Positions 1 through 64,000 of a DNA stretch of 64,000 bases are shown here, piece by piece (position 1 is the stretch's first letter; every line of letters starts with the position of its first letter). The translations under genes were made by a program, and so were the position numbers. Source of the stretch: Gammaproteobacteria bacterium (GTDB taxonomy: Bacteria > Pseudomonadota > Gammaproteobacteria > PIVX01); contig PIVX01000005.1 of assembly GCA_003353785.1 (NCBI GenBank), forward strand, positions 30,854 to 94,853, read 5' to 3'. The notes under the pieces were generated by a model that was not told the DNA's origin, ran no database searches, and worked only from the letters and a program-made list of their open reading frames with translations.

Positions 1-110
1 TGATCCTTGTTATCATTGAGTAAGTAAAATTTTTTTCTATATTCTGTTACAACAATTAAACGGACAAAATTTTTAAAAACACAACTTCTCCCTGTTCTCC
101 ATTGATACAT
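1..110 (-). pseudogene. tnpA: IS200/IS605 TnpA (Y1 transposase) N-terminus, degenerate, runs off window
   Basis: Minus-strand ATG at 110 gives MYQWRTGRSCVFKNFVRLIVVTEYRKKF, matching the TnpA start 'xRxGRxCVFxxxxHLVFVTKYR'. The conserved His is changed to Arg and similarity is lost afterwards. Divergent from a tnpB stub, as in IS605. Confidence 0.75.
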
Positions 111-179
111 ATAAACCTTCTAGTAGAAATATTTCCTACTAAATGTTAATATAAAGTAGTTAAAAAAAGGGGAATGATA

Positions 180-296
180 ATGCTACTGGGAGTAAAATTT
201 AAAGCAAATCCGACCATGGAGCAGAAGAAAATATTAAGTAAATGGGTGGGTTGTGTCAAAACAATATGGAATGCAAAGTGTGAAGATGATCGTTAG
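180..296 (+). pseudogene. tnpB: IS605-family TnpB N-terminal stub (38 aa)
   Basis: ATG at 180 gives MLLGVKFKANPTMEQKKILSKWVGCVKTIWNAKCEDDR*, a typical TnpB N-terminal 'KxxPTxEQxxxLxxWxGCxRxxWN' segment, ending at TAG 294-296. Confidence 0.75.
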
Positions 297-300
297 GATA

Positions 301-1017
301 ATGATGAAGAAAATAATCTATGTTCTATGCCTATTTACTTCAATTTGCTTCGCTTCTACAATTGAAATTGATTACGTCCAAATTAATGGTCCTTTAAGTG
401 ATTATAAATTCTGTGATAACGGAACATCTTGTTGTGATTACTGTTGTTCAGGGATAACATGTATTGGTGGTTGTTATGCTGTAGCATGTTGTGACTGTAG
501 TAATGCAAGCGAATTTTCTAGTATATCTACAAAAGGTGCTGGTTCGAATAAAGTTGGTAGATGTCTTGGATGTTCTAAACAGCATGGTAATTATAAGACT
601 TTAGCAGATGGCAAAACTAAAGTTGAAAAGAGATTAGCACATAGTGTTCGAGAGCAATGTGATGGGGAAAAATATTGTGAGTTTATTTTAAGCCATAAAC
701 CTCATGGTCATCGTAGACCTATCAGTAGAGTATACAAAGTTGAAATTGGCTATTATTGTAAAAGAACCAGTGGGTTACAAGGAACTATGAATATATTTCA
801 TGATACTTTTGATGATTCTGCTGATTATCGAGCGGCAATATCTTGTATTAATAGTGTTGATACGACTCGTGAAGATGTTAAATGCTGTGATCCAACTGCA
901 ACTTTTAAAGCTGGTGTATGTGGAGGAGTGACTTGTGGTATCATTGAGATGATTTTTAATGTTTGTCCAGTAACTAATACATTATCAAGTATTTTAAAAA
1001 AAGTATTTTTAGGATAG
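301..1017 (+). CDS. Secreted cysteine-rich protein with possible SUEL/rhamnose-binding-lectin-like segment
   Basis: The track ORF 253..1017 probably starts at ATG 301 or 304 (signal peptide MKKIIYVLCLFTSICFA). The mature part has 21 Cys. 'SVREQCDGEKYCEF...KVEIGYYC' resembles the SUEL lectin C-terminal pattern. Confidence 0.6.
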   Translation: MMKKIIYVLCLFTSICFASTIEIDYVQINGPLSDYKFCDNGTSCCDYCCSGITCIGGCYAVACCDCSNASEFSSISTKGAGSNKVGRCLGCSKQHGNYKTLADGKTKVEKRLAHSVREQCDGEKYCEFILSHKPHGHRRPISRVYKVEIGYYCKRTSGLQGTMNIFHDTFDDSADYRAAISCINSVDTTREDVKCCDPTATFKAGVCGGVTCGIIEMIFNVCPVTNTLSSILKKVFLG

Positions 1018-1153
1018 TTATAATATTAGTGATCCAAATAAATTCCTATAAGTATCGTAGAAGTTAATAATAGCTTTTCTATTTATATTTTAATTATGTA
1101 AAAGTTAGCATTTAGGCTATAATTTCATCAGTTGTTAGTATACAAAGGCTTTC

Positions 1154-3286
1154 ATGTATAAAAAAATATTACTGATAGTAACAATTTTGGTTTTGATAAG
1201 TGTATTCTTTATTTATGACTTAGCTTATTATTTCAGTTTCTCCTATTTTAAAGAAAAACAGTTATATTTTGTCCAATACTATTTTGAGAGCTCTATATTT
1301 GTAATAGGTATATTCTTTACTATTTATGTACTAGTCTCTGGTTTGTCTTTGCCTGGTGCTGCTGTCATGACAATATTTGCTGGTACTATATTTGGTTTAA
1401 TTCCTGGAATTGTGATTGTATCGTTTGCTAGTACAATAGGGGCGACTTTAGCATTTCTAATCGCTAAATTTATTTTACATGATTATGTACAAAACAAATA
1501 TGCTCACAAATTATCTACTTTAAATGAAGGAATTAAAAAGGAAGGAGCTTATTATTTATTTGCTTTACGGTTAGTGCCAATTATGCCTTTTTTTGTTATA
1601 AATATTTTAATGGGTTTAACTCCAATTGGCACCAGTTCTTTCTTTTTTGTGAGTCAGCTGGGGATGTTACCAGGGACAATTTTATACGTTTTTGTTGGTA
1701 CGGCAATTGCTGACATTAATACTATTAATGATATATTATCTTGGCCAATATTTATGGCATTTACTCTATTAGGCTTATTCCCAATAGTTATTAAAAGAAG
1801 TTTAACTTGGTTTAAGTCTTATAGAAAATTAAGAAAATTTCGTAAACCTAAAAAATTTGATTATAACATTATTGTAATTGGAGGAGGCTCTGCCGGTTTA
1901 GTAGCTGCTTATATGGGTAGTCAGTTGAAGGCTAAAGTTGCTTTAATAGAAAAAGATAAAATGGGTGGCGATTGTTTAAATACTGGTTGTGTGCCAAGTA
2001 AAGCTTTGATCAAAACAGCTAAAATATTGAATTATCAGAACTCTTATAATAAATATGGTTTAAATTTTGTAAAAATTAATATGGATTTCAAATCTATAAT
2101 GCAAAGGATCCAAAATGTGATAAAAAAAGTTGAGCCACATGACTCAGTTTCAAGGTATACAGAGCTTGGTGTTGACTGTATCTATGGTGATGCTGAGGTA
2201 ATTGATCCGTATCGAGTATCAGTAAATAACACAATTATTTCTGCTAGAGCATTAGTGATTGCCACAGGTGCGAGCCCTCTAGTACCACCAATTAAAGGGC
2301 TTGATCAGATTGATTATTTAACTAGTGATAATATTTGGCAACTTGAATATAAGCCACGTAGGATGATTATTTTAGGTGGTGGAGCGATTGGCATAGAATT
2401 AGCTCAGGCGTTTAGTCGACTTGGAATAGAAATTATTGTTATTGAAATGCAGAGTCAAATTTTGATCAGAGAAGATCAAGAAGTATCTGAATATATGTTA
2501 GGAGTTTTAGGGGAGGAAGGTATTAGAATAAAAACTAATCATCTAGCTAAAGAAGTAATTCAAGAAAATGGTAAAAATTTTTTAATCTGTACAAAAGATC
2601 AAGAAGATATTCGAATTGAATTTGATAAAATTTTAGTAGCATTAGGTAGACGTGCTAATGTTGCAGGATTTGGTTTAGAAAAGCTTGCAATAGAACTAAC
2701 TCAATTTAACACTATTCAGGCGAATGAATATTTACAGACAAATTATTCAAATATTTATGTATGTGGAGATGTTACAGGACCTTATCAATTTACTCATACA
2801 GCTGGATATCAAGGAATGCTTTGTAGTTTAAACGCCCTATTTGGCGGTTTTAAACGATTCAAGGTAAATTACAGAGTTATCCCTTGGACGACTTTTACAG
2901 ATCCTGAAATTGCTAGGGTAGGTTTAAATGAACAAGAAGCAGAAGCAAAGAAAATAAAGTATGAGACAACGTTTTATCCCTTAGCTGAGCTTGATAGAGC
3001 CATTGTTGATAGCGCCGATACAGGTTTTATTAAGATAATAACTAAAGAAAAATCAGATCGCATTCTTGGAGTTACAATTGTAGGGGAGGGAGCTGGTGAA
3101 TTAATTGCAGAGTTTGTTTTAGCAATGCAGTATAATTTAGGTTTAAATAAGATACTCCAAACTATTCATGTATATCCAACGATGAATGAGGCGAATAAAG
3201 CAGCTGCTGGATATTGGAGGAAAACTCATACTAATCCAAAAGTCATAACAATACTAGATAGAATATTTACTTGGTATAGAGGCTGA
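1154..3286 (+). CDS. TVP38/DedA(VTT)-domain fused pyridine nucleotide-disulfide oxidoreductase (dihydrolipoamide dehydrogenase/mercuric reductase-like)
   Basis: N-terminal VTT membrane domain (SLPGAA...RLVPIMPFF), FAD motif GGGSAG, redox disulfide GGDCLNTGCVPSK, NAD motif GGGAIG, C-terminal HVYPT. Confidence 0.9.
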   Translation: MYKKILLIVTILVLISVFFIYDLAYYFSFSYFKEKQLYFVQYYFESSIFVIGIFFTIYVLVSGLSLPGAAVMTIFAGTIFGLIPGIVIVSFASTIGATLAFLIAKFILHDYVQNKYAHKLSTLNEGIKKEGAYYLFALRLVPIMPFFVINILMGLTPIGTSSFFFVSQLGMLPGTILYVFVGTAIADINTINDILSWPIFMAFTLLGLFPIVIKRSLTWFKSYRKLRKFRKPKKFDYNIIVIGGGSAGLVAAYMGSQLKAKVALIEKDKMGGDCLNTGCVPSKALIKTAKILNYQNSYNKYGLNFVKINMDFKSIMQRIQNVIKKVEPHDSVSRYTELGVDCIYGDAEVIDPYRVSVNNTIISARALVIATGASPLVPPIKGLDQIDYLTSDNIWQLEYKPRRMIILGGGAIGIELAQAFSRLGIEIIVIEMQSQILIREDQEVSEYMLGVLGEEGIRIKTNHLAKEVIQENGKNFLICTKDQEDIRIEFDKILVALGRRANVAGFGLEKLAIELTQFNTIQANEYLQTNYSNIYVCGDVTGPYQFTHTAGYQGMLCSLNALFGGFKRFKVNYRVIPWTTFTDPEIARVGLNEQEAEAKKIKYETTFYPLAELDRAIVDSADTGFIKIITKEKSDRILGVTIVGEGAGELIAEFVLAMQYNLGLNKILQTIHVYPTMNEANKAAAGYWRKTHTNPKVITILDRIFTWYRG

Positions 3287-3335
3287 TTTTAAGATATGAT
3301 AGCTCGGGGTTGAATTTAGAAATTTAAATATTAAG

Positions 3336-4049
3336 CTAAACTAGATTTTCAAGTCCATATACTAAATGGTCGAGTTCAATTGCTTTCTTACAAGCGAATA
3401 AAATTCCTGGCATGAAACATTCTCTGTCAATGGAATCATGTTGTATGGTTAGTGTTTCACCTGTAGAACCAAAAATAACTCGTTGATGGGCAAGTAACCC
3501 CGGTAATCTAATGGAATGTATTGGTGGGGGAGTGTTACCTTTAAACTGTTCACCTGTTATAGAATTTTTTGCCGTAGTCTGTGTTTGATAAATAGTATCG
3601 GCAGTGTATTTAGAAGTAAATGAAGGGATATCTAGTTTTTGCTCATGATGCAGTTCAATAATTTCAGCTTTACTAAAGTTACTGGCTAAAATCTTTGAGC
3701 ATTTGAGCATAAGCATTGCTCCTAATGAAAAATTTGGAGCAATGATCCCTCCTAAATTAGCTTGCTTACATAAATCTTGTAGTTGTTGTATCTGTGGTTC
3801 AGTTAGCCCAGACGTACCTATAACTGGTCTAACTCCTGCATTAATTATTTCAAGACTATTATCAAATACTGATTGTGGGGTGGTTAAGTCAACGACAACA
3901 TCTGGTAATTGCTCGTGCAAATAAATTTTTAATTGTTCTTTAGAGTTACTTTCTCCAGACAATTCAAAACCATTGGTGTTTTTTAAAGTCTTGGATAGAA
4001 TAGCACCCATTTTCCCTTTAGCACCATTTACTAGTATTTTTATTTTCAT
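3336..4049 (-). CDS. dapB: 4-hydroxy-tetrahydrodipicolinate reductase
   Basis: NGAKGKMG, VIGTSG, APNFSLG, EIIELHHEQKLDIPS, HSIRLPG motifs. Confidence 0.93.
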   Translation of the reverse strand: MKIKILVNGAKGKMGAILSKTLKNTNGFELSGESNSKEQLKIYLHEQLPDVVVDLTTPQSVFDNSLEIINAGVRPVIGTSGLTEPQIQQLQDLCKQANLGGIIAPNFSLGAMLMLKCSKILASNFSKAEIIELHHEQKLDIPSFTSKYTADTIYQTQTTAKNSITGEQFKGNTPPPIHSIRLPGLLAHQRVIFGSTGETLTIQHDSIDRECFMPGILFACKKAIELDHLVYGLENLV

Positions 4050-4169
4050 TGGACGTATGATTTATTTTAAAAGCAGTTACTCCAAAGGCTAACATGGAAT
4101 GTTTAGTCATTCAAGATGATTTTCGTGGATAAAGTTATAGAGCTCCTTACTTTCTATCTTATATAAAGC

Positions 4170-4190
4170 AAAAACCTACCGTAGGGTAGG
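4170..4190 (-). terminator. Rho-independent terminator
   Basis: Perfect stem CCTACC-gtag-GGTAGG (4175-4190) next to an A5 run, which reads as a U-tract on the minus strand. Confidence 0.7.
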
Positions 4191-4324
4191 GTAATTAGAA
4201 GGTAAAGTTTGAGGAGTGGCAGTATTATCAACCATTGTGCAACAGAAGCTAGAAAGAATATGAGGATTTCTTAAGTTCTGTCTGAGTATGTTATGGATAA
4301 GTAACTTATGCTAATGAGTGAATA
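4170..4324 (-). ncRNA. Candidate sRNA between thioesterase and dapB
   Basis: Minus-strand TATAAT at 4331-4336, ~150 nt with no ORF and an anti-SD-like CCACTCCTC, ending at the terminator. Could instead be a 3' UTR. Confidence 0.3.
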
Positions 4325-4339
4325 TTAGGAATTATACAC

Positions 4340-4762
4340 CTAAAGGTGGTTGAGGATAGCGGCGTATAATTCTTGATGGTATACAGGTTTGCCAGTTTTA
4401 CTTGTGATACAAGTACTAATAGTATTTGCTACAGCAGATAAAGTATTTGTTGATGAATTATAAATTTTTTGTTCGAAAGATATTTTCAGTTTACTGCTTA
4501 GCTTAAAAGTTGAAACCACTTTAAATTTGTCAAATTCTTTTAGAGGTTTCTTGAATTCTAATGATGCTTTTACTAAAACCAGATCATATCCTTTTTTGTG
4601 CCATGTATGCCAGTTTATACCTATAGAATTCAAACATAATAGTCTAGCATTATTAAAATAATGCAAATAATTTGCATTGTTAACGATTCCTTGATTATCT
4701 AGTTCATAGCCTCTGACTGAAGACTCCCAAACAAATTCTTTACTGGTATTGCTGTTATTCAC
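4340..4762 (-). CDS. Acyl-CoA thioesterase (YbgC/4HBT hot-dog family)
   Basis: VRGYELDNQGIVNNANYLHYF...AR motif. Confidence 0.88.
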   Translation of the reverse strand: MNNSNTSKEFVWESSVRGYELDNQGIVNNANYLHYFNNARLLCLNSIGINWHTWHKKGYDLVLVKASLEFKKPLKEFDKFKVVSTFKLSSKLKISFEQKIYNSSTNTLSAVANTISTCITSKTGKPVYHQELYAAILNHL

Positions 4763-5933
4763 TGCAAATTGCCTGACAGAATATTTGGACTATTTCCTCA
4801 CTTTGTTCTTCATTTAACCTAGGATCTACTAGAGAAACATCAATTTTTTCATCTAAGTTTGTTTGGCATTCCTTAATTTTAGCTGGAGTAAGTTCTAGAT
4901 GTAAACCAGCAAGAACAGTATTTTGGCTATTATGAATTTTTGCAGTGTCTAGTATTTCTTGTTTAATGTGCCCTAATAATCTGGTTTTTGTACCATGTTT
5001 ATTTGTATTAGTGTTTCCGTGCATAGGATCACATAGCCAGGTAATTTTTTTGTCATTAGCAGATACTGCTTGAATTAATTTAGGTAGATACTTTGTTACT
5101 TTATTATGTCCTAATCTAGTAATTAAATTTATTCTACCAGATATATTATCAGGGTTTAGATAGTTTAATATTTGTATAAGTTTATCTGTATTCATTTTGG
5201 TATTTATCTTGATAGCAATGGGATTGCTGATCCCTCTTAAATATTCTATATGGGCACTATTTATTTTATTGGTTCTAACTCCAACCCAGGGGAAATGAGT
5301 AGACAGATTATAATATTTTTTTTCTGGTGTTGCTCGAGTAAGAGCCTGTTCATAGTAAAGATTGTGAGCTTCATGGCTAGTGAATATATGTGGGATCTCA
5401 AGATTTAGAGTTTTAATTTCTTTTCGAGATAATGTTTTTAATGATTTGTAAATATTTTGTGATTTGTGGTACCCTTTTATAAGTAGATTAGGATCCGGTT
5501 GCCTACTTATTTCATTTAACTTAGATTTATTAATTAGATCTCCTCGATAGCTAAATATTTTATTGTTATTTAAATCATATAAATTTGTTCTTGGTTTAGC
5601 AAATTGACCAGCTATCCTACCAATAGTGATCACAGGCTTGCCTACTGTTAACTGTATTGTGTTGCTGAGCTTATTCAATAAGTTAACAGTATTTATTGAA
5701 TTATCAAGAGAGTTATTAAATTTTTCAGCACAATCTCCTCCTTGAATAATTATTACTTTGCCATTTCCAGCTTCAGTTAGAGCAACTTGTAATTTTTGAA
5801 TATCGATAACATTTACTATACTAGGTTTCTTGTTCAAATACTCAATTGATGATATTAAAGAGTGCTTATTCTTATAATGGATCTCTTGTGTATTAGGCTT
5901 TGTTACCCAAGAATCTAATTGCCAATTATTCAT
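4755..5933 (-). CDS. Class II DAHP synthase
   Basis: QGGDCAE, RIAGQFAKPR, TSHEA, CDPMHGNT, HLELT, DPRLN motifs. Confidence 0.92.
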   Translation of the reverse strand: MNNWQLDSWVTKPNTQEIHYKNKHSLISSIEYLNKKPSIVNVIDIQKLQVALTEAGNGKVIIIQGGDCAEKFNNSLDNSINTVNLLNKLSNTIQLTVGKPVITIGRIAGQFAKPRTNLYDLNNNKIFSYRGDLINKSKLNEISRQPDPNLLIKGYHKSQNIYKSLKTLSRKEIKTLNLEIPHIFTSHEAHNLYYEQALTRATPEKKYYNLSTHFPWVGVRTNKINSAHIEYLRGISNPIAIKINTKMNTDKLIQILNYLNPDNISGRINLITRLGHNKVTKYLPKLIQAVSANDKKITWLCDPMHGNTNTNKHGTKTRLLGHIKQEILDTAKIHNSQNTVLAGLHLELTPAKIKECQTNLDEKIDVSLVDPRLNEEQSEEIVQIFCQAICSE

Positions 5934-5971
5934 ATAATTTAAAATACTTAAAAATGATTATTTTATCCTTT

Positions 5972-7768
5972 TTAAGTTGCTGAGGCTACAGTAATTATTT
6001 CTAGAGGCCAAACTATTGGAAGTAGAGGTAATGTTATAATTAAAATTAATATTTCTAGTGGAAGCCCCAGCCTCATATAGTCAGTGAAATGGTAGCCTCC
6101 TGGACCTAGTACTAGGGTATTATTCTGATGGCTAATTGGTGTTAAGAAAGAACACGATGCTCCTATAGCTACTGCCATTAGAAAAGTATCGGGGTTTAAA
6201 TTTAAACTGTCAGCGATGGTAATTGATATTGGAGCCATAATTACTGTTGTTGCAGCATTATTCATAACATCAGATAAAGTCATAGTTACAATTATTATTA
6301 TTCCTAAGATCAGTATCGGTGGAGCATTACTGGTCATATTTAACATGAAATTAGCAATCATTGCGCTAGTACCAGTTGTTTGAATTGCTAATCCTAGAGG
6401 GATCATTGAACCTAATAAGATAATAATTGGCCATTCAACTGCATCGTACATTTCACGCAAAGTTAATATGTTCATTATTAAAAGAGCTAATACTGCGCAT
6501 GATAAAGCAATTTGAATTTGCATAATATGAGTTGCAGTTAATAGTATAGCTATAATAAATGTTAGAATAGGCAGAAATTTTTTTGAAGTTGCTTTAGGAG
6601 TTACATGTTGACTCAACGGGATTAATCCAAGATTATTTGTTATTTCAATTAAATTTTCGCTATCTCCCTGAATTAAAATTACGTCTCCTGCATGTAGTTT
6701 GTTTTGTTGGATCCTATCTTTAATATATTTTCCCTCTCTGGAAATTCCAAGGATATTTATTTGAAAGCGATTTCTTAGTCGCATACTATTAAAGGATCTT
6801 TTTTCCATTCTAGATCCTAAAGGTACGACGGCTTCTACTATAGATACTGAATCAGATTTAATGATTTCTGTTGGCTGTAAATCTCCTATTATTTCAAAAT
6901 ATTTATTTTGGAGAATTTGTTTTAATTCTTCTGAAGATGTTTCGATTATTAAAATATCTCCTTCATGAACTCGATCATACTTAGTTATATGAAGTCTTTT
7001 CCGGTTATTTCTGATGAAGCCTATGCAGATAATATTTTGTTCAAATTCTATTTCTATATTATTATAATTGCTCCCGATAAGAGAGGAGTCTTTTTTGACT
7101 CTAATTTCTGATAAATAGTCTAAGAGTTGATGTAATGTATTAGGTGAAGAATCTGATTTCCTAATTGGGATTAATCTCCATCCTAAGAAGACAATAAATA
7201 TAATACTTAAGGAAGCTATTACTATACCTAGATAAGTAAAGTCTAACAAATGAAATGGCTCTCCAGTATTTACCATTCTAAATGATGAAATCAATAAATT
7301 TGGAGGGGTTCCAATAGCGGTACACAGGCCTCCTAATACTGATCCGAATGCTAGTGGCATGAGTGTTGTCGATAAAGGAGTATCGTTCTGTCGTGATATT
7401 TGGATTGCTATAGGCATCATCAAAGCTAGAGCTCCAACATTGTTCATAAATGCTGATAATATAGCAGCTATAGATACTAATAAGCCTAAATATATAGTAG
7501 TATTTTTGCTGAATTTTTTTAAAAAAATAACAACTGGCTGTAGAACTCCTGAGTTTGTAATAGTATGAGATATTATCATTATACAAGCTACAGTTATTAC
7601 AGCGGGATTGCTAAATCCAGTAAATGCTTGCTCAGTAGGTATTAGTCTTAGAATAACACAGCTTAATAAAGTTATTATTGCAACGACATCATAACGCCAT
7701 TTATTCCAAATAAATAGGCTAATTGACAAAGTAATTAAGAGTAGTAGGGTAAATTCTGTGATATACAT
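5972..7768 (-). CDS. SLC13/CitMHS-type permease with two TrkA-C domains
   Basis: SAFMNNVGA, GTPPNLL, DVMNNAAT and SCSFLTPISHQNN motifs flanking a central RCK_C region. Confidence 0.9.
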   Translation of the reverse strand: MYITEFTLLLLITLSISLFIWNKWRYDVVAIITLLSCVILRLIPTEQAFTGFSNPAVITVACIMIISHTITNSGVLQPVVIFLKKFSKNTTIYLGLLVSIAAILSAFMNNVGALALMMPIAIQISRQNDTPLSTTLMPLAFGSVLGGLCTAIGTPPNLLISSFRMVNTGEPFHLLDFTYLGIVIASLSIIFIVFLGWRLIPIRKSDSSPNTLHQLLDYLSEIRVKKDSSLIGSNYNNIEIEFEQNIICIGFIRNNRKRLHITKYDRVHEGDILIIETSSEELKQILQNKYFEIIGDLQPTEIIKSDSVSIVEAVVPLGSRMEKRSFNSMRLRNRFQINILGISREGKYIKDRIQQNKLHAGDVILIQGDSENLIEITNNLGLIPLSQHVTPKATSKKFLPILTFIIAILLTATHIMQIQIALSCAVLALLIMNILTLREMYDAVEWPIIILLGSMIPLGLAIQTTGTSAMIANFMLNMTSNAPPILILGIIIIVTMTLSDVMNNAATTVIMAPISITIADSLNLNPDTFLMAVAIGASCSFLTPISHQNNTLVLGPGGYHFTDYMRLGLPLEILILIITLPLLPIVWPLEIITVASAT

Positions 7769-7775
7769 TTAGAAG

Positions 7776-8060
7776 TTATTTATTTTTAAATTTACAAATT
7801 ATAAAATTATAAATTGTGGCTAAAATAAATCCTCCTATAAAAGCATCCGCAAAGCCGATAATGAACCCTATTATGCTACCTAGGAAAGTTGGTTTAAATC
7901 CTATATACACTTTACCAATAAAATCAATGAGATCTAGCCATATCTGATAATTCCATCCGAGAAGCCCAAGTATGAAGATCCCTAATCCCCAGGTTACTCC
8001 AAGTGCTATAGCTAGTGCTAATGTATTCAACTTTTGATAGTTCATCTTAAAATCATGCAA
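7776..8060 (-). CDS. Small two-TM membrane protein (family often labelled 'bacteriophage holin')
   Basis: ALGVTWG...YIGFKPTFLGSIIG...DAFIGGFILATIYN pattern. No phage context. Confidence 0.6.
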   Translation of the reverse strand: MHDFKMNYQKLNTLALAIALGVTWGLGIFILGLLGWNYQIWLDLIDFIGKVYIGFKPTFLGSIIGFIIGFADAFIGGFILATIYNFIICKFKNK

Positions 8061-8153
8061 TTAATATTATGATTATAGTATAGATGCCAGATGAAGAATT
8101 TTAAAAAATTGAGTTAGAAGTTAATAAAGAATATAAAAATTTAGTAAATTAAC

Positions 8154-8675
8154 TTAATAATCTGTTGCAATTTGCTCATATACAAACTTATTTTGACAGA
8201 TAGCTAAACATTCGTTCACAGTCATTTTATTGGGTAATATTATATTAGGAATTAAATCTGCTATAGGTAGTAATACAAAATCCCTATTTAATATTTCTGG
8301 ATGTGGAATTTGCAATTTATCGTCATTGATAATTCTATTATCAATGTATATTAGGATATCTATATCAATATTTCTTGGTCCCCAATGAATTTTGCTGTAC
8401 TTATTTTGCTCTTTTGCTATATTATTCATTGCTGCTAGTAAATTGTGTGGTGATAGCTGTGTATCTATTAAGATTGCACTATTTGTGTAATCAGGTTGTT
8501 TAACAGAACCGTGAGGTTTGCTTAAATAAAGCTTGGATTTAGCAATTATCTCGATTGCTTTTTCTTCATTAATTTTCTTTATGGAGAGTTTGATCTGTTC
8601 AAAAGGATTATCTAGATTGCTACCAAGACCAAGGATACATCTAGAATAAACTTGATGTTTATTTATGTAATTCAT
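8154..8675 (-). CDS. folK: HPPK (2-amino-4-hydroxy-6-hydroxymethyldihydropteridine diphosphokinase)
   Basis: LGLGSNL, WGPRNIDIDIL, IPHPEILNRDFVL. Directly downstream of pcnB. Confidence 0.93.
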   Translation of the reverse strand: MNYINKHQVYSRCILGLGSNLDNPFEQIKLSIKKINEEKAIEIIAKSKLYLSKPHGSVKQPDYTNSAILIDTQLSPHNLLAAMNNIAKEQNKYSKIHWGPRNIDIDILIYIDNRIINDDKLQIPHPEILNRDFVLLPIADLIPNIILPNKMTVNECLAICQNKFVYEQIATDY

Positions 8676-9942
8676 CTAACATCTCTAGCTGTGTTGGTTC
8701 ATCTGCCTCTTGAAATTTAGTCCACCAATCTGCAATGTTTTGTTCTATTTCTCCTGATTCAGCACGAATTAATAGGAAATCATAAGCGGCTCTAAATCTT
8801 GGGTGATGCAATAAAGATAAAGGTGATTTACCTCTTCTTCTTTCTAGCCTGTTTTGCAAGGTAAATATTTCTTTAATAGATCTGATGAATCTTTTTGAGA
8901 TAGATATGGTTTCTATTTGTTTAGCAATTATACTGCGGATAGACGAGTCTATTTTTTTTGTTATTGATATTTGTTCGGTATCTGGTTTATTAACTTCGCT
9001 CTGTAGTACTGGCCAGAGTATAGCTACAAATAAAAAAGCAGGTGTTACAGGTTTATTTGCTTTAATTCTTTTATCGGTACTTCTAAATGTGTATAACAAG
9101 ATTCTTTCCTGTATGGGATGATGGTTGATAACTTGCTGAGTTGAAGGAAATAATATCTTAAAAAATCCGTATGTATTTAGTAATACATATATTTTTTCAG
9201 CACAACCACAGTGGAATAATTTTATTACTTCATCGAATAGTCTAACAGTTGATACATGGGTTATAAGGTGTTTATTATGATGGATCCCTTGTGAGGTCAT
9301 TTTCTCAATAGAAAATTCAAGTTTTGCAGAAAAACGAATAGCTCTAATCATTCTGACGGGATCTTCTCTATACCGAATGTCTGGAACTCCTATGATTCTT
9401 AGCAGTTTCTTTTGAATGTCAGCAAATCCTCCAGTAAAATCAATTAAATTGTTTCTGACTGCATCATAATAAAGCGAATTAATGCTGAAATCTCTTCTCC
9501 AAGCATCTTCTTCAATGTTGCCATAAATATTATCTCTGACAATCATACCATGATTATTTTTTTTATGATGTTTCCCTTGGTATTGTCCTTCACTTCTGAA
9601 AGTAGCAACTTCTATAATTGATCTATTAAATAATAGATGGGCTAATCTAAAACGTTTACCAATTAATCTACAGTTCCTGAATAATTTATATATTTTCTCT
9701 GGTGTAGCATCGGTAGCTATATCAATATCTTTTGGGGAAATACGCAGCAGTAAATCACGAACACTACCTCCTACAAGATATGCTTGATATTTTGAACGAT
9801 GAAATTTTTCTAATGTGTTAATAGCATTTTGTGGAATATTATCTACTAAGATTTGATAATCTTGTTTATTAACAATAGGAAGCTTTATTTGCATAGCTTG
9901 CTTTTTATTAATAATTTTTCTAATAAATTTTTTTATGGGCAT
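8659..9942 (-). CDS. pcnB: Poly(A) polymerase I
   Basis: LVGGSVRDLLL..PKDIDIAT, LIGKRFRLAH, RRDFSIN, EDPVRMIRA, HPRFRAAYDFL. Confidence 0.95.
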   Translation of the reverse strand: MPIKKFIRKIINKKQAMQIKLPIVNKQDYQILVDNIPQNAINTLEKFHRSKYQAYLVGGSVRDLLLRISPKDIDIATDATPEKIYKLFRNCRLIGKRFRLAHLLFNRSIIEVATFRSEGQYQGKHHKKNNHGMIVRDNIYGNIEEDAWRRDFSINSLYYDAVRNNLIDFTGGFADIQKKLLRIIGVPDIRYREDPVRMIRAIRFSAKLEFSIEKMTSQGIHHNKHLITHVSTVRLFDEVIKLFHCGCAEKIYVLLNTYGFFKILFPSTQQVINHHPIQERILLYTFRSTDKRIKANKPVTPAFLFVAILWPVLQSEVNKPDTEQISITKKIDSSIRSIIAKQIETISISKRFIRSIKEIFTLQNRLERRRGKSPLSLLHHPRFRAAYDFLLIRAESGEIEQNIADWWTKFQEADEPTQLEMLDELHK

Positions 9943-10120
9943 TAGTATTATCTGGGTTATCTTGTTTTTTTAAAAATTGTATATATTATCGTCTATGAAT
10001 GCAATATATGTGAATGTTTTTATAAAACAATTATGATTTTTCAGCATAACTTACTATATAGTCTAAGATCAAAAAATAAAATCTTACAGAATTTTTCCTA
10101 ATATAACACGGTTTATTATT

Positions 10121-11323
10121 ATGTATGACTCAAAAAATTCTTTTCGATGGTTAAATGAACAAAAACAAAGCATGATGGATTTACTAATCAAGCTTGCTGA
10201 TCAAAATTCTGGAACTAAAAATGCTCGTGGTATGGGTTTGGTGGCAAATATCATTAAAGAAAAATTAGTAGAACTAGGAGCCGATATTGTTCAGCAAAAA
10301 TTACCTGGATATACCGATATAGATCTGCATGGGATAAAGTCTAATATTGAGGTATATGATTTTATTGTTGCTACTAAAAGAGAAAAATCTGATAGATCTC
10401 TATTATTAGGAGGACATTTAGATACTGTGTATGAAAAGAATGAAAAAAAAGTAGCAGTAGAAGGAGATTATCTAATTGGTCCAGGAGTCGCCGATATGAA
10501 AGGTGGGCTTGTTGTCATGCTATATGCTCTACAAGCTTTTGAAAAGCTGAACATCAAAAATAAAATAGGATGGCAAATCTTCTTAGACTCAGATGAAGAG
10601 ATTGGTTCCATTGGTTCAAAGCAAGAGTTAACTAAATTAGCGAAAAAACATCAGTTAGCATTTATTTTTGAGCCGGCAATTAATTTACGAGGAGATATAT
10701 CAGGCAATAGAATGGGGAGTGGTAAATTTACTATTGTGGTTGTTGGTAAATCCGCGCATGTTGGTCGGGATTTTAATAATGGTAAAAACGCCATTATAAT
10801 GCTTGCCGCTATAGTTCAAAAAATACATAATTGGAATAGTCTAGCAAAAGATATTATTATTAATGTAGGAAAAATTTTTGGTGGAGATGCTGTTAATAAG
10901 ATTCCAGATCTTGCTGTTGCAAAAATTGATGTTAGATTTTCAAATAAAGATATAGCAGATTGGTTTAAGAACAAGATTAATTCTTTAATAAAAGAGTTTG
11001 ATCAGAGCTTAGGATATTCTGTGCAATTATATGGTAAATTTACTAGACCAGTAAAAAAATTAACTGATAAAGCAAAAGAAGTTAGTGCTAAAGTACAACA
11101 AATTGCTAATTCTTTAAATCAACATATTGATGTAGTTGATACTGGTGGATGTTGTGATGGCAATAATTTAGCTGAATTTGGCTGTATAACAATAGATACG
11201 CTTGGTGTGTTGGGAGATAATATTCATAGTAGTAGTGAGAGAATGTTAATAGATAGTCTTGTGTCAAGATCTCAACTAGTTCTAGAATTAATGCTTAATT
11301 ATCAGCAAGGAAAATTATTATAA
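10121..11323 (+). CDS. M20-family metallohydrolase (probable succinylglutamate desuccinylase of the AST operon)
   Basis: GHLDTV, GVADMKGG, DEEIGS, FEP, GGCCDGN, IHS motifs. First gene of the astA-astD operon. Confidence 0.85.
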   Translation: MYDSKNSFRWLNEQKQSMMDLLIKLADQNSGTKNARGMGLVANIIKEKLVELGADIVQQKLPGYTDIDLHGIKSNIEVYDFIVATKREKSDRSLLLGGHLDTVYEKNEKKVAVEGDYLIGPGVADMKGGLVVMLYALQAFEKLNIKNKIGWQIFLDSDEEIGSIGSKQELTKLAKKHQLAFIFEPAINLRGDISGNRMGSGKFTIVVVGKSAHVGRDFNNGKNAIIMLAAIVQKIHNWNSLAKDIIINVGKIFGGDAVNKIPDLAVAKIDVRFSNKDIADWFKNKINSLIKEFDQSLGYSVQLYGKFTRPVKKLTDKAKEVSAKVQQIANSLNQHIDVVDTGGCCDGNNLAEFGCITIDTLGVLGDNIHSSSERMLIDSLVSRSQLVLELMLNYQQGKLL

Positions 11324-12339
11324 TGTCTAACTTTATGTTTAGAACAGTAAAGATGGATGATCTAGATGATGTATTTGAACTGATAAAATCTAATAGTGGT
11401 GGAATGAGCTCCTTATTGTCATCAAAAGGAAATATAAAAAGACAAATAAAAAGATCTACTAGTTCTTTTAAAAAGAAAACTGATTTTCTTGAGAATGAAA
11501 AATATTTGTTTGTTTTGGAAGAACTTGACTTACGTAAAATAATTGGAATATCTGGGATTGAGGCGGTTGTGGGATGTGAACATCCTTTTTATGTATACAA
11601 AATTGATAGGGAACATGTGCTTAATAGTCAGCTTAATTTAGCATATGATAGGGAAACCATATCGTTAGTAAACGACTATACAAACGTTTCAGAACTATGT
11701 AGTTTGTTTTTAGATCGTAATTATCGTAAATTTGGCTTGGGATCATATTTATCAAGAATTCGGTTTTTATTTATAAGAATATTTCCAGAGAGATTCTTTA
11801 ATAAGGTAGTTGCTGATCTTCGTGGAGTAATTGATGCTGATGGAGGTTCTCCATTTTGGCAGAGTCTGGGGAAAAAATTTTTTGATATAGAATATAACGA
11901 AGCAATACAAAAAATTTCTTCAGCTAATTATTATCCATTAGCTGATATATTGCCAAAACATCCAATATATCTAAATTTTCTTTCGAAAGAGGCTATTAAT
12001 GTGATAGGTAAAACGCATATTAATACTAAACCTGTACTAGATATTTTGAGTTCTGAAGGGTTCACCTACTATAATTATGTCAATGTATTTGATGCTGGTC
12101 CGATTGTTGAATGTCAGAAAAATAAAATTAAAACTATTAAAAAGGTAAAAGAATGTTATGTTACGGGTCAAAAAGATAAATTGACTACCGACAAAAAAAA
12201 ATTAGTTGCTAACATGCGGTTAGACTTTAAAGCAATGTTATCAAATGTGGACTTTATTAATAATAAAGAAGTTATATTACCAAAAAAAATTTTAAAGGCA
12301 ATGCAGTTAAAAATAGGTGATCAAATATTAATTTTATAA
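11323..12339 (+). CDS. astA: Arginine N-succinyltransferase
   Basis: YLFVLE, ELCSLFL, LSRIRFLFI, LRG..SPFWQSLG..FF, PIY, FDAGP. Confidence 0.92.
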   Translation: MSNFMFRTVKMDDLDDVFELIKSNSGGMSSLLSSKGNIKRQIKRSTSSFKKKTDFLENEKYLFVLEELDLRKIIGISGIEAVVGCEHPFYVYKIDREHVLNSQLNLAYDRETISLVNDYTNVSELCSLFLDRNYRKFGLGSYLSRIRFLFIRIFPERFFNKVVADLRGVIDADGGSPFWQSLGKKFFDIEYNEAIQKISSANYYPLADILPKHPIYLNFLSKEAINVIGKTHINTKPVLDILSSEGFTYYNYVNVFDAGPIVECQKNKIKTIKKVKECYVTGQKDKLTTDKKKLVANMRLDFKAMLSNVDFINNKEVILPKKILKAMQLKIGDQILIL

Positions 12340-12345
12340 ATATCT

Positions 12346-13800
12346 ATGTTAGAAAAATATGCTAATTTAATTAATGGAGAGTGGTTACAAGGATCAGGTA
12401 GAACTTTGGTATCAGATAGCCCTGCAAATAATAAAAAGCTATGGCAAGGCAATATGGTTAACACTGATGAACTTGGATATGCTATTAAGAGTTGTCAACA
12501 GGCTTTCAAACATTGGTGTATGTTTGATATAAAAGATAGGATCAGGATCCTAAAAAAATTTCAGGATAAACTAAAAAATAATTTAAAAAAACTTGCTCTA
12601 ACAATTTCCATGGAAAATGGAAAACCTTTATGGGAAGCTATATCAGAAGTAAATTCTGTGATCAGTAAAATCGATATTTCTATTGAAGCACATTTTTCAA
12701 GATGTGTAGAACTAGATAATATTCATAATAATTGCAAATCTGTTATTAACTATAAGCCGATAGGAATTTTTGCGGTGCTAGGTCCATTTAACTTTCCTGC
12801 TCACCTTCCTTTTGGACATATCATTCCTGCAATATTGGCAGGTAACTGTGTAGTATTTAAACCGAGTGAACTAACTCCTCTTGTTGCTAAATATTTCATT
12901 GAATATTTAGCAAATTCAGGATTACCAGCGGGGGTTGTTAACCTGATCCAGGGTGATCATAAAATTGGAGAAAGTTTAGTATGTAGCGAAGTGAATGGTG
13001 TTTTATTTACTGGGGGTTATGAGACAGGAAAGAAGATCCATAAGTTAAATGCAGGTCAACCTTGGAAGGTGTTAGCTTTAGAGATGGGAGGTAATAATCC
13101 TTTGGTAATTAGTAAAGCAAAAGACTTATTGATGGCAGCAGATGTTACCTTAATATCAGCTTTTATCTCATCTGGACAAAGGTGTAGTTGTGCAAGAAGA
13201 GTAATTCTAACCAGTGACGTAGATCAGCCGAAATTTATTTCAATATTAACTGATAAAATAAAGCAGATCAGGATAGGAACATACGATCAGAGTCCTGAAC
13301 CATTTATGGGGCCATTAATAAATCAGCAGGCAGTTAAGGGAGTTATTGGTTATCTTGATAAGTTAGTAGGTCTTGGTGCTAGTGTGTTATTAGCAGGAAA
13401 TGTTAGTCAAAAAAATCCGACAATTATCACTCCTAGTATTGTAGATGTTTCCAAAATTAATATTCCTGATCATGAATGTTTTGGGCCAATCTTACAAGTT
13501 ATTAGAGTGGCTGATCTAGACGATGCAATTATTGAAGCTAATAATACAAAATATGGTTTAGCATCTAGTATCCTGACTGATGATCAGGATGAATTTATCA
13601 AGTTTAGGGATAGAATAAATGCAGGAATTGTAAATTGGAATATGCCAACTACAGGAGCATTATCAAGAGCACCTTTTGGTGGTATTGGTAAGAGTGGTAA
13701 TTTTAGACCAGGAGCATATTTTGCTGCTGACTATTGTTCATATCCATTTGCTGGTATGTATACAATGGATAAATTCACTCATAGTTTTCCAGGAATTTAG
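12346..13800 (+). CDS. astD: Succinylglutamate-semialdehyde dehydrogenase
   Basis: GPFNFPAHLP.GHIIPA, LALEMGGNNP, SGQRCSCARR, SGNFRPGAYFAADYC. Confidence 0.93.
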   Translation: MLEKYANLINGEWLQGSGRTLVSDSPANNKKLWQGNMVNTDELGYAIKSCQQAFKHWCMFDIKDRIRILKKFQDKLKNNLKKLALTISMENGKPLWEAISEVNSVISKIDISIEAHFSRCVELDNIHNNCKSVINYKPIGIFAVLGPFNFPAHLPFGHIIPAILAGNCVVFKPSELTPLVAKYFIEYLANSGLPAGVVNLIQGDHKIGESLVCSEVNGVLFTGGYETGKKIHKLNAGQPWKVLALEMGGNNPLVISKAKDLLMAADVTLISAFISSGQRCSCARRVILTSDVDQPKFISILTDKIKQIRIGTYDQSPEPFMGPLINQQAVKGVIGYLDKLVGLGASVLLAGNVSQKNPTIITPSIVDVSKINIPDHECFGPILQVIRVADLDDAIIEANNTKYGLASSILTDDQDEFIKFRDRINAGIVNWNMPTTGALSRAPFGGIGKSGNFRPGAYFAADYCSYPFAGMYTMDKFTHSFPGI

Positions 13801-13808
13801 TTATAGCT

Positions 13809-14876
13809 ATGAAAAATTGGACAACATATAAAAACAAATTTATAGATTTACTTTGTCCGGCTGGAGATGGGGTCTATGCTGTAACATCTAAAGCATCAAT
13901 AAAAAATTCTTTACAGGGTAAAATATATGGAGTACCTCCAAAGCATGTTGAAGATAAATGGCAGGAAAATTTAGCTAGCCCACCGACTGGTCTTTGTATC
14001 TTAGGAGTTTCATCAGATTGTGGAGGAGGAATTTTAAGAGGTGCTAATTGGGGGCCTTTGTATTTACGTCAGGAGTTGTATTCTTCACAAACAGATTTAT
14101 ATGATCTTGGCGATGTTAGAGTGATCCCTCAGTTGTTGCTGGATGACTATCTAAATATTGACACAATTAAGCAATGTAGAAAATCTTTATATTTAAATGA
14201 AAATTCAGAGTATCCAGTTAGTCCCCTCTCAATCACTGAGAAAGTGCAAGAGCTCTTATATGAGTATGATAACTCTTTAAAAATATTAGCTCTTGGTGGA
14301 GATCATTCTATAAGTTATCCATTAGTAAAAAGTTATTTACAGTATAAAAAATTAGCTAGTACTGATGTTGCTATTGTTCATTTTGATGCTCATACTGATT
14401 TACTGGAGTCTAGATTAGGCTTGCCAATAACTTTTGGCTCCTGGGTTTACCATGTATTACCATATATATTGAATGATCGCTTCATTCAGATTGGTATTCG
14501 AGCATCTGGACATCCTAAATCATATTGGGAAGAAAAATATGGAATTAAACAATTTTGGTCTGATGAAATAATAAATAATAAAGTTAATAATAGACATATT
14601 ATTAGTTACTTAAAAGAACAGAATGTAAATGAAATATATATATCATTTGATATTGATGTGATCGATGAGAAATTCGTATCGGCAACTGGGACTGCTGAAC
14701 CAAATGGTTTATATCCAGATATTGCTTATCAATTGTTAGAAGATCTTATTAGTAATTTTAAATTAACAGGTGCTGATCTTGTAGAGGTTGCTCCTTTAAT
14801 TAAGGTTAGTAATAATGATCAAACCATGCAGGTTGCTAAAGAAATAATGAATATACTCTGTCACGGGATGTTTTGA
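13809..14876 (+). CDS. Arginase/agmatinase-family ureohydrolase
   Basis: Intact Mn-binding motifs GGDHS, DAHTD and SFDIDVID, plus GT.EPNG and DLVEVAP. Starts 8 nt after astD. Confidence 0.9.
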   Translation: MKNWTTYKNKFIDLLCPAGDGVYAVTSKASIKNSLQGKIYGVPPKHVEDKWQENLASPPTGLCILGVSSDCGGGILRGANWGPLYLRQELYSSQTDLYDLGDVRVIPQLLLDDYLNIDTIKQCRKSLYLNENSEYPVSPLSITEKVQELLYEYDNSLKILALGGDHSISYPLVKSYLQYKKLASTDVAIVHFDAHTDLLESRLGLPITFGSWVYHVLPYILNDRFIQIGIRASGHPKSYWEEKYGIKQFWSDEIINNKVNNRHIISYLKEQNVNEIYISFDIDVIDEKFVSATGTAEPNGLYPDIAYQLLEDLISNFKLTGADLVEVAPLIKVSNNDQTMQVAKEIMNILCHGMF

Positions 14877-14895
14877 GGTTAATAAAGGAGCTTTA

Positions 14896-15621
14896 TTGGA
14901 TAGAGGAGAGATTTTAACAAAGTATACTCTTTTTAAGTGCCTATTATTTATTAGTGTTGGAAGCATATGGTTCGGGTATATTTATTATTCTAATAGCTAT
15001 CAGATCGATTCTGAACTTTTACGTGAGCCAATTCAAAGTATCTATGCTAAGAAAAGGATGACTTCTGCTGTTTTAGGTGAAAAAAATTTAGATATTGAGT
15101 TTATTAGTAGTTTTACTTTATGGGGAATAATTGTCTCAATATCAAATCAAGCTCTAATTGATAAGAGTGGATTAATAAATTTATGCTTGCTATGGGGGGA
15201 GAACATATCATTATATCAACAAGGAAATTATAGTTGTTGGCATGAAAATGGTAGATGTATGTTAGAGATTAAACAAGGGGATAGTAATAAATTTATGATT
15301 AAAAATTTTTCTAATAATCATGTTTTACTTCCAAGCAAAGGCTTGCAGAATAAAGCAAGTGCATTGAATATTGGAGATCAAATTAAGATCACAGGAGATT
15401 TAGTGAATATTAAAAATAAAGGAGCAAAAGATTGGCTTAATACTAGTACTATAAGAGACGACATAGGTGATGGGGCTTGTGAAGTCATCTTGGCTAAGAA
15501 AATAGAAATTTTAGTTAGCAATAAAAATTCAAATAATATATTAATACACATCATTTTTTTATTAGTTTTATGTGGTTTAATTATGTTAGATCAACCAAAT
15601 AGCTTATTATTGAAAAATTAA
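14896..15621 (+). CDS. Conserved hypothetical membrane protein (N- and C-terminal TM)
   Basis: Contains the recurring 'SNNH...IGDQIKITGDLV...TSTIRDDIGDGACEVI' pattern. Function unknown. Confidence 0.6.
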   Translation: MDRGEILTKYTLFKCLLFISVGSIWFGYIYYSNSYQIDSELLREPIQSIYAKKRMTSAVLGEKNLDIEFISSFTLWGIIVSISNQALIDKSGLINLCLLWGENISLYQQGNYSCWHENGRCMLEIKQGDSNKFMIKNFSNNHVLLPSKGLQNKASALNIGDQIKITGDLVNIKNKGAKDWLNTSTIRDDIGDGACEVILAKKIEILVSNKNSNNILIHIIFLLVLCGLIMLDQPNSLLLKN

Positions 15622-15885
15622 ATCCAAATTTTTTTTACAATATGGAAAAACTAAAATAATATTTTAATTAGATAAAGATATTAGGATATTAATCAATTAG
15701 AGAATCATTTTCAGATGAATATAGCAGATGAGGTATTCGATAATTTAATAGGAGAGGAAAATATTAAAAAAATAATCTTGATACTTAGTCTAATTAATAT
15801 AACTTTACTGATGTTGTCGTAAATATTTTAACTAATACAGAGGCTCTCCATATTAATTTATTGTATTTTATAAAGCAAATTTTAG

Positions 15886-16602
15886 TTATAAACTAAACTT
15901 AGCTTCTTTCCCACTTTCATAAAACATTTTTACTGTATCCAAAGAATATTCTTTAAGATCATATCCAATCATCGATATCTTTTTATAAATACTATGAGTA
16001 ATTGTAATTGCCTGGCAACCAATGCTATCTGCTTGAAAAATGTTTAACAGCTCTCTAGAACTAGCCCATATTAATTCTGCGTCCGGGTTCTGCTTAAGTA
16101 GCTGAACTGTTTGACTCATAATTGGCATTGGATCTATACCAGTATCAGCTATCCTGCCAGCAAATATGGAAACATAACTAGGAACACCGACGGTCAAACT
16201 ACCAATTATCTCTTCAACTTGTTCTAAAGTTAATATAGCTGTAATATTAACTTTAATATTTTGCTGAGTTAACGACTTTATTAATTTACAAAGAGATTTT
16301 CCTTTAGTATTTGTAATAGGTATTTTTACATATACATTATCACCCCATGCACTAATAATTTTTGCTTGCTTTTCCATTTCATCTATTTCATCACTAAAAA
16401 CTTCAAAAGAAATTGTTTTATCATTAATTTTAGCGAGGCTTTCTTTAGCAAATTTTGTGTAATCAGTAATACCAGATGCTGCCATTAAAGTAGGGTTAGT
16501 GGTAAATCCGTGAATATATGGCTTGTCTTGAGCCTCAATTATATTGTGCTCATCAGCACTATCTAGAAGAATCTTTGTTTGTATCTTTTCTATTTTATTC
16601 AT
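15886..16602 (-). CDS. tal: Transaldolase (short type, glycan-cluster associated)
   Basis: GFTTNPTL, VYVKIP (Schiff-base Lys), NITA, SIFAGRIAD. Confidence 0.9.
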   Translation of the reverse strand: MNKIEKIQTKILLDSADEHNIIEAQDKPYIHGFTTNPTLMAASGITDYTKFAKESLAKINDKTISFEVFSDEIDEMEKQAKIISAWGDNVYVKIPITNTKGKSLCKLIKSLTQQNIKVNITAILTLEQVEEIIGSLTVGVPSYVSIFAGRIADTGIDPMPIMSQTVQLLKQNPDAELIWASSRELLNIFQADSIGCQAITITHSIYKKISMIGYDLKEYSLDTVKMFYESGKEAKFSL

Positions 16603-17141
16603 ATGGTTTTATGCCTCTTTTTAATCCAAGTTGCTGCTGCATATAAATCATCACATTTATATGTGTATTCAGCATCTGTTGGTTGTTTCTCACTATAATT
16701 ATAATCAATAAAGATATTTGTGCATTTTGCAGTATATCCAGCATGAATATCTCCCCATCTATCACCTATCATATAACTTTTCTCTAAATCTAAATTTAAT
16801 TCTTCTGATGCAGTATATAACATACCTGGCTTGGGTTTGCGACAATTACAATTATTTTCATTGTCATGGAAACATACGTATATTTTATCTAGAGGTAATA
16901 CTTCCTCTAAATATTTGTTTATTTTAATTACATTGGATTCTAGTTGTTTACCACGGGCAACATCAGGTTGATTGGTAACTACTATTAATTTAAAAGATAA
17001 TTTCTTTAAAATACTAAGTGCCTCAGGTACTTTCGGTAAAATATATAAATCTTCGAGAGTAGAGGGGGGGCAAGGCTTTTTTTCTATTACAAAAGATTTG
17101 TTCAATACGCCATCTCTATCTAAAAATATAGCTCTATTCAT
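16599..17141 (-). CDS. HAD-IIIA sugar phosphatase, GmhB-like
   Basis: FLDRDGVLN, VTNQPD, C.H...C.CRKPKPGM, MIGDRWGD. Confidence 0.88.
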   Translation of the reverse strand: MNRAIFLDRDGVLNKSFVIEKKPCPPSTLEDLYILPKVPEALSILKKLSFKLIVVTNQPDVARGKQLESNVIKINKYLEEVLPLDKIYVCFHDNENNCNCRKPKPGMLYTASEELNLDLEKSYMIGDRWGDIHAGYTAKCTNIFIDYNYSEKQPTDAEYTYKCDDLYAAATWIKKRHKTI

Positions 17142-17301
17142 GCTTATCCGGTTTTTAATAAGTCTATTAGTTTAAAAAGTAGTTTATTATGTTCTACGCA
17201 AAAACCTTAATAGAACTTATATATTAGATATCCTGTTTTGTCAACTAGCTTCTATGCCAACATATTTGAGTATAACAGTAGTTTTGATAAGAAATACCCC
17301 A

Positions 17302-19206
17302 TTATTTAATGTAATATGTAGTCTTAAATCTTAGATAAAACTTGTTAATTATAATTACATACACTGCAAAGAAGATGCTTGCTTTTTCTGGGAAGAGACG
17401 AATTTTATATGGTAATAATCTAGCGTAGCAAATTATCTCATGCAGAAATACTTCCATAAGTATGTCCTCATCATAATTATCTACAATATATTCACATACA
17501 AATTTAAATAACTCTGTATACTGCAAACTTTTATTATCTGAAAAAAACAATCCGTTATTAGTCTCATTACAATTGCTTGTACTATTAAGAGCCTCATAGC
17601 CATAGTGTAACGACTGAAATAATTTGCCATAATCTAGCATTTTACTTGATAGAATATTGCCCTGATCAGCAGAATCTATTAGATACCAACCTTTTCGCAT
17701 TGTTATTATATTTTCTATAGTTAAATCACCATGAATTCTAGATAGTGTTTTAAACTTTATAACGTTTAATAATTTGTCTAAGTCTAATTCATTAAATATT
17801 TTACTTGGAGAATGAAATTTATCTCCATTAATAAATAAATCTTCTTGATCCCAATAGGTTGCAAATGCTTTACTGATTTTAGCATTATTATTAAATAATT
17901 TTTTTTGTAGATAATCGGTTATCAGTGCTTGAGATGCAGTACCTTGTACCTGAACATATAAATTTTGTTCTAGAGATGCTAAAATATCTTTCAAAAGATA
18001 TATATTCTTACTATTCGAGTTTGTATGCACATAATGATACATGCTAATAGCATCATCTACATATGGCATTTCATAAAAATAATATCCATCTCCAGAAGTT
18101 TGATTCAATATTTTTGCTACTGGCAATTTTTTTGCCTGTTCGTATAACCACGTATATTGATGGTTTAGGGTATTAATTTGTTCACCAAAAGCTATTTTCC
18201 TAATAAAAATTTCACCTTTTCTCTGCATTAAATATGTTTTAGCTCCAGATCCTCCTGAAATTTCACTAAGATTAATAGTAGATTTGTTTTTTTTCACATA
18301 ATTTAGAAATGACTCATTAATAGTCCCATAATAATAGTGGGTCAGGAAATCAGTATAATCTTCTTTCCTAGAGAAAAAACAATGAGGAGAATACTCTTTA
18401 CTACCACTAAAAATTACTGTGCTAGCATTTTGCAAAGTAGTAATAATTTTAAAAGGATTAGTTTTTTTCAAATAAATGTAAAATATCATGACTAACATTG
18501 GACAAACAATGTATAAAAGCATAATTAGATCTTGATAAGAATTAACCATTAAAAATGAATCAACAACAGTATAATCATATATCTGAGAAGTGATAGTCAA
18601 TGGGTTTATTTTTAACAAATATGACAAAATAACTAAAGAACCTATGTAGTTAAGCCACATGAATATAGAGATTATTATTAATTTGTAAACTTCAGGTTTT
18701 ATTAAATATGTTAGTATATTCTCTAGGTACCAAAAAAATTTTAAAATAAAAATTTTTATATCATCATTGAAAATATCTGCAAGTGATAAAATTATTTTTT
18801 TACTGTGTTTATTATACAAAGAAATAATAATTATAAAGGCTATTAAAAATAATGCGAGATATTTTAATGCTAACCACCCACTTAAATTAACTCCACAAAG
18901 AAAAAATATCAAACAAAATACTCCTAAGATGCAAATGTCTATTATTCTTTCTAAGAATAAGCTACTGAAAGTGAATGCTAAATCAAAATGTGCAGTTCTA
19001 CTGAATATGTATGCACGAAATATATCCCCAATTCTAAACATAAAAACTAAATTGGCAATATACCCAAACAATATAGATACTATATAGTTAGTATTTGACG
19101 TTTTCACATACCTTGATAAAATTATACTCCACCTGGATGCTCTCATTAAATGACCAAGCAACAGTAAACATACTGAACATATAAATAAGCTTATATTATA
19201 AATCAT
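17302..19206 (-). CDS. Fusion of a lysylphosphatidylglycerol-synthase-TM (UPF0104 flippase-like) domain and an APH/choline-kinase-like phosphotransferase
   Basis: N-terminal RASRW...N...RIGDIFRA...ERIID membrane domain. C-terminal GGSGAKT, HGDLTIENI and DYGKLFQS. Confidence 0.8.
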   Translation of the reverse strand: MIYNISLFICSVCLLLLGHLMRASRWSIILSRYVKTSNTNYIVSILFGYIANLVFMFRIGDIFRAYIFSRTAHFDLAFTFSSLFLERIIDICILGVFCLIFFLCGVNLSGWLALKYLALFLIAFIIIISLYNKHSKKIILSLADIFNDDIKIFILKFFWYLENILTYLIKPEVYKLIIISIFMWLNYIGSLVILSYLLKINPLTITSQIYDYTVVDSFLMVNSYQDLIMLLYIVCPMLVMIFYIYLKKTNPFKIITTLQNASTVIFSGSKEYSPHCFFSRKEDYTDFLTHYYYGTINESFLNYVKKNKSTINLSEISGGSGAKTYLMQRKGEIFIRKIAFGEQINTLNHQYTWLYEQAKKLPVAKILNQTSGDGYYFYEMPYVDDAISMYHYVHTNSNSKNIYLLKDILASLEQNLYVQVQGTASQALITDYLQKKLFNNNAKISKAFATYWDQEDLFINGDKFHSPSKIFNELDLDKLLNVIKFKTLSRIHGDLTIENIITMRKGWYLIDSADQGNILSSKMLDYGKLFQSLHYGYEALNSTSNCNETNNGLFFSDNKSLQYTELFKFVCEYIVDNYDEDILMEVFLHEIICYARLLPYKIRLFPEKASIFFAVYVIIINKFYLRFKTTYYIK

Positions 19207-19921
19207 TTGGAAAGTTCTCGATTATTTGCGAAAACTCCTCTGGGGTGCCAAAAGAGAAATGTTTTTTCAGGTGAAAAGGAATTACTGCTAGATCATTTGC
19301 AATAATATCATTGTAAATTCTACTTATGTAATATTCATCATGTGAGTTATTATCTATATGTTTTTGGCTATATTTTAGAAAGATAGTCTTATTTGCAAAA
19401 TAATATGCTCCAGCAATTGCATAATTACTAATAACTTCTTTTTCTTTTGTCTCGATAAGTAAATTTTTATCATTATATTTAGCATATGAACAATTTGGCT
19501 TAGAGGATAAAAAATGCATTAAGATCCCTTCTACCTGACTATTGTTTTCTATAAAGTCTCCCAACTTTTCAGCTATAAAATAATGATCGCAATCATTAAT
19601 AATAACGGGATGTTCATTAGCTAATATTTTCACTCCTGCCTGCGCGGAAAATAGTGCTCCTGGTAAAATAGATTTTAATACCACAATTTTAGCTTCAGGA
19701 TAATATGAATATATTATTTGATCTATCTGATGCTTATCAATATGCTCCTGTTGCACAACAAAAACTAATTCTGCTACATCCAAACATGAAGTTAGCGATA
19801 AAGTAGAATAATACAAAAATGGTTTATTATGCAATTTAATAAGAGGTTTAGGAACATTGAATCCTTCTCGTTTGAACCTAATCCCTGCGCCAGCGGCTAA
19901 CATGACGATATTTACTTTCAT
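19196..19921 (-). CDS. Sugar nucleotidyltransferase-like protein
   Basis: LAAGAGIRFKREGFNVPKPLI, DCD, EK..IS..A..G.YYF, EYYIS, GTPEE. Confidence 0.85.
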   Translation of the reverse strand: MKVNIVMLAAGAGIRFKREGFNVPKPLIKLHNKPFLYYSTLSLTSCLDVAELVFVVQQEHIDKHQIDQIIYSYYPEAKIVVLKSILPGALFSAQAGVKILANEHPVIINDCDHYFIAEKLGDFIENNSQVEGILMHFLSSKPNCSYAKYNDKNLLIETKEKEVISNYAIAGAYYFANKTIFLKYSQKHIDNNSHDEYYISRIYNDIIANDLAVIPFHLKKHFSFGTPEEFSQIIENFPNDL

Positions 19922-19925
19922 TACT

Positions 19926-20714
19926 CTACTCTAACAAGGAAAAATTATATTCTGACCTTTTTATTGCTCTATGCTCGGATGCTATAAATTTTTTTCGATT
20001 AACAACATACTTTAATAATAGTATTAGCATGTTTAAGGCCTGACTAGTCATTTTAACATTAGATACTTGGTCATCCTCTCTCCAGGAAATAGGTACAAAT
20101 TTATACGGAAATTTATTGAATATAGTTCCTAATAGCATATAAGAATTAAAGGTTAAGTCATCGGAAAATTTAAAATAAAATTTATTACGAAGTATTTTTG
20201 TCGAATACAAATTTAACCCTGATCCCATATCATGAATTTTTCTAAAAGTAGCAAGTGAGAAAATCAAATTAAATATGTGATTGCCAAAAATCCGAAACCG
20301 AGAATAATTTATTAATAAAGAACCTTTAATAAATCTACTGCCAAAAATGCAGTCAAAATCACTATATTCTTTACTAGATAATATTCTTTTTAAATCATTA
20401 ACATCTGCTTGATTATCGCCATGTAGTATAGTTACATAATCAAAACCATTTTGAACACCATATTCAAAGGCAACCTTATGAGAACCACCAAGCCCATAGT
20501 TTTCATTATTTTTTAAGAGTAGATATTTACTATCTCCCATAACACGAATAATATCCAATGCTAGTTTTTCGGTATTATCAGTACTACGATTATCAATAAT
20601 AATTATTTTATCAACAAGCTTGTCTGTACCAGAATCTTTTAATTCTTTTATGACCTTTACTAGATGTTTACCACAATTATAGGCCGGAATAGAAATAAGT
20701 ATTTTTTTTTGCAT
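19926..20714 (-). CDS. GT2 polyprenol-phosphate glycosyltransferase (GtrB/DPM-like)
   Basis: IPAYN, IDNRSTD, NYGLGGSHK, HGDNQ, GSRF, DMGSG. Confidence 0.88.
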   Translation of the reverse strand: MQKKILISIPAYNCGKHLVKVIKELKDSGTDKLVDKIIIIDNRSTDNTEKLALDIIRVMGDSKYLLLKNNENYGLGGSHKVAFEYGVQNGFDYVTILHGDNQADVNDLKRILSSKEYSDFDCIFGSRFIKGSLLINYSRFRIFGNHIFNLIFSLATFRKIHDMGSGLNLYSTKILRNKFYFKFSDDLTFNSYMLLGTIFNKFPYKFVPISWREDDQVSNVKMTSQALNMLILLLKYVVNRKKFIASEHRAIKRSEYNFSLLE

Positions 20715-21095
20715 TTATCCTATTCTTAAAATGAATTTCATTAATAAATAATTAAGCAGTAATATAAGGTGCCGTACAGATTTTAACAATAACAAGCATA
20801 AAAACAAATGTCAATGAGAAATACTCAGATAAAATTTGCTAATTAAAAACATCATAATCACATGGGGAACCCAGGCACTAAACAATTGTAATAAGCCATA
20901 CACAATAAATTTAAGCAGTATAATTTTTATTATCATGAATAAATATTCTCTTTGATCTTACAGTAACCACTAGTGTTATAGTTACAAATGAACTCATATA
21001 GCTTGACTATAAAACATGTATTGGAAATAGCAGTAACATTGTAAATATCAAGTAATCAACCAGCGTTTTAAAAAAGCACTATCTTTAATATGCTG
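20715..21095 (-). pseudogene. GtrA-like flippase pseudogene
   Basis: Fragments in shifting frames: 'ILKIVLF..AG*LLDI', 'SSFVTITLVVTVRSKRIF', 'KFIVYGLLQ', 'KICTAP' and 'LLNYLLMKFILRIG*'. The stop abuts the GT2 ATG. Confidence 0.55.
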
Positions 21096-21188
21096 ATAGT
21101 TAATATTAGGCTCAAGGTTATAGGTAAGTAGGTTTTTACATCTTCTTAATATTTATTTAACATATAAATATTAATTTTAAAATATATT

Positions 21189-22571
21189 TTATACAATAAG
21201 CATTACTATTCCATTTCTTTTTATAGTGGAGTTGGTTGATTTAGTTATATTAGTATTTTCTTTCATTTGTTTGGCAATATAATTGAAATTTATAGTTAAT
21301 TTTTTACTAAAAGGAATATTAGCTTTACCTTCTTTATATTGCTTTAAAATATTCACGACCAAAGGAATGCCATCATTAATAACAACATTTAATCCTTTTT
21401 CTTTAAGCTTGTATTTATTCATTAGGTTATTTAATGCAGCAGGGACATACGTAGGTGTTTCTCCGGGGAAATTTTGTAAGGGATGAAATTCTTCTACTAA
21501 CAATTTTATATCTTTACTAGATAAGGAATTCCAAATTTGCTGAATATACTGGCCTTGCTTTATTCCAACAAGTCTTAACATTGCTCCAATACGAACTTTA
21601 ACATAATCTTCATCACTAGTTATTTTTATTCCCAGTAAATTAGCTCTAAATTTCAAATACTGCATAAAAGCTTCTGTTTCAGATCTATTGGTTAGCATTT
21701 CTATAGATTCATGAACAGCGTTAATAATTTTATATGTATTTGAGTTATATACGATAGACCCTTGGTTATTTACATGTCCTAGTGCTGCAGCTACATCACA
21801 TATATGTGCTAGGAAAAACACATTAAATGCATTTTTATCTTTTAATAAGATATTTGAATCTTTAAGAGTAGTAAACATTTTAGCACCATTTTCTAAATGA
21901 GTAACATGGCCTAAATGGATTTCACCCTCCATTTTCTTAATTTGCTCTCTATTATTTTTAGCCAATTTCATATAGGAAGGAAAAATTTTAGGACATTTAT
22001 TTAGGCATTGAGCTAAAAATATATCATGGTCTTGTTCGCCAATATTGCACTGGGTTTTAGCTTTTTCTAGTGCTAGAGGAGTTTTCCCCATATCACCTAA
22101 TAATAAGGCTGTTTCTATAAGTCTAAGATTATCTGGAGAATTTTTTACAATTGATTTAGCAAAATCGTGTAACTTTTGAAATTCTTCTTGAGTTAGTTTT
22201 ATATCTTTATTTTGATTATTTGTAAATCTCTTATAAGCTTGTTCTGAACCATCTAATAATAAATGCAGACTAACAAAACTTAAAATTGTTCTTTCAAACT
22301 CTGTATAATGAGTCCCAGTTAATTGTTGAGACCAACTTTTAGAACTGCTAATGGCTGAGTTTTCTTCTGTTTTACGAACATCATTATTTAATAGCCAGTT
22401 TAATTCAGAATATTGTTCAATTTTATTTTTAACCCAATTAATGGTGCCTATTCTATTAATATCAGCAGAATAAGATGCATTAAAAAAAAATATCCCACAG
22501 ACAAATATAGCAAATAAACATATTTTCAATTTGTAATTTCTTATTGCTTCTAATATAAAAATATTACACAT
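21189..22571 (-). CDS. Secreted protein with HD-phosphohydrolase-like motifs (DUF6829-like, from memory)
   Basis: Signal peptide (ICLFAIFVCGIFFFNASYSA) and motifs LLGDMGK, DHD, HLGHVTHLE, HICDVAAALGH. The true start may be slightly downstream. Confidence 0.6.
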   Translation of the reverse strand: MCNIFILEAIRNYKLKICLFAIFVCGIFFFNASYSADINRIGTINWVKNKIEQYSELNWLLNNDVRKTEENSAISSSKSWSQQLTGTHYTEFERTILSFVSLHLLLDGSEQAYKRFTNNQNKDIKLTQEEFQKLHDFAKSIVKNSPDNLRLIETALLLGDMGKTPLALEKAKTQCNIGEQDHDIFLAQCLNKCPKIFPSYMKLAKNNREQIKKMEGEIHLGHVTHLENGAKMFTTLKDSNILLKDKNAFNVFFLAHICDVAAALGHVNNQGSIVYNSNTYKIINAVHESIEMLTNRSETEAFMQYLKFRANLLGIKITSDEDYVKVRIGAMLRLVGIKQGQYIQQIWNSLSSKDIKLLVEEFHPLQNFPGETPTYVPAALNNLMNKYKLKEKGLNVVINDGIPLVVNILKQYKEGKANIPFSKKLTINFNYIAKQMKENTNITKSTNSTIKRNGIVMLIV

Positions 22572-23142
22572 TTTGTTCGTTCCTAATAAAAAATAATTCT
22601 ATCTTAATTAATAAAAATAATATAAACAATAAATTAAATCTATAAATAACGTGAAGTGCCATATTTTTTTATTTTTTGCTGAATTAGTCCTTTCTTGTAA
22701 CGTAATGTATGTATATTTATCAGGATAGTGTCAGAATTATGTCTCACATTATCGCTGATGTGTCCACATGGGGTGATCTTAATATCATTATCATTAATTG
22801 GTTGAGGTTTGCAAGTCTCTTGTGGTGGTATTTCTCTCGATACTGTGAAACAGTAAATGGCGAAACGGTATATCTGATATAGATATAGTTAATTCTAAAA
22901 AATCAGTAAAAAAATAGCTTGTTGAACTAAGACTAAACTAACAATGTTGCGCTTGCAGTTTGTTCAAAGTGGTAGATTTTAGTTTATGTAGATAATATTG
23001 TAATGATTAAATATGTGCTTGTTAGATATCATGATAAAATGTTCCTCTGATTGGGATAACTGGATAGATATATTAATAATATATAATTTGATTCAAAATG
23101 AATAATTTTTTAGTGGTTTTAAAATAACTTATTAATTCAATA

Positions 23143-24522
23143 ATGATATTTTCTAAAGTTGATTTTATTATTTGCATCGCTTTTCTAGCGGTATTAATTT
23201 TAGTTGGTAATTGGCAAAATTATTCAGCTAAGAATGCAAAACAATTTCTTGTTTCTGAACAAAAAACTGGATATTTTGCTTTAACAGCAACTTTGGTTAT
23301 GACTACGATAAATACAGGATTATTGTTATCTTTTTCATCACTTGGATATTGTGTAGGTCTGTGGTCTTTAAGTCTGCCGCTTATTTTTTTACTTGGATTG
23401 ATGTTTTATACTTTAACAGTAGCAAAATATTGGCGACACTATGATCAAATGACTGCAGCACATTATTTTGTAGATAGATTTGGTAAGAAAATAGCTGGAT
23501 TATCTGCCACTATTCTATTTATAGCTATGATTGGTTTTAGTGCTGTTTATATTAAGTCATTAGCATTAATATTCAAGTCTATCTGTAATATTCCAATAGA
23601 TATTCTATCTATTATTATTACGATAACAGTTTTGTTAATAGTATTTAGAGGAGGATTAAAATCTGTTATAAGAACAGATATTTTAAGTTTATTTGGTATG
23701 CTCTTACTTTTATTTGCAATGGCATATGGTATATATTTCATGCCAGTAAATAATTATTCGCCGGTATCATTATCTGTGGGAGTGAGCTTGTTAAGTCCTG
23801 CGTATGTATTTTCATTATTTATATTAACAGTATTTAGTTATATTTTGTCACCTTCGTATAGTCAAAAGCTTGTTGCTGCTAAGACACCATTAATAGCTAA
23901 GCGAGCAGTTTTCTTAGCCGCTATTTTGATTTATATTATATATGCTATAGGAATAGCTATATGTTATATGCTAAAGCTAAAGGGTATATCAATTTATTCT
24001 TCAGATACAGTATTTCCAGAGGCTATGGCTTTATCTTTATCAACAGGATGGTTAGGTCTTGGATATGGGATTTTATTTAGTATTGGTGCCACTACTCTAA
24101 CTAGCGCTTGGACAGGGATGGTTTCATTACTTCCTTTAATGTTTAATGTTAATTTTAGTCATAGGACTAGTTCTATGATTTGTTTTTGTGCTGGTAGTTC
24201 ACTTGTTATTGCAGTTTATGGGATCGATAGTTTGTTGGAGAAGATAATTTTAGCAAATATTCCTATTGTTGCTCTTTCTTTTGCTTTATTGGGTGGTATC
24301 TATTGGGAAAAAACATCTAATGCCGGTGTGAGTATTAGCATAGTGAACGGATGTATAGGAGCAGGGTTGTGCTATTGGTATTTTGGTGAAAAGCTCATGT
24401 ATACATGGTATTGGGCAGTATATGTAGTGCCATTGATTTTTTTATCGGGGATCCTTGGTTCAATACTCTTTCCAGATAAAGAATTTAATGAAAATAATGA
24501 TAGAATAAAATTAATAGTATAA
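23143..24522 (+). CDS. Sodium:solute symporter family transporter
   Basis: About 13 TM segments, RGGLKSVIRTD, YSQKLVAAKT, YF.DRFG. Confidence 0.88.
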   Translation: MIFSKVDFIICIAFLAVLILVGNWQNYSAKNAKQFLVSEQKTGYFALTATLVMTTINTGLLLSFSSLGYCVGLWSLSLPLIFLLGLMFYTLTVAKYWRHYDQMTAAHYFVDRFGKKIAGLSATILFIAMIGFSAVYIKSLALIFKSICNIPIDILSIIITITVLLIVFRGGLKSVIRTDILSLFGMLLLLFAMAYGIYFMPVNNYSPVSLSVGVSLLSPAYVFSLFILTVFSYILSPSYSQKLVAAKTPLIAKRAVFLAAILIYIIYAIGIAICYMLKLKGISIYSSDTVFPEAMALSLSTGWLGLGYGILFSIGATTLTSAWTGMVSLLPLMFNVNFSHRTSSMICFCAGSSLVIAVYGIDSLLEKIILANIPIVALSFALLGGIYWEKTSNAGVSISIVNGCIGAGLCYWYFGEKLMYTWYWAVYVVPLIFLSGILGSILFPDKEFNENNDRIKLIV

Positions 24523-24660
24523 TTGGATGTAGAATTAATGTTGTTACTCCTCAAGAGTAAAAAACCATGTTAATGTAGCCCTTGCTTATAAAATCATCTA
24601 TTTTTCCCCGTCAGTGTGCGGGTTTATGCACAGTTGAAAAAATTGGAGGAATTTAATAAA

Positions 24661-24828
24661 TCAAGCAACTCTACTCATTTTGAAGTCAGCTTTAGAAACC
24701 CCACACTCAGGGCATTCCCAATCTTCTGGGATCTCTTCCCACTTTGTGCCTGGGGCTATACCTTCTTCTGGTAAACCATCAGCTTCAGAGTAGATAAAAC
24801 CACAATATTCACATTCCCAAATATTCAT
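24661..24828 (-). CDS. rubA: Rubredoxin (55 aa; below ORF-track cut-off)
   Basis: MNIWECEYCGFIYSEADGLPEEGIAPGTKWEEIPEDWECPECGVSKADF, with two CxxC motifs. Divergent from ubiA. Confidence 0.95.
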   Translation of the reverse strand: MNIWECEYCGFIYSEADGLPEEGIAPGTKWEEIPEDWECPECGVSKADFKMSRVA

Positions 24829-25011
24829 AATTGTTCTCAGAGTTGTACATGTAAAGATTTAATGTTAAATGTGAATTAATATTTTGTCAATTATGCTTTG
24901 GAATTGTTCATAAATTCATGATTTAGATGATATTTTGCAAAATTACTAGTAATTTAGAATAATTATAGATTTTAAGTTTCTTATGATTTTACTAAGGCAA
25001 TATTTAGAGCT

Positions 25012-25863
25012 ATGGAACATTATATAAATCTGATGCGTATTGATAAGCCAATAGGCATATTATTGCTGTTATGGCCTACCCTTTGGGCTTTATGGCTAGC
25101 AAATGGGGGGATGCCATCTTTTAGTTTACTCGCTATTTTTAGTATCGGTACTTTTTGTATGCGTACAGCTGGATGTATTATCAATGACTTAGTTGATCTA
25201 AAATTTGATAGTAAGGTTGCTAGAACCAAAGATAGAGCATTGGTCAGTGGGCAGATCACTAAATTTGCTGCTGTATTAGTATTAATTATATTGTTACTAA
25301 TTTCTTTATTACTAGTTAGTATGTTAAATGTATTATCAATAAAAATAGCAGCGATAGGTCTGGTATTTACTATTATTTACCCATTTTTAAAAAGATATAC
25401 TGGGATGGTGCAATTATTTTTAGGACTAACATTTGCTCTTGGAATACCAATAGCATTTGCTGCTACTAAAGAGCATGTTGTGGGTTATGCTTGGGTTTTA
25501 TATAGTATTAATGTTATTTGGATCATAGCTTTTGATAGTATATATGCAATGCTTGATAAGCATGATGATCTAAAAATAGGTGTTCATTCTAGTGCTATAT
25601 TATTTGGTGAGCATGATCAAAAGATTACATTTTTATTACAATTGATAGTTAGTTTAAGCTTAATGACATTTGGGATCATGTTAGAATTAGGAGGCTGGTA
25701 CCAGGGTTGTGTACTAATAACTTTGATTCTATTTGTATATCAATATAAGTTAATGTTTATAGGTCACTATATGTTGGCATTTATCAATAATAACTGGGTT
25801 GGCGCAATAATATTTCTAGGATTTATTTTGGCTGATTACTCTAAGGTTTATACTCTTAACTAG
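25012..25863 (+). CDS. ubiA: 4-hydroxybenzoate polyprenyltransferase
   Basis: MRIDKPIG.LLLLWP, AGCIINDLVD..FD..V.RT, YPFLKR, D.IYAMLDK.DD..IG. Confidence 0.95.
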   Translation: MEHYINLMRIDKPIGILLLLWPTLWALWLANGGMPSFSLLAIFSIGTFCMRTAGCIINDLVDLKFDSKVARTKDRALVSGQITKFAAVLVLIILLLISLLLVSMLNVLSIKIAAIGLVFTIIYPFLKRYTGMVQLFLGLTFALGIPIAFAATKEHVVGYAWVLYSINVIWIIAFDSIYAMLDKHDDLKIGVHSSAILFGEHDQKITFLLQLIVSLSLMTFGIMLELGGWYQGCVLITLILFVYQYKLMFIGHYMLAFINNNWVGAIIFLGFILADYSKVYTLN

Positions 25864-25952
25864 AAGTTATAATTACTATGAAAAGAATAAAGGCATAGAT
25901 CTTCTAAAGCAAGTATTAAGCATGGGAGTTAAAGAAGCAAAACAATTATTTG

Positions 25953-28283
25953 TTAAAACAAGTATTCTGTCATATTAGCAGCATCCAGATCTTCTGCTTG
26001 AGCATAGGTTTTTGGGGCATTTTTTTCTCTAAATAGCTCGAAAAAGCTTCCAGCATTCTCACTGCTTGCAAGCAGACCAGTTCTAGGCTCTATTCTTACT
26101 CTAACAATATTAGTTGGTTCTGGAATGATTTTTTCCGGAACATTTTTTAAAGCTTGCGACATGAACTCTAACCACATTGGCAGAGCAGCTTTGTAGCCAT
26201 ATTCATATATTGATTTTGGAGTATCAAATCCAACCCAACTAATAGCAACTAATGATTGGTGGTAACCAGCAAACCAGGCGTCTTTGTTATTATTTGTGCT
26301 ACCAGTTTTGCCAGCAATATCAAGTCTATTAAGCTTAGTTTTAACTGTTCTTCCGGTGTTACCATGATGTAAACTGCTTATTAGGACATCGGTTATTAGA
26401 TATGCTACTTGGGGGCTTAAGACTTGTTTTGCTGGCTTGTTTTCTTCTTCAAGTTGTTGTTGTTTTGAATAAATAATTTGTCCTTTAGAATTTAAGATCT
26501 TATTAATTAAATATGGATATGCTTTTTTTCCTCCATTAGCAAAGGCACAAAAAGATGTTGCTAAGTCCATCGGTGTAACATTGGCACTGCCAAGAGCTAT
26601 TGAAAGTGAATTTGGAATGTCTTTTATTGAAAAACCAAAATTTGCAATGAAAGGTCTTGCATAATCTAAACCTATTGATTCAAGCAATCTAATAGATACT
26701 AAATTTCTGGAAAGCATTAGACCTTTTCTTAAGCTTGTTAAACCTGAGAATTTATGGTTATCGTTTTTTGGTCTCCAAACTAGATTATCTTGACTCTGAT
26801 CTTGTTTGATAATTGGAGCATCATTAATCTTATATGCTAGAGAATAACCTTTTTCAAGTGCTGCTGCATATATAAATGGTTTAAAACTAGAGCCTGGTTG
26901 TCTTTTTGCTTGAGTGACATGATTATAGCTGTGTAAATTAAAATCATAGCCCCCAACTAATGCTTCAACTTGGTTAGTTTGTGGATTAATTGCAACTAAG
27001 CCCCCCTGAATTTCTGGAATTTGAGATAACTTCCATTCGGAATTAGTTTTTTGTCTGACATGGATTATATCGCCAATTTTGACTACTTCATTAGGATGTT
27101 CAATTTTTTTCCCTCGCTTACCTCCGGATAAGCTTTTTCTTGCCCATACTATATTCTGGAGTTCTATTTTGATAACCAAAGAGTTTTCTAGTTTGGCAAT
27201 AATTTTTGAGTCATCGATGGCAATAACAATTGCTAGTTTGTGTGTATTAGTTTTAGGGTATTTATCCCACTTAATTTGCTCATCTTGATTCGAATGATTA
27301 TCTAGTGCTCCTCGATATCCATGTCTTCTATCATAATTATCTAGAGAATTTTTCAAAGATAAATTTGCAAAATATTGTTTATCTTGTTTAATAGTGGAAT
27401 GTATTTTATATCCACTATAATAGAGATCATCTCCAAATTGTTTATAAAGTATTTTACGAATTAATTCAGCAGCATGTGGGGCATGTACCTCTATTTGCCT
27501 GTTATAAAATTTAGCTGTGACCGGTTGTTGTATCGTATACAAGTATTCTTGTTTAGTAATTACGTTTTCGTCAAGCATTCTATTTAAAACATGTTTTCTT
27601 CTTTTAAGAGCAGCTTTTGGATTAGCAACTGGGTTTATTCTAGAAGGAGCTTGAGGTAGTCCTGCTAGCATAGCGTGTTGAGCGGTGGATAAATCCTTTA
27701 ATTCCTTGTTGTAATATGTTTTTGCAGCAGCAGCGACTCCATAGGCTCCTTGACCAAAATATATTTTGTTTAGGTATAGTTCTAAGATTTTTTCTTTTGA
27801 GAGTTCTTTATCAATTTTTATTGCTAGAAGAATTTCTTTAATTTTGCGAGCATAGGTCTTTTTCCTGGTTAGAAAAAAATTTCTTGCTACTTGCATGGTG
27901 ATAGTACTAGCACCTTGGCGCTTTTCTCCTGTTTTTATCATATTTATCGTTGCTCTAATTAAGCCAGGTAGATCAATACCAGGATGTTCAAAAAATCTTT
28001 GATCTTCAGTAGCTAAAATAGCATTAATAAGAATTTTAGGGACTTCACTTATTTCAATAGGAATGCGGCGTGTACTACCAAATTCTTCTATTAATTTTCC
28101 ATCTGCTGAGTAGATCCTAAGCGGTTCTTGAAAATGGATATCTTTTAGTGTTTCAACATCTGGTAAGTTAATTTCAAGGTAAATATATGCAAGTCCCATG
28201 AATATTAAGAAAGATAGTAATAAACTGGCTAAAGTTAACAAACTTTTGCTAAAAAAATGCTCAAATGGTTTTAATAGTAACAA
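25953..28283 (-). CDS. mrcA: Penicillin-binding protein 1A
   Basis: TEDQRFFEH, GASTITMQ, RKIKE, QPGSSFK, SRN, GKTG. Confidence 0.95.
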   Translation of the reverse strand: MLLLKPFEHFFSKSLLTLASLLLSFLIFMGLAYIYLEINLPDVETLKDIHFQEPLRIYSADGKLIEEFGSTRRIPIEISEVPKILINAILATEDQRFFEHPGIDLPGLIRATINMIKTGEKRQGASTITMQVARNFFLTRKKTYARKIKEILLAIKIDKELSKEKILELYLNKIYFGQGAYGVAAAAKTYYNKELKDLSTAQHAMLAGLPQAPSRINPVANPKAALKRRKHVLNRMLDENVITKQEYLYTIQQPVTAKFYNRQIEVHAPHAAELIRKILYKQFGDDLYYSGYKIHSTIKQDKQYFANLSLKNSLDNYDRRHGYRGALDNHSNQDEQIKWDKYPKTNTHKLAIVIAIDDSKIIAKLENSLVIKIELQNIVWARKSLSGGKRGKKIEHPNEVVKIGDIIHVRQKTNSEWKLSQIPEIQGGLVAINPQTNQVEALVGGYDFNLHSYNHVTQAKRQPGSSFKPFIYAAALEKGYSLAYKINDAPIIKQDQSQDNLVWRPKNDNHKFSGLTSLRKGLMLSRNLVSIRLLESIGLDYARPFIANFGFSIKDIPNSLSIALGSANVTPMDLATSFCAFANGGKKAYPYLINKILNSKGQIIYSKQQQLEEENKPAKQVLSPQVAYLITDVLISSLHHGNTGRTVKTKLNRLDIAGKTGSTNNNKDAWFAGYHQSLVAISWVGFDTPKSIYEYGYKAALPMWLEFMSQALKNVPEKIIPEPTNIVRVRIEPRTGLLASSENAGSFFELFREKNAPKTYAQAEDLDAANMTEYLF

Positions 28284-28462
28284 TTTATCCTCATATTTAA
28301 ACTAATTTTAATCTAATAAGAGTTACTATAAGAGTATATATTTTTCCTTATAATAATGGAATTTTTTTGGTCAATTCTTTTGTTTATAAATGATATTTCC
28401 TGTAATATTTACATAGTCAAGACCATAAGTATCCAGATATTTAAGATAGAGGTTAAAATAAT

Positions 28463-28978
28463 ATGACAAGAAATATTTTTCTTGTGGGGCCTATGGGTGT
28501 CGGGAAAAGCACTATAGGTAAGTATTTAGCTACTGAAATGAAGATGGATTTTTATGATACTGATCGTATTATCGAAGATAAAGCAGGGGTCTCTGTTTCT
28601 TGGATATTTGATGTTGAGGGAGAGTTAGGGTTCCAAGAACGTGAAGAGAAAATATTGGAAGAAATCACCAAAAAAAATGGTATTGTTTTAGCAACTGGCG
28701 GTAATATAGTTTCATCCAAAAAAAGTAGGATATTATTGTCTTCTCGAGGAGAGGTTGTATATCTTAGGTTGAATATTCATACTCAGCTTGAGCGTACTAA
28801 AAAAGATTCTAGAAGACCACAACTTAGTGCAAAGGATAATTTATTTAGAACTTTACAAGATTTACAAGACCAGTTAACTCCTTGGTATTATGATATTGCA
28901 GATCATGTGTTTGATACTAAGGACTTGAGTCCAAAGAATGTAGCTTGTTCTATAAAAGAGATGTTGGCTAATGATTGA
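28463..28978 (+). CDS. aroK: Shikimate kinase
   Basis: GPMGVGKST, DTD, ATGG, RPQL. Confidence 0.95.
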   Translation: MTRNIFLVGPMGVGKSTIGKYLATEMKMDFYDTDRIIEDKAGVSVSWIFDVEGELGFQEREEKILEEITKKNGIVLATGGNIVSSKKSRILLSSRGEVVYLRLNIHTQLERTKKDSRRPQLSAKDNLFRTLQDLQDQLTPWYYDIADHVFDTKDLSPKNVACSIKEMLAND

Positions 28979-29002
28979 GAAAATTATTAATTAAAATACG
29001 GT

Positions 29003-30088
29003 ATGTGCTCAGCAAATATCCAAATATCAAGTAAAATTAATGATTATCAAATATATTTTGGTTCAGTCTTTGCTGAATATGCCAGTATACTTATGTCAGT
29101 TTGTAAAGATCAAGTAATGATAATAACTGATGAGAATGTAGCAAGAGTTCATCTTGAGAGATTTAAAAGATTATTTGTTAATGTGCAAATAGACTATTAT
29201 GTACTACCTGCTGGTGATTCAAGTAAAAAATTGTTTCTATTAGAGGATGTGACCACGCATTTATTAGAAAAAAAATGCACGAGAAAAACTACAGTGATTG
29301 CCTTAGGAGGAGGTATGGTTGGAGATTTTTCAGGGATGGTAGCAGCATTGTATTTTAGAGGAATTGACTATATTCAAATACCAACTAGTCTATTGTCTAT
29401 GGTAGATTCTGCTGTTGGAGGTAAAACAGCGGTTAATCACGCACTTGGTAAAAATGTTTTGGGGGTTATTTATCCTCCAAAGGCCGTGTTCACGGATATA
29501 GATTTTTTAATAACTTTAGAAAAAAGAGAGTTTCTATCCGGGATGAGTGAGGTTATTAAATATGGATTATTATTTGATTATAAATTTTTTTGTTGGCTTG
29601 AAGATAATACGAAATTGATTTTGCAAAGAGATCGTGCCGTATTGGATAGATTAGTAAGGAGATGTTGCAAATTTAAGGCAGATGTTGTGAGTCGTGATGA
29701 GCATGAGTTAAATGATAGAATGTTACTTAATTTAGGTCATACTTTAGCACATGCTTTAGAGAAATTAACAGAGTATAGATTTTTCTTACATGGTGAAGCT
29801 GTATCGATAGGGTTAATGTTTGCATCGACAGTTTCCAAGTTTTTAGGTAAAGTACAAGATGGTGATATTAAAAGAATTGAGTTTTTACTAAAGGAGTTTG
29901 ATTTACCAATAAATTTGGATATTAATCTATCTAAGGAAGAGATCATGAATTGCATGTTAATGGATAAAAAGAATTATCAAGGAAGCATAAGAATGGTATT
30001 ATTAGATGGTATTGGGCATGGGGAAGTATGTGCGGATTTGTCCATCAATGTGTTAGATAAGGCACTTGATACGGTGTGTAGGAGTTAA
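29003..30088 (+). CDS. aroB: 3-dehydroquinate synthase
   Basis: LGGGMVGD, PTSLLSMVDSAVGGKTAVN, LNLGHT..HA.E, LHGEAV, DKK. Confidence 0.95.
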   Translation: MCSANIQISSKINDYQIYFGSVFAEYASILMSVCKDQVMIITDENVARVHLERFKRLFVNVQIDYYVLPAGDSSKKLFLLEDVTTHLLEKKCTRKTTVIALGGGMVGDFSGMVAALYFRGIDYIQIPTSLLSMVDSAVGGKTAVNHALGKNVLGVIYPPKAVFTDIDFLITLEKREFLSGMSEVIKYGLLFDYKFFCWLEDNTKLILQRDRAVLDRLVRRCCKFKADVVSRDEHELNDRMLLNLGHTLAHALEKLTEYRFFLHGEAVSIGLMFASTVSKFLGKVQDGDIKRIEFLLKEFDLPINLDINLSKEEIMNCMLMDKKNYQGSIRMVLLDGIGHGEVCADLSINVLDKALDTVCRS

Positions 30089-30091
30089 GTA

Positions 30092-31723
30092 ATGGGTTCT
30101 AATTCTTCTGTAGTCAATACTGAAGGTAATGATAATAAATACTATTGGCAAGATCTTGGTTTAAAACATGAACCATTTGTCAGAAATCCATCTGAGGTTT
30201 TCAAAATTGCTCAATGGGAAGATTATAGCGATCTTCTGATCCATCTTGTTCAGCACAATAATTTATTAGAAGTAATTTTAGGAGAAAATGGGGTTGGTAA
30301 GACCAGTTTTATAAATTTTTTTAATCAGAAGATTATTTTAAAAGCATCTTGTGCTGTTATTAGAGCTGAACCTGAATGGAGAGTTGAACAGTTTATTAAT
30401 GTAATAAATACTAGTCTAGGGTTTGCCCAGAATGAAATTTCTTCAGAATCTTTAGAAATGCTTAATGCCCATTTACCAGCAGATGGGATTAAATATATTA
30501 TTGCATTAGATGATGCAGATTATTTAAGTGAAGAAATTTTACTACTTCTAAAGCAATGGACTAGCAGGTTAGATGATAATATAAGATTAAGATTTATCTT
30601 AGTCGCTAATATAGATTTTAGGCATAAATTGAAATCGTTTTACTCTGTGGATGAATATGAGCAGTTCCTTACTGTTTTAGAGTTAAAATCATTAGATTTA
30701 AAACAGACTCAGTCCTATATAAAATATTGTCTAGCTAATGCAGGTTTAGCAGAAGGTTATTTATTTACTCAAAAGGATATTAAGAAAATATATAGAGATT
30801 CTAATGGGATATTTAATAAAATTAATGAAATAGCGAGACGTATGCTGATTGACAAACTAGTTAAAAATCAAGATATGTATTCAATAGTGCAAAGTAATAA
30901 GAAAACATTTTTTTTCAGTGCTATTATCTTAGTTGTAATATCAATTTTTCTTTTCTCAAAATCACAAGATACTAATATTAGCACAGGTATAGAAGACTCA
31001 AATGGACAATTTGTTAGTTTCAAAGAGAGTTTGGCTGATGAGGAAATATTATCTCTTGAGTTGGCAGAGCTTGATGATATTGAAAAACAACAAAGCTTAT
31101 CTTTTACTAAGGATGATATTTCTCAAAATAGTGTAGAAGTGGATTTGGATGATATTTTTCAAAACAATGTAGAAGTGGCTGAAGAAAATAAATTAGCAAC
31201 AAATAACTTGACTGAGAATACAAGTGAATTGGAGCTAACTGATGAATTAGTAAAAGAAAGTTTAACTGATAATACAGCAACCAAAAAGGAGCTAGCTTCA
31301 GTAAAAAATGAGTCAACTACAAATAATAATATAATAAAGGGCTCTATAGTTAACTCTACCACTTATGTAAGAGAAAAAATAATCCTTACTGAGAGTGTCG
31401 AGACTATTCAAGAGCGTGCAACTATAATACTGCAAGAACCAAAGACCAACTATACTATCCAATTAATAGCAGCTAATACTGCTGTCGCAGCAGCTAACTT
31501 TATTGCTGAAAATAAATTAGAAAATCATGCTAATTACTATACAAATAGTCGACAAAGTAAGTTGTGGTATGCCGTTATTTATGGTTCTTATAAGACCAAA
31601 GAAGATGCACGATTAGCTGTGGCAAAGATGCCATTTAAGCTTAGGAAAAATAATCCTTGGATCAGAAAAGTTTCTGAAGTTCAGACAATCATAAAATTAA
31701 GTTCTAATACTAAAAAAAGCTAG
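30092..31723 (+). CDS. DamX-like AAA + TM + SPOR-domain protein
   Basis: GENGVGKT Walker A, LDDAD Walker B, one TM, C-terminal SPOR (YTIQL...WY.VIYGSY...PWIR). Sits after aroB. Confidence 0.85.
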
Positions 31724-31733
31724 CCTACAGTTT

Positions 31734-32819
31734 ATGAATGAAAAGTTCTTGAATAAATTGGATAATCTTACTGATAGATTTCATGAATTAGAAGTTTTAC
31801 TTGGCCAGCCAGAAATTATTAATAATCAAAATGAATTTAAACAATATTCGGTAGAATATTATAATTTACAACCTATTATACATAATAGTGATAAATTGAA
31901 GTCACTAGAAACTGATATAGCAGCAGCAAAAAATATGCTAGAAGATACTGATCTAAGCATGCGTGAACTTGCCCAAGAAGAATTAAAAAGTTGTCAGTTG
32001 GCTCACAATAAAGTGTTAAAAGAGTTACATATCTTATTATTACCTAAAGATCCTGATGATAGTTGTAATGTTTTTTTAGAAATTAGAGCAGGGACTGGGG
32101 GTGATGAGGCTGGAATTTTTGTTGGGGATCTATTTAGGATGTATGTGAAATATGTAGAAAAACAAAATTGGGAGTTAGAAATAGTTAATTCTAACCCAAG
32201 TGAGCAGGGAGGCTATAAAGAAATTATTGCTAGAATATCAGGTAAGAATGTTTATGCAAGTATCAAATTTGAATCTGGTGCGCACCGAGTCCAACGTGTT
32301 CCTGAAACAGAATCTCAGGGTCGAATTCATACTTCAGCATGTACAGTTGCAGTACTAAAGGAAGTTCAGCAGGTTGATCAAATTGAAATAAGTAGCGATG
32401 ATTTAAAAATTGATACTTTTAGAGCTAGTGGTGCTGGAGGACAACATGTTAATAAAACTGATTCAGCAATTAGAATTACCCATTTGCCATCAGGAATAGT
32501 TGTGGAGTGCCAAGATGATAGATCTCAACATAAAAATAGATCTAAAGCAATGGCACTATTACAATCTAAATTATTAACTCAGGAGCAGGAACGTCAAAAA
32601 TCAAAAGAGGCGGAAACAAGAAAGAAATTGGTAGGTAGCGGTGATAGAGCAGATCGAATACGGACTTATAATTTTCCTCAAGGTAGGGTAACTGATCATA
32701 GAATTAATTTAACAATATATAAGCTCTCAGAAGTAATGGAAGGTATGCTTGAATATATAATAGACCCTTTAATGCGTGAACATCATCTTGATCAATTATC
32801 TACGATGGGACTTGAATAA
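31734..32819 (+). CDS. prfA: Peptide chain release factor 1
   Basis: [17 protein letters not shown] (PxT), [17 protein letters not shown]. Confidence 0.97.
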
Positions 32820-32899
32820 TATTCTAAATTGCTTGATATCATAAAATAATATATTGCTAATCAGAGAATATATGGATTACGACTCATTAGAGGTTCTAG

Positions 32900-33028
32900 C
32901 AACAACGCCGTAAACTATCTTTATTAATGGCGGTGATATAAGGCGTGCTACTCAGGGGTTTGTTGCTGCTCTATATATTGTCGAAGCACTTCAATAGGTG
33001 CTCCACCAACAGAAGCAGCAAAATAACT
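32900..33028 (-). mobile_element. tnpA: IS605-type left end plus tnpA C-terminal remnant
   Basis: Minus strand 32948-33028 reads SYFAASVGGAPIEVLRQYIEQQQTPE* (catalytic-Tyr helix). It is followed by GCCTTATATCACCGCC...TTTACGGCG, an IS609-like left end. Confidence 0.8.
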
Positions 33029-33238
33029 CCTGCATAAACATTAAGAATGACTAGAGAGTTACAAGAATTATCATAGAATGAATTATCATAATTAACAGGG
33101 ATAAGCCAATCTAATATTTTTGCTTATGAAAATGGACATAGACAACTCGAAAGAAACAGTACATTGGCTTTTGCAAAAGCACTAAAGACACATCCAGCTG
33201 TTTTATTATTCCATGATTTTGATATTAACCAGGTTTAA
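33023..33238 (+). pseudogene. XRE/HigA-like HTH antitoxin pseudogene
   Basis: ITPA*TLRMTRELQELS*NELS*LTGISQSNIFAYENGHRQL...AKALKTHPAVLLF, with three in-frame stops. Confidence 0.7.
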
Positions 33239-33261
33239 CTATCTTAACTTAACATATTTAT

Positions 33262-36200
33262 TTAAAAATTACTGTTAAAGTTAAAATCTATTGTATTATC
33301 AAGTTCATTTTTAATAATATTATCGATTTTTTTCTCTACTTCAACTAGTAATTCTCCTAAAGCGCTTTTCCCTAATTTAAATTTTGTAAACACATTTTTA
33401 CTATCCTCCTTTTTCTGGATCATATTTTTAGATTCTGTAATTTTAGTTGTTAATGTCTTTAAATTATCTTTGGAAGGGTCGTTACAAAAATTTTCTAACA
33501 ATTGCCCGATGTCCTGCGCAGCATCAATATGAGCCTGCTTTCCTTTGCTACTAAAAAGCTTTTTACTATTAGAAGCAGAAGCTGATCTCTTTGATTGATA
33601 AATATCATAAAAATTGGTATATTCAGCTATTGATTCAGCAACTCTAGATCTCTTGTCTTGTTCTATCATTGTTTTAAACATATCTTTATATCCGCTGACG
33701 AAATTTGTAAAGTATTTAGATATCTCTTCGATCTCTTCTGTGCATGCGGAAATATTGTTTTCATCTGAACTACTATTAGATACCCAAGCATTATTGTCAA
33801 GTTGTTGTAGGAAATCAATATTATTTTTAAGTTTTAGTTTCATAGTATCAAATTTCTTCCTTGCCATTGGAGACAAATTAATTTCATTATCATTTCCAAA
33901 AGTGGCAGTGTTTTCTATAGTATCAAGAACACTCTCTATCATATTTCCCATTTGTTGAGCTCTTTTTATTGTAGGATTTATATCTTGCTGTCTAGCTGAT
34001 GTAATTGACGATTCAATTTCGTTGGTTATTAACCCAATGGATTTATTTATGTTTCTTACTGTTGCAAAAGTTAGCTCGTTTGCATTTTGCTGCTTCATCT
34101 TGTCTAATTTTTTTTGTAGTCTTTTGAGCTGTTGTTCAAGACTGACGGTTTTTATATTAACTTTATTAAGTTGCTTGATTTCACTAGTTAAATTATTTAT
34201 TTCTTTGCCAAAATGTTGTTCGCAATGAATTTTTTCCTGTTGAATAACTTGAAGAAGCTCATTTGAGTGATTTTCTGTTTCTACTTGAATACGTTTTATT
34301 TTTATGTCAAATTCGGGATCTACTGTTTGTAGGTTCTCTAGATTAGTAGCATTTTGGTTTGATGATTTTTGTACAGTAGACTTAGACTGTAGTAAGATGG
34401 TAGAGAAACTGTTAATCTTTTCATTTAAAGAGGCTATTTTTTGCTGCTCGACAAAATGGACATTTTTCCTATATTTTTCGATTTCAACATCAACCTTATT
34501 GGTGGCGTATCTAATTTTTTGATTAAGTATTTTTATTGCCCCATAGGATATTTCTGTTGGGTTTTGGCTCTCCATTTCTATCAATCTTTCTTTGAGGTTG
34601 AGAGCAGATTGTTCGAATGCTTCTGTGTTAACTGTATTGTTTTTAAGATAAGTGATTTTACTAGTTAGTTGGTTTACTCTATCTGTATTGTGTTCAACAT
34701 AAGCACTCTTTTTTAATGTAACGATTTCATTAAAAGACTTTAGATCTTTCTCTATTTCTAATTTAATTTTTGATATCTTTTGGTTAAAATTAGGATCTGA
34801 TATTTTCAGACTATTGAGATTGTCTAAAAGTATAGCATTCTTTTTTAGCAATTTTTCTGCTATAAGATTATTTTGATCGGGGATGTCAAATTTGGTCAAT
34901 TTTTTAATTAAAAATTTTATTTTTTCTTTCTGTATAGCATGTGCATTTTCTTTGATAATATTTGCATGCCTTTGAGTTATTTCTTCTACATTTTTAGATA
35001 TTAACGCGGTTTTATTCCAGAACTGTTTATCAATTGGTTTTAATGAATCAATATTATTACTATTACGCTTAATATCTAGGTTTACTGTATGTAATTGCTT
35101 TCTTATTGTAGTGGAACCGTTTGGTCTAGTTAGTATAGGAGGATATGTAATCTTTATTCCAGACTCTTTTTCAAACTGACTGATATCTTCCACAAAATTA
35201 GTTTCTTCTTCTGAAGAAGTTACTTTTCTCTGTAGTATCTCTATATTTTGTTGTAAATTATTTTTCCCAAATCCTATAACAAGATCGAATGATTCATTGA
35301 TCTCGAGTTCAAGCTTGGTATATTCATCTGTGAGCTCTCTTAGCCTTTTCTTAGGAGGGTTTTTACTATCATACATGGATTTCAGCTCTATTTCGAGATC
35401 TTCTATAGTAAATATCAAGATACTTAGGTCATTTAGCTCATCTGGAGTCTCAGCAAAATGGACAGTTGATTCTGAGATGAAAGTTTCTAATTGTATTTTT
35501 AATTTTTGAGCAGCTTTATAATAGGAACCTGCTTGCCACATTCTGTTTTTTGCATTTTTCTGCTCTTGCTTTTGATTCTTCTTTTCTAGTATGATTTTTT
35601 CTTCTTTCTGTTTTTGGTCTAGTATGATTTTTGCTGCTTTGCGTTCTTGCTCTCTTATGAGCCTTGCGCTTTGATCCAGTTCCTGTTGATTTTGTGATAT
35701 ATGTTCAGTTAATTTGGTTAGAGACCTTAGATATTGCCCAGAGATGATTTCTACTTCTTCTAAAATATCATCTACTTCTTTTGCAGGAGCAATAGTTAAT
35801 CTCTGTTTAAGTGAAAATAATTTATCTTTTGTAACTAAAAATCTTTTAACTTCTGCATTGATTAGTATATCGTTTTCATCAAAATCATGTATTTCAAGAA
35901 ATCTTTCTGCTTGGGTGATGTTTTTTCCAATAGCCTGTAGATGACCGCCAACTCTTCTTTGTTGACGTTCGTGTTGCTTGGATATTACATTTATTCGTTT
36001 TTCATTGATGAACTCATTAAAACTTAGATATATTCTATTTGTCTTCTTAACAATTCCCTTATGATCTGATAGTTGGTAATTTGAAGAACCTTTTGACAAC
36101 TTTAGCTTCTTTAATTTTTTTTGTTCATTCTTCAAGCTAATCATAAAATCTGTTATTTCGCGAATTGAGTCTTCTATGAAATATGGTTCTACCGTATCTC

Positions 36201-38496
36201 CAAGTAGTTCTATTTCTTGATAGAAATCTTTCATTTTTGTAAATAGGTCTTCTATTGCTACTGAATCTTTATCTATAGTCTTGTTGATAAAATCAATATG
36301 AATACTTTCAGATTTTAAATAAATATTTTCTAGTTCTTGTATATTAAGTTTAGAAGGACTATTTAATTCACGTTGGATATTTTTTAATTCTTCAATAGCT
36401 ACTGTTTCTTTACTATCAGTAATCATTATTTGGTTCAAATTTATTTTTATTTTGCTAAGAATTAAGTTTTCTTTTTCTGCTATTATGTTTTTAGACAATA
36501 TTTCATATTTATTTAATAAAATTTTAGCTTCAGATATTCTAGCAATAGTAAAGGACAGATCTCTCCCAGACAGTATATCTACTTTAATATTATGAAGACT
36601 GTATCTTATATCGTCTAAACTTTCTGTTAAACTAATAGTCATTTGAAAATTATCATCTAGAAGCTCATTTTCCTTAAAAATATTATCTAGCTCTTGCATC
36701 TTTGTATCTATTGATGGCATGATCCGTTCTATCTGATATTTTTTAGCTTGTAGTGGTACAGCGTTGCTATATTGTTCGGTAGATTTTTTAATACTGCTCT
36801 TTATATCTATTAAGTCATGTACAAAAAGATTTCTTCTGTCTAAGTCACTCATATTTTGAAGCAATCGCTGTTGAATTTTATTTACTAGCTGATACGTATC
36901 AGTATCACCATTGGGAATAAGTTGTTTAAATCTTGCTACTTCAATCATGAGTTTTCGCGCTTGCTCTAGTGTTTCACTGATTTCTGTTTTATTTCCATAT
37001 GGGATAGGAAAGCCACGACTACCATAATAATTAAGAATATCCTGCTCTCTATCACTATTAAAAGCAGTTTGTTGGTTATCTCTATACAAGTTATGTTGTA
37101 ATATTGTATTTTTAATTAGTGGTACCCAGTGTTGTCCTTGCCCTAAGGCATATAAGTTATAAGAATGTTCAGGATTTTCAAGATCTTTAAAAGGATCTTC
37201 CATTTTTTCAACTTGATCGTAATTAGCTGTTATTAAATTAGCGTTTAATAATTTATTAGATATTTCTTTCATAACGCCATCATGAGTTGCTCTAGGTTTG
37301 GTTAGTCTTTCATGATAGTTAGGCCAAACCTGATTCATCCAGAGGTCATCTAATTTGTCCAGGTTAGAGTTGTCGTTGTATAGTTCTTCTACTGTATTTG
37401 GTATGTTTGCAAGATTCTCAGTTATAATATATTTCCCATTTTTAATTAGTCCAGTGGTTTCATTATTGCGCGATATATGAAGACATAAATTTGAAACCAT
37501 CTTAGGATAGTTTTCTTCTTTATTCTCTACTGCATTGATCACATCTGCACGGCTAATGGTAGATAGTGGTGGTAAGTAGCCAAATCCTGTATGAGTAATG
37601 TCATGTAGGATATCTGGATTTTCTTCTTGATATTTTATTATTTCTATGTCAATTGCATCTTCGGTAAGTTTCGGGTTTGTTTGCTTACGAAGGTATTCTC
37701 GTTGTATTTGGATCTTTTGTTCATATCTTTTAGCACAGTATTCAAGAATTTTTCTACCTTTAAAGCCTTTTTTTTCTGCGTCTTTATACCTAGTATCATT
37801 TTGAAGTTTTTCAAATAATTCTCCTATTGTATCTCTGTGAATGTTGCGTAGTTTTATAAAATTTTTTATTTCTTTTGTAAATGTAAGTTTCTCTTTTGGT
37901 TCAGTCATAATTTCATTTACATAATATTTTCTAAAAACTGGAGCTAGTAATTTTTCAATATTATAAGCTGTTCCATTATGATCTAGCTTGTTCGCATAAT
38001 GGTTTAGCCACATTTTAAAAACTCCCCATGTTGGAGGATTAGGTTCGATGCGTGTATGAAACTTGCCAAAAGCTTTTAACAATTCTGCAAATTTCTCAGT
38101 ACCTTCTTCATCGCTCATCTTGGCTAATACACTTTGGGGATTTAAAACTTCTGCACTAAAAGCTAGAGCTAACGTGTTGAAATGACAGTCGCCACTTTCT
38201 AAAGTAAGTATTTGCTGTGGGAGAATTTCATGTAGTAAAAGATTTTTTTTCTGTAATAATAATGGCTTTAGTTTTCTTTTTAAAAGCATTTCATCCAATA
38301 TTAATTGATTTTTATTCTCATCAAGGCCTAGTATTTCTTTACCAGATATTTTTTGTTCTAGAACAGCTAGTTGGGTTTGGGTCTTGGATATTTCTTGTTG
38401 CAATTTTGGATTGTCAAATACTAAAAATCTGCCAGCTTGTATTTCTATATCTATTAATCTATTTATTTCTTGTATTTGCTGATGTATGTTTGGCAT
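33262..38496 (-). CDS. Giant coiled-coil protein with N-terminal OTU-like deubiquitinase motifs; candidate Dot/Icm effector
   Basis: SGDC104HFNTLA and GQH456WVPL, more than 1000 aa of coiled coil, and no signal peptide. Confidence 0.7.
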   Translation of the reverse strand: MPNIHQQIQEINRLIDIEIQAGRFLVFDNPKLQQEISKTQTQLAVLEQKISGKEILGLDENKNQLILDEMLLKRKLKPLLLQKKNLLLHEILPQQILTLESGDCHFNTLALAFSAEVLNPQSVLAKMSDEEGTEKFAELLKAFGKFHTRIEPNPPTWGVFKMWLNHYANKLDHNGTAYNIEKLLAPVFRKYYVNEIMTEPKEKLTFTKEIKNFIKLRNIHRDTIGELFEKLQNDTRYKDAEKKGFKGRKILEYCAKRYEQKIQIQREYLRKQTNPKLTEDAIDIEIIKYQEENPDILHDITHTGFGYLPPLSTISRADVINAVENKEENYPKMVSNLCLHISRNNETTGLIKNGKYIITENLANIPNTVEELYNDNSNLDKLDDLWMNQVWPNYHERLTKPRATHDGVMKEISNKLLNANLITANYDQVEKMEDPFKDLENPEHSYNLYALGQGQHWVPLIKNTILQHNLYRDNQQTAFNSDREQDILNYYGSRGFPIPYGNKTEISETLEQARKLMIEVARFKQLIPNGDTDTYQLVNKIQQRLLQNMSDLDRRNLFVHDLIDIKSSIKKSTEQYSNAVPLQAKKYQIERIMPSIDTKMQELDNIFKENELLDDNFQMTISLTESLDDIRYSLHNIKVDILSGRDLSFTIARISEAKILLNKYEILSKNIIAEKENLILSKIKINLNQIMITDSKETVAIEELKNIQRELNSPSKLNIQELENIYLKSESIHIDFINKTIDKDSVAIEDLFTKMKDFYQEIELLGDTVEPYFIEDSIREITDFMISLKNEQKKLKKLKLSKGSSNYQLSDHKGIVKKTNRIYLSFNEFINEKRINVISKQHERQQRRVGGHLQAIGKNITQAERFLEIHDFDENDILINAEVKRFLVTKDKLFSLKQRLTIAPAKEVDDILEEVEIISGQYLRSLTKLTEHISQNQQELDQSARLIREQERKAAKIILDQKQKEEKIILEKKNQKQEQKNAKNRMWQAGSYYKAAQKLKIQLETFISESTVHFAETPDELNDLSILIFTIEDLEIELKSMYDSKNPPKKRLRELTDEYTKLELEINESFDLVIGFGKNNLQQNIEILQRKVTSSEEETNFVEDISQFEKESGIKITYPPILTRPNGSTTIRKQLHTVNLDIKRNSNNIDSLKPIDKQFWNKTALISKNVEEITQRHANIIKENAHAIQKEKIKFLIKKLTKFDIPDQNNLIAEKLLKKNAILLDNLNSLKISDPNFNQKISKIKLEIEKDLKSFNEIVTLKKSAYVEHNTDRVNQLTSKITYLKNNTVNTEAFEQSALNLKERLIEMESQNPTEISYGAIKILNQKIRYATNKVDVEIEKYRKNVHFVEQQKIASLNEKINSFSTILLQSKSTVQKSSNQNATNLENLQTVDPEFDIKIKRIQVETENHSNELLQVIQQEKIHCEQHFGKEINNLTSEIKQLNKVNIKTVSLEQQLKRLQKKLDKMKQQNANELTFATVRNINKSIGLITNEIESSITSARQQDINPTIKRAQQMGNMIESVLDTIENTATFGNDNEINLSPMARKKFDTMKLKLKNNIDFLQQLDNNAWVSNSSSDENNISACTEEIEEISKYFTNFVSGYKDMFKTMIEQDKRSRVAESIAEYTNFYDIYQSKRSASASNSKKLFSSKGKQAHIDAAQDIGQLLENFCNDPSKDNLKTLTTKITESKNMIQKKEDSKNVFTKFKLGKSALGELLVEVEKKIDNIIKNELDNTIDFNFNSNF

Positions 38497-38776
38497 ATTT
38501 ATTCTTTGTCGGTTATCGTATTAGTAGGCACGCTATTATTGTCCTAATTATTTTAATGCTCTACAATATTTAATTGGTTCTAAAATTTATCTTAATATAT
38601 CGAAATAAATTCTTTATAAATCTATTAATCTCAATAATAATTATAGTAGATCTTAGTTAATTATTTTTTAGACGGTTTTATAACTTATTGATAATTCATA
38701 TAAGTAACTAACTAAAAAGCCCCAAAATATTTTTTAGAATTAAAAATTTTGTAATTATCTGATTAATGGGGTCTTA

Positions 38777-39049
38777 TTAATTATGCTCTGGCGAGCTTTT
38801 AAGGATAGTATCTAGTTCTCCGGCTTTATTTAGACTCATTAAATCATCGTATCCACCAATATGGTTTTCATTGATAAAAATTTGAGGAACTGATCTATGA
38901 CCATTTGATTTTTCTAACATTTTTTCAAGCAGTTCTGGATTTTCAGTCAAGTTTATTTCTTTAAAAGCTAGATCCTTATTATTAAAAAAATCTTTAGCCC
39001 AGGTACAGTAAGAGCAGTTAATTTTAGTGTATATTATTATTCTAGCCAT
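38777..39049 (-). CDS. grxC: Glutaredoxin 3
   Basis: CSYC, SVPQIFI, HIGGYDDL. Confidence 0.92.
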   Translation of the reverse strand: MARIIIYTKINCSYCTWAKDFFNNKDLAFKEINLTENPELLEKMLEKSNGHRSVPQIFINENHIGGYDDLMSLNKAGELDTILKSSPEHN

Positions 39050-39428
39050 ATTAAGGTTTATTTACTATTAATAGTGAGTTAGAATTTAGACTTTTATAAT
39101 ATTAAAGTCAATAGTAGTGTATGAATAAAATATCCTGACGGAAATTAGTATGGGTTAAAACCTTGTCATTTTATTGATAAAAAGCGTATCGTGAAATTTT
39201 GGCTCCATAAGTATTTAAAAATGTCTTGTTGATAATATTCTGTATTTGCACGATATGTTATTTAAGTATTATAGATATTAAGGTTGGCAGGATTTTTGGG
39301 CTGACTATTGTAATTAGCAATCTAGTAGGGACTTGAATGGATCTTAAAAATATCCTTTTTTTTAGGTGGTTAAGAATATCAAATATTAAAGGTAAAATAA
39401 GAATTATTAAGTATGGGGCTTTAGTATT

Positions 39429-40262
39429 TTGACTATTAAAAAAGCACTCTTTCTAGGAGCGCAGATTCTAAAAAAAATCACCGATGTTTCATTTTTAGAA
39501 TCTGAAATATTACTTGCTAAGGTGTTAAATTTATCTAGAAGTAAATTATATACCAGTGAAAATTTAATTTTATCTTTGGAGCAGCAACATGAATATCAAA
39601 AGCTTCTTGAAGAAAGAACAACAGGGAAGCCATTAGCATATATTATAAACAAAAAAGATTTTTGGAATATTTCTTTGGATATTAATAAAAATGTATTAAT
39701 TCCACGGTCTGAGACAGAATTATTAGTAGAAGAAATTTTGAATAGGACCTCAGAAAAAGAGAGAAAAGTAGTATTAGATCTTGGTACTGGTAGTGGAGCT
39801 ATTGCTATTAGTCTTGCTTATGAGCGTAGTAATTGGCAAATTATTGGTTCAGATAAAAGTATAGCGGCTCTTGATATTGCTCGTAAAAATGCTCTTAAAT
39901 ATAAACTGAGTAATATTAGTTTTGAGCAGGGAGATTGGTTTGAGCCGTTTCAAGATAAATTATTCGATGTTATTGTAAGTAATCCTCCTTATATTAAATC
40001 TAGTGATCCACATTTTAATGGTGAGATCAGATTTGAGCCGATTATAGCTTTAGATGGAGGGAAGCAAGGTATGGATAAATTATCAGGGATCATTAGAAAT
40101 GCTCCTAGATATCTAGGTAAAAATTCCCTGCTTATTGTTGAACATGGGTACAACCAGGCTAAAGAAGTATATGCTCTATTTGAACTGTCAGGATTTAAGC
40201 AAATAGATATTTTGCAAGATTTAGCTGGTTTAGAACGTGCCACATTGGGCTATTTGAGTTGA
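39429..40262 (+). CDS. prmC: Release factor glutamine methyltransferase
   Basis: PLAYI, VLIPR.ETE, LDLGTGSGAI, SNPPY, EHG. Confidence 0.95.
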   Translation: MTIKKALFLGAQILKKITDVSFLESEILLAKVLNLSRSKLYTSENLILSLEQQHEYQKLLEERTTGKPLAYIINKKDFWNISLDINKNVLIPRSETELLVEEILNRTSEKERKVVLDLGTGSGAIAISLAYERSNWQIIGSDKSIAALDIARKNALKYKLSNISFEQGDWFEPFQDKLFDVIVSNPPYIKSSDPHFNGEIRFEPIIALDGGKQGMDKLSGIIRNAPRYLGKNSLLIVEHGYNQAKEVYALFELSGFKQIDILQDLAGLERATLGYLS

Positions 40263-40339
40263 ATGATAGAAAAATATATTGTGTTTATAAAGATTTTTGG
40301 TATATATATTCCGATGCGAAATTAAAAGATTAAGGAATA

Positions 40340-41656
40340 ATGATGGCAGTTAAAAAATCAACAACAGCTAAGAAAAAACGATCCAATCCAAGGACTGGTA
40401 TTGAAAAAAATAAAAAGAATTTGAAAAAGGCTTCTGCAAAAAAAACTTCGCCGAGAAAGGCAACTACTGGTAGAATATCAGCCAAGAAATCATTGGTGAA
40501 GAAATCAACAGCTAAAAAGCTAGTGGCTAAGAGAAAAGTGATCAAAAAGAAAGTTGTTAAAAAAACAGTAGCTAAGAAAACAGTGACTAAAAAGGTAGCA
40601 GTAAAGAAGCCAGTAGCTAAGAAGGCAGTGACCAAAAAGGTGGCAGTAAAGAAGTCAGTAGCTAAGAAGGCAGTGACCAAAAAGGTAGCTACGAAGCAGC
40701 CAGTAGCTAAGAAAAAGGTAGTAGTAAAGAAGCCAGTAGCTAAGAAGGTAGCGGCCAAAAAGGTAGCTACAAAGAAGCCAACAGCCAAGAAAGTGGTTAT
40801 TAAAAAAACAGTAGCTAAGAACAAGAGAGTGACTAAAAAAGTAGCTACAAAAAAACTAACAGCTAAAAAGCCAGTGGTCAAAAAGGTGGTTGCAAAGAAG
40901 GCGGTGACTAAGAAGACAGTGGTTAAAAAAGTAGCTACGAAAAAACCAATGGTTAAGAAAACAGTAGTTAAAAAAACAGCAGAAAAGAAGTCAACTGTCA
41001 AAAAAACAGTAGTAAAAAAATTACCTATGATTGAGAAAAAAATTGTTCAAAAATCTGCCAAAAATCAGATAGTTAATAAGGAGGGTCGTATTACTAAGAG
41101 AGTGCAAAATACATTGAGAGGAGGGGTGAAACGGTCTGACAAAGTAAAAACTCTTAATCCCAAAATAATTAGTGGAAAACCTATGAAAAGCAAATTAAAT
41201 GCAGTTGTTGGTGTTGCTGTATCAAGGAAAAAAGATTTGGATTTAAAAAATAAGAATATTAGTAGTACATTATCGGATAATAAAGATAACTATATGGATC
41301 TAACAGAGTTATTATATTTTAAGAGTAAATTAATTAACTGGAAAAAATCTTTAATGGAAGAGGTAGATAGAACAGTTTCACATATGAAGGACGAAGCTGC
41401 TAATTTTCCTGATCCAAATGATAGAGCAAGTTTGGAAGAAGAATTTAGTTTGGAGTTACGTGCTCGTGATAGGGAGCGTAAACTAATTTCTAAGATAGAT
41501 GAAGCTTTACAGGCAATTCAAGATGAAGAGTATGGGTATTGTGAAGCTTGTGGGATAGAAATAGGTATTAAGAGGCTAGAAGCTAGGCCGACAGCAACGC
41601 AATGTATAGATTGCAAAACACTTGACGAAATTCGTGAAAAGCAGCTTGTAGGTTAG
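40340..41656 (+). CDS. dksA: DksA with long N-terminal histone-like Lys/Val/Ala/Thr repeat
   Basis: C-terminal FPDPNDRASLEEEF coiled-coil tip and CEAC...CIDC zinc finger. The N-terminal ~220 aa are KKxxx pentapeptides in the same frame. Confidence 0.92.
   Translation: MMAVKKSTTAKKKRSNPRTGIEKNKKNLKKASAKKTSPRKATTGRISAKKSLVKKSTAKKLVAKRKVIKKKVVKKTVAKKTVTKKVAVKKPVAKKAVTKKVAVKKSVAKKAVTKKVATKQPVAKKKVVVKKPVAKKVAAKKVATKKPTAKKVVIKKTVAKNKRVTKKVATKKLTAKKPVVKKVVAKKAVTKKTVVKKVATKKPMVKKTVVKKTAEKKSTVKKTVVKKLPMIEKKIVQKSAKNQIVNKEGRITKRVQNTLRGGVKRSDKVKTLNPKIISGKPMKSKLNAVVGVAVSRKKDLDLKNKNISSTLSDNKDNYMDLTELLYFKSKLINWKKSLMEEVDRTVSHMKDEAANFPDPNDRASLEEEFSLELRARDRERKLISKIDEALQAIQDEEYGYCEACGIEIGIKRLEARPTATQCIDCKTLDEIREKQLVG
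40490..41020 (+). repeat. Degenerate 15-bp (pentapeptide KKxxx) tandem array within dksA
   Basis: For example aagaagccagtagct-aagaaggcagtgacc-aaaaaggtggcagta, translating KKPVA-KKAVT-KKVAV. Confidence 0.85.
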
Positions 41657-41662
41657 TAATAT

Positions 41663-42364
41663 ATGCAATTTACTAGTAAGCTTTTAGAGGGTAAATTAAT
41701 TAAGCGTTATAAAAGATTTTTAGTAGATGTTAAATTAATTGATGGCTCTATCATCACAGCATATTGTCCAAATACGGGTTCAATGTTGGGGTGTGATACC
41801 CCTGGTAGCTTAGTATGGCTTTCAAGCTCTGATAATTCTGCAAGAAAATATCAATATACTCTGGAAATTGTAAAAATTAAGCAGAATTATATAGGAGTAA
41901 ATACGGCAAGACCTAATCAATTAGTAGAAGATGCCATAGAAGCTGGTAGTATAGAATCTTTAGAAGGAGCTAATAGTTTACGTAGGGAAGTTAAGTATGG
42001 TGTGGAAAATAGCAGAATAGATATTCTGCTAGAATATGACAATACTAATTGCTACGTAGAGGTAAAAAATGTTACTTTGGTAGAAGGAGATATAGCTTTT
42101 TTCCCTGATGCTGTGACTGTTCGAGGTCAAAAGCATTTAAGAGAATTAATCCAAGTTGTTGATTCAGGAGAAAGAGGGGTTATTTTCTTTTGTGTTCAGC
42201 ATACAGGAGCTAAATCTGTTAGGCCGGCTGATCATATTGATAAGCATTATGGTGAATTATTACGACAATCTGCAGCAAAAGGGGTTGAAATTTTAGCTTA
42301 TCAGGCTGATATTAGTTGCGAACACATCTTGCTTAATAAGAGGCTCCCAGTATCTTTAGACTAA
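41663..42364 (+). CDS. sfsA: DNA/RNA nuclease SfsA
   Basis: RYKRFL, CPNTGSM, SRIDILL, YVEVK, FPDAVTVRGQKHL. Confidence 0.95.
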   Translation: MQFTSKLLEGKLIKRYKRFLVDVKLIDGSIITAYCPNTGSMLGCDTPGSLVWLSSSDNSARKYQYTLEIVKIKQNYIGVNTARPNQLVEDAIEAGSIESLEGANSLRREVKYGVENSRIDILLEYDNTNCYVEVKNVTLVEGDIAFFPDAVTVRGQKHLRELIQVVDSGERGVIFFCVQHTGAKSVRPADHIDKHYGELLRQSAAKGVEILAYQADISCEHILLNKRLPVSLD

Positions 42365-42377
42365 ATATTGTATTTTC

Positions 42378-42386
42378 TGGTATAAT
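42378..42386 (+). promoter_or_regulatory. Extended -10 promoter (TGgTATAAT)
   Basis: Exact TGnTATAAT upstream of the structured leader and erpA. Confidence 0.5.
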
Positions 42387-42392
42387 TTTACT

Positions 42393-42610
42393 ATGATTTA
42401 TTAGAGTGGAGCTGGATTATCAACCGTGTGGTAAATTATTGCACTGATGGTCGGAGATAAAGGCCTATATTTGATAATCATGGAATTCTACATAGTTGCC
42501 CAGAACTTTGCGCCTTAGGGATGTATAGTCCGCACAGTGGTAGTATTAGCACTATAGTGAAATAGAAATCCATAAAGACCGTGAGGACTTTTTAAGAGTC
42601 TCCTTTCTTT
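42393..42610 (+). ncRNA. Candidate structured RNA or leader upstream of erpA (family unassigned)
   Basis: GC-richer non-coding tract with GATTATCAA/TTGATAATC pairing, inner hairpins and a terminal hairpin followed by a T-rich tail. Confidence 0.5.
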
Positions 42611-42625
42611 TAGCAAGTTGAGGAT

Positions 42626-43003
42626 GTGAATATGAATAATATACAAGAGCAGTCTTTGGTTGGCTTTACTCAGAATGCTGCTAATAAGGTTTTGGAATTA
42701 ACTCAAGAAGAACAACAAGCAGAGCTCAACTTACGGGTGGCTATCTCAGGAGGTGGGTGTTCTGGTTTTCAATATGGATTCGAATTTGATGATAAAATAA
42801 ATCAAGATGATCATATTGTTGAAACTCAAGCTTATGTGGGAGATAAAGGAACTTTGGTGAGGTTAGTAATTGATCCAATAAGTTTACAATATCTTGAAGG
42901 TGCAGAAGTTGATTACCAGAAAGATTTCCAAGGCGAGCAATTTGTTGTGCGTAACCCTAATGCAAATACTACATGTGGGTGTGGTAATTCATTTAATATT
43001 TAA
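42626..43003 (+). CDS. erpA: Fe-S cluster insertion protein (A-type carrier)
   Basis: [37 protein letters not shown]. Confidence 0.93.
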
Positions 43004-43137
43004 AATAATCTAGCGATATTTTTGTGCTTTCTATATGTATTTTGAGATTTTTCTTAAAGCTAATAGTCTAAGATAAAAATTCTTTATATAAGAAGAACTG
43101 GTTAAGAAAATTCTGTCAAAATTGAATCGTCACCCTG

Positions 43138-43178
43138 CTATAGCAATTCTATTCTAGAGTTTTTGGATATTTTGTATT
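43138..43178 (+). repeat. 41-bp direct repeat, copy 1
   Basis: ctatagcaattctattctagagtttttggatattttgtatt, 39/41 identical to 43815-43855. It lies between GAATC (43124) and GAGGATGTCAA (ends 43195), a typical IS200/IS605 right-end frame. Confidence 0.8.
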
Positions 43179-43201
43179 GTTAGTGAGGATGTCAAAGTGA
43201 T

Positions 43202-43654
43202 TTATACAAAGCTCCTTAAAAACATAAATGCTTGTTTGATAACATTACTAGATTTTTTTTGTCTAGATTCTTTTTGTCTTTCTTTCTTTTCATTATATAG
43301 AAGTTCCCCTAATATATAATCATCGGCTTTTTTTTGGTATTTATCGCGTTCTTTATAAGGAATATAATGTGGTGATTGTGAATAATATTGATACCTTGCT
43401 ATTGCTTCTAATAAGCTATAGGTCTTTCCATTATATTTAGCTTGCGCAATATTTTTAAGATCTGAATTCTCGACATCTCTTACATCTAGGTCTTTTTCAG
43501 CAATAAGGGTAACTCTTAATAGTCTAAGATCATTATATGAATAAAATTCCATAACATAGTATCTGTTTTTATCATGTGTTTTGCTAAAAGCAGAACCTAT
43601 CCAAATAAAACAAAAGACTAGTAATAGTGGATTTATAAATTTAGTTGTCATCAT
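43202..43654 (-). CDS. Hypothetical secreted protein
   Basis: Signal peptide (..LLLVFCFIWIGSAFS). No recognised domain. Confidence 0.6.
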   Translation of the reverse strand: MMTTKFINPLLLVFCFIWIGSAFSKTHDKNRYYVMEFYSYNDLRLLRVTLIAEKDLDVRDVENSDLKNIAQAKYNGKTYSLLEAIARYQYYSQSPHYIPYKERDKYQKKADDYILGELLYNEKKERQKESRQKKSSNVIKQAFMFLRSFV

Positions 43655-43758
43655 TAAAATTCCATGTAACTAATTTAACATATAGTTAGAATAGTATATA
43701 TTGCAGATTTCAATGTATGTATATTTGTTTAAATTTATGTAAGTTTTTCTATATTTAG

Positions 43759-43803
43759 CAACAGCTCCGTAAACTATTGTCATTAATGATGGCGAGCAGT
43801 TAC
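43759..43803 (+). mobile_element. Miniature IS605-derived palindromic element (PATE-like)
   Basis: TTAG|CAACAGCTCCGTAAACTAT...GAGCAGTTAC. The 5' half matches the left end at 32900 (TAG|CAACAACGCCGTAAACTAT) and the 3' half resembles an IS605 right end. Confidence 0.55.
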
Positions 43804-43814
43804 TCCGCATTCTA

Positions 43815-43855
43815 CTATAGCAATTCTATTCTAGAGTGTTTAGATATTTTGTATT
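43815..43855 (+). repeat. 41-bp direct repeat, copy 2
   Basis: ctatagcaattctattctagagtgtttagatattttgtatt, also followed by ATGTCAA (43871-43877). Confidence 0.8.
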
Positions 43856-43879
43856 ACTAAATTATGAAATATGTCAAAT

Positions 43880-44830
43880 AACCCCTGCCATCCTATTAGG
43901 CTTACTTCATAGCTCATCTAGCCTAAGAGTTTTCAACTCCATATTTAATCCATATTCATAATTTATTTCCTATCTGTTAGTAGAATTTGATGTATCAATA
44001 ACTATCGGAAAATTAAAAAAAATATCCATGCACTTTATAAAAATACTACCATAAATAACAAGTACTATGCCTATCATCATAGTTTGCTTAATCAAAAGTA
44101 GATAATAGAAGATATGTAGATAGGCTTTTAAGGGATTATGTCCTAAAGAAATTAAAACAGAGTTGGTTGCCCAAGTAAATAGAAGGGAGATTAAAATTAT
44201 AAAATGCTATGGGTAATATTGTAACGCATAAAACTAGCTATCAAATATATGCAAATAGGATATAGATTTAGTAAATATCTACGTAGAAAAAGAATAAATA
44301 GAATACCTCAAAATAGTAGGCATCATCGTACTATTCCAAAATATATGCTAATTAGCAATGGACTTACTGAAATATAAACTAGAGAATCATTTAGCTACTG
44401 AGGATATTATTTGATGATATTTAATAAAAATACTAAATGTAATTTAATAACTTTACGAGCAAGAAAGCCTAGCTTTTATAATTAGAAGATTAAAACAATT
44501 TAGCAAATATGTTAAATCGATAACATTTGATCAGGGAAGTGAATTTTTTAGATATGATTTGTTAAAGAAAATATTAAGCACAGCAATATGTTTTTGCAAT
44601 CTTCATTCACCCCATCAGAAAGGTGGATTGAGAATGCAAATGGTGTTATCGAAGTTCATTTTTCAAGGAGTATAAATATAGGGTTAGTAAGTCAGAACAA
44701 GATAGTGGCATTAATAATAAATATAAATAACAGACCGATGAAGTGTCATCACCACCTTACATCACCATAAATATTTAAGAAAGAAATAGGTTATAAAATA
44801 ATAAATTAACACAATCATACTTGAAATAAA
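43880..44830 (+). pseudogene. IS30-family transposase, heavily decayed
   Basis: Fragments LKQSWLPK*IEGRLK, VTHKTSYQIY, VKSITFDQGSEF, FCNLHSPHQKG, ENANGVI and INNRPMKC across frames. Boundaries are approximate. Confidence 0.8.
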
Positions 44831-44885
44831 TTGTTATAAGTGTTTTAATCTTGCACTAATTAAACTTATAAAGAGGAGAAAAATA

Positions 44886-45341
44886 ATGTTAAAAAAAATC
44901 TTTATTACAACTTGTGCTTTGATTGCATTAATGCAATCAAGCTTTGCTGGCCTTATTACATATGTGGTAAATGAGACTGAAAGAAACATTGAATTCAGCA
45001 CAAGTATATTTCATTCATGTGGTGGTGGAAATTTTGATGCGGCAATCAAAAAAAGAACAAGGATTGATTTAAGAGTAGAGTATATGCTTCAAAATCCTAA
45101 GGTTAATAAACCATCTGTTGCAAGAGCTCCATGGAAAGCGATAATAGATGGAAAAACTTATCTTGTAAATTGGGTTGGAGATAATATTGAAAATAGTGTA
45201 AATGGACAATATTTTGGTTCATCTAACTCAAAAGGTAAAGGATATACAGGAGTATTTAAAAACATTCAAGAAAATGAGGATAATGATAATAATTGGTTTG
45301 CTGGCATAATAGATATGGAGTTTACACCAAATTCATATTAA
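44886..45341 (+). CDS. Hypothetical secreted beta-rich protein
   Basis: GAGGAG RBS, signal peptide MLKKIFITTCALIALMQSSFA, and its own terminator. Confidence 0.7.
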   Translation: MLKKIFITTCALIALMQSSFAGLITYVVNETERNIEFSTSIFHSCGGGNFDAAIKKRTRIDLRVEYMLQNPKVNKPSVARAPWKAIIDGKTYLVNWVGDNIENSVNGQYFGSSNSKGKGYTGVFKNIQENEDNDNNWFAGIIDMEFTPNSY

Positions 45342-45356
45342 GCTAAAAGCTTGAGG

Positions 45357-45398
45357 AGCTGTGTATCTATTAATTAATTAATAGATACACAGCTTTTT
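45357..45398 (+). terminator. Perfect 38-bp palindrome with U-tract
   Basis: AGCTGTGTATCTATTAATT|AATTAATAGATACACAGCT (45357-45394) followed by TTTT. Confidence 0.8.
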
Positions 45399-45476
45399 AT
45401 TTATGAAAGATATTCAAAATTTTAATTTCATAATTTCTCAAAAATTTACTGGATTTATCCGCAAGTGCGGAGTATA

Positions 45477-45518
45477 TAAAACCTAAAACCTAAAACCTAA
45501 AACCTAAAACCTAAAATC
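45477..45518. repeat. Heptamer microsatellite (TAAAACC)5 + TAAAATC
   Basis: Read directly from the sequence. Preceded by a small GC hairpin TCCGC-aagt-GCGGA. Confidence 0.9.
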
Positions 45519-45689
45519 AAAAAACCAGCAAACAAACTATTGTATTTGCACTTAGATCCTGCACATTTCTTAGAAGTCTGTTGAACACAATGTAGTTTAA
45601 ATATACATCATTCTAGAATATAGTATTTATTGAACTAATACTTGGACTTAACTTTGAAGGCACTATCAGCTGGACTATTATCAATATCG

Positions 45690-46022
45690 TTAACAATTTC
45701 CTGGACACCAATAAGCAATTCCTATGATCTGGTTCGTTTTGTTACTTGGCCGTAACCATACATAATTTGCTCCCCTTGTTATGGCCTTGTCCTTTAATAA
45801 ACGATGGCCATTTTTGCATCTACTACAATTTGTTGTCCATGTCCTTGAAGATGGCTTATCTGTTGGTGCAGATATTTTACCAATTCTAGTACATTCTGAT
45901 CCTGGTTGTTTGCAGGAGATAATAATATCTTTTTTAATTATGCGAGGGTTTTGATTCTGACATCCAGTTAATAATAACAGTATGATTCCTGTAATTAAGA
46001 TAATGAACCTACTAGTACGCAT
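45690..46022 (-). CDS. Small lipoprotein (DUF4156-like)
   Basis: Probable start MRTSRFIILITGIILLLLTG-C (lipobox). 'LKDKAITRGANYV' and a terminal AYWC. Confidence 0.65.
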   Translation of the reverse strand: MRTSRFIILITGIILLLLTGCQNQNPRIIKKDIIISCKQPGSECTRIGKISAPTDKPSSRTWTTNCSRCKNGHRLLKDKAITRGANYVWLRPSNKTNQIIGIAYWCPGNC

Positions 46023-46186
46023 AAACAATTTCCTGCTAATTCTCAATAGAAGTATAGTAAATAACTTATTTTTAACAACACGAATACGATAACCTAACTT
46101 ATCATAATCCAATATTAGTGCATTTTGGTTGTTAAGTTGTTATGATCATCTATGGTATATGCTGAAAAAATTAGTACTATAAGCTG

Positions 46187-47215
46187 ATGAGTATTTTCGA
46201 CAACAGGCAAAAGATATTAATTGTTGGTCCTGCTTGGCTTGGGGATATGATTATGGCACAGAGTTTATTTAAGGAACTTCATAAGATTTATAATTCACCT
46301 ATTATTGATGTTTTAGCTCCTGACTGGTGTAGTAATATTTTAGCTAGAATGCCAGAAGTTAGAAAAACTATTACTATGACGGTTGGTCATGGCAGTCTTA
46401 ATATAAGGGAACGATACTCCATCGGGAAAAAATTGAGGGCTGAAAATTATCTTGAGGCGATTATTTTGCCTAATTCGCTAAAATCTGCATTGATCCCATT
46501 TTTTGCTAATATTAAAATACGTACAGGATGGCTTGGAGAAATGCGTTACGGGTTATTAAATAATTATACTAAACTTCAAAAAAAACAGTATCCTAGAATG
46601 GTTGAAAGGTTTGTTGCTCTTGCCTATTCTTTTAAAGATCACCAAAGCCTAAATAGGATATTTTATCCAGAATTGGTAATATCAAGTGATAATATTAAAA
46701 GTCTCAAAGAAAAATACCAGTTGAAATTTAACAAGCCTGTAGTAGCGATGTGTCCAGGAGCAGCGTTTGGATCGGCTAAGCGTTGGCCAAAAGAATATTA
46801 TGCTGATGTTGCTAATCAATTGAAATCAACTTGGCAGATTTGGTTATTTGGTTCTAAGGAAGATTATGCTATTACTAGCTTTATTCAAAATTCTACTAAA
46901 GGGAGGTGTTTAAATTTTGCTGGCGACACTACTCTAGAAGATGCTATTGATCTTATTTCATTGTCTAATATTGTATTAAGTAATGATTCAGGATTAATGC
47001 ATGTTTCTGCGGCATTGAATAAGCCGCTGATTGCTTTTTATGGCCCGACACCAGAAAATTTTGCTCCTCCGCTTGCTAAAAATACTGTTTCTTTATATAC
47101 AGATATTGAATGTAGACCTTGTCGAGCTAGAGAATGTCCTTTAAAGCATCATTTATGTATGTTGGAAATATTACCTAGTAATGTTATTGATCATATAAGA
47201 GAGTTAGTACCATGA
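46187..47215 (+). CDS. waaF: LPS heptosyltransferase II
   Basis: GPAWLGDMIMAQSL, LPNSLKSALIPF, GWLGEMRYG, CPGAAFGSAKRWP, NDSGLMH. Confidence 0.95.
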   Translation: MSIFDNRQKILIVGPAWLGDMIMAQSLFKELHKIYNSPIIDVLAPDWCSNILARMPEVRKTITMTVGHGSLNIRERYSIGKKLRAENYLEAIILPNSLKSALIPFFANIKIRTGWLGEMRYGLLNNYTKLQKKQYPRMVERFVALAYSFKDHQSLNRIFYPELVISSDNIKSLKEKYQLKFNKPVVAMCPGAAFGSAKRWPKEYYADVANQLKSTWQIWLFGSKEDYAITSFIQNSTKGRCLNFAGDTTLEDAIDLISLSNIVLSNDSGLMHVSAALNKPLIAFYGPTPENFAPPLAKNTVSLYTDIECRPCRARECPLKHHLCMLEILPSNVIDHIRELVP

Positions 47216-48174
47216 AAAAGATATTAGTGATTAAAGTTTCTTCCATGGGGGATATTGTACATGCTTTTCCAGCATTGTATGATGCTAAAAAAAAAATGTC
47301 AGATTTAGAATGTCATTGGGTTGTGGAAGAAAGTTTTCAAGACATAACTAGACTAAATAAGGATATTGATCTGTGTATCAAAGTAGCTATGCGTAGATGG
47401 AAGAACAATATAGTAGATAACTATAGAAAAGGGGAATATGGAGACTTTCTAAGAAGATTAAAAAAAGAAAATTACGATTATATTATTGATCCTCAAGGAT
47501 TATTAAAAAGTTCAATTTTAGCTCTTATTGCCAAAGGGCCATCCTATGGTTTTGATATGAAATCTATTCGTGAACCTTTAGCCTCAGTCTTTTATAATAA
47601 TAAAATAAAAGTATCTAAATCATTACATGCTATAACTCGAATAAGAAAATTATTTGCCCATGCTCTTAACTACGAACTACCAGATGATGAACCATGTTAT
47701 AATTTAACAACAGAACAATTAAAGCTTAATTTTATTGTGCCTAGTGAATATGTAATTTTTTTGCATGGAACAAGCCGTAGTAATAAATGTTGGGATGAAA
47801 AAAAATGGGTTGAGTTATCGAATATATTTGCTAAAGATAATATTCCTGTTTTGATTTTTTATAGTAATTTAGAAGAATATCAACGAACTAGTCGGATTGT
47901 CAGTAGATCTAGTAATATGACTTGTGTGCCAAAATGCTCATTATGGGAAATAGCTTGTTTGATCAGAAACGCTAACGGTTTGGTTGGACTAGATACAGGA
48001 CTAACCCATCTAGCAGCTGCTTATGATATGCCTATGGTTTCATTATACGGCCCAACAAATATAGAATTAATAGGAACATTAGGTAATAATCAGTTACATA
48101 AAGATTTATATACAGTAACTCCAGATGAAGTATATATTACACTTAATTCTTTAATGAACAATAAGTCTGACTAG
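47212..48174 (+). CDS. waaC: LPS heptosyltransferase I
   Basis: KVSSMGDIVH, WVVEESF, DPQGLLKS, REPLAS, DTGLTHLA, LYGPT. Confidence 0.93.
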   Translation: MKKILVIKVSSMGDIVHAFPALYDAKKKMSDLECHWVVEESFQDITRLNKDIDLCIKVAMRRWKNNIVDNYRKGEYGDFLRRLKKENYDYIIDPQGLLKSSILALIAKGPSYGFDMKSIREPLASVFYNNKIKVSKSLHAITRIRKLFAHALNYELPDDEPCYNLTTEQLKLNFIVPSEYVIFLHGTSRSNKCWDEKKWVELSNIFAKDNIPVLIFYSNLEEYQRTSRIVSRSSNMTCVPKCSLWEIACLIRNANGLVGLDTGLTHLAAAYDMPMVSLYGPTNIELIGTLGNNQLHKDLYTVTPDEVYITLNSLMNNKSD

Positions 48175-48857
48175 CGCTGTTTTTTTAATATTTTATCATA
48201 AACATTAGTACCACCATCTGGAGTATTTTTGAATTTTTTATATTGCCATAAATACTGTTCTGGATTAGCACGGATAATCTTTTCATAAACCTTATTAATT
48301 TGTTTGGTATCATCTTCAAGGGATTGGCTTGGAAAGTTAGCAAATTTTGGCTGGAAATTGAGTTAATACCCTTTATTCTACAGCAGGATACAGGGATCAC
48401 TACAGCATTAGCTAATTTTGCTAATTTAGATGTGGAAGTAGAGGTAGCAGCATTTACTCCAAAAAAAGGTACAAATATACTCTGTTTTCTTCTTTGACCA
48501 TGCTCAGGAGCAAACCATAATATTTCTTTAATTAGGATACTTGATGATTTTTGATATACCAGATTAAAGGGATAAATTAAATTGAACATTCTACCAATAA
48601 ACCTATTCCAAAAGAGATAAAACTTTCTCGTGCTAGAGCATGACGTTGTTGTTTTGGCATTGAAGCAAAAATAGATCAAGATTTATTTCAGTTGTTAATC
48701 TTCTCTTCTTAAAAAAAGTGTATGTAAATGGACCAATAAATTTCCCTATGGTAAGTATATATTTATATGGGAGAAACATGATTGGTTTGAGTAACCACAG
48801 TATTATCTTGCATAAACCAAGTTTACATTTAGTAATTACTGTATATTTATTTTACAT
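48171..48857 (-). pseudogene. lpxL: Lipid A late acyltransferase (LpxL/HtrB family) pseudogene
   Basis: ATG followed at once by TAA. N-terminal 'LWLLKPIMFLPYKYILTIGKFIG...KKRR...INLDL', then 'FVPFFGVNAAT', then 'PEQYLWQYKKFK' in different frames. About 690 bp, shorter than a normal gene. Confidence 0.8.
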
Positions 48858-48939
48858 AGTTAATAACTATCTTGATAGGATAGATCATTATAAGCAAACT
48901 ATAGTATTATTATCAATGCGTATATTTGAAGGTGTGGGT

Positions 48940-50361
48940 ATGATCGAAGATATTAAAAAGCTATATAAATCAAGAGTGTTAGTAGTTGGTGATGTAATGT
49001 TGGATCGATATTGGCATGGTGATGCAAATAGAATTTCTCCTGAAGCACCTGTTCCAGTGATCAAGCTAAATAAACAAAAAGAGTTTCCAGGAGGTGCTGG
49101 GAATGTTGTGCTAAATATTGCTTCTCTTGGTGCGAGTGTTCATCTTATTGGTGCTATTGGTACTGATCATGAAGGTGATATTTTAAAGGGTTTGTTAACT
49201 GGTCCAGGAATTATTTCTGATATGATCCAAAATGATGATGTTCAAACAACAACTAAATTGAGAGTTATCAGTCAACAACAGCAATTGCTAAGATTAGATC
49301 TTGAAGAACGAGTGAATACTATACAAGGGGATGTTTTATTAAAGAAATGCAAAAAGCATATTGATAATATAGATGTGATTATTTTATCTGATTATGCTAA
49401 GGGAGTATTAGTTGAGCCAGAAGATTTGATTAACGAAGCAAGAAGCAGGAAAATTCCGGTTTTAGTTGATCCTAAAGGTAATAATTTTTCTAAATATAAA
49501 GGTGCAAATATTTTAACTCCTAATAGGAAAGAGTTTGAGGATGTTGTTGGGAAATGGGACTCTCTAACTGAACTTATTAGTAAAGCAGCTCCATTAATTA
49601 AAGAATTAGAGTTTGATGCATTAGTTGTTACTTTAGGTGCTGATGGCATGATAATGATAAACAAAGATGGTAATGTTGTGCAGATCCCTGCACATACAGA
49701 AGAAGTTTTTGATGTAACTGGAGCTGGTGATACAGTAATAGCTTTATTAGGGTGTGCAATTGGACAAAATATTCAGTTGGATCGGGCAATGCATATTGCT
49801 AATCTTGGAGCTAGTTTAGTCGTCAAAAAATTAGGAGCAAGCTCTGTTGCAATTTCTGAGTTGGTTGACTCTGAAAAAAACCATAGTCATACGGGAGTTA
49901 TATCTGTCGAAGAGTTGCAGCATCTAGTTAGAGATGCAAAAAACCGTGGACAAAAAATAGTAATGACTAATGGATGTTTTGATATCGTTCATGCTGGCCA
50001 TGTATCTTATTTAAAAAAGGCTAAAAATTTAGGAGATAAGTTGATTGTTGCTATTAATGAAGATGATTCTGTAAAAAAATTGAAGGGTAAGAATAGGCCA
50101 ATTCATACACTAAAGCACCGCCAGGAAGTTATTGCTGAGCTACAATCTGTTAATTGGGTGGTATCTTTTAGTGAAGATACCCCTCAAAATTTAATTGATA
50201 AAATAATTCCTGATATTTTGGTGAAAGGTGGTGATTATAGCATTGATAATATTGTAGGAGCAGACACAGTTATAGCTAATGGAGGTACAGTAGAAGTTCT
50301 AGATTTTGAGGATGGATTATCTACTACTAGTATCCTAGAAAATTTGTCATCTGTTCCATAA
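48940..50361 (+). CDS. hldE: Bifunctional heptose-7-phosphate kinase / heptose-1-phosphate adenylyltransferase
   Basis: GDVMLDRYW, RISPEAPVP, DVTGAGDT, TNGCFDIVHAGH, LVKGGDY. The start is reassigned to ATG 48940 because the track extension overlaps the lpxL remnant. Confidence 0.95.
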   Translation: MIEDIKKLYKSRVLVVGDVMLDRYWHGDANRISPEAPVPVIKLNKQKEFPGGAGNVVLNIASLGASVHLIGAIGTDHEGDILKGLLTGPGIISDMIQNDDVQTTTKLRVISQQQQLLRLDLEERVNTIQGDVLLKKCKKHIDNIDVIILSDYAKGVLVEPEDLINEARSRKIPVLVDPKGNNFSKYKGANILTPNRKEFEDVVGKWDSLTELISKAAPLIKELEFDALVVTLGADGMIMINKDGNVVQIPAHTEEVFDVTGAGDTVIALLGCAIGQNIQLDRAMHIANLGASLVVKKLGASSVAISELVDSEKNHSHTGVISVEELQHLVRDAKNRGQKIVMTNGCFDIVHAGHVSYLKKAKNLGDKLIVAINEDDSVKKLKGKNRPIHTLKHRQEVIAELQSVNWVVSFSEDTPQNLIDKIIPDILVKGGDYSIDNIVGADTVIANGGTVEVLDFEDGLSTTSILENLSSVP

Positions 50362-50493
50362 AATACCGTGCTGCTGGGGGTGGGGGTATTAGGTGTATTT
50401 TGAGAGCTAATATATTCTTTGATACTCTCTAAAACTACTACGTCGAATGGAATAACTAGAAGAGCACAAGCAATTGCAGAGTTTGGTTTAGAG

Positions 50494-51522
50494 TTAAAAG
50501 TCATCTGCTGAAGGTATAGGTATATTGTCACCTCCAGCACCTGCGAATGCTTCTGCTTGCTGATTAAGTGCTTTTCTTAAATCTATTCCTTGAGCTATTA
50601 ATGTTGAGAAAGAAACCATGATTCTTTCATTTTGTTTTCTAGTTAAATGTAATAATCTTTGAATTTCAGTTAATACATATAAAGACTCTCTTTGGAGCTC
50701 TATGGGTGATGCAGCTTCCATAGTAGAATACCAATTAGGATCGCCAATACGTTTTAGAATACGTGATTCCTCAACTTCCAGGATACTTGCATCTGGTTTT
50801 GGTGAGTTATTTGCATTTGTAAGTCCAGCCAGGGTTCCGAGCCCAGGAATAATTTCTCGTTGTCTTAAAACATGATAAAGATTTGATAAAGCTACTCCTT
50901 GTTGTGCATTTAAAGCCCATATATACCCTAGATGTGCTTGGTACTTTGTTGTGTCTTGATCAAAATCAGCAAGTCCTTTAACTTCTGTTGGGTTTGCAGC
51001 CCCTAAAAGTAATAAAATAAAATTTGTTGCATCTAACCCTTGTTCATTACCTTTATTATCAGATGATAAACCATCTATAGCTGATTTAGCTAGTAGACTA
51101 TCAACATTTAACCCGGCATTTTTAGGGTTTGGATTTATTGGTAGTATATTAGTAGGTGTTATTCCATAAAAAGCTCCTGCAGGGTCTATATAATTTGAAA
51201 TATTGATAAAATTTGATAAAGTTCCATTAATAACGGTCTGTGTATCATTAGTACTTGAGGTAGCCATGAGGTCTGATTGTGTCTTTAATGTAGTGAAGAG
51301 CTGAGCATTAAGTCCTGGTGTTGCAGGAGTTAATGGTATTCCAGCGGGATTAACTTTAAGATAATTAGTCAAATAATTTGTCCAGAATGTATCTGTATTA
51401 GTTGAGATATTTGATGTATGACCCTCAATTTTTTCAAGAAGAGCATTATCGGTTTCAGCATTTAGCGTAGATAGAAATGCACAAATTATAGTTGTTACTA
51501 TAAAATGATGTGTTGATCTCAT
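50494..51522 (-). CDS. icmX: Dot/Icm periplasmic protein IcmX
   Basis: Signal peptide, 'NVDSLL', and C-terminal 'W...MEAASP..LQRE.L..L.EI...L...RKQNER'. Downstream of icmW. Confidence 0.8.
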   Translation of the reverse strand: MRSTHHFIVTTIICAFLSTLNAETDNALLEKIEGHTSNISTNTDTFWTNYLTNYLKVNPAGIPLTPATPGLNAQLFTTLKTQSDLMATSSTNDTQTVINGTLSNFINISNYIDPAGAFYGITPTNILPINPNPKNAGLNVDSLLAKSAIDGLSSDNKGNEQGLDATNFILLLLGAANPTEVKGLADFDQDTTKYQAHLGYIWALNAQQGVALSNLYHVLRQREIIPGLGTLAGLTNANNSPKPDASILEVEESRILKRIGDPNWYSTMEAASPIELQRESLYVLTEIQRLLHLTRKQNERIMVSFSTLIAQGIDLRKALNQQAEAFAGAGGDNIPIPSADDF

Positions 51523-51534
51523 AATTTTCCTTAT

Positions 51535-51993
51535 TTATAGGGGCTCATCTTCCATAGCCTGTATTAGCATTTGAAATCTTTTCTTTGAGAATATTCGATT
51601 AGCTAATCTTATCCGTTCAAAAATTAAATTTCTTTTTAAAAAAATCCCATAACAATCATTATCTTGCGCACATTTTTCTTCAGCGAAGGCAATTAGTCTG
51701 GATGAAAACCCTGGACTATATTGATCCAATATTTGGAGTATTCTAAGATTTCTACCGAATTTGATAGACGAAATGATCTTAATAATATCTTCATCAATAT
51801 CTAGATCTCCGATGTCTACCATGGATAAGTCATCAAAATTTTCGCCAAGTTTGGTGATTTCATTTTCGATATTCTCATTTCCTCCTAGAGTCCAGGTTTC
51901 TACGCTTTCGATGAAAGTAATGATTTTGAATAAAATTTGATCTTCTTGAGAGTGCCAATAACTATTAACACCATCTATACTTAAATCAACCAT
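51535..51993 (-). CDS. icmW: Dot/Icm adaptor IcmW
   Basis: M.DLS..G...YW, ESVETWTL, LRILQ.LD..SPG, FLKRNLIFER.RL..RIFS. Confidence 0.93.
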   Translation of the reverse strand: MVDLSIDGVNSYWHSQEDQILFKIITFIESVETWTLGGNENIENEITKLGENFDDLSMVDIGDLDIDEDIIKIISSIKFGRNLRILQILDQYSPGFSSRLIAFAEEKCAQDNDCYGIFLKRNLIFERIRLANRIFSKKRFQMLIQAMEDEPL

Positions 51994-52247
51994 GTTAATT
52001 AAACATTTCCTTGTAAAATAGTTGAATACACCTTAATTTTTACTAATAAGTTTTCCTTACCAATAATTTTAGACCATAAATAAACTATTTTCTTATATAA
52101 AGAAAATTAACTGATATTTGAGGCTATTGGCTTTATTTAAGCTAGATTTTGGCCACTTCTTATGGGTTATATTGGAATTTTGATAAAGTATTATAACGGG
52201 TTATTTATAAACATAGTTCATACTAAAAATTCACGAGTCAATCTAAT

Positions 52248-53390
52248 TTAGCCAAGATCTTGAGTACCAGCTGTCAATATTTTATATTCTCTCTCGGCAA
52301 TTTTTCCTTCTTTGAATGCTTTAGTGGCCACTACTCCCATAGTTTGCCCATGCTCTATTACTAATTTTCGAGTAGCTGAAGTTACTTTTTCATGATGAAC
52401 AGATAATAATTGATCACGTATGTTGTCGTCAAAAACTAAGAATTCACGCAGAGCGATGCGTTTACCATCTGTTGATGGTACTAGTTTTTGCCAGATGCAC
52501 AAACGTATAGTTTCTAGGATGTCTATAGTTCTTCCTTGGCGCTCGTCGCTTGGAAAACTTGTTACCAATCTTCTGATGGTTTCTGCTACTCCAGTAGTAT
52601 GCAAAGTCGTGTAAACTGGATGTCCGGTAAGAGCGGCTTCAAGTGAGGCACTAATTGTTTCAGCATCACGTGATTCGCCAACAAGTATCAGTCTTGGTTT
52701 TCTTCTTAAGGCATTCCTTACACCTAGTTCAAAAGATCCAATATGACGAGGTATCTCTGATTGACTTACTATTGCTGAGTCAGTTTTAATTTCATCGTAA
52801 ACAAATTCTATAGGAGATTCGTAAGTTAATACTTTTCTATGACTTTCTTTCTCCTCAATAATCTTTCTGATAATTGATGCTAGTAAAGTACTTTTACCTG
52901 AGCCTGTGGCACCTGTAACGTAAACAAGGCCGTCTTCTGGAGCCATGGAGTTTATTATACCTTCTTCCAGATTTAGTTGTCCTATAGATGGAGGAGTTGT
53001 TGGAACAGTTCTTAGGGTAATTTGAATGCCATCATGTCCTTCTATTAAGCACCCAGTAGCATTTACCCGAAAACGTAATCTTTCTGTACGGCTGGGTCTA
53101 AACTCGTATTGAGTATCAATGTCATTACCACTGAGGATTTGGGCTACTCCATTTGGGCCATATATTTCATTGATGAGATCTCCAACTTCAGTATTTGAGA
53201 TAGTTCTTCTTGTTACCTTTTTAAGTCTACCAAATATTTCAGCATAAATTTGATAACCGCTCTGAATAGTTATATCGGAGGCATCGAGTGCTGTAGTAAA
53301 TTCTAATAATCTATTGAGATGCGTTGGTGCAAATCTAGTTGGCTCATCAGGTAAGAAAATATCATTATTATTCTGTGATTTATCTGTCAT
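52248..53390 (-). CDS. dotB: Dot/Icm ATPase DotB
   Basis: PDEPTRF, GATGSGKST, TYESPIEF, NALRRKP..ILVGESRD, TGHPVYTTLH. Start placed at the ATGA overlap with the dotC stop. Confidence 0.96.
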   Translation of the reverse strand: MTDKSQNNNDIFLPDEPTRFAPTHLNRLLEFTTALDASDITIQSGYQIYAEIFGRLKKVTRRTISNTEVGDLINEIYGPNGVAQILSGNDIDTQYEFRPSRTERLRFRVNATGCLIEGHDGIQITLRTVPTTPPSIGQLNLEEGIINSMAPEDGLVYVTGATGSGKSTLLASIIRKIIEEKESHRKVLTYESPIEFVYDEIKTDSAIVSQSEIPRHIGSFELGVRNALRRKPRLILVGESRDAETISASLEAALTGHPVYTTLHTTGVAETIRRLVTSFPSDERQGRTIDILETIRLCIWQKLVPSTDGKRIALREFLVFDDNIRDQLLSVHHEKVTSATRKLVIEHGQTMGVVATKAFKEGKIAEREYKILTAGTQDLG

Positions 53391-54184
53391 TGTTGAATTA
53401 CTGTATTCCATTCTTCTGGATTGAGTTTTAATCCTGGCATAGCAGTTATTCTAAGTACTTGATCATTTACTCTCATTTCATTGCTATTGCCTGTAATCCC
53501 AAGTGTAGTTAATCCAACATGTGGAGTGCTGACCATGCTTCGAGCTAAAAGAACTTTATATAATATCATTCCCTGAAAATCTTGAGCAAGCTTATTTAGA
53601 TTATTTTTAAACATAGAATTTGCTTGTTTAATACCATAATTCCATCCTCTAGTTGTAGCCTCTTTCCAAGTTTTTCTTTCTTGCCTACTGATAGGAAGTA
53701 AAGCATTGTCTGGTTTTTGAGGTGGCAGATGTTCTAACCATAAATAGTTCCGCCAATTAGGAGCTGTTGTGACAAATTTAGCTTGTTTTAAAATAAGATA
53801 TGCTCTATCAGCGATTCTCAAAGATTCGCCATTTGGGTCAATATTAAAGTTATCTTTACTTGCTATTAATACAGGGCAAAGAATATTATCTTCTAATAAC
53901 ATCTGTTGAAAATTGAAGATATGATCAAGTTTCTTACTATGTTTTGTTAAAGTCGCATTAATTATTTTTGTTTGCTTTGCTAAACCAGATTGTGCTCCAA
54001 CTGAAATAGCCGTTTCTCTTATAGCCTGTTCACGAAATTTTTTTGTTGCTGAAGAGTTTTCCCGTGTTTGTATTGCTTGGATTTGATGTAGAGATTTTAG
54101 TGACTCAGTGCCACCTGTATTTGTACATCCAGCCATTGTTAATATAATTAACATGCATACAATAGGCAGTTTAAATGGTTGCAT
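53387..54184 (-). CDS. dotC: Dot/Icm lipoprotein DotC
   Basis: Lipobox MAGC, A.SVGAQSGLA, QAKFVTTAPNWRNYLW, DFQGMILY. Confidence 0.95.
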   Translation of the reverse strand: MQPFKLPIVCMLIILTMAGCTNTGGTESLKSLHQIQAIQTRENSSATKKFREQAIRETAISVGAQSGLAKQTKIINATLTKHSKKLDHIFNFQQMLLEDNILCPVLIASKDNFNIDPNGESLRIADRAYLILKQAKFVTTAPNWRNYLWLEHLPPQKPDNALLPISRQERKTWKEATTRGWNYGIKQANSMFKNNLNKLAQDFQGMILYKVLLARSMVSTPHVGLTTLGITGNSNEMRVNDQVLRITAMPGLKLNPEEWNTVIQQ

Positions 54185-54641
54185 ATCTAAGCTCTATTAC
54201 TTTCTTCCTTTGATAAACTCTGATCTCAGCTTTATCATTTGCTTGATAATGTACATCTCTTAGAATATGAGCCAATGGTCTATTTTTACTATTAATAGTT
54301 ATTATAATTGGTACACTTGGTTCTTTACCTAATTTTCTGAATTTATACTTACTTGCTTTAGATATATGTTTTACTAAAGGTTCAATAGGACCTGACCAGT
54401 CTATGGATGCAGTGCCTTGCATGTCCCATGCATCTGGGTTAACAAATTTCTTGTTTTTAAGAGGGGGAGTTGCACTTTGTTGAATGCTTACTAATTTTAC
54501 CATAGCTTTGCTAATAGACTCTGCAGCTTCAGCAATTTGTATTTCTGCACTATTATCAATTTTAGGTGTATATACTGTGCGTGTATTAAAGCATCCAGCC
54601 ATTAACAGTAAACATATCCATATGCATATAAATCTTTTCAT
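54171..54641 (-). CDS. dotD: Dot/Icm lipoprotein DotD
   Basis: Lipobox MAGC, AEAA.SIS, ASIDWSGPIEPL, ILRDV.YQA, VIELRYA. Confidence 0.95.
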   Translation of the reverse strand: MKRFICIWICLLLMAGCFNTRTVYTPKIDNSAEIQIAEAAESISKAMVKLVSIQQSATPPLKNKKFVNPDAWDMQGTASIDWSGPIEPLVKHISKASKYKFRKLGKEPSVPIIITINSKNRPLAHILRDVHYQANDKAEIRVYQRKKVIELRYATI

Positions 54642-54836
54642 GTATTCTGTAATTAAAGGTTAAAATTAAATTATCAAGTGTATTTTTAATCTAGTAAAGA
54701 CGTTGAAGTTATGTCAAGTATCTTACATTTTTAGCTGTATTTCGAGTTGCTAGACAGACCATCTAGTGCTATCCTTGAGCAAGAGGGGAAAAAATATATC
54801 CCTGGTATTGGTTCTAAATTTGAGGTATTTATTATA

Positions 54837-56162
54837 ATGAAATTCTTAAATTATTTTTATGGATCAAAATATTACTTTGAACCAAAAGTAGCTATAATAT
54901 TTTTTCTTGGAATATCTAGTGGTATACCTTTTTTACTATTATTATCAACTCTTACTGTATGGTTATTAGAAACGGGTTTCTCTAAGACCAGTATTGGGTT
55001 AATGGCGTGGGTTACTTTACCGTATACATTAAAATTTTTGTGGTCTCCTTTTTTTGATAAGTATAGATTACCTATATTATCCGATATACTAGGTAATAAG
55101 AGAGCTTGGCTGATTTTTATCCAAATATTATTGATTATTGCTATTTTTGGGTTAGCAAATAGTGATCCTGCAAAGGATATACCAAGAGTAATTTTTTTTG
55201 CTTTTATCGTAGGTTTTTTTTCTAGCTGCCAGGATATATTAATAGAAGGTTATAGGATTGATTCTCTGACAATTAGTAAAGCTTCTTTTGGAGCAGGAGC
55301 CAGTGTTGTAGGTTATAGAGTAGGAATGTTAATAGCTAGTGCAGGCGCTTTATATCTATCAACTATTTTTAGCTGGCAATGGGTTTACAGTTTTATGGCA
55401 GTATTTTTGGTAATTGGTATTATCGCAAATCTTTGTTCTCATGAACCTGAAATATTTCATAATAAATCTTCAACTGTTGAAGGTAATAGCGATAAAACTT
55501 TAGTAAAATTTTTTATATTACCGCTCCGGACTATACTAGCTAGATCTGATTGCCTATTAATATTTATTTTTATTCTTAGTTTTAAAGCGAGTGACACCAT
55601 TTTAAATACAATGAATATGCCATTCCTAATCGAATTAGGCTTTTCTAAAATAGAAATAGCACATGTAGCAAAGACCTTCGGAATTCTTGCTATGATAATA
55701 GGCGGAATTTTTGGCAGTTTCTTATTGAATAAATTTAGTTTAAGTAATGTATTGATATTGTGTCTCACCTTACAGATTATATCTATACTATTGTTTATTT
55801 TACAAGGAGTGAGTAAAAACGATATTAGAGTGTTATTTATGACTATGGGAGTGGAGAATTTTACTAGTGGTATGAACCAAGTTATCTTAATTTATTATTT
55901 AACTTTAATATGTAAAGGTTCAATGAGTGGAATTTTGTTTGCGATAATGACATCTGTCTCATCTTTTGATAGAGTACTAGTATCAATGGTTGCTGGGTGG
56001 TTTGCTGAGCACTTATCTTGGGTAGGTTTTTTTGCTGTCTCAGGATTATGCGTGGTGCCAGCAATCTGTATTTTATATAGATATACCGAGCATTTTGCTG
56101 AAGTTAAAAGCACCAGAACCAATGAAGTTGTGGATTTTTTACCACGTTTTCTAATACAATAG
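54837..56162 (+). CDS. ampG: Muropeptide MFS permease
   Basis: LGISSGIPF.L, PYTLKFLWSP, QDILIEGYRI, GYRVGM. Start moved to ATG 54837 (GAGG RBS). Confidence 0.9.
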   Translation: MKFLNYFYGSKYYFEPKVAIIFFLGISSGIPFLLLLSTLTVWLLETGFSKTSIGLMAWVTLPYTLKFLWSPFFDKYRLPILSDILGNKRAWLIFIQILLIIAIFGLANSDPAKDIPRVIFFAFIVGFFSSCQDILIEGYRIDSLTISKASFGAGASVVGYRVGMLIASAGALYLSTIFSWQWVYSFMAVFLVIGIIANLCSHEPEIFHNKSSTVEGNSDKTLVKFFILPLRTILARSDCLLIFIFILSFKASDTILNTMNMPFLIELGFSKIEIAHVAKTFGILAMIIGGIFGSFLLNKFSLSNVLILCLTLQIISILLFILQGVSKNDIRVLFMTMGVENFTSGMNQVILIYYLTLICKGSMSGILFAIMTSVSSFDRVLVSMVAGWFAEHLSWVGFFAVSGLCVVPAICILYRYTEHFAEVKSTRTNEVVDFLPRFLIQ

Positions 56163-56207
56163 AGCTCAAATTGGATTTTCTGCTCTATTATAATTTGGAG
56201 TAAAAAT

Positions 56208-56522
56208 ATGAGTAAGACTGAATGGAAAAAAAATATTTCCTCTTCCAGTATTTGGATCAGAGGATTTTTTATGATTTTATACTTTATTGTTGCCTATATT
56301 GTTAGGTTCTTGATATTAATCATATCATTATTTCAATTTGTATATACAATTTTTATAGGAAATCCTAATGAAAAATTGGTAAAATTTGGCAATGGGTTAG
56401 GATCTTATGCTTACCAGATAATACAGTTTCTTACCTTTAATACAGAGTTAAAGCCATACCCTTTTTCTGAGTGGGGAGAAATAAATTCTTCTGAGAATTA
56501 TATTAGTCATGATGAAGACTAA
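56208..56522 (+). CDS. DUF4389-family membrane protein
   Basis: W.R..FM...QF......PN..L..FG..L..Y..QI..FLTFNTE.KPYPFS.W. Confidence 0.8.
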   Translation: MSKTEWKKNISSSSIWIRGFFMILYFIVAYIVRFLILIISLFQFVYTIFIGNPNEKLVKFGNGLGSYAYQIIQFLTFNTELKPYPFSEWGEINSSENYISHDED

Positions 56523-57094
56523 TTTACTTGCATCAGTTGGTATTTAGTTTGTAAAGTATATTTTGTACGTAATTCCAACCAATTGGAGGGGAACTTGATC
56601 ACTAAATCTTTTTCTTGCTCTAAGTAAATTAAAGTTTTTGGATGTAGTAGATTTTCGTTTATTAACCATTTTATAGAACTTGCTAGTAAATTTTTGTAAA
56701 ATGGTGGGTCAATGAAAATAATATCAAATTTTTCAGTAAGGATTCCTAAATTATTTGGTATACAAAGATGGATTATTTGTATAGCGTTAGTGTCAAACTT
56801 TTCAATAGTTTTTGCTAAGTGTTGGATTATTTCTTTGTTTTGTTCTATAGCGACAACTTTTTTTGCTCCTCTAGATAAAGCCTCTAATCCTAGTGCTCCA
56901 GATCCTGCAAATAAATCCAGACATATTGAATCCTTTATATATGGATTTAACCAATTAAATAGAGTTTCTCTAGTCTGATCTGAGGTAGGACGGATAGCTA
57001 AATCTTTTGGAAAAATAATTTTTTTACCACGCCAATTACCAGATATGATGCGAAGATGCCCAGAGTTGTATTTATTTGTATGTTTTTTCTTCAT
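56519..57094 (-). CDS. rsmD: 16S rRNA m2G966 methyltransferase
   Basis: LRIISG.WRG, RPT.D..RETLFNWL, DLFAGSGALG.EALSRGA, DPPF. Confidence 0.95.
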   Translation of the reverse strand: MKKKHTNKYNSGHLRIISGNWRGKKIIFPKDLAIRPTSDQTRETLFNWLNPYIKDSICLDLFAGSGALGLEALSRGAKKVVAIEQNKEIIQHLAKTIEKFDTNAIQIIHLCIPNNLGILTEKFDIIFIDPPFYKNLLASSIKWLINENLLHPKTLIYLEQEKDLVIKFPSNWLELRTKYTLQTKYQLMQVN

Positions 57095-57186
57095 AAATTA
57101 CAATAAATATGGACATATTTTTGCTGAGATTAAAAAACTATCGGTATAATAGCACAAATAGGAAAGTTACTATACATACTTAAAGA

Positions 57187-58146
57187 GTGAATATTATGAT
57201 CTTTAACTTATTCAAAGATAAGAGCTTGGTTAAAAAAGAGAGCTATCTTACTAAAATAAAAAATGGTTTAAGTAGAACTAGAGAAGTGCTCTTACCTGGC
57301 AAGAAAGAAGTATTCAATAGTAAAGTATCTACTGAAGATATATTTTTAGACATTGAAAATAGATTGTTAGTAGCAGATGTCGGTATTGAAGTTACAGACA
57401 TGGTTATTGACAGATTGCGCAAAAATTTAAGTTCTACTGCACAACATAATTCTGAATTAGTATATTCATCTATCAAGGAAATACTAATAGATATATTAAG
57501 TCCTTGTGAAAAACCTTTAGAAATAGGGCAACAGGATCCATGTGTGATTTTATTTATTGGGATCAATGGAGCAGGGAAAACCACTACTATTGGAAAAATA
57601 GCTAAATTTTTACAACAGCAAGATAAAAGCTGTCTTATTGCCGCTGGCGATACTTTTCGTGCAGCTGCAGTAGAGCAAGTGACTGTTTGGGGAGAGAGAA
57701 ACAATATTCCCGTTATTCAACAGCCTCAAGGTTCAGATGCAGCATCGGTTATTCATGATGCTATTACTGCAGCTAAAGCACGTAAGATCCAAGTTGTTTT
57801 AGCTGATACCGCTGGTAGATTGCATACTCAACAAAATTTGATGGATGAATTAGCTAAAATAAAGAAAGTTGTACAAAAATGTGATAGTTCTGCTCCTCAT
57901 GAAATTATGTTAGTAATTGATGCTTCTATTGGACAAAATTCATTAAAGCAGGCTGAGATATTTCATCAAGAGATAGGCTTAACAGGAATAACAATTACTA
58001 AGCTTGATGGCACAGCAAAAGGAGGGATCGTTATTAAAATAGCGCATGATCTGAAGATCCCAATCAGATATATAGGAGTTGGAGAAGGTATAGGTGATCT
58101 ATATACTTTTAAAGCGCAAACTTTTGTGGATGCTTTGCTGGATTAA
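57187..58146 (+). CDS. ftsY: SRP receptor FtsY
   Basis: GINGAGKTTT, DTFRAAA, DTAGR, TKLDGTAKGG, GVGE. Confidence 0.96.
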   Translation: MNIMIFNLFKDKSLVKKESYLTKIKNGLSRTREVLLPGKKEVFNSKVSTEDIFLDIENRLLVADVGIEVTDMVIDRLRKNLSSTAQHNSELVYSSIKEILIDILSPCEKPLEIGQQDPCVILFIGINGAGKTTTIGKIAKFLQQQDKSCLIAAGDTFRAAAVEQVTVWGERNNIPVIQQPQGSDAASVIHDAITAAKARKIQVVLADTAGRLHTQQNLMDELAKIKKVVQKCDSSAPHEIMLVIDASIGQNSLKQAEIFHQEIGLTGITITKLDGTAKGGIVIKIAHDLKIPIRYIGVGEGIGDLYTFKAQTFVDALLD

Positions 58147-58194
58147 TTTTTGAGTTATCTAAAAATTAATGCCGATGTCTAGGTATATATTTTA

Positions 58195-59075
58195 ATGTGA
58201 GTTCGATATAAAATTTAAGCAAGCTATTGAGAAACAGTCTCTTTTATGAGCTGATGGGCCATAAAATTATGGATATTTGATAAAAAAAGAGATTGTATGC
58301 TCAATTTAACTGCAGTATTCTGTACTGTAGCTGATTTTTGCCAAAAATTTATGCCTGAATTTGAAGAGAAATTACTCAGTTCTTTGACAAGAAAAAGAAA
58401 CAACCTTACTGGATGTCTGCGTCGGAAATTATGTCAATATGTTTTCATCAATCTAGGTATAGGTATTTTAAAAGCTATTTATATTAGGTATGTAAAAAAG
58501 CTCTTAATAAATATTTTCCAAAGTTGGTTAACTATGATCGTTTTGTTGAAATGCAGCAGTCTATAATTTCACCTTTATCCTTTTTTATTGAACAAACCGT
58601 GAGTGCAATCCCGTTAATTTAGTGGCGGATCAAGCGAACGCTTTTCTTGAAAGCTTTATTTAAAGTTCTAGCCCAATTTACCAGTCAGGAATGTGATGCT
58701 TGTGGGCACAATTCACCCCGACAATCGCAAACAGCAAGAGCTATTGGTTTGGGTTGAGTGTGGATACACTAATAATGCTGATAGAAACGCAGTAATGGTA
58801 ATAAAAAAGCGAGCAATAAAAATAATACCTTAACTCTGGAACGGAGTTGTCTATTCGATGTGTTAAAAGCACTTAACTTAGATATAGGGCAAGGAGCTAA
58901 ACGTACATCATCTAAGGACAAGTCTTTAGATGTTGTTGGTTGTGAGTTGTTCAAAAAAGATATGGGTAATGTCTTCTCTAAGAAGGTGATAACGCCCATT
59001 GAAGCTCGTATGCTTTAGGTACGAGTAGTTTACAACTGCCAGAAAACCATGCTAGGAATTTATTTTTTTACTAGT
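58195..59075 (+). mobile_element. IS982-family remnant, interrupted by a mini-IS605
   Basis: Left IR ATGTGAGTTCGATATAA at 58195. Frameshifted transposase fragments 'LTAVFCTVADFCQKF', 'MSASEIMSI', 'FHQSRYRYFK', 'FPKLVNYDRFVE'. The frame resumes after 59033 as 'NCQKTMLGIYFF', similar to the IS982 'GIxFIDS' region. Confidence 0.8.
58593..59033 (+). mobile_element. tnpB: Internally deleted IS605 element: left end, tnpB 3' end, omega-RNA region, right end
   Basis: TTGAA| then left-end hairpin ATCCCGTTAATTTAGTGGCGGAT. tnpB fragments TSQECDACGH / HPDNRK..ECGYTNNADRNA..IKKRAI. Right end GAAGCTCGTA-tgctttagg-TACGAGTAGTTTAC. No target duplication. Confidence 0.85.
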
Positions 59076-59132
59076 CAATTATAATTAAATAAATTTTCTA
59101 ACTACTTAATGGCATAAATTTAATATGTGTCA

Positions 59133-59138
59133 TATACT
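59133..59138 (+). promoter_or_regulatory. TATACT -10 element upstream of icmT
   Basis: Matches the TATAYT -10 known for Legionella icm genes. The same hexamer occurs at 61051-61056 before icmP. Confidence 0.35.
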
Positions 59139-59160
59139 TTATTTATAAAGGGAGTAGTTT

Positions 59161-59421
59161 ATGACCAGTTTTAAGTCAGACACTCATTGGAGAGATTCTG
59201 CGAGAGTTCCTAGGTTTTTTGTTGTTGATGCAAGAGCTGCTTTTCCGCTAGTTTTATTTATCCTTCACATAAGTTTATGGACATTTATTATTGCCTTAGT
59301 TTTTATGTTATTTTTTTCTACAATTGAACGCTTTGGGTTTACCGTGAAAATATTTTTTAGATGGTTAAAATCTTTTTTAGCTGGTCCTCATAAAACATGC
59401 TCACCTTGGTGGAAAGAATAA
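59161..59421 (+). CDS. icmT: Dot/Icm protein IcmT
   Basis: HWRDSAR.PRFF.VDARAAFP, ERFGFTV..F.RW..S.LAG..K...PWW. Confidence 0.95.
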   Translation: MTSFKSDTHWRDSARVPRFFVVDARAAFPLVLFILHISLWTFIIALVFMLFFSTIERFGFTVKIFFRWLKSFLAGPHKTCSPWWKE

Positions 59422-59423
59422 TC

Positions 59424-59762
59424 ATGTCAATAAGTGAAATTATTGTAAGAATAACTAACGACATAAACACAACTTTTATTTTAAATGACAAGCCTATAAA
59501 AAGTAAAGAAGCATTATCTGAAAAAGGATTATTGCCAGCAATAGCTCGTAGAGCAGATCAGATGCTAACACTATGTGTGGGATATGGTATTGGCATTTCT
59601 TTTGATGAAGCAGATAATTCTATTCTAGGAGTAAAAGTTATTTTTGATAATGTTACTCCTGAATCATTAAGGATTTTATGTATCTTGGATGTGGTTATGG
59701 ATATTATTGAATATAGTGAAGATAAACAGAAAGTACCCTTAGACGAATTATTATATGATTGA
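59424..59762 (+). CDS. icmS: Dot/Icm adaptor IcmS
   Basis: GLLPAIARRADQ...LC.GYGIG.SF....S.LG.KV.FD.VTP..LR.LC..DV, PLDELLYD. Confidence 0.95.
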   Translation: MSISEIIVRITNDINTTFILNDKPIKSKEALSEKGLLPAIARRADQMLTLCVGYGIGISFDEADNSILGVKVIFDNVTPESLRILCILDVVMDIIEYSEDKQKVPLDELLYD

Positions 59763-60408
59763 TGAATTAAATAATCCCTTAAAAGATAATTCTGATCTTA
59801 AAAATCAGGATCCTACTGATAAGAAGAAAGAAAAAAAGTTGGTAGATTGGGATACTGATAAGATAGAAGACAATGTTGCTGAAGATGAGAGAAAGTCAGA
59901 TAGTAAAAAGACTACATCAGCTGAACTAAAGGATAGTAAACAAAGTTCTAGAAGAGATAATTCTGAGCCTAAAAATCAAGCTCAGCAGCAAGAAAAAAAG
60001 TTGGTAGATTGGGATACTGATAAGATAGAAGACAATGTTGCTGAAGATGGGAGAAAGTCAGATAGTAAAAAGACTACATCAGCTGAACTAAAGGATAGTA
60101 AACAAAGTTTTGCCGCTTCAAATAATACTGAACAGTCAGCTCACGAAGAAGAGCACCAACAATCTGAAACAGAAGAATTCTCCTGGGATAACAAGCCTAG
60201 CACTTTCCAGGATGAGGATCAGGTTTATATGAACTTAAAACAAGAATTATTCTATATACGCAAGTCTTGTAGTGTCATGTTAGAGAAGAATATTGCAAGT
60301 GAGGATATGCAAAAAGCAATTGATGTTTTAGATTCTTTAGTGAATTGTATAGATTCTCCATTGCCTGAATTAGATGACAAAGATGGTGAAGACGGTGAAT
60401 TGTTATGA
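59755..60408 (+). CDS. Probable functional homologue of IcmR (FIR), with internal duplication
   Basis: Lies between icmS and icmQ with overlapping start and stop codons. Long charged, disordered N-terminus and two C-terminal helices. The call rests on position. Confidence 0.65.
   Translation: MIDELNNPLKDNSDLKNQDPTDKKKEKKLVDWDTDKIEDNVAEDERKSDSKKTTSAELKDSKQSSRRDNSEPKNQAQQQEKKLVDWDTDKIEDNVAEDGRKSDSKKTTSAELKDSKQSFAASNNTEQSAHEEEHQQSETEEFSWDNKPSTFQDEDQVYMNLKQELFYIRKSCSVMLEKNIASEDMQKAIDVLDSLVNCIDSPLPELDDKDGEDGELL
59828..60109 (+). repeat. 120-bp near-identical direct repeat (59828-59947 and 59990-60109)
   Basis: One mismatch, 162-bp period, encoding EKKLVDWDTDKIEDNVAED(E/G)RKSDSKKTTSAELKDSKQS twice. 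Confidence 0.92.
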
Positions 60409-60992
60409 GTAACCTGAAACTAGAGAGAAGATTTTTGGGACATACGAATATTATTAGTGAATTTGATAAAGCTATTGACAGTAATATTTGGGATAAAAAT
60501 TCTTTACTTAAAAAACATAAGAAAAAATTACAATTACTTAAGGATAAATTTGTCAGTGAAATTGATATAGATAACTATATGAAAAAAGAAAAAAATTTAA
60601 GCAATAAAAAACCAAAAAATAGAACTGGCCAATTAAAAATATTTATTTCTTTGTATAATCCTGAGGATGATAATCTAGAGAAATGGTTTCTTGTTATTCA
60701 AGGAGTTATTAATAGTGTTATAACTAGGCCAGTGTATAGGGTGGAGGATGACATAAAATCTGTAATAAACTCTGGAGATGAGAGTGCTCACGAAGGATAT
60801 ATTGTTGTGTATGTTAATAATAGTGATCTAATAAATGCCCAAGATACAAATGTTCCTCATGATGATTTAGGTAACGAACTATCCGTATTACGTGATAATT
60901 GTATTAAGAAAGATAATATTATTGCCTTTGTACATAATGCACAAAGCTATGCGCTTAAAGAAAAGAAACTTATTCCTGCTAAGATGCTTTAA
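60405..60992 (+). CDS. icmQ: Dot/Icm protein IcmQ
   Basis: D.AI....WD.N.LL, IFISLY, ....RPVY..E.D, EGYIVVYV, D.LGN.L..L.D. Located before icmP. Confidence 0.85.
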   Translation: MSNLKLERRFLGHTNIISEFDKAIDSNIWDKNSLLKKHKKKLQLLKDKFVSEIDIDNYMKKEKNLSNKKPKNRTGQLKIFISLYNPEDDNLEKWFLVIQGVINSVITRPVYRVEDDIKSVINSGDESAHEGYIVVYVNNSDLINAQDTNVPHDDLGNELSVLRDNCIKKDNIIAFVHNAQSYALKEKKLIPAKML

Positions 60993-61093
60993 AAACACAC
61001 ATATAATGTTGGTTGTTATATTAGCTGGTAAAGATCGCTGAAATTTAGTCTATACTTTAATCAATAATATTTTGCATTATTTTTATATAGGGT

Positions 61094-62197
61094 ATGGTTG
61101 CTCAACAACAACAACAGTCTGACTCATCATATGATTTAGCTTATATAGCTGTATTTTTATTTGCTGTTGGATATGGTACTTGGTATTTTTTCCATGAACA
61201 AATTGTATTTTATGTATTTAAACTAAAATTATTTGAAGCCCATTTAGTTGATCTTGTTACCGATGACTTAGATTATGACATGGTGTTGTTGGAATCTTTA
61301 GAACCTTCTTCTGTTACTATAGAAGGGCTATTGCAGTTATCAAGAGAAGTTGGTTCCTATTTTAGGTACCCAGTGATAGTTGTTTTAATATTATTAGCTA
61401 AAATCTTATATTCGAAAAGTGCTGCAAGCAAATTCAAAAATAAATATTCGATGATGAGCTTAGCAGCTGAAGAGACAGTTAACTGGCCTCAAATAACTCC
61501 TGTTGTTAAATTAGATCTTGTAAATCAACCAATTATGGAAGGGCCGTGGTCTATGTCTCTTACTCCAATGGAGTTTGCTAAAGAGCGTAAGATAATAAAC
61601 GTTACTATGCCAGAAAAAACTATAGGTAGAAAGATAAAGCATCCAGAAGTAGAACTTATTCGTAATAAAGCAAGAGAAATTTTTGTTAAGCAATTAGGGG
61701 AATTATGGACTGATGTAGGCGATATTCCACCTTATGCTAGAGCTTTATTTGGTATTTTTGCTGCTAGGACAAATAGAAGTAGGGAAGATGCTGCCCAGAT
61801 GATGAAGCAGCTAGCAATATCATCTGGTACAAGGAAAATGAATTATTCAGGAGTTGATAAGTTAATAAATAAATATATTGATTCAAAATTGGTTCAGAGA
61901 GTTCTATCTAAACATGCATATTACCTTACTGTAATGGCATCTATGTTAGTTGCAGCAAGAGAAGATGGTGTTGTTGCATCTGCAGATTATTTATGGTTAA
62001 AGCCAATTGATCGCAGGCTTTGGTATCTTATAAATTCTATTGGCAGACAAACACCTTTTGTTGAGGTTGCAGGGCCTTTTGCACATTGGATTGCTGAAAG
62101 AACTTACAATAATAAAATAAGAACACCAATGGTAGATACTGCTGTTGATGCTTTAGATTTTGCTTTATCAGAAATAGCCTATACAGAGGATGATTAA
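61094..62197 (+). CDS. icmP: Dot/Icm coupling-complex protein IcmP (DotM)
   Basis: NWPQITPVVKLDLV, GPWSMSLTPMEFA, QLG..W, AREDGVVASADYLWLKPIDRRLWY, GRQTPF.EVAGPFAHW. Confidence 0.96.
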   Translation: MVAQQQQQSDSSYDLAYIAVFLFAVGYGTWYFFHEQIVFYVFKLKLFEAHLVDLVTDDLDYDMVLLESLEPSSVTIEGLLQLSREVGSYFRYPVIVVLILLAKILYSKSAASKFKNKYSMMSLAAEETVNWPQITPVVKLDLVNQPIMEGPWSMSLTPMEFAKERKIINVTMPEKTIGRKIKHPEVELIRNKAREIFVKQLGELWTDVGDIPPYARALFGIFAARTNRSREDAAQMMKQLAISSGTRKMNYSGVDKLINKYIDSKLVQRVLSKHAYYLTVMASMLVAAREDGVVASADYLWLKPIDRRLWYLINSIGRQTPFVEVAGPFAHWIAERTYNNKIRTPMVDTAVDALDFALSEIAYTEDD

Positions 62198-62199
62198 AG

Positions 62200-64000
62200 A
62201 TGCGTGGTATTGATAAAAGCCAGGAGGTAGATGCTGAACATTTATTGCGAGATACCCGTACTTTAGGTCAGCGCATTGCTGATTTCTATAAAAATCCTAT
62301 CAATGTAGTTTATATGCAGATTCCTTTAATAGGGATATGTTTTATTTATCCAACAACAGTAGATATCGTTTTGATTCTAGGGGTAGTAATGTTCATTTAT
62401 GCTAGCCACAAGAAAGAAGGCTTGCCTGTTAGATTGCCTCTTAGAGCTAAAATGCCTGATCCAAATGATCTAAACCCTGGAACACATAAGCCTATGTTCG
62501 GCTCTGGAATTGCTTTTTTTGCTAATGATCGTAAAACTCAAGAAGAAGTTTGGTTTAAAAATGATGACATGAGAACACATGTGTTGATATTTGGGTCAAC
62601 AGGTAGTGGTAAAACAGAAGCATTAGCTTCAATTGGTTTTAATGCATTAATTCATGCTAGTGGATTTATTTATGTTGATGGCAAAGGAGATAATTCACTT
62701 TTCGCTAAATTATTTTCTATGGCACGAGCTATGGGAAGAGAAGACGATGTTTTATTGATAAATTTCATGACTGGAGCTAGGGATATAATTGGTGCACAGG
62801 AAAGAAGGCTATCTAATACAATGAATCCATTTTGTACTGGTTCTTCAAGTATGTTGTCACAGCTTGTAGTAAGCCTGATGTCAGGAGGAAGTGGTGGTGG
62901 CGATGGTGATATGTGGAAGGGTAGAGCTATCTCTTTTGTTGAAGCATTAATGAAAATCTTAGTATACATGAGAGATCAAGGGGCTATCTTGTTAGATGCC
63001 AATACGATCCGTAATTATTTTTCTCTAGAAAAATTAGAAGTTATTGTTATTGATAAAATGTTTGTAAGAGATGAACAAGAACCTGTTCCTATAGATGATG
63101 TCCCAAGTATTATTCTTGAGCCTTTAAAGAATTATGTTTTGAATTTACCAGGATATAATAAAGATAAAAAGGGTAAGCAGGTATCACAGGTTTTAGAACA
63201 GCATGGTTTTATAACTATGCAGTTAACTAGAACTTTTTCGTCTCTTGCTGATACTTACGGACATATCATCAGAACTAATCTCGCTGAAGTGGATTTTAAA
63301 GATGTTGTTTTGAATAGAAGAATTCTAGTTGTTTTATTACCAGCTTTAGAGAAGTCTCCAGATGAGTTATCTAATTTAGGTAAAATTATTATCGCATCGT
63401 TGAAGGCAATGATGGCTGCTGGATTAGGAGATGAGGTTGAAGGTAGTTATCAGGATGTCATTGAGCGTAAACCTACTAATTCTCCTTCTCCTTTTTTGTG
63501 TATTTTAGATGAATATGGGTATTATGCAGTAGAGGGTTTTGCTGTTGTTCCAGCTCAGGCCAGATCTCTTGGATTTTCTGCGATATTTGCTGGGCAAGAT
63601 CTTCCAGCTTTCCAAAAAGCTTCTAAGGAAGAAGCAGCCTCAATCGGTGCTAATACTAATATTAAAATATGTATGAAACTAGAAGATCCAATGGAAACAT
63701 GGGATTTCTTTAATAAGACTGCTGGAGAAAGTTATGTAACGAAAGTAGATTCCTTTCAGACAAAGGATGGAGGGATCTCAAATACTTATATGGATGCAAA
63801 AAGTGCTTCTTTTGAGAAAAGAGCTAGAATAGATTTGCTAGATTTAAAAGAGCAGACTGAAGGTCAGGCACATATATTTTTTAAATCTAAGATCATTCGC
63901 GTAAGTATGTTTTATGCAAATCCTAAGCCTGTTAAGCAATTAAGGGTAAATCAGTTTTTGCGTATTGAGCCTCCAGAAGATAGTCTACTTTTAGCTATGT
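62200..64000 (+). CDS. icmO: Type IVB coupling ATPase IcmO (DotL), truncated by window end
   Basis: ATG at 62200 gives MRGIDKSQE..LLRDTRTLGQR, then FGSTGSGKT, YVDGKGD, MWKGRAI, LDEYGYY and AQARSLGF. Not in the ORF track because there is no stop in the window. Confidence 0.96.
   Translation, partial: MRGIDKSQEVDAEHLLRDTRTLGQRIADFYKNPINVVYMQIPLIGICFIYPTTVDIVLILGVVMFIYASHKKEGLPVRLPLRAKMPDPNDLNPGTHKPMFGSGIAFFANDRKTQEEVWFKNDDMRTHVLIFGSTGSGKTEALASIGFNALIHASGFIYVDGKGDNSLFAKLFSMARAMGREDDVLLINFMTGARDIIGAQERRLSNTMNPFCTGSSSMLSQLVVSLMSGGSGGGDGDMWKGRAISFVEALMKILVYMRDQGAILLDANTIRNYFSLEKLEVIVIDKMFVRDEQEPVPIDDVPSIILEPLKNYVLNLPGYNKDKKGKQVSQVLEQHGFITMQLTRTFSSLADTYGHIIRTNLAEVDFKDVVLNRRILVVLLPALEKSPDELSNLGKIIIASLKAMMAAGLGDEVEGSYQDVIERKPTNSPSPFLCILDEYGYYAVEGFAVVPAQARSLGFSAIFAGQDLPAFQKASKEEAASIGANTNIKICMKLEDPMETWDFFNKTAGESYVTKVDSFQTKDGGISNTYMDAKSASFEKRARIDLLDLKEQTEGQAHIFFKSKIIRVSMFYANPKPVKQLRVNQFLRIEPPEDSLLLAM

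Follow-up and report, generated by a model that had tools for sequence, protein, structure and literature searches.

In many Proteobacteria the textbook aerobic route of arginine catabolism is the arginine succinyltransferase (AST) pathway, which is annotated by five genes (astCADBE) and whose canonical AstB is an amidinotransferase-fold dihydrolase. Annotation would rate this pathway as broken in genomes with astA and astD but without astB and astE. The locus described here lies in a 64,000-nucleotide stretch of gammaproteobacterial DNA (the window) and encodes AstA and AstD together with an M20 hydrolase and an arginase-fold ureohydrolase (UH), raising the question of which enzyme acts on succinylarginine in this organism. 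The reading favored here, at a probability of roughly 55%, is that UH would convert N2-succinylarginine to N2-succinylornithine and urea, replacing AstB in a variant AST pathway, with the substrate inferred from sequence comparison.

Organization of the operon

Four closely packed genes on the + strand (10121-14876) encode, in order, the M20 hydrolase, AstA, AstD and UH, and the open reading frames, overlap and gaps read by an earlier note on this DNA were all recovered at identical coordinates. The first gene (10121..11323, +) encodes an M20/M25/M40 metallo-hydrolase of the NF005602 / PRK07338 type with PF01546 and PF07687 domains, scoring 415 bits on NF005602 against a cut-off of 357. It overlaps by 1 nt (TAATG) with the gene for AstA, arginine (or arginine/ornithine) N-succinyltransferase (11323..12339, +), the product being identified as the AstA of the AST pathway by 346 bits on PF04958 and 327 bits on TIGR03243 (cut-off 284). 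Following a gap of 6 nt, the third gene (12346..13800, +) encodes a PF00171 protein recognized as AstD, N-succinylglutamate 5-semialdehyde dehydrogenase, by 588 bits on NF006992 (cut-off 514), with its 574.9 bits on TIGR03240 slightly below the cut-off of 579.3. UH (P0001; 355 aa; PF00491) is encoded 8 nt further downstream (13809..14876, +).

Upstream, pcnB (8659-9942, - strand) is divergent from the operon, an arrangement of pcnB and the M20 gene also present in genomes G001, G322 and G156, and the 178-nt intergenic region between them (9943..10120) is presumed from its position to hold the promoter. A promoter scan of 9800-16000 found 35 sites with 37.2 expected, not above shuffled sequence. 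Downstream of UH by 19 nt is an orphan ORF of 241 aa with a TTG start (14896..15621, +) and hydrophobic segments at both ends, for which no Pfam or NCBIfam match and no tblastn match in related loci was found; its membership of the operon is doubtful.

AST enzymes of the source genome

Neither AstB (PF04996) nor AstE (TIGR03242) was matched anywhere in the source genome, a draft of 3.07 Mb in 813 contigs that is 93.8% complete, such that the lack of astB in the window, already recorded in the earlier note, extends to the whole assembly. An AstB overlooked in so fragmented a draft, with UH simply an extra gene, is a very improbable explanation given that AstB is also absent from relatives G001 (98% complete), G322 (99%) and G157, G505 and G790 (100% each), and that UH lies on a 123-kb contig, filling the position after AstD held by AstB in relatives.

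A transaminase of the ArgD/AstC family is encoded on another contig (C468 of the source genome, G000), scoring 423.5 bits on TIGR00707 (cut-off 410) and 329 on the AstC model TIGR03246 (cut-off 610). UH is the sole PF00491 gene of the genome. No urease was found, so any urea formed would be excreted.

Distribution of UH, AstA and AstB

UH was found in 30 genomes (Gammaproteobacteria, Bdellovibrionota and Myxococcota-like MAGs), all of which carry AstA (30/30), compared with 30 of the 401 genomes of the class sample. Those 30 AstA genomes of the class sample comprise 23 with AstB only, six with UH only, one with both and none with neither, every AstA genome without the UH clade thus carrying AstB (23/23). 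A second set of 18 UH genomes, with no completeness figures, came from named records of Cognaticolwellia, Colwellia, Bacteriovorax, Bdellovibrionota and Myxococcota-like bacteria; AstA was present in 18/18 of these and AstB in 0/18. The earlier note had suggested that the UH clade might co-occur with AstA and exclude AstB; co-occurrence held in all 30 carriers and AstB was absent from 26 of them, but exclusion was not strict, with four genomes (G185, G525, G621 and G734), all from the Alteromonadales-like family f185, encoding both. Other PF00491 genes in AstB-type genomes were of the agmatinase or HutG types, with no arginases.

In f185, UH is a stand-alone gene, as in Cognaticolwellia (L004), Bacteriovorax (L008) and G157 (L096), and these neighborhoods were uninformative (topA, Ig-like protein, 2-hydroxyacid dehydrogenase, Aat, GCS2, FGase). 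Two of the f185 genomes, G525 and G621, have two AstC-AstA sets each, resembling one set for arginine and another for ornithine.

The f185 genomes bear on a different reading, in which UH is a divergent L-arginase and AstA succinylates ornithine, giving the same net chemistry with the first two steps reversed. As a hydrolase of succinylarginine, UH would give f185 two enzymes for one step, which is less parsimonious than complementary roles, whereas an arginase accounts for AstB and UH together without redundancy and would suit the extra AstC-AstA set of G525 and G621. A RocF-type arginase (TIGR01229) combined with an ornithine succinyltransferase (AstO / AOST) would likewise take arginine to succinylornithine and urea. 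One report states that ornithine is accepted by AstA from E. coli and P. aeruginosa, and describes AstO as an ornithine succinyltransferase (PMC12375414). This order of steps is nonetheless considered rather unlikely, given the features of UH and AstA set out below.

Operon slot and gene fusions

The AstB-type relatives have the order (AstC)-M20-AstA-AstD-AstB, matching the hydrolase-astA-astD-astB order that the earlier note had given as Legionella-type, and in the source genome, G001 and G322 the order is M20-AstA-AstD-UH with UH in the AstB slot. In G156, UH is 3.2 kb downstream, and in G139 AstA and UH are adjacent. Two natural fusions of UH and AstA were identified with opposite domain orders, UH-AstA (812 aa) and AstA-UH (998 aa). 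A 684-aa AstA frame in G415, considered as another fusion, has a single domain only and is probably an over-extended ORF.

Because of the co-occurrence with AstA, the absence of AstB, the AstB slot and the fusions, it is very likely that UH functionally replaces AstB, making the UH clade a concrete candidate for the missing AST step. An arginase acting before AstA would equally predict the AstA+/AstB-/UH+ profile, the place of UH in the operon and its fusions with AstA.

The same data bear on whether UH might instead be a broad or other guanidino hydrolase (acting on 4-guanidinobutyrate, agmatine or N-acetylarginine), linked to AstA indirectly via a shared arginine regulon, with succinylarginine left to an unrecognised enzyme or to none. 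The closest solved relatives by sequence, guanidinobutyrase 3nio and guanidine hydrolase 7esr, and the location of UH outside the AST operon in Cognaticolwellia, Bacteriovorax, G157 and f185 would be in keeping with this. It is improbable in view of AstA being universal among UH carriers and infrequent in the class sample, the lack of any AstA genome without both AstB and UH, the fusion of UH to AstA in two architectures, the exact AstB slot and UH being the only PF00491 gene in the genome.

The M20 hydrolase

The M20 gene heads the AST operon, and 16 genomes have an M20 gene next to AstA or close by; AstE is absent from all of these (0/16), and the eight AstE genomes have no M20 gene in the AstA locus. 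This complementary distribution is as expected from the earlier note, which had the M20 enzyme acting as AstE, and it is proposed that the enzyme is an N-succinylglutamate desuccinylase replacing AstE. AstE and the M20 protein are not homologues, and the NCBIfam name of the latter is only 'hydrolase'; among the DapE/ArgE-like M20 deacylases, DapE-type enzymes remove succinyl groups, judging by family names. The non-orthologous displacement of AstB and AstE envisaged from the window is therefore well supported by the absence of AstB, the co-occurrence with AstA, the operon slot and the M20 distribution.

Family, fold and clade of UH

PF00491 is the only Pfam match of UH (residues 62-348; 159.2 bits, cut-off 22), placing it in the ureohydrolase superfamily and not in homology with AstB. 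None of the NCBIfam equivalog cut-offs is reached, UH scoring 81.9 bits on the arginase model TIGR01229 (cut-off 227.6), 107.4 on the agmatinase model TIGR01230 (174.3) and 80.4 on the HutG/formimidoylglutamase model TIGR01227 (229.15). In the tree, the 24 UH rows are monophyletic with 99% SH-aLRT, apart from six TIGR01229 arginases, the agmatinase/GbuA-like proteins and HutG, with long, well-supported branches separating UH from true arginases. By profile score and tree position UH belongs to an arginase-family branch that had not been characterised before, forming a distinct AstA-linked clade. Both the low arginase score and the long branches argue against UH being an L-arginase.

AstB (EC 3.5.3.23) has the same pathway position as UH, presumably with the same substrate and product (N2-succinylornithine), the same slot after AstD and a complementary, if not strictly exclusive, distribution among AstA genomes, but its fold is unrelated. 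Ureohydrolases use a binuclear metal center and form urea, whereas AstB uses cysteine-based chemistry and releases 2 NH3 + CO2. All six metal ligands (H166, D193, H195, D197, D281 and D283) and the guanidinium-orienting E326 are present in UH, the seven residues being invariant in 120/120 close and 42/42 distant relatives and the same in aligned arginases, including the RocF type, and agmatinases. The observation of intact Mn ligands made from the window thus holds across the relatives.

The AF2 model of UH (pLDDT 94.8, pTM 0.94) has the arginase alpha/beta fold, and the Foldseek matches listed were all ureohydrolases (E 2e-20 to 2e-17), the top match being proclavaminate amidinohydrolase 1gq6 (E 2e-20) with a small margin over the others. 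Proclavaminate amidinohydrolase acts on an N-alpha-acylated arginine derivative. Together with GbuA/GpuA (3nio, 3nip), 1gq6 gives the best structural and sequence matches of UH (profile E 1e-41 to 4e-37), all of them lying like UH on the agmatinase-like side of the arginase fold with a short loop A, but with only 20-24% identity to UH. In this comparison UH alone has an N-terminal three-helix extension, an insertion, Phe209 and the clade-specific Arg202/Lys235/Lys237. The N-terminal extension, which had been taken as a sign of altered specificity, is real, comprising about 60 residues with three confident helices at residues 4-54 of the model, and the insertion, at about residues 104-137, is conserved. 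The GILRGANWGP loop, read in the same way, is one form of the R-x-G-x-x-x-G-P motif that alignments show to be shared by agmatinase-like ureohydrolases, and as such is no marker of altered specificity.

The substrate pocket

The pocket was mapped by sequence alignment of the loops, without a ligand-bound structure. In arginases, loop B (D181-P184 and Glu186, with Asp183 and Glu186 acidic, human numbering) holds the alpha-amino group (PMC9224512). This loop reads R-S-V-D-P-A-E in six true arginases and R-S-S-G-K-P-K in UH, such that the acidic positions Asp183 and Glu186 align with Gly234 and Lys237. Among 120 close relatives, 109 have K, H or R at position 235 and 114 have K or R at position 237. 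Arg202 of UH is invariant and aligns with Phe194 of plant arginase, a residue lining the pocket (PMC7370999). UH also has Phe209 where arginases and agmatinases keep a histidine in the alignment. That histidine presumably has a catalytic role in arginases and agmatinases, so the chemistry of UH may differ in detail.

Basic residues in both substrate loops of UH would fit a dicarboxylate without a free amine, and Arg202, Lys/His235, Lys237 and Phe209 would be better candidates for specificity markers than GILRGANWGP. The replacement of these acidic, alpha-amino-binding residues of loop B by Gly and Lys argues against arginase activity and sets UH apart from RocF-type enzymes, as do its separate clade and its failure on the arginase equivalog. 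The conserved Glu241, one helical turn past Lys237, could still serve as the amino-group partner.

AstA of UH-type and AstB-type genomes

If UH were an arginase, AstA would have to use ornithine, and the window AstA passes only the arginine/ornithine model TIGR03243, scoring 317 bits on the AstA equivalog TIGR03244 (cut-off 391). This carries little weight since AstAs of AstB-type relatives score 307-394 bits on TIGR03244, overlapping with UH-type scores, the shortfall therefore reflecting lineage divergence and not pathway type. Some UH-type AstAs reach equivalog level (513 and 408 bits), the higher score being that of Cognaticolwellia, a genome without AstB whose AstA shares 82-83% identity with the AstA of G185, which has AstB. 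UH-type AstAs are polyphyletic in a poorly resolved AstA tree (17/31 branches open), and no specificity-determining position was found between the two types, with no conserved column differing consistently.

The AstA of UH-type genomes thus looks unchanged as judged from these alignments, and the lack of a common change, like the equivalog-level scores, does not favor a switch to ornithine. In a genome without AstB, an arginine-accepting AstA would be expected to squander succinyl-CoA on succinylarginine that leads nowhere, unless UH uses this product.

A putative urea-type AST pathway

In the variant AST pathway proposed, two canonical enzymes would be displaced by unrelated ones. AstA would succinylate L-arginine, and the binuclear metal center of UH would then hydrolyze the guanidino group of N2-succinylarginine, giving N2-succinylornithine and urea. 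The transaminase encoded on contig C468 would form N-succinylglutamate semialdehyde, with AstD oxidizing this to N-succinylglutamate, from which the M20 hydrolase would take off succinate in place of AstE. An N2-succinyl-L-arginine amidinohydrolase (urea-forming) is probably an activity not yet described; a literature search, with subscription journals and supplements outside its reach, found no publication describing succinylarginine as the substrate of a ureohydrolase.

The chances are about even that this unrecognised hydrolase activity is widespread and marks out a second AST pathway, of 'urea type', across at least three bacterial phyla, often with an M20 desuccinylase for AstE. Urease-less carriers would then discard half the nitrogen of arginine in the form of urea. 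Such a pathway may suit predatory or host-associated bacteria on amino-acid-rich diets, with the fusions suggesting direct transfer of succinylarginine. If so, the nitrogen output would shift from 2 NH3 + CO2 to urea, with consequences for how metabolism is modelled in marine Alteromonadales-like bacteria, Bacteriovorax-type predators and Legionellales/Francisellaceae-like bacteria. Confirmation would extend the ureohydrolase superfamily by a further substrate class and so bring a new EC entry, and thousands of database proteins labelled 'arginase family protein' or 'agmatinase' could receive new names. One cluster consists of a 643-aa protein (P0121) that joins a biotin-ligase-like part to UH.

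Operon and host genome

The AST (arginine succinyltransferase pathway) operon lies on the forward strand and comprises an M20 metallo-hydrolase (10121-11323; NF005602 'hydrolase', 415 bits against a cut-off of 357), AstA (11323-12339; PF04958, 346 bits; TIGR03243, 327 against 284), AstD (12346-13800; NF006992, 588 against 514) and an arginase-family ureohydrolase (UH; P0001, 13809-14876; PF00491, 159 bits). The junctions are, in order, a TAATG overlap and gaps of 6 and 8 nt, so that ORFs and spacing match the four-gene operon of the earlier note. In the whole host genome (3.07 Mb, 813 contigs, 93.8% complete) no AstB, AstE, urease alpha subunit or second PF00491 gene was found, extending to the genome the absence of AstB (PF04996) first noted in the window. 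The single ArgD/AstC-family transaminase is encoded on a separate contig (TIGR00707, 423.5 against 410). Upstream of the operon is the divergent pcnB (poly(A) polymerase; 8659-9942, reverse strand), which likewise adjoins the AST operon in four relatives (L091, L092, L094 and L107) of both UH and AstB type, a conserved neighbourhood without obvious functional reason. An orphan ORF of 241 aa (14896-15621, forward strand, TTG start) begins 19 nt after UH with a hydrophobic segment at each end; neither Pfam nor NCBIfam gave a match to it, and related loci lack an equivalent.

Distribution of AstA, AstB and UH

In a class sample of 401 genomes, the UH clade (E <= 1e-40) was found in 7 of the 400 that could be scored (G248 was unscorable) and AstA in 30 of 401. 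All seven UH genomes carry AstA and only one (G185) carries AstB, which is present in all 23 AstA genomes lacking UH; the 30 AstA genomes comprise 23 with AstB only, six with UH only, one with both and none with neither. A further 18 UH genomes, found via related loci and carrying no completeness figures (Cognaticolwellia, Colwellia, Bacteriovorax, Bdellovibrionota, Myxococcota-like and 'Deltaproteobacteria' records), have AstA in 18/18 and AstB in 0/18. Five more UH genomes, every one from a single Alteromonadales-like family (f185), came from a second sample of 401 genomes drawn from the phylum; AstA is present in five and AstB in three. Pooling all 30 UH genomes, the predicted co-occurrence with AstA held throughout (30/30) but the predicted exclusion of AstB is not strict, AstB being kept in 4/30, every one in f185. 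UH has very probably replaced AstB functionally, in whichever order the steps occur.

AstB-type relatives have the order (AstC)-M20-AstA-AstD-AstB, and the host genome, G001 and G322 have M20-AstA-AstD-UH with pcnB upstream. UH directly follows AstA in G139. In G156, UH lies 3.2 kb further along after unrelated genes, such that its link with AstD is one of proximity, not of a tight operon; the interval between them (L094:8672-11888) encodes MtnB-like (aldolase II), MtnA-like (IF-2B family) and DUF1622 proteins, with a fused MsrB-MsrA gene on the opposite strand. G157 has M20-AstA-AstD without UH, which stands alone at another site (L096:7218-11335); its neighbours there are a GCS2-family ligase, a gene of the N-formylglutamate amidohydrolase family and one for a 294-aa protein without family. 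Family f185 and Cognaticolwellia have an AstC-AstA-AstD operon, with UH (and AstB, where present) standing alone. A search of 1.84 billion proteins gave, among its best 150 matches, only two UH/AstA fusion representatives, an 812-aa protein (L135:7028-9466, reverse strand; G405, a 'Deltaproteobacteria' MAG) with UH N-terminal and an AstA-like domain C-terminal, and a 998-aa metagenomic protein (P0122) of the opposite domain order. UH/AstA fusions are rare, yet have arisen in two architectures.

M20 hydrolase and AstE

Sixteen genomes (15 detected by tblastn, G404 by Pfam) have an M20 gene next to AstA or close to it, and AstE is missing from all of them, while none of the eight AstE genomes has M20 in its AstA locus; in 10 AstA genomes, several on short contigs, neither M20 at the locus nor AstE was seen. 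The comparison takes in the window's M20 gene (NF005602 type) and AstA loci L105, L108, L109, L113, L116, L118, L122, L124, L125, L127, L128 and L133. This complementary distribution supports the desuccinylase role predicted earlier for M20, a putative AstE analogue that is apparently undescribed so far. Its displacement of AstE appears independent of that of AstB by UH, because M20 is found in AstB-type operons too.

UH as a separate clade

UH does not reach the equivalog cut-off of arginase (81.9 bits against 227.6), of agmatinase (107.4 against 174.3) or of formimidoylglutamase (80.4 against 229.15), and its thousands of homologues (length about 368 aa) bear only generic source names ('arginase family protein', 'agmatinase'). 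In a tree with labelled outgroups (six TIGR01229 arginases, agmatinase/GbuA-like and HutG proteins) 24 UHs formed one clade on a long branch with 99% SH-aLRT. Within it (rows G403 and G407-G409 against G185, G401, G402 and G406) the Bacteriovorax UHs join the Colwellia-type UHs (99% SH-aLRT), not the other Bdellovibrionota UHs, a grouping that hints at horizontal spread of the gene among marine bacteria.

Even the closest proteins of solved structure are remote (20-24% identity). By profile the best match is guanidinobutyrase (E 1.4e-41), followed by guanidine hydrolase (5.6e-38), proclavaminate amidinohydrolase (3.6e-37), plant arginase (4e-37) and animal arginases (about 1e-29), and by fold proclavaminate amidinohydrolase (1gq6; E 2.3e-20, TM 0.74) narrowly leads guanidinopropionase. 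The confident AF2 model (pLDDT 94.8, pTM 0.94) has an N-terminal extension of three helices (residues 4-54). The metal ligands and Glu326 do not vary in any of the 120 close or 42 distant members compared, and the clade-specific features include Phe209 (120/120; Phe or Tyr in 41/42), aligned with a histidine in arginases and agmatinases, Arg202 (120/120 and 37/42), basic residues at 235 and 237, Trp212 and Trp240. An N-terminal L-C-P-x-G-x-G-V motif and an insertion at about residues 104-141 are also conserved. In one 643-aa protein (P0121; a single cluster, 2-kb contig) a UH-clade domain follows an N-terminal part resembling biotin-protein ligase, a combination that faulty assembly or gene calling may have produced.

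Substrate of UH

The operon, profile, positions and fusions are expected equally whether UH acts on N2-succinylarginine after AstA or acts first as an arginase, its ornithine then being succinylated by AstA. The former is somewhat favoured (probability about 0.55); the latter is less likely. It has precedent: according to PMC12375414, AstA of E. coli and P. aeruginosa takes ornithine, and AstO is an ornithine succinyltransferase. UH-type AstAs are dispersed across a weakly resolved AstA tree, their TIGR03244 scores (317-513) overlap those of AstB-type genomes (307-394), and none of 40 columns conserved in AstB-type AstAs is consistently changed in them. AstA of Cognaticolwellia shares 82-83% identity with its counterpart in the AstB-carrying genome G185 and passes the AstA equivalog (513 against 391). 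To judge from these sequences AstA of UH-type genomes looks unchanged, which favours the succinylarginine route over arginase-first; an arginine-accepting AstA without AstB would leave dead-end succinylarginine unless UH removed it.

Arginases read the alpha-amino group through loop B, D181-P184 and Glu186 (PMC9224512). True arginases have R-S-V-D-P-A-E here, where UH has R-S-S-G-K-P-K; in this alignment Gly234 takes the place of Asp183 and Lys237 that of Glu186. At these aligned sites UH is not arginase-like, again favouring succinylarginine, as does Arg202, which aligns with pocket-lining Phe194 of Arabidopsis arginase (offset 21, consistent with every residue named in PMC7370999). The basic residues of both substrate loops would fit a dicarboxylate without a free amine. 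Against succinylarginine stand the reliance of the loop mapping on alignment, the conserved Glu241 near the loop residues, and the retention of AstB alongside UH in four f185 genomes, two of which have duplicate AstC-AstA sets. These two, G525 (L155, L156) and G621 (L159, L160), each have two separate AstC-AstA(-AstD) gene sets plus AstB and UH, reminiscent of the Acinetobacter arginine and ornithine sets. All other readings taken together are less probable still than arginase-first.

A literature search outside subscription journals and supplements revealed no description of succinylarginine hydrolysis by a ureohydrolase, and the operon would represent a new variant of the AST pathway, based on a so far unassigned ureohydrolase subfamily of predicted activity. 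Urease alpha was not found in any of the six UH-type genomes checked, so urea would be excreted by these carriers, with two of the four arginine nitrogens lost as urea rather than released as ammonia.
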